Assembly: GCA_000004985.1 (NCBI GenBank)
Contig: GG738856.1
Strand: one strand, 5' to 3'
Length of the DNA: 64,000 nt
Origin: Naegleria gruberi
Lineage: Eukaryota
Part shown: positions 1 to 64,000 of the stretch, piece after piece
Position numbering within the stretch: position 1 is the first letter of the stretch
Layout: every line of letters starts with the position of its first letter
Program-made: the position numbers and the translations under genes
Notes under the pieces: generated by a model
What the model was told of the DNA's origin: nothing
What the model saw: only the letters and a program-made list of their open reading frames with translations
Database searches by the model: none

Positions 1-10330: not shown

Positions 10331-10473
10331 GTCAACCATTTATTAAGATAGCAACATTATCAGGCCATCCTTAAGTACTTTAAAACAAACGAAACATATT
10401 GATAGTACAAATTCAGTGGCTGAACAATTGGTTTTGAATAAAGGATTATCAGCAATTGCTTAATGACTGTTAT

Positions 10474-10509
10474 GAGATTGTTTTTATACTAAGAATTAAG
10501 ATAAATGAT
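10474..10509 (+). promoter_or_regulatory. Conserved 5S upstream element, same block as at 6842-6874
   Basis: GAGATTGTTTTTATACTAAGAATTAAGATAAATGAT sits immediately 5' of 5S copy 3. Confidence 0.4.
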
Positions 10510-10629
10510 GGCTACGGCCATATCACGATGAATACACCTCATCCCGTCCGATTTGAGAAGTTAAGCATCGTCGAGCCACATCAGTACTGAGGTTGGAGAC
10601 AACTTGGGAACCTGTGGTGCTGTAGTCTT
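10510..10629 (+). rRNA. 5S ribosomal RNA gene, copy 3 (variant 'gatgaatacacc')
   Basis: Same 5S sequence with substitutions in the helix II/III region. A T-run terminator follows. Confidence 0.9.
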
Positions 10630-11077
10630 TTCTTTTTTATATGTTCATCAATGCCATTCTATATTAACTTTTTCTACGTCATAGAACAATTTGAAAGTTC
10701 AATAATTTATGATTAAAAGCTTATTAAAATTTTTAACCACAATTATTAATAGAATGTAAATTAATTGAATACATAGAGAGATCAACATTCATCATTCCAT
10801 AGCAATCACACTGCAATCCAACAACCAAAGGTATCATCAAAAGGCAACTTATGGGTTTGAGTACTCGATTGTGAAGTGGGTACACTAGCTCAGTTGTCTT
10901 TTTTCTATTTCCTAATCAATGAGTGTTTTTGGAGTATGTTGATACTTGGAAGCAAGTCTTTTCCTCATTTAAATTCAACTTTTTCTTCATATCCAGCAGA
11001 AATGAAACCTACAATCAAAATAACTATTGAATTGTAACATGTTGCAATTTCACAGAGAACTAATTGAGTGTGAAATG

Positions 11078-11127
11078 CATTTATTAAACTCAATTCTATA
11101 CATCAAAAACTATAAAACTAAAAACGA
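11078..11127 (+). repeat. 5S-downstream repeat, copy B
   Basis: 'TTTATTAAACTCAATTCTATACATCAAAAACTATAAAACTA' matches 4676-4722 with 2-3 differences. Confidence 0.6.
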
Positions 11128-11178
11128 TAATTGAACAATATCTTAATTTTCATTTAGAAACTGAGTTTTTATTAGCTC

Positions 11179-13617
11179 GTGCTCATAAACCATGTTAAAA
11201 ATTTTCACTTTTTCAAAAACTTCCTCTTTTCAAAAACGGACCAAATTTGTAGAATTATAGATGACCTCAAAGAAAAAATGAAGAGAAGGTATTGTCCTGT
11301 TGTTTTACGCTCTCTCCTTGGAGTATCATCATCATCTCGTAGTGGAAAAGGCTTGAATTCAATCAATTTTTCCTCAACTTTGCAAGCCAATCTAACAAAA
11401 AACATTTCGAATGGAATGTTATGTTCCGAGAATTTTCATCATCATCATCACGGAAGAAGTATTGGTTTGGATTATATTAAAACAGCTTTTAAAGCTTTTT
11501 CAAAGAGTGAAACTGTAAATTCGGAACCAAAGACTGCTAGTAGTGAAAAACAAATTCAAAACGAGTCATCTACAAGTACAACAATAATTGATTCCGAATT
11601 TTCCAAGGATAAAGAATACAAGAAATTGGAATCCATGGAAAAGAAGAGAAGATTTGAGAATATTATTAATTATTACGTGTTAAATTGCAAGAAAAAGCCA
11701 CTTGCTAATCCAGATAGAGATTTTGCTCTCTACAAATTCTTTTTGAATGCCTTTTCAATGATTAGACAGGCTCACAGTGCTTTGGATTGTTTAAACGAGT
11801 TGAAGGAAAAAACTCACAAACCAATTCCGAGCAGTTATTGTGATATTGTCATTCATTCATTACTTTCTTCGGGAAGAGAGGAAGAAGCTACAGCTCTCCT
11901 TAAGGAAATGGAAAACACAATGAATTTAGTAATTGAAGGACCAGACAAAACTACATATACTAGATTTTTCGAATACTATTCAAAGGAAGGTAAACTGTAT
12001 CCTGCTTTATCGTTATTAGAGTCCGTTCACAAACAATACTCTATCGATAAAGCAACTAAACAAACAATGAAATATCAGCCAGTTCCTCCAGATTTTCCAA
12101 TGTTTAAAGCTGCTCTGAAACTGCTGACTGAACAAGGAAAAATGAAATTGGCCTCTAACTGTCTTTATTTAATGACCAAACATTACAAAATAGATGTCAA
12201 TGCTCCAATTTATGAATTATTTTTGAATGGTTATTGCAAAATGGGAGATATTCACTCAGCTAAGGGATACTTTGAAAGTATTAAATCCTTACAAAAGGCA
12301 GGACATGCATCATTGAATACATTAAGATTAACATATATTACTTTCATCAAGGCACTCTGTGAAAGTGGAGATCTCAACTCTGCCGAAGAAGTTTTGAAAG
12401 AGTTTCATGAAAGAAAATTCCAGGAAGATCCAGCTTTAATTGGAGCATTTATTGAGGGACATGCCAAAACAGGAAATATTCAAGCTGCTCTGGATATTTA
12501 TCATCAGTCTAGGGAAGCAGGATTACATATTTTCCCAAGTTCATTTGCATCTTTGATAAGGTCTTTTTGTAAGATGGGCAATTTTGAAATGGCCAACAGA
12601 ATTCTTGAGGAAGCTTTTACTACCTTTAAGGGAACAAGAGGTGATGAGCCATTGTCATACTGTTCTAACTTTTTACTGAGAGGATATTTGGATGCAGGAA
12701 AGCTTGTAGAAGCTTCCCACCTTTTTGAAAAGATGAAGTCAAGCGGTCAAAAGATAACTTCACACACATATAACTCATTAATTAACGGATTTTGCAAAGC
12801 AAATAATCAACAAAGAGCTATAGAAATTGTTGGAGAAATGAAAAACTCTCATGTTCAGCCAGATATTTACTCAATAGCACCAATTATTCAATCATTCTTA
12901 CAGAGCAATAACTTGGAGAATGCTCAAATGTTTTTGGATTTTGCAACTAAAAAGTTTAACATCAAGACAAATTTCCACATTTGTTGCATGTTTGTTCAAT
13001 ATGGTACTGTGCAAAGAAATGCAGAAATTGTTAATCAATATTATCAAAAGGGTATTGAATATGCTAAGAAAAATAGCTCTGAGAATTCTTTATACTTTTA
13101 CAATCAGGTACTTAATTATCATGCAATTTTCGGTAATGTTGAATTGTGTGAAAAAGTGCTATTAGATATGGCTAACATGTATACCCATCCAAACACTATC
13201 TCCTATCTTTACACCAGTACTGCTTTCGCTTTGCAATCCAAATTCTTAGAATCTAGGAAATATTTACAAAAGGTACCTGGCATTACTGTAGACGAAAATA
13301 GTAAGGAGGCACTGAGTTTGCCAGAATTGAAATTTATATTTCTCAAACTTATTGAAACCAAGTCTTTTTCATTAGCAAACACATTACTATATGATTGTCT
13401 TTTGCCAAATGGCATTGTTGATTTGGATATCTTGCACACTGGAATGAAATTGAATCTTGAAGTTGTGGACAGAGTTCAAAAATTATATGATTCATGTATC
13501 AAGTATAGTATTGAACCAGTTAGAGAAACAGAAGACCTTTTGCTTAAATCCAAGAGAATGGCAGAAAGTGAAAGCATTACAGAAGTATCAGACTTTGTAA
13601 AAGTGGTACGATATTAA
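11179..13617 (+). CDS. Pentatricopeptide-repeat (PPR) protein, probably organellar RNA-binding
   Basis: There are multiple 35-aa PPR units, for example 'YNSLINGFCKANNQQRAIEIVGEMKNSHVQPDIYSI' and 'TYITFIKALCESGDLNSAEEVLKEF'. The N-terminus has a basic, hydroxylated presequence-like stretch. Confidence 0.85.
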   Translation: MLINHVKNFHFFKNFLFSKTDQICRIIDDLKEKMKRRYCPVVLRSLLGVSSSSRSGKGLNSINFSSTLQANLTKNISNGMLCSENFHHHHHGRSIGLDYIKTAFKAFSKSETVNSEPKTASSEKQIQNESSTSTTIIDSEFSKDKEYKKLESMEKKRRFENIINYYVLNCKKKPLANPDRDFALYKFFLNAFSMIRQAHSALDCLNELKEKTHKPIPSSYCDIVIHSLLSSGREEEATALLKEMENTMNLVIEGPDKTTYTRFFEYYSKEGKLYPALSLLESVHKQYSIDKATKQTMKYQPVPPDFPMFKAALKLLTEQGKMKLASNCLYLMTKHYKIDVNAPIYELFLNGYCKMGDIHSAKGYFESIKSLQKAGHASLNTLRLTYITFIKALCESGDLNSAEEVLKEFHERKFQEDPALIGAFIEGHAKTGNIQAALDIYHQSREAGLHIFPSSFASLIRSFCKMGNFEMANRILEEAFTTFKGTRGDEPLSYCSNFLLRGYLDAGKLVEASHLFEKMKSSGQKITSHTYNSLINGFCKANNQQRAIEIVGEMKNSHVQPDIYSIAPIIQSFLQSNNLENAQMFLDFATKKFNIKTNFHICCMFVQYGTVQRNAEIVNQYYQKGIEYAKKNSSENSLYFYNQVLNYHAIFGNVELCEKVLLDMANMYTHPNTISYLYTSTAFALQSKFLESRKYLQKVPGITVDENSKEALSLPELKFIFLKLIETKSFSLANTLLYDCLLPNGIVDLDILHTGMKLNLEVVDRVQKLYDSCIKYSIEPVRETEDLLLKSKRMAESESITEVSDFVKVVRY

Positions 13618-13620
13618 ATT

Positions 13621-16600
13621 TTACCTTTTATTGATTTTAGGATTAAACGAACACTCTTCCAATTCCTTTTCAATCAAACCATTCCTCAACATTTGAATTT
13701 TCTTATCACGAACCTCTTTATAGGCCATCATATTATCTACACGATCTTGAAAGTTTTCTCCTTCGAATGGATCAAGCTTTCTTGAATATTCTGATATTTT
13801 TGGTGTGAATTGTAAATCTCTATTCTCTATAGCCAACTGAAGTTCAATTTGATTTTGTAATAACTTGATTTGGGAAGCTAAATCTTCCAAGTTCAATCTC
13901 GCTTGTGAACTAGAAAGGAAAGTTCTGAATTGATCATAATTAAGAACAGCCTTGTTTCCAAAATTATGCTCTAAAAGTGGAACGACTAATGCCATTGGTT
14001 CTCCAAATTTTTCTAGCAATGGTTCAATAACACCGTGAAGCTTTCCAACTTGCATATTATCAGAGTTAGATTCAATACAGAATAAATTGAATAAGGAGAA
14101 TATCCTCTTCTCCTTCATGCCTTGGATGTATTTTGTACTCTCCTTGTTTGTGTGTCTAGTTGCTGCAATATTTTCAAGATATTGATCATATTGCTCCTTA
14201 ATGAATTGTCTTCTCTTTTGAACTTCCACTCCTTGTTTGTACAAATGTTCACAAATGTCAGACCTATCTGAGATGTCATTGTTATTGATTTGTGGTTTGA
14301 AAGGATTTTCCTTTTCAAAAACTTTCTCTCTCAGCTCTTCCATCTTTTTTTCTTTAATTTTTCCTGATTCCAACATTCTATTGATAAATGCTTGTTCTTC
14401 CTCTGGATTCTTCCACACTTTTGGTTTAACTAGTTGTTTCTTTTCTTCCTCTTCTCTCATATTTACAGCACTTTCAAATTACTTAGGAATTTAGTTGTTG
14501 AAATACTTACACTTGTCTTATTTTGGCATTTTGTTCTTCTTTTTCTTTAGCTTCCTCGAAAAGTTTTTTGTAAATTGGTCCTTCTTCTTTTGATCTTTTT
14601 TGTGAAATCAATTCGTTTGTTTTCTTGCTTAGATTTGGGGTAAATGTACACTCGGACATACTTTCTTTCATTATATAGTATTCCTTTACTCTTCTTCTCC
14701 TAGAGTCTTGTCTCATGAGTCTCATCTCTTCTAAACTTCCTGCACTACTATGAGCTCTGAGTTCAAAAGTTGGAGACTCTCCACTATTTCTCTTAAATGA
14801 TTCCATTGGTGAGTCAATCTCCCTAAATGTTCCCGATGCATGATATTTTCTGTTAATAATCTCGATAGAATTCCTGTTAAGAATAGGTTTTTCTCTCATT
14901 TCTTGCATTACCTTGGCTTCTTGTATCTTTTTCTGATTTGTAGCCCATTCCCTAGCTTTTGCCTGTTTTTCAATTCCTCCTTCATAAAGCCTATCAACAA
15001 TTTTATCACATAGAGCAGAGCTGGCACTACCAGGTCTTGTTTTCCTAGATTCTGATACGGGTTGGTCAAGAGAAATTGTGACTTTTCTTGTTCCCGCAGC
15101 TGATGAAGGCCTCTTAGTGAGTGAAGGTGATGTTGGCCTTATTATTGTTTTTCGTCTCTCTGTATTATTCATTGGTTCCGAAAGAGAGGAAGATGGTCTC
15201 CGTGTTAAACTAGATGCAGATGAAGGTCTATTTGTTGTTGTCTTCATCTTGGGAGTAGAAGATCTGTTAGGTTCTGAATTGCTCTCCTTTGTCTTTGAAC
15301 TTGTCTTTTTCTTGAGAGGTTCTTCATCTTCCGAACCTGACTTTTTCTTCATGTTTTTGCTCTTTTTCTTTTTTTCTGTTTTGCCTTGCTTTGATTCTTT
15401 TTCACTAAGAGTTTTATCCTCCTCAGCTTGGATTTTAGGGTCACACATTGGAGATGAGTACGATTCCTTAATTGTTTCCTCATTGTGTAAGATTGGAGCC
15501 TGTCGCATAATATTGTCAATGATTTGAAGTTTTTCCTTTGGAGAAAATTCACCCTCTGTTAAAAGATCTTCTGTTAAGGTTTTGATCACTTCTTTCTGCT
15601 TTTCAACAAGTGATTGGTATTTTTCCCTCTCAGTTTTGAGGAGGTATATTTGTTTGACTAATACTTCAGGTTCATCCTCTTTAATATTATCCGATGAGGA
15701 TACTAGAGTTTTGCCCATAAACTCCATCTTGTTGTGCAATAATTGGGAATACCCTTTCTTTGGCTTGGTTTCCATTGGTTTGTTTTTAGAGACAATGTGT
15801 GACTTGGTCTTTGCTAGCTCGACATCATGTTCCATCTGTTCAATTTCTACAAGCTTTTCCAGATTTTCAAGATCCTTCTCATATTTTCTTCTTGATGCTT
15901 TCAGTCTTTCCAATTCTCTATTTTCTTTATCCCATCTCTCCAATTTTAGAGATGTATTGAGATCAATAGGTTGACCTAATTTTGCAAACTCATCGGTCAA
16001 CTTTTCTTTGGATGAGCTTCTATCCTTAAAGTATTGTCTAAGCAATGCTTTTCTTGCATATTTGTATTTAGCATCCAAATTTAGGGTTAATGATATTGGT
16101 TGTTGTTGACTGGAGACTGGAAGAGACTCAGGAGGTGGAAGATCACTTAGCCTCTTTGAAGCCACTCCTTTTGCTATTTGGCTATCCTTTTTCAGATCAT
16201 CTTTCAGTTTAGTAAGCTCGGATTCTAAAAACATGGTCAATTCTTTATGCTCCAATTGGGCTAGCTCTTGTGAAGGGGATCCTGTCTTCATTCTAATTTC
16301 TTCCTGTTCTTCAATATCTGAAACATTGTGTTCAGGGGTATGTTCCTCAACGAAATAACTTTGTTTCACCCTTGGAGATATCTTTTTTGGAATTTCTTCC
16401 TTAGATACTGATTTAACCAAATGCTTGTTAGAATTTTGTGGGACTGAAATAGATTTAATTTCTTCCTCCTCATGGTGATTGTACATCTGTTCTTGAATCT
16501 CTTCTTGATAATTTTGTGCTTCTGTTATTTCGTCATCGCTTGATAATTCAGGATCTTCATCATCAAGATAATACTGATCAAAGTTGTCATTCTTAGTTTG

Positions 16601-17566
16601 ATACTTTGGTTCCTCAATAATTTCTTCTTCATAGTGTTCTTCTCCTGTAACCTCTATGTCGAGATTAGACTGGTTGAGATCAAAATATGTTGGTTCTTCT
16701 GGATCATATTGAGTTTGTTGAATGTTGTTAGTATTTTCAATTAGAATTTCATCCTTGGTTTCATTTTCCATGTTAATAATTTCTGTTTCATTAATTGCTT
16801 TTTTAAATACCTCAGGAGAAGAAAAATTATCCTGTTTCATTGGGTTATCCTCAATTTTAGATTCTTCCTGAATAAATGAATCCTCAAGTTTTTGAGAAGA
16901 GATGCTGCTCGGTGGTATTACTACTGGCATTGTGGAGTTTGCAAAAGATTCCTCATCAGTTTGGAAACTTCCAATTCTTTCTCTGTCAGTGGTAATGTCA
17001 ACTGGCTTTGGAGATGGTGGTCTTTGAATTGATTCATTGTTGATACTCATTGATTGATTTAAAGAAGGGAATTCATCATCTGAATCCTCAGATGGTGTTG
17101 TTGTAACATCTGCTGTTTTTATCTCTTTAGAGGATGCTTTTGGAATTTTGTACACATTGCTTGTTGCAGTATAGAATGGTGTTTCTTCCTCACTTTCAGA
17201 GTTGTCTGCTATTTTAATTTGATTGAGTTTATGTACAATGGAAGAACTTTCATTGTTTGTGATTTCTGTTTTAGGTTGTAACTTAGAAGTTTCTGGACTC
17301 GACACTGGACAATCCAATGTTTCTGCTGTCATTATATTATCAGCAAAAACTTGCAAATTCCCCTTTTTTGACTGAGCTCTTGGAAACGATAAATCGTCAC
17401 CAAATTCGTTTCTCTTATTAAATTGACTAGTTTTGTAAGAGCTATATGCTCTATTAGAGGATTTAGGAACCATTTGGATGAAATTGCTCTTCTTTTCTGG
17501 CTCATTTGAAGAGGTTGGAACAACATTCCCACAAATTGTCTCGGAGGTTGCATCAATAGCACTCAC
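13621..17566 (-). CDS. Large Ser/Glu/Lys-rich protein. Two adjacent ORFs (17566-14507 and 14460-13621) each end with an EC[ST]F[TN]PxL/I[SN]K motif. This is either one gene with a 64-nt intron (GTGTAAGT...GAAGAG) or two tandem related genes.
   Basis: ORFs of 1019 aa and 279 aa in different frames, separated by 46 bp. The C-terminal motifs are 'ECTFTPNLSKK' and 'ECSFNPKINKR', and 'NPFKPQIN' also occurs. A candidate 5' splice site GTGTAAGT sits at the end of the first ORF. Confidence 0.6.
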
Positions 17567-17957
17567 ATTTGGTTCAGATATTTGATCGAGCTTGTCCTCC
17601 TTCTTTTTCTTATTCCCTATTCATGATGATGTGTTTAAATATATTTTATGATGATGATTACTACTACTCACTTTTAATCATATTCCAGAGACCCATTTTC
17701 AAATATTCAATATTCGGATGATGATGGATATTGAATTTGAGAAAATGTAGTGTAACGAACTACCTTAATTTTTTTTAAACTGTTTTTTCTGATTTGAAAT
17801 GGCGCGAAGTGTTTTTCTCTTTTACCGTTACTAAGACTATTGTTGATGGAGAAGCAAATGTCAGTGCAAATCTTGCTTCTTTGATGTTATTGTAGTTCTT
17901 TTTTCATACTTAATGTTCAAAAAGACAGGTCAGTTACAAGAAAAAAGAAAACTATTT

Positions 17958-19462
17958 TTAATGTTGAAGAGCAATACCCTTATCTGCAGTACTACTAGTA
18001 GCGATCTTATCATCACCATATGATAATTTCTTTTGAGAAGTGTAGGCAAAGTTTTTGAATGGGTTGCTATCAGAATTGTCTTCTTGATCGACGGTATTTT
18101 CATCCTCTTCTTCATTGTCACTATCGACAAGTGGTCTGAAATTGGAGGTATCTTCTGGATCAGAAACTTGAAGAACAATTGGTGGATGTTCATTTCTAAT
18201 TAAAGCCCAATTGATACCCTTGAAGAATGGATGTACCTTAATATCAGAAGCACCATTCTTGTGACCCAATCTCTTATCTTGATCAGATACTAAAAGCTTC
18301 TTGATAAGTTCCTTACAAGCTTTTGAGACAGGTTTGTCTTTGGGGAAATCCAATTTTTTGTGAAGAATACTATTAAAAGTATCTTTTTGTGAAGATCCCT
18401 TGAATGGAGTAGTACCAAAAAGCATTTCATAAATCAGAATACCAAAAGTCCACCAATCGACAGTTGAAGTATGTCCACAACCAGCAATAATTTCAGGACT
18501 GAGGTATTCAGCAGTTCCGACAAAGCTGTTAAATTGTTGAATTTGTTTTGTATCCAATTTACTCTTCTTATCTGATGAGAAAAATCCTTTAACAATTTTT
18601 GGAGTGACTGTTTGCACAGTTTGTTTAGAAAGATCAAAATCTGTAAGTCTGACATGTCCACTTTGGTGAAGTAAAATATTTTCTAATTTTCGTTAATATT
18701 AGTATTAATAATAATGAATATTCCATCATGAACATGATAAAAACATACCTGGTTTCAAATCACGATAGATAAAGCCCATAAAGTGCAAATATTCCAAAGC
18801 AAGAAGAACTTCAGCAGCATAGAATCTAACTGATGATTCTGGAAGACATTTTCCTGGTTGTTTTTGAAGCATACGGAAGAACTCTCCTCCACTACAATAT
18901 TCCATGATGAAATAAAGTTTATCCTTTGATTGGAAAGAGCTATAGAGAGTGACAATGAAAGGGTGATCTGTTGTTGCAAGAATTTCACGTTCGGTTAAAA
19001 CTCTTTTAACCTTATTTCTTTGAATCATTTCTTCCTTCTTTAAAACCTTCATGGCGAAATATCTACCAGTTTCCTTGTGTCTAACCAAATAAACTTTACC
19101 AACTATTTCCGATTGTGTAAGAAGTTACTACTATATAATAAATTTTAAAACATACCATCTCCACGACCTAAAAGTCTAATCTTTTTAAAGTGGCTTGGAC
19201 GAAGGTTCTTGTAATCAAATTTCTGTTTAGTTTCCGACAATGTATCAACACAAACACTGGTTTGATTGGACAAGGCCATTTCCTCAGCCATTAAATCAGA
19301 GAAGGACATATTGTGAGGAATTTGTCTGGCAAACACAGTTGGTTGTGCAATTTCAACATTGGCATTAGAATTGGATGTATGACTGGAAGACTCGGATGTA
19401 TCATCACGCATCGGTGATGTTGGTTGTGTTACTGTAGAAGTAGTATTATGATTATCACTCAT
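17958..19462 (-). CDS. AGC-family Ser/Thr protein kinase (AGCVIII/FPK1-like with DFD and an activation-loop insert). Three exons: join(19462..19156, 19102..18747, 18682..17958).
   Basis: The glycine loop LGRGD|VGKVYLV is split by intron 1 (GTATGT...AAATAG, 53 nt). RDLKP|ENILL is split by intron 2 (GTATGTTTTT...AAAATTAG, 64 nt). '[10 protein letters not shown]' is followed by the insert and then '[11 protein letters not shown]'. A C-terminal AGC tail is present. Confidence 0.85.
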
Positions 19463-20018
19463 TTTGTATTATGATTCGAGCTTTTTCGAAAAAGAGAGAA
19501 TTAAAATAGTTAGGGGAGAAGGAAAAATAAGAGAGTGTATATATCGTGTGTCGGTTGGGTTTTATAAAACAAGCAGGTACAAAAAGTAGTGTTGTACTCA
19601 GCAATGTTATTCTTGGTGTGTTGATGATTGATTTCGAGCGAACAAACGCTTTCTCTAATTTTTTTGGCTAAAGAAGAACGTTCTAGAGAATCAGAGAGCG
19701 AAAAAACTACAAATATTAACCTCAAACATAAACGGAATGGTCACCATAATTGGTAGTCATCAGAATCGTTTTTTTAATAATATTTATTAAATTATTTAAT
19801 ATTTGAATTGAAATATAATTGATTACAATGCTATGAAAAAGAAAGTGAATGTATGTTGAAATGAGTTTTAAAAGATCTTGTAATAATATCAAAGACAATT
19901 TTGAACTCGAGAGGTAATATTTATCAAAATATCTTCATGGCATATCAACATGTGTGAGAATTCGGTTCTCCGATTCCTTTCCTCTTCTTGTTCTATTTGG
20001 AAAATATCTATTTGAATT

Positions 20019-21413
20019 TTATTCATCTTCCTCTTCTGGCATTAGAATAATCTTTCTGAAAAATTGATTCAATTCAAATCGACACGCAAGTGCTAGTAAA
20101 TCCTCAACTCTGAATAATGCTCTATCAATTTCCAGTAATTGAGATTTGGTCTTATATTCCTTGAGGAATGTGAAAATATCAGAAATGAATTCATTGTTGG
20201 TGTTAGCAACAGTTCTGTAAGCTTTTATCAGAATGTTGGAATCAATCTCTCTAGTTCTCTGGTTGATAATTCCATTCTCGTAAAGATATTGATGAATGAG
20301 CAATTTCACTTGCAGAGTTAGATTGTGGTAAGATTCCAAAATTGGATTTAATGATTTCAACAAGATTTGGATCAAGTGGTGCATGTACAATATGTCGTTT
20401 CATACGAAACTCCACCCGATGAAAACTGTCAAGATGATATTCATACATTATTCCACTAGAACTATCTGAATGTAAGGTTGGATTGTACGTTGATGTAATA
20501 ATATTGCAATATCGTTTATCCACAACCAATAAATCACCAGTATCGTTCATGATTGTTCCATATGAACAATCTCCATGTAAATTCAAATGTCGAAATTTTC
20601 CAAATATGTCTGTCTCAATAGATACAACTCGATTCCTACTAAAATCTGGTGCAAAATAAATTATCAAACTTTCACATGTGGTTATAATTTTCAAATTATC
20701 CGCATCGTCCAAACACATGGAGGTCCAACTACTCGTGTTAATATTCCACCTATTGCTTTGAGATCCATCGGAGCTTTTTATTGCCTTAATAGATGAAATT
20801 GTGAATAAGATCAATTCTCAAAAATTGTAAAAACTTACCAACAGTTCGTTTTTTACACATATCAACAACTCATCCGTTGATTTTCTATAGACAGTTCTAT
20901 CACTGCAAATGTTGCTTGTCCATGCATGTTCAAAGTTTTGTGAGAATTAATCTTGGTAATTGAATTATCAAGACGTGTGCAGATGAGAAAATCCTGATCA
21001 TTATCTCCTTCAACAAGAATTACCTGCCTTGTGATGAATGGAAAGTTCAGTCGATACTTGGGCAGTTGAGACTCCAAGTCGAACACTATCATGTATTTCG
21101 AAAAAGTAGCTAGCAGCAGTTGTTTCTTATTGTGAACAGCAACAGAGTATGGTGTGGAATTGCATGGAAATATCTCATCATGATGATATAGCTCTTGCTC
21201 CAGAAAGTATACTACTCGAGTTTGCCTTAATGACTTCACTAGAAAGTCCTGCATTGGATGATTTTTCAACGGTCCATCAAGTATAAGAGTGGTTAATGCA
21301 CAAATCATGTGTGTATCTCCTCCCACCTCACAAAAAGACTCAAAATCACATTGATGTTCATCATCTTCCTGTAGGGAAAGTTTGACTTTTTTCAATGGAC
21401 GAAATTCACACAT
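20019..21413 (-). CDS. Hypothetical multi-exon gene, with ORF fragments at 21413-20862, 20814-20251 and 20390-20019. Function unknown.
   Basis: Three consecutive minus-strand ORFs are separated by short AT-rich gaps, which fits exons of one gene. No recognisable motif. Confidence 0.45.
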
Positions 21414-21566
21414 TTTTTATAAAGAGGTACATCTTTATTAAGACGCGTGGGTCTGTCATCCAGAATAAGCTTTAATACCACCATTCCAGAAATATTGCAA
21501 CACCAAAAGTGATTCTGGTTAAGGAAAATTCTGTAGTTGGTCAAGTTAGCAAACGTTTTAGGATTT

Positions 21567-22847
21567 TCAATACACCTTATTGGGACAATCACTAGAATGT
21601 AAATCATACTGTAATTTAAAGTGCAAGGACAGAATCAGTTTTTGATTTGAACTGTTTGCAAGGCAGAGGAGATGTGAAAATTGGCCTCCTAGTTCGCTGG
21701 ACAGAAAACTTTTCTTTTCAATCACATCTTTAAGACGTAGCAATAGTGAAGCTCGTTCCATCAACGACACAAGGGAATTGGCTCTTGGTTGCTTTTCCTC
21801 ATGACCTTGAAGTTGGAGATCAATACCACCAAGAACTTGTTGAAGCTCTCTGGAACGGTCCATTCCAGATTGACCAATGTTATATTCTGGATGATTTTCA
21901 CAATTAAACAAGAGGAACATTAGTAGAAACATTGGAGAATTTCTCAATTCGTCCAACTTGGTAATACTCTTTGGGAATTCACCATCCATCATGAAAAAGT
22001 TGTTCTTATTCTTCTTACTTTCATTGTTTTGCACAGCAATTATGGTAGCCCAGTAATTTAACAATTTAGCTAACTCGAATCGTTCCTCTCTGTCTTCTTT
22101 TTCAATATTTTGATGAATGATGTGGGAAATCTCAAATAAAACATCCCAACAAGATGGACATGATCTTATTGAGGAAGGGATTGATCTTTCAAATGTATTA
22201 AGCTGAACCTTTGTCCTAGCTACATTTCCACATGTGGCAGTGACCCAACATGGATCAGTTCCAGTCTTGTACATGTTCAAATAGGATGTTCTGAAACAAA
22301 TATACCCCTGTTGATTATCAGAATTATCCATTAAGGTGTGTTTCAAATCCATCAGAACACATTTCACCTTCTCCTTTCTCTTCAGCACAATTTTAATATC
22401 TGAGCATAGATCATTTCTTGAATAAATAGCTGGTAAATAGGCATGAATAATCCAGCTATTATTGTGAGCGTTGTTGGAACCCTCCTTGGTGTTTGAAAAG
22501 ACAATACGAGAGAGTCTCTCCGAAGTTGTTACATTCTCTGGACATTCAATTCGAATGAGCAGTGCATTAAGCATCTGATTAATGACCATTTCATCTTGTT
22601 GAGAATATTCCCTCTCAACATTCATAGAGGCATAATCCTTACATGGCCCTTTAGAGTTTCTAAAGTATTTAAATAACGAAGATGATGATGAGGAGGTTGG
22701 TTTATTAAGGAGGAGAGTTGTTTCTTCCATTTTTTCAAATTTGCTTTTTTTCACTGAGTTGGTAGTAGTAACCGATTTATATAGAGCACACACGCTGTGA
22801 TGGAATATTGAATGAGGTAGAGTAGTTGTTGTGAGGGAACACTTCAA
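21567..22847 (-). CDS. Hypothetical 426-aa protein of unknown function
   Basis: Long ORF with host-like composition and a Ser-rich N-terminus. No motif I can assign with confidence. Confidence 0.55.
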   Translation of the reverse strand: MKCSLTTTTLPHSIFHHSVCALYKSVTTTNSVKKSKFEKMEETTLLLNKPTSSSSSSLFKYFRNSKGPCKDYASMNVEREYSQQDEMVINQMLNALLIRIECPENVTTSERLSRIVFSNTKEGSNNAHNNSWIIHAYLPAIYSRNDLCSDIKIVLKRKEKVKCVLMDLKHTLMDNSDNQQGYICFRTSYLNMYKTGTDPCWVTATCGNVARTKVQLNTFERSIPSSIRSCPSCWDVLFEISHIIHQNIEKEDREERFELAKLLNYWATIIAVQNNESKKNKNNFFMMDGEFPKSITKLDELRNSPMFLLMFLLFNCENHPEYNIGQSGMDRSRELQQVLGGIDLQLQGHEEKQPRANSLVSLMERASLLLRLKDVIEKKSFLSSELGGQFSHLLCLANSSNQKLILSLHFKLQYDLHSSDCPNKVY

Positions 22848-22911
22848 TTCTCATAAAAATCAAACTTCAGAACAAATGAGGGAAAATTGATATACATGTT
22901 GTGAATGAAAA

Positions 22912-23160
22912 TTATTTGAGTTTAACAACCTTTCGAACAATTTCCTTTACTTCTCTATAGAAATGCTTTCCATAAACTTTGGCCTTTCCAACATTGTCTG
23001 GTGCCGAATCGACAATCTTCTCCACCTGTTTCTCAGTCACTTGTACTATCTTTTGGACATTCTTATCGGAGGCAAGTTTCTTGGCCAATTTATCCTCAAC
23101 TTTGGGCATGATAATCTTTGAGAAAAACTTGGATACGAGTGTGCTTATAATTGAAAACAT
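22912..23160 (-). CDS. Possible small (82-aa) lysine/valine-rich amphipathic protein with a hydrophobic N-terminus
   Basis: ORF 'MFSIISTLVSKFFSKII...KVYGKHFYREVKEIVRKVVKLK'. It sits in an otherwise empty 300-bp gap between two minus-strand genes. It could be a real small protein or noise. Confidence 0.3.
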   Translation of the reverse strand: MFSIISTLVSKFFSKIIMPKVEDKLAKKLASDKNVQKIVQVTEKQVEKIVDSAPDNVGKAKVYGKHFYREVKEIVRKVVKLK

Positions 23161-23234
23161 TTTTTAATATTCTCTCTCTCCAAGAAGGTATCTCGTGTTT
23201 CTAGTGTACAATTTTAGTAAATTTCCAAACAAAA

Positions 23235-23579
23235 CTATTCCACAAGAATACTCTTGTAATGGCCACTGTGCAATCCAAGAAACTTTTCTCTCAGATAGGT
23301 GCATGTTACCTTTACTTTCCAATTGTGTTGGAGAGCATAATCGAAACATGCTTTCGCAAAAGGCATGGCAATTCCTTTTCCTCTGTATGCTTGTGGTACT
23401 TCAATGTGATAGAATTCATAGATATGAGTTGGAGTCACTTCGGAAATTTCATGGTGATCACGTTGATGATACTTTTTCTTTTCAAATGATAGAGTTGCAT
23501 AATGTTTACCATCATCCAATAGACATGAAAATTTATCGGATTTAAGTTCAAGCTTTTCAGCATACTGTTGCTCTGACAT
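23235..23579 (-). CDS. Small GNAT-fold N-acetyltransferase of the YjdJ/NATD1 type
   Basis: 'YHIEVPQAYRGKGIAMPFAKACFDYALQHNWKVKVTCTY' matches the conserved core of the ~100-aa YjdJ-type acetyltransferase family. Probable start at MSEQQ. Confidence 0.7.
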   Translation of the reverse strand: MSEQQYAEKLELKSDKFSCLLDDGKHYATLSFEKKKYHQRDHHEISEVTPTHIYEFYHIEVPQAYRGKGIAMPFAKACFDYALQHNWKVKVTCTYLREKFLGLHSGHYKSILVE

Positions 23580-23657
23580 TTTTTTAATTATTTGGTGGTC
23601 ATGCAACGATTGACAACAGTAGTACATAAAAGGACTTTTTTTCTTTCTTAATAAAAT

Positions 23658-26600
23658 TTATGATAAGGTAGATGATGGATTGAAAATATTGCCATTCGAT
23701 AATGAATCCACAAATGGGTCACTGAAGCTTCTATTAATTCTTTCGGATGTTGGAGTATATTGAGGTTGCTGAGCTTGGTTTACTGGCTTTCTAATTGGCA
23801 CAGGTTGAAGTTGTGGAACCATGCTGAAATTGGATAAGCTACCACCAGATACACCTTTTGGATCTTGTATCACTTTGGCTGGAGAAGTCAAGCTTTTTGG
23901 ATCAGGTTTTACAGAACCATTGTTAGTAGGTTGTTGGGTAGTGCTAACAATGAGTTGATGCTGGTGAACTTGAGAAAATATTGATTGTGGCTTATCCATA
24001 CTGAGGTTTTCTAAATTCTTACTGATGAGTGAAGTTAATTCATTATTGTCAGTTGGTTTAACTACCACGTTCACATTGACATTCAACTGACCAGCTGGCT
24101 TGGCAACTGGCTTGACTGGAGCTGTTGGTGATGCATTTGATGAAACTCCAATCTGATTTGGTGTTGTTGGAGTTGTTTTGATTCTGTCATCACTAATTGA
24201 GCTGGTAGTAGTTTGAATTGATGTACCAATAATTTTAAAGGAATTGTTTGAAGATTGTCTCAACTTATTTACAATAGTTGTGGCAGTAATTAATGAGGAA
24301 CCCTCTGATGGTAATTTAACCTCAGTGAGCTTGTTTTCCATATCATTAATTAGTCTGGCACTGAGATTTGACATTTGGTAAGGATTTACAATCTTCAAAT
24401 TACTATTATTTGAGACTGGATCAAATTGGAATGGTGTCATTTTGGTTTCGAGAGGAACGTTGAATTTTTTCATCAGCTCCATTTGCTCCTTTCTTTGTTT
24501 TGCCTTCAAAAGTTCCATTTCTTCATACTGTTTTTGTAATAATTGCTCCCATTGTGCTTCAAAATCATCAGACTTTACCGCAACATTTGATCTTGCATTG
24601 GTTGGACTTGTTCGTGTTGACTTGTTAGGTTGTGTTACATTTGTAGTTACAACATTCGTATTGTTAAGGGCAGGGCTGGATTGATTTCTTAAAAGAGGAG
24701 AGTTGGATTTCTGTTCAGGTGACTCCTTTTTAACAGCTTCACCAACCTTTTTTGTTTCCACAGTGAGGGGTTTTTCTGTCTTGGTAGAGTCAAAATTGTT
24801 TGAGAGGAGGGTAGGTGTTGTTGTTTTTGGGGATGGAGAAGTATTTGATGTTGAAGTTGTTGGAGAGGAAATGTTAGCTTGAGTATTATTATTGGTGGCA
24901 CTCTTATTCTGGTCAGTAGTAGCTACTCCAACACCATTCTGTGGTGTAGTGTTGATTGGTTTTGGAGGATTATTTGGTGTTTGTTTGATTTGTTGCTGAT
25001 TATTGACAGGTGTTGCACCATTTGTTTTTGGTGTGTTATTAGCTTGCTGAGGTGTCACTACTGGTTTGAGAGTTAATTCATTTGTCTTTGGAGTGGAAAG
25101 AGGAGGAAGCTTCTTATCAACAAATGGAGTTATTTCCTTAATAACTGGACCATTAAAAGGTGAAATTGGTTGTGGAACAACTGGACTTGAAAGGTTAATA
25201 ATTTCAGCTTCTCTCACTGGTGTACCCTTTGTTGGTGAATCGATAGGTTGATCCCTTTTGGTTGGAGTGGTTGACCTTTTTGGTGGTTCAATAATTACAG
25301 GAGTTTCTACAATTTCTAAAGATTTCTCTTTTGTAATTTCAGAAATGGATTTAACTGAAGTAGTTGGTTCTGTGTTTGAAGAAGAACTATCACTCTCAGC
25401 ACTACCCTTAGTTGTTAAGAAATCGAGCTTGGCCTTTGTTAGACAATCAGATAGTGCTTTTGATATCGAGTCAACGAATGATTCTGTGAGTGAAAGTTCA
25501 TTCACCATTTCTCGAGCAACTTCTATTGGGGTGTCTTTCTTCAAGTTGAAAGCAAATTTGATTTCCTTATATTTTTTGTTTCCGTCCACCTTAATATATA
25601 GCTTTGTATTAACAGAATATTTGTCATTAGTAGGATCATTTCCAAGAACAACTCTGACATCTTCTCGTTCTTCTTCTTCATCAGATGAAGATACTTCATT
25701 ATCCTCTTCCTCGATGCCAAAATAAAAGATTGTATCATTATTTGTAATATCAGTCATAAATCTATGATTCATCAATTCGGCTGCACTTGGACGTATATCC
25801 TTATGACAAATGCATAAATTAATAAATTCTTTCACGTCGGGATCTTTAACTCTTTCTATACCTTCTGGTTTAACACCAGATGTTACTCGTCTATATACTT
25901 GGGCAATACTGTTACATTCACTATAAGGATATTCACCAGTGACCATTTCCAAAACACAAAGGCCAAATGCATAAATATCAACCTTCTCGTTATAACGTTC
26001 CTCATAAAATTCTGGAGCCATAAATTCTGGTGTACCATTCACTGAAGTTGCAAACTTTTTATCTTTCATGCTTACTGAAAGACCCAAGTCTCCAATTTTA
26101 ACTTCTCCTCTACTGCCATTCATGAAAATATTATCACATTTCAAGTCTCTGTGAATGATCGAGTGGGCGTGAAGGTAACTCAGACCTTCTAACACTTGTT
26201 TACACCACTTTTTAATATTTCTCAATCTTACTTTCTTTGAATTTCTTATGAAACTAGATGGAAATTTGTTAAAATTTAAAAAAGAGCTAAATCACTTACT
26301 CTTTTAAGGTACCAGAACTCATTAATTCTGTAATAAATATTAAATAATCGTCTTCAGTTTCCCACGAATCATATATATTAATTATTGATGCATGTTTTAA
26401 TTGTCCAAGTATACTAATTTCCTGCATAATCTTTTTCTTTTGGTTTGGTGCAACACCAGCAAGTTTGATTTGATTCCAAGCGACTTCAATACCCTCTTCG
26501 GTATCATACGCCCTGTAGCTGTTTAGTGTTGGTGATGATGATTATTGAAAACATTAAATATATTATTACAATAATATTATACTTACACTGTCTTGAAGGC

Positions 26601-26666
26601 TCCGGAACCTAATAATTCCTTCTTCGAATACCTTCCTTTGGGATCAGTTTTAATTTCTTTCGACAT
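23658..26666 (-). CDS. WNK (with-no-lysine) protein kinase. Three exons: join(26666..26587, 26518..26300, 26253..23658). The kinase domain is at the extreme N-terminus, as in plant WNKs, with a ~600-aa Thr/Ser/Asn/Pro-rich low-complexity tail.
   Basis: Exon 1 reads '[27 protein letters not shown]', with the catalytic Lys in the glycine loop. Exon 2 reads '[19 protein letters not shown]', with no Lys in beta-3. Exon 3 reads 'IIHRDLKCDNIFMNGSRGEVKIGDLGL...GTPEFMAPEFYEERYNEKVDIYAFGLCVLEMVTGEYPYSEC'. Both introns are GTAAGT...AG (68 and 46 nt). Confidence 0.9.
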
Positions 26667-27708
26667 GGTTAATAGTTGTTGTTATATAAAAATTGTTTGA
26701 TAGCACAGTTGATAAACTCTGCTTTCGCTGAGTTGATTGTTTGGTTGATATTGTTGTGTAATGTACCACAACAGAACAAGATGATAGTTTTTCCAGTTTG
26801 ATAAAATCCAATATTTGCCAGATGAGAGCCCAGATATCGAAAAGAAATCGAGTATACTATTATTAAAACTTCTCTTGTAGATTGAAGTGATGAACAGTGG
26901 TTCAATTTCTTGAAGAATGGATCTTTGAAGAGAATCCGAATAGAGTTTAATTGATGATGATTCGGTGTTTGTTTCTAGAGCCAATTTTGTGCAATAGATA
27001 TCTTCCAATTAAATCTCTAATGTTCCGTTTTGTGAGAGTAAAATTGATAATCAATCCAATTGATATTGTTGAATATTATATGTTCAATATAATTATTGTT
27101 GACTATTAGAAGGCCTTCCACAACTTTGTTCGTGGACACAAAAATCCGTGATGAGTTCGAGTTTTTTTCGAAATGAATGTCTTCTTCCCTTGTTCTTCAT
27201 CTCATCACAGTGCAAAATTCAAGCGGTAAATAAAACTGTAGAGAACAACCACAACGCTATGATTTGATGGCACAGGTTACCAAGCAAGAACATTGCCCAT
27301 CAAGCTTGGCGTTTAAAGGGAAACACAAGACCATTTGTATTAACACCTTGAGCGAAATTACAATTAATTGGATTGACAAGTAGTTGGCGGGAAACGAATC
27401 ATACACAAGCTAGGCTATTTCTTCTCAAATTGTTGTCTTTCTCAAATTCTTCCTTATGAAGAAGAGAATTCAGAGTTTAGTATGATGAGATGCAATAGTG
27501 AGACAATTCCAATGTGCACCTTCTCCTTCAAGCTCTTAATGGCGTTATTGAACAAGATGGTATTATTAGATAAAAATGTTACATGCTGGTAAATTGTTTG
27601 GTTCTAATGAATTCCAAAATCAACAACAACCAATAGAATCTTCTTCACCTCCCCCAAAATTTCATCAACAACAGAAAGAAGATTAACATCCCTTCTCTCC
27701 CATTTACA

Positions 27709-28558
27709 GTTGGTTGCTTCTCCTTTTGTTAGACATTCAACCAATGTTGTGCAATACTTTTCCAACAATAATAATAACAAAATAGTGGAAGATGTTAATG
27801 TAAATCATCACAAAATAATCAAGAAGGAAAACAAACAATTTAATAATTCAACACCAAATCAATCCGATAATACTCTCCTTCAAAATTTACTTTCAAAATC
27901 TTCATCATCAAAAAGAAAGAATTTGATTAATGATAACAACATCCAACAAACACCAACAATAGACAATCAAACATTGAATCAATTAGCAGATGCTTCAACA
28001 CGTTCCAAAACATCGGGTGCTGATGTATTATTGCAATTTTCACCTCTAGTTTCTGGCCAAATCAAACAAGCACAAGTTACTTATATTTCTCCTCATTCTG
28101 CTTCGGAATCTGCCGATTCAACTTCAATGCAAGCTGGAGTTTTATTGGTTGCTTCTACGAGAGCAGATTTGAGAAGAGCTTTTATTGAAAGATTGTGTCA
28201 AGCTGCTGTGGAAAGATCTGCATTGGTTTACTCTATTGCAACACAAGGTGGTGTCAATGTTTCAACAGATGGTGTTTACAAATTATCAACTCATCCAACA
28301 TTATCAAGAAGAGCCATTTTGAATGCATTATTGAGACATGGAGCTCACTTATTAGTGTTTGGTACAATCAGCACGAGAGATGATGTCATGTCTTTGATGG
28401 ATGCTGCCTATACAGGTTATCATTGTGTTGCTGAGATTTATGGTGAATCAGCTCATGACGTTCTTTCAAGATTGGAAGCTATTGGAGTTGATGTTTCAAT
28501 GTTACCTCAAAATTTGAGAATAGTTGTTCCAGCAAATACTACTTCATCTCTTACATAA
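27709..28558 (+). CDS. Protein whose C-terminal ~190 aa resembles the C-terminal half of PilT/VirB11/GspE-type secretion ATPases (Asp-box and His-box regions) but lacks a Walker A. Probable upstream exon(s) not defined.
   Basis: 'ILNALLRHGAHLLVFGTISTRDDVMSLMDAAYTGYHCVAEIYGESAHDVLSRLEAIGVDVSML' is comparable to GspE '[58 protein letters not shown]'. The Walker A position reads 'ASTRADLRR' and the Walker B Glu is replaced by Thr. A TTTACAG acceptor immediately precedes 27709. The N-terminus is Asn-rich low complexity. Confidence 0.55.
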
Positions 28559-28743
28559 TTTTATTGTAATGCAAAGTGTAATGGTGCTGTTCTGTAAGAG
28601 ATAACGTTGGATGGATTGGAGATAATTTTGTATTGTTGAAACATTATTAGAAAAACGCTTTAAAACGCTTAATAATTTTCATGATGAATAAAGTTATGAT
28701 AGAATAACAGAAAATATTTTTCCAAGGTAAGAATCCCAAAAGG

Positions 28744-28817
28744 TTACAGCGAGCGGGGCTTGAACCCGCGACCTTAAGCGTGTTAGGCTTACGATCTAAC
28801 CAACTGATCTATCGCTG
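28744..28817 (-). tRNA. tRNA-Val (anticodon AAC)
   Basis: The minus-strand read is GCAGCGATAGATCAGTTGGTTAGATCGTAAGCCTAACACGCTTAAGGTCGCGGGTTCAAGCCCCGCTCGCTGTA. Cloverleaf: 7-bp acceptor, D-arm, anticodon loop CTAACAC, T-arm GCGGG/TTCAAGC/CCCGC. Confidence 0.85.
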
Positions 28818-29023
28818 CTTACACTGTTTTTATCCTTAATACATCGAGAGCCTTAATTTAGAGTTAGATGGTAGAGGTTTGAATTTAAAGGTTCGTATTC
28901 CATTCGAGTAGCCTTAATTAATAAAAAGAAGAATAATCTATTAAAATCTTTTAAGAGACACTAGTTAAAAATTGGTTAGAAACAGGTTCATAGTTCGTTA
29001 ATGAATAAGTTCAATTAAAAAAA

Positions 29024-30301
29024 ATGCTCAACAACATTTATGCTCTCATCACTGGCAATCCACTGCCATCATCAGATTCATTGCAATTAAATAATACGCC
29101 AGAGGATGAGGAAAAATCAAATCAATCGTGTCCACCGTCATTCTATGAAGAGAGTGGGATCTTTTTTAAAAGTTATGATTCTTTGGAATATTGTAAATAT
29201 TTGTATGATCCAAATCAATTCGTTGCACAATTTAAGAGTTGTTTAGAGGAAGAGAATTTTACCAAGTTGAGAAATTTGAGAATTCTTATTCAACATCAAA
29301 CAACTCATATATGTCGTACTAGAAAGTATAATTTCAGGCCAATTAAGGTGGAAGGTGAGGTTAAGAAGAAGAATGTTGAATTGAAAGAGCATGTATTAGT
29401 GAATGCTTCCATCAATAGTAAATATTATAGAAATGAATTATTGGATGTGAGTGATAAGGTTGGAAATCCAGAGAAGGATACTCAAGTTTTGGTTTTTAAC
29501 GGAGATTGCCTTGATATTGCATTCCATGTTCAAGATTTATTGATGAAGGAAGGTCAATTAGGAAAGGAACGAGTTGCGGTTTTGAATATGGCCAATCCCG
29601 AGCAACCAGGAGGAGGATACAAGACTGGGTGCGGGTAAGTTAGTAACTACTATTTCAATTAATTTAATTTAACCTTTAAAAGAGCTCAAGAAGAAAACTT
29701 ACATAGAAGATCAAACTTGTATCAATGTTTGGATAATCCAGTTGATAGAATCGATAAGAAAAGAACATGGTCCTATCCAATTGGTTATGAGAGTGGTGTC
29801 TTTAGCCCAGATGTAACTGTTTTTAGAGGTTGTGAGGCCAAGGGTTATCCACTCCTCTCAGCTCCAAGATTAATTGATGTTATCACCGCAGCAGCAGTTC
29901 CTAATTCTGCATACAATGATGGAAGTATCGATAATAGAAATATTGGATCCATTGAGGCAATATTGAAAATTGCAGTTCAACATAAGGTGAGAAATCTTGT
30001 TCTTTCAGCTTTGGGTTGTGGAGCTTTTAGAAATTCTCCAACAGCTATCGCTCAAGTTTTCAAGGAAAAGATTGAAAGCACTGAATTCAAAGGTCATTTT
30101 GATAGAGTTTTCTTTGCAATTATCGATGATCACAATGCAAAGAAAGTGCACAATCCAGATGGAAATATCAAACCATTCGTCCAAGTGTTTTCTAAATATT
30201 TGAAGGAGAGAGAAGATTTGCCACAACTCATTGGACAACAATTTGATTATGATTATGATAACATGGCATTAGAATATCATGAATTCTATGCAAATCTCTA
30301 A
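29024..30301 (+). CDS. TIGR02452/DUF2263-family macro-domain-like (PARG-like) protein. Two exons: join(29024..29634, 29683..30301).
   Basis: Exon 1 ends 'VLNMANPEQPGGGYKTGCG'. The intron is GTAAGT...TTTAAAAG (48 nt, phase 2). Exon 2 continues 'AQEENLHRRSNLYQCL...LSALGCGAFRNSPTAIAQVFKE', the conserved GCGAFxN block of this family. Confidence 0.85.
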
Positions 30302-30563
30302 ATATGATACTTATTTTTGTAATAAAACAATGGATAAGAATAGAATCGTAACATAAAATTATGAATCCATATTTTTCAAATAAAAAAAATGAAAAGTGAA
30401 AAAAATATGGTAAAAAATAGGTCTCAATCAGAGGTTATTTTCTAAAGAAATACTTGTCATTACTTGCTGAAATTTGAGACGTATCTACACATAGTTGTAT
30501 TCTATCTACTATAAAAAAATAGCAATTTATCATAAAAAGATGAAGAAACTAAAATATATTTTC

Positions 30564-30634
30564 TGCGTCGACCGGGAATTGAACCCGGGTCACGGCGATG
30601 GCAACGCCGTATTCTACCACTAAACCATCGACGC
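30564..30634 (-). tRNA. tRNA-Gly (anticodon GCC)
   Basis: The minus-strand read is GCGTCGATGGTTTAGTGGTAGAATACGGCGTTGCCATCGCCGTGACCCGGGTTCAATTCCCGGTCGACGCA, a canonical eukaryotic tRNA-Gly(GCC). Confidence 0.9.
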
Positions 30635-30961
30635 TTCACATTTATCACCTCAAAATTGTATATCTGAACATAAACCATATTATCTGTTTAACTCTTCATC
30701 CGTTACAAACTGAAACAAAGGATGTTTGATACATGCATTCTCCTCTTACACCTCATCGTTATCATGAACCAAAGGATATCCAAGAATCATCTTCTCCATC
30801 ACCATTTCAAGCAGTGCCCACAAGCGCTCAACGGCTTGCAAAAAAATCAACAATTTTGAAACATCACAAATTTTCAATTATCAAATTCTTTGGCCGCCGA
30901 ACACAACAAGTAACAAAGGAAGAAATTAATATATAATTATTTAAATTGTTAACAAAGAGAA

Positions 30962-33236
30962 ATGAAACACATTCCACATTTAAAACCAGGCCAATGCCAT
31001 GAAAATGATAAAGCCGAAGTTGTTCTTTTACATGAACCAGGATTAGAAGCCTTGTTAGGATCACTTCATGCTTCCGGTTCATTGTTTGAAAAACCAGTTA
31101 ATTTGCAATTAGCTAGAAAAAATCATCAAGGTTTTAAAGAAGCCCTGAGAAGACACGGAGTTAAAGTTATGGATGTTAGAGATATTTTGGCAATGAATTG
31201 TGAGCATTCTTTGAAATGCAGAGTTGAATTGGAAGAATTAGCTTTAAAGTGTATGAAATATGTTTGTGATGATGGTGATGATGAAGCAACAACAGATTTT
31301 AATGATTTAACATCAATTCAAAAGTATTTATTAACTGATGATTATAAGAGAGAATGTTTATCAACAATGGGTGTTAATGATTTAATTGATATCATCTTGT
31401 TGGGTCCAACTGTTAGATTGGTTCCTTCATCAACAAATACTCCAATGAGATTGGAAAGATTAGGTATGAGACCTCTTCTTAACTTGACCTTTACTCGGGA
31501 CCAACAAATTGTCACCAATAGAGGTCTTGTTATTTGTCGTATGGGAAGTTTGCAAAGACATCAAGAAACTAAAATTTTGAAATTCTGTTTTGAAAAGTTG
31601 GGATATGAAATTTTGGGAGAAATTAAAGAGCCAGGTATTATTGAAGGAGGTGACTTTTTGGTTGGTGGTGCTGATATCTGTTATATTGGTGAAGGTTTGA
31701 GAACTAATCCAGATGCCATTCGTCAAATGCTTGATAATGATTGGTTTGGAACTAGACGTGTTGCTGTCGTTCATGATTACTTTGATTGTGATCAACAAAG
31801 AATGCACTTGGATACCTTCTTTAACATTTGTTCACACAATTGTTGTGTCATGCTTGAAACTGTTATGGGAGAAAACTCTCCACTCAGACGTTTGGTTACT
31901 GAATATACCAAGAATGAACAAGGAAAGTATGAAGTGACTCGTTTCAATGTTGAATTTTCCAAATATATTAAGGAAGAAGGTTATCATATTATCTCAGTTA
32001 CTGAAAAGCAACAAGAAATGTATGGTATCAACTTTTTGAACATTGGTGGAGGTATCAACATCACTATGGATGAATCAACCAGTAGAAAGATGTTGCAAGA
32101 TCCAAACTTTGATGGTGAAATTGACCGTATTGATTACTCTGGTATGACTACCATGTATGGTTCTCTCCATTGTTCATCTCAAGTTCTTCAAAGAAAGAAG
32201 ATTGAAGTCAATGAATTCAGAAATGTTCCAACAACTGTTGCCGAACAACCATACATGCACCCATGTAAGGAATTTGACTCTCAATCATCAAAGAACGTTT
32301 TACTTGTTGTTCCAAGTTATCACACTGTTCATGCTACTAATAGCAAGTCATTGTCAGCTGCCAAGCATGAAGCTATTTCCAATACTGATATCAGTAGAAT
32401 TAAGGAACAACACAGACATATTCTCTCCGAAATTCACAAGGAACTTACTCAACATGATGTCAATTGTGTAATCTTTACTCAAAGACCAGATATTCCAGGT
32501 GACTCTACTGCTCACTTCCCAACTCACAACATTTCTTCACACGCCAATAATATCATTCTTTATTATAAGGAATCTGAACGTTCTGATAGAATGGACAAGT
32601 TGGCCAAGACTTTGAACATGTTCTACAAGGAAAAGGCAACCATTCAAAAGAATGTTGAGGATCAAACCACTCTTGATTTTATTCAAGGTACTGCCAGTTT
32701 AGTTTTCGATAGAATCAAGAAGAGAGCATTCTATGTGTTNNNNNNNNNNNNNNNNNNNNNNNNNNNNNNNNNNNNNNNNNNNNNNNNNNAAGATTGAATC
32801 ATTTGTCAAGTCATTGGGTTACAATGAATTTATTCCATTTGCTAAGGAAAGATACACAAGAGGTTCTCTTGATATTTTGGACTATTCCAACTCTCACTTG
32901 TTCATTGGTACCAAGTTTGTTGTTATGTGTAGAGATGAATTCATTAATGAAGGTGATTATGAAAAATTGCAATCCTACTTTACTGATAGAACTATCATTT
33001 CCATCTCTAAGGAACAAAGAATGTGCAATTGCATTAACGGCCTTATTGAACTCCAATCTAAGGATGGAAAGATTATTCTCTTTGCTTCCAAGCTTTCTTT
33101 GAATGTTTTGAAGGATGAACAACTTGAAAAGATCAAGGCATCCGTAGACGAAGTTGTCCCAATTGATTTGAGTATTCTTGAATCGAGATATCACGTTTCA
33201 TTGAACAACTTGATTGCTCCACTCTTTGTTGAATAA
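30962..33236 (+). CDS. Long-form pentein-fold enzyme of the amidinotransferase / arginine-deiminase family (PF02274-like). The ORF is interrupted by the assembly gap at 32740-32789.
   Basis: The N-terminus 'AEVVLLHEPGLEALLGSLHASGSLFEKPVNLQLARKNHQGFKEALRRHGVKVMDVRDIL' is the family's N-terminal block. 'GGDFLVGGADICYIGEGLRTNPDAI', 'RMHLDTFFNI' and the C-terminal catalytic 'YGSLHCSSQVL' are present. The reading frame continues after the N-run to a TAA at 33236. Confidence 0.75.
32740..32789. other. Assembly gap (50 N)
   Basis: A run of n characters. The flanking sequence lies inside one coding gene. Confidence 0.99.
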
Positions 33237-33240
33237 ATAT

Positions 33241-34141
33241 TTATTTTCTCTTTTTTTTAGGAAGTACAATCTCCTGTTTCTCTGAAGAACCTTGCATGAA
33301 TGTTGTTTCACTTCTCTTGATTGCTACTTTTTGAGAATTGAGGTATTTTTCATGATCGTATTGTTTTACAAAATCTGCAATTTCTGAGCTTCCTTTTTTG
33401 CAAGCATAATCTTCAACTGATACTCCATACTTATAATTTCAACATTTCAAAACTGTTGTTTCAAAAACTTACACCGTTCATACTATCTTTTGAAATTTTC
33501 CCTGATTGAAGTAATGCCTTTACCATTTCTATATTTCTTTTATCGATAGCAACATGAAGAGCTGTCTATTTGAAAATTAAAATTCATTCAATTTGAAAAA
33601 ACTTACAGCATCTTTGTCCCAACCCAATCTAGAAATATCTGCTCCTCCATTTAATAAAACTTTGACAACCTCGATATGTCCATCTGAAATAGCTCTCATA
33701 ATTGGTGTCTTTAATAATTAATTCGACAACTCATTTTCAACTTACATGCTAAATTCTCTATTAATTCCAAAATAAATTCATTACAATCCAACTTACTCCA
33801 TAAATACTCTTTGGATCATGTTGATTAATATCTACTCTATTCGTACTGATACATCTCTTCACCTCATTTACATCTCCAATTCGGCATGCAGTCATTAATG
33901 ATCTCAACAATTCAGTTTCACTCTCCAAATATTCTTCCTCTTCGTCCTCCAACACTTCATCCTCTCCATCATCAATATTTTCGGAATTTTCATTTTCCTC
34001 ATCACTTAATTCAATTATATTTTCATCACCATCCTCATTGGTATTATTTGAAAGAGAATTTAATAGTAGTAAATCATTGGCAATTTCCGAATCTTGCAGA
34101 GTAAAGGATGATATATTATTCACTGTTTTATTTTCGCTCAT
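33241..34141 (-). CDS. Small ankyrin-repeat protein with an acidic Asp/Glu-rich N-terminal region, four exons
   Basis: Exon 1 reads 'MSENKTVNN...LMTACRIGDVNEVKRCISTNRVDINQHDPKSIYG', then GTAAGT. Exon 2 reads 'TPIMRAISDGHIEVVKVLLNGGADISRLGWDKDA'. Exon 3 reads 'TALHVAIDKRNIEMVKALLQSGKISKDSMNG'. Exon 4 runs to a TAA at 33241. All introns are GTAAGT...AG, 40-90 nt. Confidence 0.75.
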
Positions 34142-34186
34142 TTTTTTTGTTTTGGAAATTAAAAACTTTGTAATCATCAAAATAAA

Positions 34187-37100
34187 TTAATATTGTAAAA
34201 GTTGAGGAATTTCATCCACAACCTTCTTGTCTCCTCCTCGTTTGGTTAATGATTTGAATTGGTTGGTATAGTATTTACATTTCTCTTCATTATTCATATT
34301 TAGTTTGGCTAATTCATAGTAAGCTGATGAACAGTTTGGATCCACATGAATTGCTTGTTTAAAATCCATTTCTGCTGATTGAAGATTATTCATATCCAAA
34401 TAGGTGTTGGCTCTCAATATGTAACATGTTGTGTTGAGTGGATCGAGAGTTATGCATTGAGTGAAATCAATAATTGCCTTCTCCTTTTGTAAGAGAACAT
34501 TCTTGTAGAGGAGAGCTCTACTGTGAATGGCAAAGTAAAATCCTTCTGATATTTCAATACATTTAGTGTAGCATTCTTCTGCCTTTTCTGGATTTTCTGA
34601 CTTGTACAGGGAGGCCATGTTGTACCATGCCTTGTAACAGTTTGGATCCAGAGAAAGGCACTTGTTGTAATCCTCAATAGCAAGTGTTAGGTATTCTTTG
34701 GCTTTGTCCTTTGTTTCAGGCCTATCATCAAGAGCTAAATATTTACAGGCATAAATATTACCTCTCATAAAGTAGGACGCATGAGATTTCTTTTCTGCCT
34801 TCTTGACAGATTCTGAGAGAATCTTCTCTGCATCATCTGGTCTATCTAGGTCAAGATAGAGCGTTGCCAATTGAATGTAGGCATTATAATATTCGAGATC
34901 GAGACGCTGGGACATCTTTTGGAATCCATAGGGATCATGCAGAGATGGGTTGATTTGAATAGACTTGAGCAAGTCTCGTTCTGCCAATTTATACAATTGC
35001 TCATCTTGATGATGGACATATTCCAAAATTGATCTGATAAATTCTTGCTTTTCCTTTTCTACCTCATTTTCACTATCTTCAATGGACTTGGATGATTTGG
35101 CAGTAGATATGGAACTGTTATCATTACCAAGTCTATAATTCAAAACTAGAGTTTCAGAACGAATATTAATTGAAATCTTTCCATTTCTTGGATAGAATAA
35201 CACTCTCTCGTTTTCTTTAACTCCATCAATGATTTTCCTGATAGATCCTAAATTTCTTATCATTGCAAAATTGTTGGCTACTTTAGAATTGGCATCTCCA
35301 AGACAGGTGTAAAGATCAGTAATCGAAGCTATATCAATACCTGAGAATACTGCAAAATTTTTCTTGTAATAGAATTGTGCCAATCCTGATTCTTTCACAG
35401 TTCCAATCTTTTCCTCTTGTGTTGACTTTCCAAATAAAAGATGGTACTTGAATTTATACATCCAGAGTACTCCTCTCAATAAATAGGCATCTGCACAGTA
35501 TTGGTTCATTTCTATTAATTTCATTAAATCTTTAAACGCAAAATTAGCATATTTGGCGTATCTGATCTCGTCTCCTCTCTTTTCCAGTATTGAGTTGGCA
35601 GCTGTTAAATATAGAAGAGATCTAAACAGGTACGAGCTAACATTGCTGTACTGTGGATTCAACTTGATACTCTTGGTATAATCTGATACAGCGTTAACCA
35701 TATCACCTACTCTAGGATTATGATAGAAAAGACCTCTAAAGAAAAATGCTTTGAAATCCTTTGGCGATTCTCTTATGAGTATGTGATAAAATTCTTCTGA
35801 AATATCCTTTCTTTGATTGTATGATTTTGGTGTACCTGGTTTGAAATCTTTAAGAGAAACTGTTGAGCAGAGAATTTTCAAAAAGTTCTCAAATCTTTGT
35901 CCGTATTTAAATGGTTTTTCGACTGAAACCTTTTCCTTTGTTACATTTCTAATCTTTGCCTTGAGTGATTGCATACCACTCTTCACTACCTTTTCAACTT
36001 GTTTTCTACTGTTATACCTTTGAAGAATATCAATAATTCCCAAAAAATAAATTTCCTTTCCATCAAGAGAAGAGCAGTAATTTTTCTGTCTTCCACTAAA
36101 TGATGTATCGTCTGGTTGTGGTAATCTGAACTTTGAAACCATTCTATTTTCCTCGGATGACCTTTGTTCATGATTATGAATACCTAAGAGAAGTGAGTAA
36201 TCCATAATGTCATTCTCCTGCAGGAATATAATATCATTTTCGAGTCTTCTATAAAAGTTTTGTTTTAGAGTAAGGTTAAGTTTGACATCTCCCTGATTGA
36301 TATCCTTATCTTTTAGAATTGGTGATTTTTTCTTTCGTTCACTCTCACTAGCCACTCTTCCAGCAGTACTTCCTTTCAAATCGTACTTTCTATGTATCGT
36401 CAGTGGTGTGAAAAAGACATTATTCATTACTATAAATCTGTACTTTGTTTGTTTCAGCGTAATTTCAAAAAGTAAGTAGAAATTACTGAGTAGAGTATAG
36501 GGATTCTTTTGTACATGTTTGTGATAGTTTGGTAGCATTTCCAGAGCTGTTGCTAATTCTTCTTCAGTTACGGATTTCAGCAGATATCCAGTTGATTTTG
36601 TAATAAAGAAAAATGCACCAGATTTACCTGGAGTTCCCACTCGGGAGTAATTTCCTGTATGACATCCCATTTGTTTTTTAAAATCAAATTCTGAAACTTT
36701 GAATAATTTTCTATTGAATATTTCAATATCTAAATTATTCGAAACTTTGAATACTTACCTTAAATGTTGGAAAACAGAGGGGCAAAATACTTTAAACTCA
36801 GCTCCAATATCTCTAAATATATAAACCTCATCAGTTGAGTACTCGCTTTCTAAGTCTTTAATTTCTTGATCATCTTCATCCAAGCTGATTTTGTGAATAA
36901 GACGATCAGTTCCTCTATTAATAATTTTCATAATCTCGTAATCTTTATCAGAGCTATTGACTTCCTCTCCAAGTTTGTTCTGTGAATTTTCAATCAATTC
37001 CTGCATGTTTGTCATGTACATGTCTGTTTTGTTTTCCTTTTTCAGCAGTGAATTTAATCGTTTCCTAAACTCTAGAGAGTTTCCTCTACTTGCTCTACTT

Positions 37101-37657
37101 GTTTTCTGTTCATCTGTTCGGGAAGTTTCCGTAAATCTATCTGTAACAAATGATGTTGAATCAAATCGATCCATCCTAGTTGTTTGTTGTAAATTGATTT
37201 TAGGAACCTTGACAGCATTCTTTTTTTTCTGAGCTTCCTGTGAATCATCGTCCACCAAGTTGGCTTGTGAATCAGACATGGGTATAGAATCATAATCATT
37301 CCACTCTTCATCCTCTTCATCTATTTCAGATCCACTTTCGTCATAACAAGTTAATAAATCCTCATTAAAACTTTCACCAGCTTGTGATGATATTTCAGAT
37401 TGGACTAGAGCTGTTGTTGTTGATGGTGGTGGGAGAGGGTCAACAAGAGACCTTGGAGTTGTTCTCTCATTCGAAACTCCATCCAAAATAATCTCACCAA
37501 TATTAGTTTCGGAAGCTGATGATCTTCTCTTGTTGGAATTTTCACTCGAACATAGTGAATCTGAACTGGACGAACCTCCTTCTGCTTTCTTTGAATGTTG
37601 ATATCGTCTCTTCCTATCCGTTATTAAATTTGACGTAAGACTTTTGTCACTAATCAT
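34187..37657 (-). CDS. Phosphatidylinositol-phosphate kinase (PIPK catalytic domain) fused to a C-terminal TPR-repeat region. Two exons: join(37657..36759, 36710..34187).
   Basis: Exon 1 ends 'EVYIFRDIGAEFKVFCPSVFQHL', then AG|GTAAGT. The 48-nt intron ends CAATAG. Exon 2 reads 'RKLFKVSEFDFKKQMGCHTGNYSRVGTPGKSGAFFFITKSTGYLLKSVTEEE...FIVMNNVFFTPLTIHRKYDLKGSTAGR', which is PIPK-like. The last ~350 aa contain at least 6 TPR-like units. Confidence 0.85.
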
Positions 37658-38347
37658 TATAATTTACAATTTCTTCCAATTATTACTATTTTACAAATGT
37701 ACATAAATCATAAACGCGACTAATATTCCATCAACAAGTATATCTATTAACAATTAATAATAATAATATTAAACCTATGGATGATCAACAAATAACAATA
37801 AAGATGATCTTTCTTATTAATGATGAAATATTCGCGAATATTAAACTACTAATACAAAAAAACACTGCAAGTAGACTTCTGATGTTGATGATTTATATAA
37901 ATTCTTAGCCAGAGAGTCTTTGTGTCGCTTCTTCTTTAGAGAAGACTAGAGTGAGAGGCTTTTGAATTTTTTCTTTCGGAAAGACAGCGCAGGATAAATC
38001 AAGATTGTTTTTTGACTTTTGGATACGGTTTGCAAATGAGCAAGATGAGAAGGTAATGGGAACAAGATAATAGATGAGGGTTGAAAGAGTTTTTTTGAGA
38101 TTTTGATCAACCATTGAGTTGATTGTTAAGATTGATGAAATTGTAATCAAGAAAATTGATCCGTGTGAATTGTTTATGATGAATATTAATTGTTCAATAT
38201 TATGGAATGAGTAGGAATGGATTGTAATTGGTGTCAAAATAACTGAATGAAAAAAAGTTGTCCATTCATTCACATGTTTTGTTCAAATATTCATCAAAAA
38301 AGAATTTGTTGCTTCCCGCTAAAATAAATTTTAAATTGAAAAAAAAA

Positions 38348-39883
38348 ATGTCTACTAGTAATAACCGTGCATCGCTATCAAATAACGATGAAGACGAATC
38401 GCCAACTAGACTCACCATCAAAGAATTGAAGAGCATTCTCACAGAACACGATGTTGAATTGCCTGCTCAAGATAAGAAAAGAGACTTCTATGTTGACCTT
38501 TATAACAAACACATCAAATCTAAAAAACGTAAAAATGATGAAGTAAATGATGAATTAAGTGATGATGAAAATGAACCAGAACAAAAGAAGGTCAAGTCAT
38601 CAACAGAAGAAGAACCTGCTGAATCTTCAACAACAACAACAACAACAACTGAAGAAATTTCACAACCTACTGTGGAGGAACCAAAAGTTGCAACACCAAT
38701 GGCCGAAGTTAAAGCCAAGGTTCAAAGAAAGACCAAATCATTTGCTCCAAGCTCTTTGGAAGCTGAAACCCCACAAGTTAAGGTTTCTGATGTAAGAAGA
38801 AGAACAGTCGGAAACAGAGATTTGCAATATAGACAAAGACCAGCCAGAAATGAGATCAATCAAGGATTATTGCAAACTCCTGTTAGCAGTAATAGAGCTC
38901 CACCACCAACCCCACTCTCACCAACTGATTCTACTTTGGTTCAAGATATTAGACCTTCTGAAATCGATCAAGAACAAAATACTCTCGGAAAAGTTTTGAC
39001 TAGCATTTTGATGGCATCTATTTGGGCTCTCTTCTTCTTCTGTGTTTATTTATTCTTGTTCGGACAAAGAGATCCACATTTACCATATGGTGGAAGATAT
39101 TGTCAATCCGAAGATGGTCTTTTGCAACTCAAGCCTCGTGATAATTGTTTGCCATGTCCTGAAAATGGTTATTGCTCTGATGGCAGACTTGTTTTGTGTC
39201 AAAAACCATACGTCATTAAGAATGCTGTTTGTGTAGAAGATAGTAGAATTACTTTGAATGCTCTTGAATTTATTACTGAACTTCAAAATGAACTTTCTTC
39301 CAAGTCTGGAAAATTCATTTGTGGAAGAGCTGAATCAAATTCAACATCTTTGGAAGATATTAAGGCTAAATTGACTGTTAAATTGGCTGGAAGTGGCGTT
39401 GCTGTTGAAGATGTTCTTGAACAAGTTACTAAACTCGTAAAGAGCTCTCCACAAAACTTCCAAATGAATATTGCTCCAGTTGAAGGATCTGATAAGGAAA
39501 TGATCTTCTCACTCAACCCAACTCTTCCATTCGACTGTAGAATCCAGAAGGCTACACAAGAAAATAAGGGTGTGATTATCACTATTTTGACTTTGGCAGT
39601 TGCCATTCTCATTGCAAACTTTTATAAGAATAAGGTTGAAAGAGAACAAAATGATGTAGAAGATCTCTTCCGTATCTCAATCACTAGAATTAGAGAAGAA
39701 GAAGAAATTATTGTTGAACAATTAAGAGATGAACTCAAGGAAAAGTATGGTCATGAAATTGATGTAGAAAAGTATTGGTCTCGTGTTGAAGATTTGCTTG
39801 CTTCTGACAGTCGTTTGTCTCAAATACCAAGCAATAGTGGAACTGCTTACCAATGGGCTGTTGCTACTGACGAACAAGAATAA
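38348..39883 (+). CDS. Inner-nuclear-membrane protein of the MAN1/Src1/Heh2 type. It has an N-terminal HeH/LEM-like domain, two transmembrane segments and a C-terminal domain.
   Basis: 'LTIKELKSILTEHDVELPAQDKKRDFYVDLYNKHI' is HeH/LEM-like. The hydrophobic segments are 'VLTSILMASIWALFFFCVYLFLFG' and 'VIITILTLAVAILIANFY'. A poly-Thr tract is encoded by (ACA)n. Confidence 0.8.
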   Translation: MSTSNNRASLSNNDEDESPTRLTIKELKSILTEHDVELPAQDKKRDFYVDLYNKHIKSKKRKNDEVNDELSDDENEPEQKKVKSSTEEEPAESSTTTTTTTEEISQPTVEEPKVATPMAEVKAKVQRKTKSFAPSSLEAETPQVKVSDVRRRTVGNRDLQYRQRPARNEINQGLLQTPVSSNRAPPPTPLSPTDSTLVQDIRPSEIDQEQNTLGKVLTSILMASIWALFFFCVYLFLFGQRDPHLPYGGRYCQSEDGLLQLKPRDNCLPCPENGYCSDGRLVLCQKPYVIKNAVCVEDSRITLNALEFITELQNELSSKSGKFICGRAESNSTSLEDIKAKLTVKLAGSGVAVEDVLEQVTKLVKSSPQNFQMNIAPVEGSDKEMIFSLNPTLPFDCRIQKATQENKGVIITILTLAVAILIANFYKNKVEREQNDVEDLFRISITRIREEEEIIVEQLRDELKEKYGHEIDVEKYWSRVEDLLASDSRLSQIPSNSGTAYQWAVATDEQE

Positions 39884-40071
39884 TTCACTAAATATTTATC
39901 ACAACCTAGGTTGTTAAACCTCTAGAATGATTAATTTATGTTGATTACAGTGAACATATAGTTGTTCACTCCAAATCATTGTATATTTCTAATAAATTTC
40001 ACTTAAAAATTATCTAATATTTGAAGCTGTGAGCTATTTGATGTACCTTACAAAGAGAGGTTGATTGACTG

Positions 40072-40677
40072 TTATTCTCTCCTTACTGCCTTGATGAATT
40101 TTTGTAATTGTTTTGCATTCTCAGTGAGCTTACCATCATTCTTGTACAACTTCTTCCATTGACTCCAACCTCCCTTCAAGAATTTAACTTTTGGAACAAT
40201 TAAATCTCTTTGAATGGGATTTTGATTTTCAGGTAGATTTGCTGTTTCTCTAATCAATATATCCTGAAACAATTTAGCAGCAGTTGGACCTCTCATTCTA
40301 CAATAATAACAATGAAAAACAACCAATTTAACCATCTCATCTTCACCAGAAACAATATTCTTTCCAATTCCAACATTTCCACCTTGAGTTCTCAATTGAG
40401 AAAGTAATTGTTTAGCAATAATGGATTTATCCTTTGTTCTAGCCTGCATAATTCTATCCCTATTATATTGAATAATAGAATTGACCAATTCTACAGCCTT
40501 CTCTTCATCAAAATATGGAATATTTGTTGATCCGATAATATTTCCTCCTTCAAAGTCGGCATCTCTAACATCAATGACTCTGACAGAATGTGGTGCCTCT
40601 TGTAGGAGTGCTGCAAGTTCAGTGGCTTGGATTTGTGGGATGCTAATATGAAGATCTTCTGAAGACATTTTTTTCAA
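40072..40677 (-). CDS. Rhodanese-fold Cdc25-like phosphatase / arsenate-reductase-type protein with a CX5R active site
   Basis: 'VVFHCYYCRMRGPTAAKLF' matches C-X5-R. 'VRVIDVRDADFEGGNIIGSTNIPY' is rhodanese-like. Confidence 0.8.
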   Translation of the reverse strand: MKKMSSEDLHISIPQIQATELAALLQEAPHSVRVIDVRDADFEGGNIIGSTNIPYFDEEKAVELVNSIIQYNRDRIMQARTKDKSIIAKQLLSQLRTQGGNVGIGKNIVSGEDEMVKLVVFHCYYCRMRGPTAAKLFQDILIRETANLPENQNPIQRDLIVPKVKFLKGGWSQWKKLYKNDGKLTENAKQLQKFIKAVRRE

Positions 40678-40863
40678 GTTTGAAATTGAAAATAATGTTT
40701 CTCTTGTAATCGATTTTTATTGGAAAGTAGAATAATGTTATATTTGGCAAACTCAATTTCGGTTTGCTTCGAGGTTACATTCCATTAATTTTTATTTTGT
40801 AATTTAAATATTTTTTGTAATTCTCTAGTATATTAATATTTAATATTTAATAATTTAAAAAAA

Positions 40864-43032
40864 AATGGATAAGAAACATTTGGTGCTGATGGGTCCGCCA
40901 GGTGCCGGAAAGACAACCACCAGGTTCGTATTAATATTAAGAATTTACCATCTTCATCACCATAATTATCGGAACAACTTTTGTTTGGATATTAAATTAT
41001 AATAATAATTTGATAATTTAGTAAATTATTGGGAAAATTATTGAACATACCAGTCTTTGATATTGATGATGATTTATTGGAGGTTGTATGGAATATGCCA
41101 GTCTCTGAAAAACTTTCTCAGGTTGGTGAGGAAGGCTTTATTCAAGCTGAAGGAAAAGCCTGTTTGGAATTGAGGATGGAATCATCGGAGCCTACATTGA
41201 TTGCTCTGAGTGGGAGTGTTCCTCTTCATAGGGATGCTATTGAGAATATTAGAAAACAGGGAGTGGTGATTTATTTGGATATTCCTTCGACGATTATTGA
41301 AAAGAGATTGCATGAAATGAAGGTGGATCGAATTGTTGGAATGAAGGAGGGACAGACATTGGCCGATTTGTTGGATTATAGAAAGACGTTTTATGAACAG
41401 TTTTTTGATGTGAGAGTGGCTTGTTCTGTGGCACAACCTGTTGAGGAGGTAGCTCAGAGAGTTGTTAATGCTTGGAATTTGTATAGGAATGTGAATGGAG
41501 AACAGGATTATGTTAGTACGAGAGGAGGTCTATTGGATGCTGGAGTTTCATTTTCACACGTTGTTACAAAGGGTTTGGCTTTGGATGGAGGTCTCTATGT
41601 TCCAAGAGTTTTGCAATCTTGTTCATTGAATGAGTTGGCATCTATGGCCTTGTTAAAATCATATCAGGATGTTGCATTGAGAGTTTTGGAAAAATTCCCA
41701 CTTGGAACAGAGTTAACCTCACAAGAATTAAGAAAGATGATTGACACTACTTATTCCACATTTTCACATCCAAGTGTTGTACCACTTTCTGAGAAAATCT
41801 CCCCTGAAAAACATCAATATCACATTGAATTATTCCATGGACCAACGGCAGCGTTTAAGGATGTTGCCCTTCAATTAGTTCCTAAACTATTTGTTCATGC
41901 CAAGAATCAATCAGAGGAATTGAAAAACTCAAAATTCTTAATACTTACCGCAACGAGTGGAGATACAGGAGTATCTACAATGGAAGGATATAAATCAGAG
42001 GCCGAAGCAGGTGTCTCAGTGCTTGTGTTGTATCCTCAGGGTGGTGTAAGTGAATTACAGGAGAGGCAAATGTTGTGCTCTCAAACTGAAAATATTCGAG
42101 CTGTTAGTGTGAAAGGAAATTTTGATACTTGTCAAACAATTGTAAAGGAAATTTTCTCTGATAGAGCGCTAGCAACAGAGTTGGAAAATACTTTTGGACT
42201 CAGACTTTCAAGTGCTAATTCAATTAATTGGGCAAGAATTATTCCTCAAGTTGTTTATTATGTGACAAGTTATTTGGAGCTTTACAAGAGGTCTGTAATC
42301 AAACTTACTGAACCCGTTGATATTGTTGTACCGAGTGGAAATTTTGGTAATTTACTTTCTGCGATATTTGCTTGGAAAATTGGATTGATTTATGTGAACA
42401 AGTTCATTTGTGCCTCAAATGAAAATTGTATATTAGCCGATTTTGTAAAAACAGGAATTTATGACATTAGGGAAAGAACTTTACAAAAGACTACATCTCC
42501 TTCAATAGATATACTAGTATCTAGTAATATTGAGAGACTCTTATATTTGATTTGTAATAATCCAACTCAGGTGGCTCAATACATGAAACAATTATCAGAG
42601 GAAAAGTGCTTTGAAGTCTCTCCAGAAATTAAGGAATTTTTACAAACCAAGTTTGATTCATGTACTGCTAGCGAGTCGCAAGTTGCCCAAACTATTAATT
42701 AGACTTTGAAGGAAAGCAAATTAATTATTGACACTCACACAGCCGTAGCTCAATATGCAGCCAACAAGTTTTACAATAGTCAAATACCAATGTTAATTGC
42801 ATCAACAGCACACTGGAGCAAATTCCCAATCAGTGTACTTCAAGGTATCAAACCTGAATTACAAATATCGGATCTTTCTTCAACATTTGGAGAATTGGGC
42901 AGTGTACTTGCTACAAACACCAAACCACACCCAAATATTTCTCAAATTTTAGAAAAGTCAGCTGTGCAATCTATTAATCTTATTGATAAGGATGAGGTGG
43001 TAATGTTTTTGAAACAATTAATACAGAAATAG
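40864..43032 (+). CDS. THNSL1-like gene: an N-terminal shikimate-kinase-like P-loop domain fused to a threonine-synthase-like PLP domain. Exon 1 is 40864..40922, the intron is 40923..41021, and exon 2 runs from 41022. The ORF is interrupted by an in-frame TAG at 42700-42702, so it may be a pseudogene or a sequencing error.
   Basis: Exon 1 reads 'MDKKHLVLMGPPGAGKTTT'. The intron starts AG|GTTCGT, ends TTTAG and is phase 2. Exon 2 reads 'SKLLGKLLNIPVFDIDDDLLE', which is shikimate-kinase-like. 'ELFHGPTAAFKDVALQ' and 'LTATSGDTGVS' are the threonine-synthase PLP motifs. Past the TAG the same frame continues with 'TLKESKLIIDTHTAVA...STAHWSKFP', which aligns to the ThrC C-terminus (HAAVA...GTAHPAKF). 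Confidence 0.8.
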
Positions 43033-43052
43033 ATTGCATTCAAATAGTTTTC

Positions 43053-44933
43053 TTAATTTTTATTTTCGAGTGAATGAAGTTCGACTCTAGATGAACTATT
43101 ACCATAAATATGCTTGTTGCTTTCTGTAACTGTGAAGCTGACATACTTGTCTACGTTTTTGTATTGGTAATATTCACCAATTAATGTCAAAAACTGTTCA
43201 TTAGCAATATAATTATCTAAAGGTTCCACTTTAACTTCCACTTGCTCTTCTTGTCTCTTATTTCTGTAAATATTTAACAATACCTTGGCATAATTTTCCT
43301 TAATTCTATTAAAATCGAATAATAATTGCAAAGGAATCCAACTAGTTCCAAATCTACTTCCCAATAAATATCCTAAAATAGCACCAATGGTGTCTGTATC
43401 GTAACCAAGGGTCACTGTTGATCTCAATAAAAGATTTGGGAAATTATTGAAAATGTCAGCAGAATCGTAGGAAGGTGTTGGTGTTTCAGGAGTTGATTTG
43501 TGGTAATGGAAGATAATTTCTGGATTTTCTGGTAGTAAAATACAAGCAATAGCATGCATACCAGCCAAGAGGCAGAAACCTTGATTAACGTGAGCTCTCA
43601 TATTCTTCTTTTCTGGTTTGTAAACTCTGGCAAGGTCACTAATCTTGTTTCTCAATTCTACCAACAATGTGTTTTCCTTTTCTGTAGCTCTCAAGGTCTT
43701 AATAATGACAAAGAGTTCTTGTAAAACTTCAGAGGCAGCATTGACTGATGGTAAGGTCTTGTAAATCTTCCATTTCAATTCATTTTCTGGAGTTTTGTTA
43801 ACTACTTGATTAGCATTAGGAACATAAGCTTTCTTCTTTGGTTTCTTTTCTTCTTTCTCTTGTTCTTCTCTTTCTGTTGTGATTCTAGAGTTATTCCACC
43901 ATTTATCTTCTGCCTTTTTAACTCTATCAGCCAAGTTATCTAAAATCCATTCAATAGCCCTCTCTTGACCCAATTTAAGGAACATGTAAGCACATAGAGA
44001 AGTAGCAAAACAAGTGGCAGCTCCTTCAATTGTGGCATGTGTTGTCAAATTTTGCTCGAATGAAAACTTTTCAATCATTTGAATTGCCTTTTCATCATCA
44101 CTTTCGTGGGAGAAGAGAGAAAATACAGCTGTAGCAATGGCACCTCTCATAATACCACCGATACCACTTGATGAAGAACCAGCTTCGTGAGCTGGAATAT
44201 TCTTTTTGAGATTTGTGAATGCTTTAGAACTGTTGGCTCCATAATCTCTAAATGCTTGAACTCCTCTACCAATTTCTTCAACTTGACCACTCTTCATTGG
44301 ATATTTACATGAACAAGTTTCAAATCCTCTCACAAGCCATTCACCCCAAATTTCACCAAAGTATTTTCCACTTGGATTCAACTCACAATATTGTACTATG
44401 GAATTAATCAAGGCCATTCCCTGTTGAGTATCGTCAGAGTGAATACCTGGGAATCTACATCTGGATAAGAATGATTCAAAAGGTGACTTTTTCCTCTTAT
44501 TCTTCTTTTCATCACTTTCGGTCGATAAAGTTTTCAATTTTGAACTGATTAAATCATCACTCGGAAATAGAAAATCAATTCCATCCTTTGTTATATTTTG
44601 CAATTTCAATGATCCATCATTTCTCTTTTCAATAATCGTTTTAAAATCGAATAATTTCAACATATTTTCATCACCAAATAATTCTTCAATTTCTTCTTGT
44701 CTCCAACCTTCCACTGGACAACCAATTACATCTCCCCAAGTAACTCCAAACAATGCACCCAACATTCTATCCTCCTCATCATTCAATTCCAAATCACTCA
44801 ACAAATTGCTTGATTCCAATTGTTCAAATTTTTCATTCGCAATTTCCTTGATCTTTTCCGAATGGAATAAAATCCCAATATGTTTAAGAAATTTGTTCTC
44901 TGATTTTTGATTGTTATTCTTGTTGTTGATCAT
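43053..44933 (-). CDS. ADP-ribosylglycohydrolase (ARH/DraG family) with internal insertions
   Basis: Signature blocks are present: 'GALFGVTWGDVIGCPVEGW', 'FPGIHSDDTQQG', 'GSSSSGIGGIMRGAIATAVF' and 'TVTLGYDTDTIGAILGYLLGSRFG'. Confidence 0.9.
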   Translation of the reverse strand: MINNKNNNQKSENKFLKHIGILFHSEKIKEIANEKFEQLESSNLLSDLELNDEEDRMLGALFGVTWGDVIGCPVEGWRQEEIEELFGDENMLKLFDFKTIIEKRNDGSLKLQNITKDGIDFLFPSDDLISSKLKTLSTESDEKKNKRKKSPFESFLSRCRFPGIHSDDTQQGMALINSIVQYCELNPSGKYFGEIWGEWLVRGFETCSCKYPMKSGQVEEIGRGVQAFRDYGANSSKAFTNLKKNIPAHEAGSSSSGIGGIMRGAIATAVFSLFSHESDDEKAIQMIEKFSFEQNLTTHATIEGAATCFATSLCAYMFLKLGQERAIEWILDNLADRVKKAEDKWWNNSRITTEREEQEKEEKKPKKKAYVPNANQVVNKTPENELKWKIYKTLPSVNAASEVLQELFVIIKTLRATEKENTLLVELRNKISDLARVYKPEKKNMRAHVNQGFCLLAGMHAIACILLPENPEIIFHYHKSTPETPTPSYDSADIFNNFPNLLLRSTVTLGYDTDTIGAILGYLLGSRFGTSWIPLQLLFDFNRIKENYAKVLLNIYRNKRQEEQVEVKVEPLDNYIANEQFLTLIGEYYQYKNVDKYVSFTVTESNKHIYGNSSSRVELHSLENKN

Positions 44934-45337
44934 CTTATTTTACAAGTGTGCGGATCAGAGGCTTTGATTTTGTCGCTTTTTTTTTTGAAAAGTTCATTGA
45001 AAAGTTTGGCGGGAAAGTTTTTAAGCAAATTCGATTTCAAAGTTGAAATTGAAATTTTCATGCAATTCAATTCGAAGGAAAAGTTGAAAGTAGTTAATTG
45101 AATTTGAAAGAACGGAAGTGAAATTCCGTGTGTGTTTTGTAAACTGAAGAGATGGTTTCATGAAATTCAAATTCGAATAGTTTTTTTAGTCCAGTAACTA
45201 TCGTTTCTGTCTAACTCATCTGGCATTTCAATAGATTGAAAGGCTTCTTTTCCACTAAGAATTCAGATTATGGCTAAAGCCAAGAAAAAGCAATTAAGGT
45301 CCAGTGCTATCATATTTCATTTATTATGATCAATGTT

Positions 45338-45457
45338 GGCTACGGCCATATCACGATGAATGCACCTCATCCCGTCCGATTTGAGAAGTTAAGCATCGTC
45401 GAGCCACATCAGTACTGAGGTTGGAGACAACTTGGGAACCTGTGGTGCTGTAGTCTT
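45338..45457 (+). rRNA. 5S ribosomal RNA gene, copy 4 (variant 'gatgaatgcacc')
   Basis: Same 5S sequence with a T-run terminator. The upstream flank lacks the 36-nt conserved block seen at copies 2 and 3. Confidence 0.9.
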
Positions 45458-45515
45458 TTCTTCTTTTGCATCAATTGTTGTTTATTCAAAATAACATTGT
45501 CCCAAGTGAAGTGAT

Positions 45516-46538
45516 CTATTTTTTATTGAGGAGTGCAAGTTCACTGACAGAAAGATAATTTCTATTAATGTTCAGTTTAGTCAATTGTTGCATTTCTCCT
45601 AAATATTTAGCTCCAGCAGGTCCAATTAAATTATTGCTAATATTGAGAATGGTCAATTTTTCCATTTTGCTTAGATATATAGCTCCTTGATTGCCTATCT
45701 CATTAAAACTGATATTCAGATTCGTCAGTTGTGGAAGTTTACTTATTAAATCAGCTCCGTTATCATAAACAAAATTCTTTGAAATGTCCAAAACTCTCAA
45801 GTTTTTCAATTCACTCAAATATTTAGCTCCCTTGTCGCCAATATTATTTCCATTGGTATCAAGACTAGTCAATTGTGACATTTCACTGATGAATTTTAAT
45901 CCTTCATTCGATATTTGATTTGAACTAATATCTAGAATTGTCAATTGACTTGAAATTTCACTAATACTCTTTGCACCTTCCATGCCAATCATATTATTGG
46001 AAATATTGAGAGTGGTCAACTGTTTCATATCACTTATTGATTTAGCTCCTTCAGGTCCAATTTCATTTGAGTTAATTTTAAGATTAGTCAATTGGTCCAA
46101 TTTTGATAAATATTTAGCTCCCTCAGGTCCAATATTATTTTGACTAATATTAAGAAAAGTCAATTGATTCAATGCACTGACATATTTTGCACCTTTATCA
46201 TCAATCATTGAACAGTTTCGAATATCAAGAAAAGTCAATTGTTTCATCTTTCCAATAATTTGATAAAACATTTCACCAGGTTTTCTTTCAACACAAACTC
46301 GAAATTGAACAATATTCGATAAAAACCGACTCGGAAGCAAATCATCAATGTGTTCTCGTTTTTTTTCAAATTTCAATTCAAGTTTCGAATACCATTGAAT
46401 GACATTCATCCACTGTTTAGAGACCAATGCATAATTCATCACAATAAATTTAAAATCTTGATCGCATGATCTGAGAATTTCATAAATTATTTCGTCAGGA
46501 AGATTGTTTTTAACTGCTGCTTTCATGTTTTCACTCAT
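45516..46538 (-). CDS. F-box protein with RNI-like leucine-rich repeats
   Basis: The N-terminus 'LPDEIIYEILRSCDQDFKFIVMNYALVSKQW' is an F-box. It is followed by at least 9 units such as 'LTFLNISQNNIGPEGAKYLSKLDQ'. Confidence 0.8.
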   Translation of the reverse strand: MSENMKAAVKNNLPDEIIYEILRSCDQDFKFIVMNYALVSKQWMNVIQWYSKLELKFEKKREHIDDLLPSRFLSNIVQFRVCVERKPGEMFYQIIGKMKQLTFLDIRNCSMIDDKGAKYVSALNQLTFLNISQNNIGPEGAKYLSKLDQLTNLKINSNEIGPEGAKSISDMKQLTTLNISNNMIGMEGAKSISEISSQLTILDISSNQISNEGLKFISEMSQLTSLDTNGNNIGDKGAKYLSELKNLRVLDISKNFVYDNGADLISKLPQLTNLNISFNEIGNQGAIYLSKMEKLTILNISNNLIGPAGAKYLGEMQQLTKLNINRNYLSVSELALLNKK

Positions 46539-46626
46539 TTTTTCAAATTCGAAATTGACATGATTTGTGAATTAAACTTTACCTAAGGTTTGTTCTACAG
46601 AAAGAATAAAAGGTGTATTATTCTAA

Positions 46627-46697
46627 ACTTAATGTAGGGGCGGTGGTGTAATGGTAACATCGCAGCCTCCAAAGCTGTGGCCGGGGGTTCGATTCCC
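46627..46697 (+). tRNA. tRNA-Trp (anticodon CCA)
   Basis: GGGGCGGTGGTGTAATGGTAACATCGCAGCCTCCAAAGCTGTGGCCGGGGGTTCGATTCCCCCTCGCCCCC. The anticodon loop is CTCCAAA with U33, the T-arm is GGGGG/TTCGATT/CCCCC, and the acceptor stem is 7 bp. Confidence 0.85.
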
Positions 46698-49002
46698 CCT
46701 CGCCCCCTACATTTTAATTTTCCCAACATTTTACTTGATGCGCACTAACAATTAGACCATTCATCCTTCGTTTACATAAAATTTATTGTAATTTTTCATC
46801 AATCAAGATCGTGTTGTATTAACATCGGTTCAAAATAATTCCATCATCTAACCTTGATTAGTCAATAAGCCAATCCATTTGATCAATTTCCGAAACTATT
46901 TTCTCTGAATTGGACCATCAAATCAACACGTTGTAGGACTCTCGATATTGTTAGGGTAATAAAGAGAGATTACAACTTGGTTGACTGCATCATCTACACG
47001 GATGCGAAATGGAGAAGAGCATTTTTGGTTTTCTTCAGGTTAAACTGTTTCTGTATGCGAAAATCAAAGCTTTGAAGTTTATCCAATTAATCCTCTGTAG
47101 TGTGTGCTTGCATATATTTGTATATTGGATTTTATACAATGAAATTGTAATCTAATTACTGTAGTGGTAGATTATTCGTGCAGAAGATAGCTAGTGAGGG
47201 TGTTTTTCCACATTATCTTGGCGAAGAGGTAATATTTCTTTAGGTCAAACTTATTCGAAACAAGATTGCCTAGATTCGTCTGCTAATGGTCATGTTATCT
47301 AGTTACTGTAAATGATGAAGATGATATTATTAAGTAATTAAACATTCTCATTTCCATCTCATTTCAATGATTTCTGAATGAGATTTCATGCTTTAAATTA
47401 TTAGAAACGTTTCGTATTTGGATAAAAGAAAATTTTGTACATTTTCAATCATCTAGGAATGGATGTCTCCAAACCTTATAAAGCTCCTTTTTTAATTGGT
47501 CATTTGGGTGAGAAAATTACTTTTGTGAATGTGTGAAAACTTTACAATAATTTACAGTTGGTGGAATAGTTTACAGTGTGTGGAATGAACTGGTAAGGTC
47601 ACTGTTCTGTAGTTGATGATTACGTTCCGCTTTCAAACAGAGTAAATGAGTAAACGTTTATTCGATTCGAATAACATCAGTTAAAGAAATTGAGTCGTGC
47701 TAAGAAGTGTTGACAGCTGGCAGTTTCACTAATGTGTAAAAAGATAGTCATCTTTTACCAATTGTTGACAATTCCTAAAGAATCCTTTTAACTTTTTCAC
47801 ACTTGTGATGATTAGTATACAATATCTTCAATTCGAAATGATTCTCGACACGCTTAAATGACCCTGCTCTTTCACGATGCTCAAGAGAATCATCCTGCCG
47901 CTCAGAATCCTCAATATTTTTTACAATTTCACTTCTCAATTGTATACGAAACTGAAAGAATCCACATTTTACAATCAGAATCAGACGAATCATAAGGATG
48001 CCATTGAGCAATTAAGAATCGCGTATCATCACCATAATGATTGTAAGGAACACACCCAAATTCGCTACATCCCACTTTGCCAACAGGACGAATCCAAAAT
48101 TGTGTCATTCCAAAACAAGTCAATTAAATCCCATTAGTGAAAAAAGAATCCAAATTGACATGAAACCAATTAGCAAACAGATGTTGTTGAGATGAGAATC
48201 AGAAATGTAGCACCAAACCAAACACAACATATCAGAGATACAGAGTTTTAGATTCACAGAATTTAAACTTGGACTAGCTTATGAAAATAGAAACACTTTC
48301 AGATTACGTTGTGACGGTTTGGATTCGGTTGGGTTACTCCTGCAAGTCATCCAATTCCTAAAGTGAATGTTTGATTGTGTTTGCATCTCATGAGTTGATG
48401 GAACGAAACTATGAACTGTTTTGTTATGTGAATGAACTATCACATAATATTCGAAACCTTTCTCTTTTCTTTCGTCTACTTGTTTGTTTACATACAACAA
48501 CAACAAGAACATGATAAATGCATCAATTTGTAAAGCCAGTATAGACAGTACTCACCTGAATTCGTTCGAGGATAACCAAACTTTCAGATAATTACAAACT
48601 AGATCAAAGGACCGTACCTTCATGCCAAAACAAGTTTCACAACCCGGGGAAAGTTAACCGCCAACAGGAGGAATAACACATTCTAGCTGTTTGGCAACTT
48701 TTTCCCAAAACTTTCTCTATACCCACGAAATTTGCTTCAAACGTCAACTGCCACAAATCTAGAAGATAAATCGCAAATGTCATGTCTAGAAACATTCATA
48801 CACACCGACGCACCCTCTTGGAATCACCACTGAGTCGGCAAACACACGAAAAACTATTTGAATTTTGCATCCATTTGATTATTGTCATCATTAAAAAAAA
48901 CAACAACACATTCTTCTCTAGTTTAGTCAATTAGAGAATTAAACAAATAGATTATCCTAGTCCCTATTTTCAATACTTTCATATCTGATACTACCACTAA
49001 CC

Positions 49003-49749
49003 ATGTCCATTCTAACATTTAATGAACAAATGCCAATTACTCAACACCTGACAGGTGTCAATGTTGAATTTAATGATATGAATCAAATATTTGAACTGTT
49101 TGATAATGAATCATTTCTACCATCTACCTGTTCCCAATCTAATAACTTTTGTACATTAAAAGAGTCAGTTTCGATAACTAATCCAGACGAAACTCCTTTA
49201 CTTTCTCCATTCCAACAAGATAGCATGAATTTGATTGAACAAATCAATAATTTATTACATTATGAAAGAGTTTCGTACTCTGCAAGAAAGCAAAGTACAG
49301 ATATTGGCTTATTACAAGATGAAGAACTGTCAGAAATCAAAAAGTATTTCAATCATTCACCAATAATGCCAAAAGAAGAACCAGTGCCCACAAAAGATGA
49401 AATTTACAGACTCATTGATATTGAATTGAAAGATGTTCCTTCATCACTTGGTCTTGTATGGTCATCATTTAACATGCCAAATGCCAACACATCACAAATG
49501 TCTAATATTCATCCTAACAATTATCAACAAACTTTTGAATGCTCCTCCTCACCTTCATCAACAGCTTCAGTTGCGCAGTCCCCAACCACTGCCTCATTAC
49601 CAAAGAAAATTTCCAAAAAGAGAAAAAAGTCACCTGCCAACAACAAAACTACACAACAACCATACAGAGTGCGATTTGGTCACAATCTGTTTGAAGAAAT
49701 TGTGTTTAAGAAATCAAATCCTAATCAAAAGTTTATTATCTTTAAATAA
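49003..49749 (+). CDS. Hypothetical 248-aa protein with a basic C-terminal region (KKISKKRKKS...PYRVRFGHNLFEEIVFKK). It is isolated inside a ~6 kb gene-poor region.
   Basis: Uninterrupted ORF with an AT-rich 2.3-kb upstream region. No recognisable domain. Confidence 0.5.
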   Translation: MSILTFNEQMPITQHLTGVNVEFNDMNQIFELFDNESFLPSTCSQSNNFCTLKESVSITNPDETPLLSPFQQDSMNLIEQINNLLHYERVSYSARKQSTDIGLLQDEELSEIKKYFNHSPIMPKEEPVPTKDEIYRLIDIELKDVPSSLGLVWSSFNMPNANTSQMSNIHPNNYQQTFECSSSPSSTASVAQSPTTASLPKKISKKRKKSPANNKTTQQPYRVRFGHNLFEEIVFKKSNPNQKFIIFK

Positions 49750-50389
49750 ATTAACAAAACATCTTTTCACATGCTTTAGTTTCTTCTAGTTTCGAATAAT
49801 ACATTTGTATTCAGTTTCTTCAACATGTGTGAATTGTTTCTGATACAAGATTTTATTCAAGAGAGAAATATCTCAAAGTTAAAGAATACGCACTTATTGA
49901 ACTGTTTGTGTGAAGAATTCAATTAAACTCACAAGAAATAACGTTTGTGTATACAAGATTGGATGCATACCTCCATTTTTATTCGATAGTTTACCAATTT
50001 CTGTTTGATAGACCTCTTGAGATTGTGCGAATTGTTATAGATTTATTGAGAGAGAATCTCGACGAAACTAATCTATCAACTGTTGCGGCAATTTTCTTAC
50101 CAATATTAACTGATTTCTTTCGTATTGTCAATATTCGAAGTGGGAAACCATGTCATGATGGAATGCGTATCTTCAAGGTTTCAATCTCTCTCACACTTTA
50201 GTAGAATACTTTCGTCTTTTTTCAACAACATTCCAATAAAATTCATTTCAACCTTATTGAACGATGGATTACGTTGGAGAAAAATATTTACGCACATCCA
50301 TTTTGGTTAGTGAATACGAACAGGTCACAGATTCACAAAAAATCAAGTTCACTTATTCTGCTGACTTGTTTCATCAACTTGTTGTAAGA

Positions 50390-52830
50390 AACTACAGTAA
50401 ACTGTAAAACTGTAGATGAGAATTTTGAAAAAAGTTGATTATCATTGTAATCTTTAATTCTCATACTCGTACATTCGGTAGGGGTACGCCTCCAACTTAT
50501 TCAACTTTCGAATAAGAAAGTTCTGATCCAAAGTGGAAGATTGCTTACCTCAGAGTTATCTCAATTTGTGAGGCAATGACCAAAAACTTATAATCTTCTC
50601 TAGGATAACAATAATGCGCTAGGAAATAATCCAAGATTTGTAGAGTGTCTTTAATTTTTCCTTTTTTTCCTTTCTTTGAAGGATTCGAATAATGTTACTG
50701 GAAAATGTGCATGTTTGGATAATATTGGAGGAATTTAAATGTGCAGTAAGCACATGGATGAATTACAAGATTGAAGATAATCCAATATATGTATTCATGC
50801 TTACTGTACTTTCGATATGGTTATTGGAAACAACAGTGAAACTCTTTTCGAAAAGATTGATCTTCAAGATTCAAAGATTGACCTTGATATCTTTGTTTAT
50901 TATGGCAACTAACCAAGTGCATTATCTTTCTCATTTTTGCGTAATATTGCAATTCCTGGACTTTCGAATAGTGTAAAATAGAATGTAAGATTGTTACAAG
51001 GTTTTGGAATAATTAAATGCGCACTTGTGGTAGATTCTCATTTCCAGTTCAGCCAAATCTTTGAACAAATCTGTTCGAATCCTTTCTCGTCTTTACTGTA
51101 GATTTCACTGTAGTCAATTATGCAATGATTGTAAAGTTTATACAAGTTGACATTGTAATTGGGGTTCGATGAAGATCCAGGATTAAATCTCGCTCTACTA
51201 TTAGAAAGTTAGCTCGCACTCCAAATTTGATGAATGCACTTAAATAGTTTAGTTTCGGCAAGTGTATGTTAATGAGTGATGGCGTCAGTACAGCTATCAG
51301 GAAATTGAAATACTTGGTGTATAGTTGAAATCCATTAAGAATCATTTACAGTTTTTTTCAACTGAAGTGGGTGAAAGGATTCGCTCGTTGTACATTATTC
51401 GAAACCTGTAAATTAAACATAAAGGAAAATCTTAATTTGCAATAAAAATGGTAGCATTCGGCTCGGAATGGTGCTAGACTCCCGGGTATCAGTGAATTGT
51501 AGTTTCAGCTATTCTTTTAGCCTGTTTCTTCTCCTTTCGAATAAAATCTAGATACCTTTAATACAACACGATAACTCCAACAGTAACTACATAATGAATA
51601 TTTCATGCTATCACAATTCAGAAGATAATCCATCAAAGATATTTTTCTGCTCTTTCTACAACCTGTCTTGTTGCCAAATGTAAACAAGACGAAACTTGAC
51701 TAAATTGCATTTTTGTGAAGTTTAAACTTGGGTGCACATACTAGTTTGTAGCTTTACACCAATATTTTTGAGATACGAACGGAAGAAGTCGTACTAATTG
51801 GTAAAGATTCCCATTCACTATTGGAAAGGATTCAAAATCCCTCTCGAATTCGATGTTATTGAATAATTCCATTTAATTTTCATGAAACAAGTAAGGAAAT
51901 GAGAATATATCCTTGGTCGATTATGGATGTGCTGTCATTTTACTGTTAACATTATTATTGAGATTCGTCTTCGAGTACAGAAAGTCCAAACTTACTGTAG
52001 TTTTCGAAAATTGACGAAACAAACTAAATTAATTTCAGAATAGTCTCAATTCTCAGTACTCATAAAGTTTGAAGAATTTTAGTTAACTGTAGATGATGAA
52101 ATGGTAAAAAACTGTAAATTACAATTTGTAGATTCTCTTCCACATACGAAAGCGTAGGTCGAAAGTTTCATGCAACAAGGAATTTTTAGTTTATGTCACA
52201 AAACTCTTTAACATATCTTTCAATTTTGGAGATTGATAATTTTTGTGTATGGTTAAACAAAATTAGAACATTAGATGGCCTATACGAAACCTGTGTAAGG
52301 TTACCGAAAGTTTGAGAAGATATGTGAACGAAAGCGAGTAAACTGAAGTGATGGACTAAGTAAGCTGCTTACTGAGCAAAAGATGAAGGAACAGACGAAA
52401 ATTCGAATAGAATCATTCCATTTAATTTTGTTTTTATCTTTTGAAAAAGTTCATTAATTGAGGATGTTCAATGCAAATAGGTTGACTTAATTGAGGTTGA
52501 GAAAACTGTAGATTTGAAATCTACAGAAAATCTTTCTAATTGTTTCGCCAGTTCCACGTTTGGTGTTCCGTAATGTTCAGTTTCATTTATTCGAAAGTTA
52601 CAGAATATATCAGTGATCCAAGATAATGGATATTGATGCATTCCCAAAATATTGAATCCATCAAACTGTCATCTTTGTTAAATGTGTTGGACATACAATT
52701 ATGTTTACCTACCATTATAGAACATGTGATATGGTTGTAATCATCTAGTAGCATAAGAAAGGAAACTAATCTTGCGCTGTGAACTAAACGAACAATGAAC
52801 ATAATCCTTTCAATCTACAGTTATTTCTTT
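50390..52830. repeat. Cluster of short ACTGTAGAT / CTGTAG motifs and a perfect 21-nt palindrome in a gene-poor region
   Basis: AACTGTAGAT occurs at about 50413, 51098, 52086 and 52507. CTGTAG or CTACAG occurs more than 10 times. The palindrome CTGTAGATTTGAAATCTACAG is at 52509-52529. Confidence 0.5.
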
Positions 52831-52901
52831 ACCAATGTTTAATTACAGTTTTTTATTTGAGGGTTTTTACAAACTGGTTGGTTGGTTGACCATCTTCTCA
52901 C

Positions 52902-55900
52902 TTAACAATCCATCAACTCTTTCAACTTGGGATAGAATCCCAATAATCCCTCAATATCAATATGGGTATGTAAATTAGTCTGTTCTCTTATAATACTAGT
53001 CTTATTCAATCGTTTCAGGAAATCTGCATTATATCTTAATTGATAATGGGCATGCATTAGACATGAAATGTTAATTTCCACACATTGAGTGATGAATTCC
53101 TCATTGCAACGTAATTCTAGAACAGCATATTGAAGGGCAGTTTTGTCGTGGCGAACAGCTTCCAGGACTAGCTCTCTATCACTCCGTATTTCAAATGATC
53201 CATATTGTAATGGATTATATCGTTTTCCATCTGGTGTCAATTTCACATTTTGAACTGTATTCCACATAATTTCTCTATCCTTCAAGAAACAACAAGTGGC
53301 AACAAATTGAATTGAATCTCCATCATTTTTGACAGCTGCCAATACAACCTCTCTGTCAAGCTTGAATTGGGGTGGAACATGATTCAATACCATTCCATTT
53401 GTTGTAACGGATTCCAAAACAAAGTCACGATCATTTTGTAACTCTTCACTCGCATATAGGAAAGGAATTGAATCAGTTTTCATGGCTTTCAGTAGTATTT
53501 CCTTGTTGTGTTTGAATTCATTTTTAAATTCATCAGAAATGTAAACTATTGATTTTCCATTACTTTCCAATGCCTTCAATATAATATCCCTATCACTTCT
53601 CCATTTGAGTGGAAGTAATAATAAATCAAACTCTTTAGGGGAAATTTCCATGATAAATTCCTTATCAATCAAATCGTATGGTACATATCCAATATTGTTC
53701 ATGCTATTATTAACGGCCTTGATAGCATGCTTTCTGTTTCTTTTTACAGAATCAGGAAAAAGAAGCAGTAAACTCTCATTTTCAATACTTTTCACAAATG
53801 TAGAATCATCAATTTTTTCCATCATTTCTTTCTGTGACGAAAGATGCTGTGTTAATTTTGTTGCTACAGCTTTTGTAAACAACTCCAAGTCATGCATCAA
53901 ATGCTCTGAAGCAAATCCCAGAGAAGTAGGTTCTGAACTAATGGCCTTCTCTACAATTTCCCTATCACTTTTCAACTGTTCTGATGCATGTTTCAGTAAA
54001 TATCCATTGAATGAGACAGCGTTCATGATAATTTCTCTATCTTGACACAGTTCTTTTGAAATAAACTCAATAATACAAGGACTAACCTTAGAAACCTTCA
54101 AAACGAAATCTCTATTACTTCTCAATCGCTCGCTTGCAAATGAGAAAAATTTATAACCAGAATTTGAACATGCAGCAGCCATAACAATCTCTTCATCATC
54201 TCTAAAATCGGAAGCAAACTCTAAATTATTAGATGATCGCTTACAAGCTTCATAAACAAGCTCTCTATCCAATATTTCTACAAAAATATGCTTTAGAGAA
54301 CAATACATTCTAATGGCAATCAATGCTAGTTCTCTGTCACTACGTAGATATTTGGAAGCATATTGAAACTCATCACCATTTTGTTGAATAGATGTTAGTA
54401 CTATCTCTCTATCGTTTTTAAAATCTTGGATAACATTACGAATAATACCTGAATTTTTCACGGATTCTAAAATGAGTTCTCTATCCTCTTTTAATTCATA
54501 ACCTATAAAGGGATAAATATCTGAGCATGAATGCCTTATTGCTGTCATTATAATTTCTCTATTGTTTCTAAATTTCTCTGGTATGTATTTTATCATGGAT
54601 CCATCTCGATTAATTATATCATCTATTAGCCCTCTATCACTCCTTAATTCTTCTGATAAAAACTCAAAATTTCCAGAATCATATAGTAAGGCCTTGGTTA
54701 CCAACTCTCTTTCAGAACATAGCTCTTTGGAAGCCTTTTTCAACGCATCAGGATAAATTCTTACCGCTCTTATAATTAATTCTCTATCATTACTTAAACT
54801 CTCAGGAATTAGATCAAGAACTTTTTCATTGTGTGGCAGTAAATCCATTAATAATTTCCTATTGTTATAAATATCTTCACGTCCAACCTTTTCAAGGCAA
54901 TCCGGATCTATTTCAATAAACTTCAAACAAAGATCGTTACCTATGTTTCCTTCCATTGTCATTGAAAAAAAATGACTATAATCTGTAAACTTTTGAATCA
55001 GCCTCATTCTGAAATCTTCATCTTGTGCCAAAGGATAGTTGCAATATCTGATATAAAGAAATACTTGATATGCTGATGATGCACAGTCGTAGATGAAATC
55101 AGGGTTATCTTTAAATCTATTTGATAAATTAGTAACGATGCTCAATTGTTTTTTGAGTGCTATTGAAACTATTTCATCATCCTCTCGGATGTTGATAGGT
55201 GCATATGATAATGAGTGTGGTGATGATTTTACAGCTTCTATGGCGATTTCTCTGTCCTGCTGGAGATTCATTGTTAAATAATTGTAGCAATTACCCTTCA
55301 ATTTAACCATTTCGAGAACAAACTCTCTATCACATTTGAGTTCTGTAGATGCAAAATCAAAAGATAATCCTGAAGTTCTAACAGCTGATGATATAATCTC
55401 TCTATCATTTAACAACTCCAAAGGGGCATACTTAATTGCCAAATAATAAGTTTTCACAGAAATTAATACCAACTCTCTATCAATCAAATGTTGTGGTACG
55501 AATTTAATGGATGATCCCTTCTTTTTAACAGCATCCAAAACAACCCCCCTATCATTCTTCAATCGTGGTGATGCAAACTCAAGAGAATTAATATAGCTCT
55601 TCACCATCTTCCTTACAATCATCTCATCATCATGAAACTTGTCAAGAAATTTAAAAAAACTACATGGGCTATTATATGTTCTATCCCTTGCAATCATGAT
55701 TATCCTCTCAACGAACTCTCTATTACTCCTCAATTCCTCGCTCACAAACTCTACAGCACTTGCATCAACTTTAACAGCTCTAAGAACAACTTTCTCATCA
55801 TTTCTCAAATTTTCGGATGCAAACTCCAACAATGAACCATCCTTTTGCAGTGCACGAAAAAAAGCTAGCTTGCAATCATTGTCAGGAAATGGATTTTGTT

Positions 55901-56171
55901 CAATGTATTTCCTATTGAATATTGGATCATGTTTCAATTGTTCGATGTGTTTATATATTTGTTCGTTCTTTTCGATTCTTGTGGAAGAAACTTGTTGAAA
56001 ATGGTTAAGTGCTAATAAATTACAATCGTGAGGATGATGATCGTAGGAAAACTTGTTGGTCAATTTATCAAAGGCTACAATCAGCAAATCAGTGAAGGAT
56101 AATTGATGCATTTTTTTCAGGTTGGAAATTGAACATTTTGTAAACTGGAATAACAGTTTAGTAACAAACAT
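52902..56171 (-). CDS. Giant DUF4116-type tandem-repeat protein (~1089 aa, at least 25 copies of a ~36-aa unit)
   Basis: The unit is of the form 'LKNDREVVLxAVKxNGxxLxYASxEL'. Examples are 'LKNDRGVVLDAVKKKGSSIKFVPQHL', 'LLNDREIISSAVRTSGLSFDFASTEL' and 'LKSDREIVEKAISSEPTSLGFASEHL'. The single ORF is uninterrupted. Confidence 0.8.
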   Translation of the reverse strand: MFVTKLLFQFTKCSISNLKKMHQLSFTDLLIVAFDKLTNKFSYDHHPHDCNLLALNHFQQVSSTRIEKNEQIYKHIEQLKHDPIFNRKYIEQNPFPDNDCKLAFFRALQKDGSLLEFASENLRNDEKVVLRAVKVDASAVEFVSEELRSNREFVERIIMIARDRTYNSPCSFFKFLDKFHDDEMIVRKMVKSYINSLEFASPRLKNDRGVVLDAVKKKGSSIKFVPQHLIDRELVLISVKTYYLAIKYAPLELLNDREIISSAVRTSGLSFDFASTELKCDREFVLEMVKLKGNCYNYLTMNLQQDREIAIEAVKSSPHSLSYAPINIREDDEIVSIALKKQLSIVTNLSNRFKDNPDFIYDCASSAYQVFLYIRYCNYPLAQDEDFRMRLIQKFTDYSHFFSMTMEGNIGNDLCLKFIEIDPDCLEKVGREDIYNNRKLLMDLLPHNEKVLDLIPESLSNDRELIIRAVRIYPDALKKASKELCSERELVTKALLYDSGNFEFLSEELRSDRGLIDDIINRDGSMIKYIPEKFRNNREIIMTAIRHSCSDIYPFIGYELKEDRELILESVKNSGIIRNVIQDFKNDREIVLTSIQQNGDEFQYASKYLRSDRELALIAIRMYCSLKHIFVEILDRELVYEACKRSSNNLEFASDFRDDEEIVMAAACSNSGYKFFSFASERLRSNRDFVLKVSKVSPCIIEFISKELCQDREIIMNAVSFNGYLLKHASEQLKSDREIVEKAISSEPTSLGFASEHLMHDLELFTKAVATKLTQHLSSQKEMMEKIDDSTFVKSIENESLLLLFPDSVKRNRKHAIKAVNNSMNNIGYVPYDLIDKEFIMEISPKEFDLLLLPLKWRSDRDIILKALESNGKSIVYISDEFKNEFKHNKEILLKAMKTDSIPFLYASEELQNDRDFVLESVTTNGMVLNHVPPQFKLDREVVLAAVKNDGDSIQFVATCCFLKDREIMWNTVQNVKLTPDGKRYNPLQYGSFEIRSDRELVLEAVRHDKTALQYAVLELRCNEEFITQCVEINISCLMHAHYQLRYNADFLKRLNKTSIIREQTNLHTHIDIEGLLGFYPKLKELMDC

Positions 56172-56191
56172 TTAGAGTGTAACATGGAAGT

Positions 56192-57409
56192 TTATTGTTT
56201 CAAACATGCGTTGAAACCTTCATTTAATTCTTCATGATCCAAATATTTACCAATGAAAACAAGCTTGTTTGTTGTGTCATTATTCTTCCATTCACCAAAG
56301 AATCTCATATCTAAAAGACTGTGAACAGCTTGAACAACGAGAGGTTTTGCTTCTCCTACATTGAGGAATCCCTTAGTTCTATAAATGTCCAATCCTCGTT
56401 CAGTCAACAAGTCCAACAACCAATCCTCAAACTTTTCCTTATCAACAACACCAGGTTTGACAATGGCATATGAAGTGACCTCAGCATCATGATGGTCATG
56501 CTTGTGGTGGTGATCATGTTCTTCTTCATGTTGATGTTCATCCATTTCCTTCAACAAGTTTGGATCCATATTCAAAACTCTATCAATGTCAAATGCACGA
56601 ATATTCAAAATAAAAGACAAGTCAATCTTGGAATGGCTAGTTTCACAAATTGGTGACAAACCATTAATCTTTCTAATCTTTTTCAGAACCTTCTTCTTGG
56701 TATCTTCATCAATGAGGTCAACTTTGTTTACAATAATTCTATCAGCAAAGGCAACTTGATCTTCAGCTTCATTTTCTTCCTCTTCTTCTTCTTCTTCCTC
56801 TTCGCCATGTTTCTTTTCATGATGATGGTGATGTAAATGTTGAATAATATGCTTGCTGTCAACCACTGTAACAATACCATCAAGATAATATTCATTTCTC
56901 ACTTGTTCATCAAGATAGAAAGTTTGAACAATAGGACCCGGTAAAGCCAAACCAGTAGTTTCAATGCAAATATAATCAAACTTGTCCTTCTTTTGTGATA
57001 ACTTGGTCAAGGCTCCGATCAAGTCTCCTCTCAATGTACAACACAAACATCCATTACTCAATTCAACAACTTCTTCCTTTGATGTAACAATAAGAGCATC
57101 ATCAATCGATACTTCACCAAATTCATTTTCAATAATTGCAATTCTATATCCATGATTTTGAGAGAGAATATAATTCAATAATGTTGATTTACCTGCTCCC
57201 AAAAAACCAGTCAAGACTGTAACTGGAAGCTTCTTTGGTTTAGCTTGAGTAACAATAGGTTGTTGTGTAGCTGATTCCGATGATGATGTAGTTTGTTCTA
57301 GGTCGTTTGGTTTTTGCATCTTGTTGGCTGGTTCTTCAAGAGTTTGATGACTTGTATCGTTGTTGCTTCTTGTTGTTTGTTCTTCTTCTTCGTGTTGTCT
57401 CTTGGACAT
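56192..57409 (-). CDS. COG0523 (CobW/ZNG1-type) metallochaperone GTPase with His-rich and poly-Glu tracts
   Basis: The P-loop is 'VTVLTGFLGAGKSTLLNYIL'. 'GCLCCTLRGDL' is the CxCC metal motif. The switch region is 'ETTGLALPGP'. 'HHHHHEKKHGEEEEEEEEEE' and 'HQHEEEHDHHHKHDHHD' are also present. Confidence 0.9.
   Translation of the reverse strand: MSKRQHEEEEQTTRSNNDTSHQTLEEPANKMQKPNDLEQTTSSSESATQQPIVTQAKPKKLPVTVLTGFLGAGKSTLLNYILSQNHGYRIAIIENEFGEVSIDDALIVTSKEEVVELSNGCLCCTLRGDLIGALTKLSQKKDKFDYICIETTGLALPGPIVQTFYLDEQVRNEYYLDGIVTVVDSKHIIQHLHHHHHEKKHGEEEEEEEEEENEAEDQVAFADRIIVNKVDLIDEDTKKKVLKKIRKINGLSPICETSHSKIDLSFILNIRAFDIDRVLNMDPNLLKEMDEHQHEEEHDHHHKHDHHDAEVTSYAIVKPGVVDKEKFEDWLLDLLTERGLDIYRTKGFLNVGEAKPLVVQAVHSLLDMRFFGEWKNNDTTNKLVFIGKYLDHEELNEGFNACLKQ

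Positions 57410-64000: not shown

What the first reader, a model, noticed from the sequence alone, without database searches (positions are those of the whole stretch)
27709..28558. Eukaryotic protein with a degenerate PilT/GspE-type secretion-ATPase C-terminal region lacking Walker A
The last ~190 residues align by eye, block for block, with the region of type II/IV secretion and pilus-retraction ATPases that spans the Asp box to the His box (…LRxxPDxxxVGEIRDxE…AAxTGHxVxSTLHTN…RLxDMG…). The NTP-binding positions are lost: Walker A reads ASTRADLRR and the Walker B Glu is Thr. A bacterial-type secretion-ATPase fold turned into a pseudo-ATPase and fused to an Asn-rich eukaryotic N-terminus would be unusual. 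It could be a scaffold or regulator derived from an HGT-acquired or organelle-derived PilT-like gene.
Basis: inference. Interest (0 to 1): 0.55.

Follow-up and report, generated by a model that had tools for sequence, protein, structure and literature searches.

The report
Dead secretion ATPase GspEL of Naegleria

Summary
The ORF at 27710-28558 (+) exists, and its last ~190 residues are homologous to type II/IV secretion ATPases. Pfam T2SSE scores above its gathering cut-off in all 25 family members. hhalign against eukaryotic GspE gives E 1.3e-9. Foldseek's top hits for an AlphaFold model are PilF/PilB/GspE. Walker A (ASTRADLRR), the Asp box, Walker B (Glu to Thr) and both His-box histidines are lost.

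The window is Naegleria gruberi (Heterolobosea, not Amoebozoa). The gene is GspEL of the mitochondrial T2SS, described with the same pseudo-ATPase reading by Horváthová et al. 2021 (PMC8134430).

No upstream exon exists. The CDS is one exon, 27576-28558, broken by a one-base assembly error: inserting T before 27654 reproduces the published 327-aa protein. The "TTTACAG acceptor" is coding sequence.

It lies inside a conserved N-terminal nonapeptide, RLTSLLSHL (27680-27706), which matches the peroxisomal PTS2 consensus. I found the same motif in 52 of 55 published GspE, GspF, GspG, GspEL, GspEN2A and GspEN2B sequences and in 0 of 26 GspD, Gcp1 and Gcp7 sequences. The papers I could search do not mention it. 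It may be the ligand of the system's Pex7-like WD40 proteins; this is untested.

Verdict: real, correctly interpreted, already known.

The parts
27576..28558 (+). Complete GspEL coding sequence. Single exon. It encodes the published 327-aa protein once one missing T is restored.
   Evidence: Inserting T before 27654 gives exactly the corrected XP_002679742.1 sequence of PMC8134430 Supplementary Data 1. The N. lovaniensis and N. fowleri orthologues are uninterrupted ORFs of 337 and 344 codons.
27653..27654 (+). Site of a one-base assembly error (missing T in CCTCCC^CCAAAA). It shifts the frame between the ATG and the rest of the gene.
   Evidence: Exhaustive single-insertion scan, with a unique solution. 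[quoted passage not shown] RefSeq model P0001 instead invents an intron at 27601-27785, which removes conserved residues.
27680..27706 (+). Conserved N-terminal nonapeptide RLTSLLSHL (residues 36-44 of the corrected protein). It matches the PTS2 consensus [RK]-[LVI]-x5-[HQ]-[LAF] with a hydrophobic residue at position 5.
   Evidence: Canonical match in 14 of 25 homologues and relaxed match in 21 of 25. The 4 without a match have N-terminally truncated models. Shuffle mean 0.28, maximum 3. Consensus taken from PMC7710942. Predicted helix, pLDDT about 75. dN/dS about 0.10-0.13 for this block.
27719..27757 (+). Second short block, SPFVRHSTNVVQY, conserved among Naegleria species just after the motif.
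   Evidence: Alignment A1. It is removed by the RefSeq intron model.
27758..28015 (+). Asn/Ser/Gln-rich disordered linker, specific to this lineage in length and sequence.
   Evidence: pLDDT below 50. Only 20-28 of about 80 residues are identical to the other Naegleria species, with pN about 0.5. Absent or short in Acrasis, Andalucia and metagenomic homologues.
28016..28534 (+). Conserved GspEL core, a truncated C1E (RecA-like) domain of a T2SSE ATPase. It has no N2E domain and no C-terminal CM/C2E part.
   Evidence: Pfam, hhalign and Foldseek. The Pfam match ends at profile position 273 of 370, nine residues before the stop. dN/dS is 0.01-0.03 at dS 0.8-1.4 among three Naegleria species.
28151..28177 (+). 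Walker A remnant ASTRADLRR, in place of GPTGSGKST.
   Evidence: Gap-free extension of the hhalign register against eukaryotic GspE. A beta-strand-loop-helix is predicted here (E177-181, H185-201). No family member has GK[ST] at this position.
28226..28261 (+). Asp-box remnant VYSIATQGGVNV. GspE has YTLESPVEV here, and both acidic residues are lost.
   Evidence: hhalign alignment.
28337..28384 (+). Walker B remnant HGAHLLVFGTISTRDD. PilF has QDPDIIMVGEIRDSET here. DPD becomes GAH and the catalytic Glu becomes Thr.
   Evidence: HMMER alignments to PilF and hhalign.
28409..28450 (+). His-box remnant YTGYHCVAEIYGES. PilF has LTGHLVIATLHTND here. Both histidines are replaced by Tyr.
   Evidence: HMMER alignments to PilF.

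Best explanation
Shown: this is the nuclear gene for Naegleria gruberi GspEL. GspEL is a paralogue of the mitochondrial type II secretion system (miT2SS) ATPase GspE. It keeps only the central RecA-like C1E domain and has lost every catalytic signature: Walker A Lys, Asp-box acids, Walker B Glu and the His-box histidines. It is under very strong purifying selection, so it is a working protein and not a relic.

Inferred: it cannot bind or hydrolyse ATP in the normal way and acts structurally. The most likely role is the one its discoverers proposed. It pairs with the N2E-only protein GspEN2B to form an inactive GspE-like unit. That unit joins, caps or regulates the GspE/GspEN2A ring that drives GspG pseudopilus assembly on GspF.

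Inferred, and added here: its conserved N-terminal amphipathic helix RLTSLLSHL is a targeting or docking handle. The helix has the PTS2 form and is shared with GspE, GspF, GspG, GspEN2A and GspEN2B. The candidate receptors are the Pex7-related WD40 proteins Gcp1-3 that co-occur with the system.

The confidence of 0.55 is for the whole statement. Identity as GspEL is about 0.97, loss of ATPase activity about 0.9, the role as an inactive ring partner or regulator about 0.45, and the motif as a ligand of Pex7-like proteins about 0.3.
For: Identity:
- 100% match to N. gruberi XP_002679742 (P0001).
- Orthologues in N. lovaniensis, N. fowleri, Willaertia, Acrasis and Andalucia godoyi, the last named 'T2SS-related protein GspEL1'.
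- Exact match to the published corrected sequence after one T insertion.

Homology and fold.

Motif loss.

Functional constraint: core dN/dS is 0.01-0.03 with dS 0.8-1.4. The upstream WNK-type kinase neighbour is the same in three Naegleria species. The protein was detected in the N. gruberi organellar proteome (PMC8134430).

Published model of inactive and active GspE units: PMC8134430 Discussion and PMC10128026.

Motif:
- 52 of 55 E/F/G/EL/EN2A/EN2B sequences carry it within the first 80 residues. 28 of 55 match the a-priori canonical PTS2 pattern.
- 0 of 26 GspD, Gcp1 and Gcp7 sequences carry it.
- Shuffle expectation is 0.03-0.2 per family.
- Percolomonas transcriptomes lack all six motif-bearing families and also lack Gcp1-3.
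Against: - No experiment places GspEL in a complex with GspE or GspEN2B.
- In the published proteome GspEL fell in the putative peroxisomal cluster, while GspE, GspEN2A and GspEN2B were mitochondrial. This does not fit a simple mixed ring.
- My own check of the Pex7 relationship of Gcp1 and Gcp2 was inconclusive. Against PDB sequences they hit generic WD40 proteins first (RBBP4/p55, WDR24). Pex7 (3w15) scored only E 4e-13 for Gcp1.
- The relaxed motif pattern was defined after seeing the sequences.
- A similar internal string in GspDN2 is explained by the ordinary secretin N-domain helix, so such helices can arise for other reasons.
- The Percolomonas co-loss is not specific, because 12 of 16 Gcp families are missing there, and it rests on transcriptomes.
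Confidence: 0.55

Rival explanations
1. GspEL is a genuine peroxisomal matrix protein. Its N-terminal RLx5HL is a working PTS2 read by canonical Pex7. It acts in peroxisomes, for example by receiving or holding the unknown miT2SS cargo, and not in the mitochondrial GspE ring.
For: Canonical PTS2 with hydrophobic position 5 at residues 36-44, conserved across genera. [quoted passage not shown] The authors' working model already links the miT2SS to peroxisomes.
Against: The same motif sits on GspE, GspF, GspG, GspEN2A and GspEN2B. These are mitochondrial by proteomics, and partly by antibody or heterologous expression, so the motif alone does not specify peroxisomes. The authors warn that peroxisomes and mitochondria may not have been fully separated. 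A truncated ATPase domain whose closest relatives work as ring subunits has no obvious job alone.
Confidence: 0.25
2. It is still an NTPase, or a nucleotide sensor, that uses non-canonical residues.
For: The core is extremely conserved, including charged residues (RRAIL, TRDD, YTGYH). Some orthologues (Gefionella, Malawimonas) keep Gly-Glu at the Walker B position.
Against: No family member keeps the P-loop Gly-Lys-Ser/Thr. Asp-box acids and His-box histidines are also gone. The C-terminal subdomains of the ATPase are absent.
Confidence: 0.04
3. It is a decaying pseudogene or relic, as the frame break between ATG 27576 and the ORF might suggest.
For: In this assembly the ATG and the conserved ORF are in different frames.
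Against: The break is reported as an assembly error corrected from raw reads. The orthologues are intact single ORFs. Core dN/dS is 0.01-0.03. The protein was detected by mass spectrometry.
Confidence: 0.02
4. The resemblance to secretion ATPases is chance or generic Rossmann-like similarity, or the DNA is bacterial contamination.
For: Single-sequence phmmer against PDB ranked a PLP-dependent enzyme first (E 0.0034) and PilF only at E 0.16. NCBIfam scores lie far below the equivalog cut-offs.
Against: Pfam above the gathering cut-off in 25 of 25 members, hhalign E 1.3e-9, Foldseek top 50 almost entirely T2SSE-class ATPases, and a reciprocal profile search in which all seven tested non-family hits are T2SSE ATPases. 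Base composition is 33% GC, flanked by eukaryotic genes and tRNAs, with conserved synteny in three Naegleria genomes.
Confidence: 0.01

Closest known systems
GspEL (GspE-like) of the mitochondrial type II secretion system, Horváthová et al. 2021, Nat Commun 12:2947 (PMC8134430)
   Same: It is this protein. The N. gruberi entry XP_002679742.1 in their Supplementary Data 1 equals the window's CDS after one T is restored. The domain content and the loss of Walker A, Asp box and Walker B are the same, and so is the reading as a dead ATPase.
   Different: Nothing about the gene itself. Added here: the His-box histidines are also lost, the RefSeq intron model is shown to delete conserved residues, dN/dS is quantified, and a PTS2-type N-terminal motif is pointed out. 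The paper and the 2023 review do not mention that motif.
Bacterial GspE / PilB / PilF / PilT secretion and pilus ATPases (Pfam PF00437 T2SSE)
   Same: Homologous RecA-like C1E core. The order of strand, P-loop position, Asp-box strand, Walker B strand and His-box strand is the same. Structural superposition covers about 130 residues at about 3 A.
   Different: No N1E or N2E domains and no CM zinc module or C2E. All four catalytic motifs are destroyed. It is eukaryotic, nuclear-encoded, and carries an N-terminal targeting-type helix and a disordered linker. It sits closer to the GspE/PilB extension-ATPase class than to PilT in Foldseek rank.
Eukaryotic (mitochondrial) GspE of the same organisms
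   Same: Paralogue with the same C1E core (hhalign E 1.3e-9), the same N-terminal R-[LIV]-x2-L-L-x-H-[LIM]-x-P motif and the same taxon distribution.
   Different: GspE keeps GPTGSGKST, E-x-P-V-E, DPD..GE and the His box, and has the C-terminal Cys-rich part. It is mitochondrial in the N. gruberi proteome, whereas GspEL fell in the peroxisomal cluster.
PTS2-bearing peroxisomal matrix proteins (for example 3-ketoacyl-CoA thiolase) imported by Pex7
   Same: N-terminal nonapeptide fitting [RK]-[LVI]-x5-[HQ]-[LAF] with a hydrophobic fifth residue, within about the first 40 residues, conserved in orthologues.
   Different: The motif is shared with five protein families experimentally assigned to mitochondria and is usually followed by x-Pro. 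Pex7 dependence is untested.
Catalytically inactive paralogous subunits of ring ATPases (for example the non-catalytic subunits of F- and V-type ATPases), the analogy drawn by the authors
   Same: A dead paralogue retained under strong selection next to an active one.
   Different: Mixed-ring assembly is not demonstrated for GspEL, and it is much more truncated than those subunits.

Membership tests
T2SSE secretion/pilus ATPase superfamily (Pfam PF00437) | Profile match above the curated gathering score | tested here: met
   27.5 bits against 24.9, E 1.6e-6. All 25 family members match.
T2SSE secretion/pilus ATPase superfamily (Pfam PF00437) | RecA-like C1E fold superposable on solved GspE/PilB structures | tested here: met
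   Foldseek hits to PilF, PilB, GspE/EpsE, FlaI, DotB and PilT: E 3.6e-7 to 1e-5, about 130 columns, rmsd about 3 A. Model pLDDT is 84-92 in this domain.
T2SSE secretion/pilus ATPase superfamily (Pfam PF00437) | Walker A G-x-x-G-x-G-K-[ST] | tested here: not met
   ASTRADLRR at 28151-28177. The Lys position is Leu, Val or Ile in every member.
T2SSE secretion/pilus ATPase superfamily (Pfam PF00437) | Asp box acidic residues | tested here: not met
   SIATQGG aligned to TLESPVE.
T2SSE secretion/pilus ATPase superfamily (Pfam PF00437) | Walker B with catalytic Glu (DPD-hhhh-GE-hRD) | tested here: not met
   GAHLLVFGTISTRDD aligned to DPDIIMVGEIRDSET. A few orthologues keep GE.
T2SSE secretion/pilus ATPase superfamily (Pfam PF00437) | His box (TGH...H) | tested here: not met
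   TGYHCVAEIYGES aligned to TGHLVIATLHTND. Both His are replaced by Tyr.
T2SSE secretion/pilus ATPase superfamily (Pfam PF00437) | Full architecture: N2E domain plus the complete C-terminal domain (CM/C2E) | tested here: not met
   The Pfam match stops at profile position 273 of 370 and the protein ends nine residues later. The N-terminal half is disordered and has no N2E match.
T2SSE secretion/pilus ATPase superfamily (Pfam PF00437) | Hexameric ring assembly and ATP hydrolysis | not testable with these tools
   Needs biochemistry or complex prediction with partner sequences.
GspEL family of the eukaryotic miT2SS | Orthology to the published GspEL sequences | tested here: met
   Identical to the corrected N. 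gruberi GspEL after one T insertion. A. godoyi GspEL1 matches at E 2.8e-57. The family is sharply separated from all other proteins, with 14 representatives at or near E 1e-10 (worst 1.5e-10) and the next hit at 2.6e-5.
GspEL family of the eukaryotic miT2SS | C1E-only architecture with abrogated nucleotide-binding motifs | tested here: met
GspEL family of the eukaryotic miT2SS | Restricted to lineages that carry the miT2SS (heteroloboseans, jakobids, malawimonads, hemimastigotes) | tested here: met
   All named hits are Naegleria, Willaertia, Acrasis or Andalucia. The rest are unnamed metagenomic or transcriptomic sequences. The wider distribution is taken from PMC8134430.
GspEL family of the eukaryotic miT2SS | Co-occurrence with GspD/E/F/G in the same genome | not tested
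   None of the other miT2SS genes lies in this 64-kb window. Co-occurrence is taken from the paper.
PTS2 cargo of the Pex7 import pathway | Nonapeptide [RK]-[LVI]-x5-[HQ]-[LAF] with hydrophobic position 5 | tested here: met
   RLTSLLSHL at 27680-27706.
PTS2 cargo of the Pex7 import pathway | Located near the N-terminus (about the first 40 residues) and conserved in orthologues | tested here: met
   Residues 36-44 of the corrected protein. 14 of 25 canonical and 21 of 25 relaxed matches in homologues, against a shuffle mean of 0.28.
PTS2 cargo of the Pex7 import pathway | Motif specific to peroxisomal proteins of the organism | tested here: inconclusive
   The same motif is on GspE, GspF, GspG, GspEN2A and GspEN2B, which are mitochondrial in the published proteome.
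PTS2 cargo of the Pex7 import pathway | Pex7-dependent import into peroxisomes | not testable with these tools
   Only indirect support: assignment to the peroxisomal cluster in the published proteome.

The most novel reading that the evidence does not exclude
The PTS2-type N-terminal helix is carried by GspEL (27680-27706) and by five other miT2SS families: GspE, GspF, GspG, GspEN2A and GspEN2B. In this reading it is the recognition element for the three Pex7-related WD40 proteins (Gcp1-3) that exist only in miT2SS-bearing eukaryotes. A duplicated PTS2/Pex7 module would then have been recruited to target or dock the inner-membrane platform of a mitochondrial secretion machine. It could stand in for the missing GspL-N1E contact, or it could physically couple the machine to peroxisomes. 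The motif and this link are not mentioned in the 2021 paper, its supplements, the 2023 review or any other paper found in the searchable library.
Probability: 0.3. Interest if true: 0.7.

Novelty: already known. Interest (0 to 1): 0.3.

Why it matters
The gene belongs to one of the more surprising recent finds in organelle biology: a bacterial type II secretion system retained in the mitochondria of a few protist lineages, whose substrate and function are still unknown. GspEL itself is already described, so re-finding it adds nothing on its own.

Three things may be useful:
1. The public RefSeq model of this gene is wrong. It places a spurious intron over a one-base assembly error and so deletes the conserved N-terminal signal.
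2. The dead-ATPase status extends to the His box, and the core is under very strong selection (dN/dS 0.01-0.03).
3. All six inner-membrane-side miT2SS families share a PTS2-like N-terminal helix, while the system co-occurs with three Pex7-like WD40 proteins. This gives a concrete, cheap hypothesis for what those WD40 proteins bind, for how subunits that lack recognisable mitochondrial presequences are handled, and for why peroxisomal signals keep appearing around this pathway.

Tried and rejected
1. Intron model. I first joined ATG 27576 to the ORF by a GT..AG intron (27589 or 27601 to 27674, length equal to 2 mod 3). I dropped it when the paper's raw-read correction turned up and a single T insertion reproduced the published protein exactly. 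The orthologues are also intronless.

2. The RefSeq intron at 27601-27785 (P0001). Rejected because it removes the residues ERRLTSLLSHLQLVASPFVRHSTNVVQY, which are conserved in other Naegleria species.

3. Single-sequence and profile HMMER against PDB sequences. These were weak (PilF E 0.16 and 0.026). The top single-sequence hit, a PLP-dependent enzyme (E 0.0034), together with an NCBIfam cysteate-synthase hit (E 0.035), is treated as chance alpha/beta similarity.

4. Twin-arginine (Tat) signal. An Arg-Arg pair often precedes the motif, but no hydrophobic h-region follows, so this was rejected.

5. My own test of the claim that Gcp1 and Gcp2 are Pex7-like. phmmer against PDB returns generic WD40 proteins first, so the result is inconclusive. 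The Pex7 link rests on the paper's phylogeny.

6. The internal [RK]LxxFLxHFD[RK]PP string in GspDN2. It looks like the motif but corresponds to the usual secretin N-domain helix plus 'LDxP' element. That correspondence is from my own knowledge of the Secretin_N family and was not tested here. I kept it as a caveat, not as evidence.

7. Literature searches for GspEL, miT2SS, PTS2, Pex7, Naegleria and Gcp1. They found no follow-up that mentions the motif. Absence from this library does not prove it is unpublished.

8. Complex prediction of the motif with Gcp1-3.

9. Supplement coverage. Parts 3 and 9-12 of Supplementary Data 1 (remaining GspG, GspDL, GspDN1, Gcp8-16) were not read, so the motif census is incomplete for those families.
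Full report
WHAT IS IN THE SEQUENCE

The window has about 33% G+C throughout. An ORF of 282 codons lies at 27710-28558 on the + strand. The ORF tool starts it at a TTG, but the frame is open back to 27611. It has no in-frame ATG until residue about 140. The translated ORF is 100% identical to 'predicted protein [Naegleria gruberi]' (P0001) on a 602-kb contig. The window is therefore N. gruberi nuclear DNA.

IS THE ATPase RESEMBLANCE REAL?

Yes. The evidence:
- Pfam T2SSE (PF00437) matches residues 189-273 at E 1.6e-6. The score of 27.5 bits is above the curated cut-off of 24.9.
- NCBIfam ComGA and GspE models match the same stretch, far below their equivalog cut-offs.
- All 25 members of the family alignment hit PF00437, best E 1.8e-8.
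- A profile-profile comparison with four eukaryotic GspE sequences gives 96.4% probability, E 1.3e-9, over 112 columns.
- An AlphaFold2 model built on the 25-sequence alignment is confident (pLDDT 84-92) over the C-terminal ~140 residues and disordered over most of the N-terminal half.
- Foldseek against the PDB returns PilF, PilB, FlaI, BfpD, GspE/EpsE, DotB and PilT as the top hits: E 3.6e-7 to 1e-5, probability 1.0, about 130 aligned columns, rmsd about 3 A.
- A family profile searched against 1.84 billion representative proteins finds only 14 GspEL-type clusters at or near E 1e-10 (worst 1.5e-10). After a gap, hits appear at E about 3e-5 to 1e-3. Seven of these were tested and all are full-length T2SSE ATPases.

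CATALYTIC MOTIFS

Extending the hhalign register without gaps puts ASTRADLRR on GPTGSGKST, so the P-loop Lys becomes Leu. SIATQGG falls on the Asp box TLESPVE. GAHLLVFGTISTRDD falls on DPDIIMVGEIRDSET, so the Walker B Glu becomes Thr. TGYHCVAEIYGES falls on TGHLVIATLHTND, so both His-box histidines become Tyr. No member of the family has a Gly-Lys-Ser/Thr P-loop. The Pfam match ends at profile position 273 of 370, just before the stop. The zinc-binding and C2E parts of the ATPase are therefore missing, as is any N2E domain.

THE GENE IS ALREADY DESCRIBED

The Andalucia godoyi homologue is named 'T2SS-related protein GspEL1'. Horváthová et al. [quoted passage not shown] It is one of 27 protein families restricted to heteroloboseans, jakobids, malawimonads and hemimastigotes that carry a mitochondrial type II secretion system, the miT2SS.

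The authors propose that GspEL pairs with the N2E-only protein GspEN2B to form an inactive GspE-like unit. They suggest this unit may mix with active GspE/GspEN2A units in a ring. The 2023 review repeats this as a regulatory role. In their N. gruberi organellar proteomics, GspEL fell in the putative peroxisomal cluster, whereas GspE, GspEN2A and GspEN2B were mitochondrial.

GENE MODEL

[quoted passage not shown] I tested every single-base insertion in the region. Only a T inserted before window position 27654 (CCTCCC^CCAAAA) reproduces that protein exactly. The N. lovaniensis and N. fowleri orthologues are uninterrupted ORFs of 337 and 344 codons.

The gene is therefore a single exon, 27576-28558. 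The 'TTTACAG acceptor' is coding sequence for S-H-L-Q, and no upstream exon is needed. The RefSeq model (P0001) bridges the frameshift with an invented intron at 27601-27785. That intron deletes residues conserved in the other Naegleria species. My own first attempt, an intron at 27589/27601-27674, was also unnecessary.

IT IS NOT A RELIC

Between the three Naegleria species, the core (28016-28534) has 164-172 of 173 identical residues. Synonymous sites are near saturation (dS 0.8-1.4), which gives dN/dS of 0.01-0.03. The Asn/Ser-rich linker (27758-28015) has only 20-28 of about 80 residues identical to the other two species. The upstream neighbour, a WNK/OSR-type kinase on the minus strand, is the same in all three genomes. 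The linker is short or absent in Acrasis, Andalucia and most metagenomic homologues. The 'Asn-rich eukaryotic N-terminus' is thus a lineage-specific disordered spacer and not a fusion partner.

THE N-TERMINAL MOTIF

Restoring the true N-terminus exposes RLTSLLSHL (27680-27706, residues 36-44). This fits the canonical PTS2 nonapeptide [RK]-[LVI]-x5-[HQ]-[LAF] with a hydrophobic fifth residue, normally found within the first 40 residues (PMC7710942).

In the 25 homologues, 14 match this a-priori pattern at the aligned position. 21 match a relaxed form. The four that do not match have N-terminally truncated models. Shuffled N-termini give a mean of 0.28 matches and a maximum of 3. The segment is predicted as a helix with pLDDT about 75, and its dN/dS is about 0.1.

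Reading the published sequences, I found the same motif, usually followed by x-Pro, near the N-terminus of five more families:
- GspE: 8 of 8
- GspF: 8 of 8
- GspG: 8 of 9
- GspEL: 10 of 10
- GspEN2A: 10 of 10
- GspEN2B: 8 of 10

It is absent from GspD (0 of 9), Gcp1 (0 of 9) and Gcp7 (0 of 8). By eye it is also absent from GspDN1-3 N-termini, Gcp2-5 and most Gcp6. Of the 55 sequences in the six positive families, 28 match the canonical PTS2 pattern, against a shuffle expectation of about 0.6 in total.

The miT2SS co-occurs with three WD40 proteins, Gcp1-3, which the authors place next to the PTS2 receptor Pex7 by phylogeny. Percolomonas transcriptomes lack all six motif-bearing families and also lack Gcp1-3. 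The main text, the nine supplementary files, the 2023 review, the A. godoyi genome paper and the other papers retrieved do not mention a PTS2 or a shared N-terminal motif in any Gsp protein.

CAVEATS ON THE MOTIF

- Five of the six motif-bearing families are mitochondrial by experiment, so the motif is not simply a peroxisomal address.
- My phmmer test of Gcp1 and Gcp2 against PDB sequences returned generic WD40 proteins first (RBBP4/p55, WDR24). Pex7 scored only E 4e-13 for Gcp1. The Pex7 link therefore rests on the paper.
- The relaxed pattern was defined after seeing the sequences.
- A similar internal string in GspDN2 is explained by the ordinary secretin N-domain helix.
- The Percolomonas co-loss is not specific.
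- Parts 3 and 9-12 of Supplementary Data 1 were not read, so Gcp8-16 and some Gsp families are not covered.

MOST LIKELY MECHANISM

Shown: this is GspEL, a truncated and strongly conserved C1E domain without catalytic residues.

Inferred: it cannot hydrolyse ATP and acts structurally. The best-supported role is the authors' proposal of an inactive partner, with GspEN2B, that joins or regulates the GspE ring powering pseudopilus assembly. Its N-terminal helix serves as a targeting or docking handle, possibly read by the Pex7-like Gcp proteins.

The main rival is that GspEL is a true PTS2 cargo working inside peroxisomes. That would fit its proteomic cluster but not the presence of the same motif on mitochondrial subunits. 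Pseudogene, active non-canonical NTPase, chance similarity and contamination are each contradicted by the results above.

VERDICT

The gene and its pseudo-ATPase nature were published in 2021, so the finding is already known and scores low. The residual value lies in the corrected gene model and in the shared PTS2-like motif, which yields a testable hypothesis about the Pex7-like proteins of this pathway.

Noticed in passing
window 27601-27785 and 27653-27654: The public RefSeq model of this gene (XP_002679742, P0001) bridges a one-base assembly error with an invented 185-nt intron. That intron removes the conserved N-terminal motif and the SPFVRHSTNVVQY block. Anyone using the RefSeq protein would miss the targeting-type signal.
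   Followed up: yes
published sequences of GspE, GspF, GspG, GspEN2A and GspEN2B (PMC8134430 Supplementary Data 1); not in this window: The PTS2-like N-terminal motif R-[LIVM]-x2-[LIV]-[LIVMA]-x-[HQ]-[LIVMF], often followed by x-P, is shared by all six inner-membrane-side miT2SS families (52 of 55 sequences). It is absent from GspD, Gcp1 and Gcp7 (0 of 26). The papers searched do not mention it.
   Followed up: partly
GspDN2 sequences in PMC8134430 Supplementary Data 1: GspDN2 proteins carry an internal [RK]-L-x2-F-L-x-H-F-D-[RK]-P-P string resembling the same motif, and C-termini with high PTS1-predictor scores (..PRL, ..SRL, ..PRM). The N. gruberi protein is nevertheless mitochondrial in the proteome. 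I attribute the internal string to the generic secretin N-domain helix, but did not test this.
   Followed up: no
GspEL of Gefionella okellyi and Malawimonas jakobiformis (PMC8134430 Supplementary Data 1): These two orthologues keep Gly-Glu at the Walker B position (FGEVSTRDD, FGEIATRDD), although Walker A is lost as in all others. The Glu-to-Thr change seen in Naegleria is therefore not universal in the family.
   Followed up: no
window 28745-28818 (-), 30564-30634 (-), 46637-46707 (+): Three tRNA genes: Val(AAC) 187 nt downstream of the GspEL stop codon on the opposite strand, Gly(GCC) and Trp(CCA).
   Followed up: no
window 29024-30301 (+): Two adjacent same-strand ORFs (29024-29638 and 29717-30301) look like the two exons of one gene for a microbial-type poly(ADP-ribose) glycohydrolase (PF10021, E 9.8e-11 on the first ORF), separated by a short intron. 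In N. lovaniensis and N. fowleri the downstream neighbours are SUI1 and a canonical PARG on the other strand, so downstream synteny differs.
   Followed up: partly
window 30962-32797 (+): ORF of 611 codons with an arginine deiminase domain (PF02274, E 1.4e-50) followed by a weaker eukaryotic DDAH-like match (PF19420).
   Followed up: no
window 23658-26225 (-): WNK/OSR1-type protein kinase (Pkinase plus OSR1_C/CCTL2). This is the same upstream neighbour as in the N. lovaniensis (L001) and N. fowleri (L002) GspEL loci, so local synteny is conserved on this side.
   Followed up: partly
residues 208-270 of the ORF (window about 28331-28519): Single-sequence searches gave weak hits to PLP-dependent beta-family enzymes (PDB 9k2p, E 0.0034; NCBIfam cysteate synthase, E 0.035) over the same stretch that matches the ATPases. 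I treated these as chance alpha/beta similarity.
   Followed up: no
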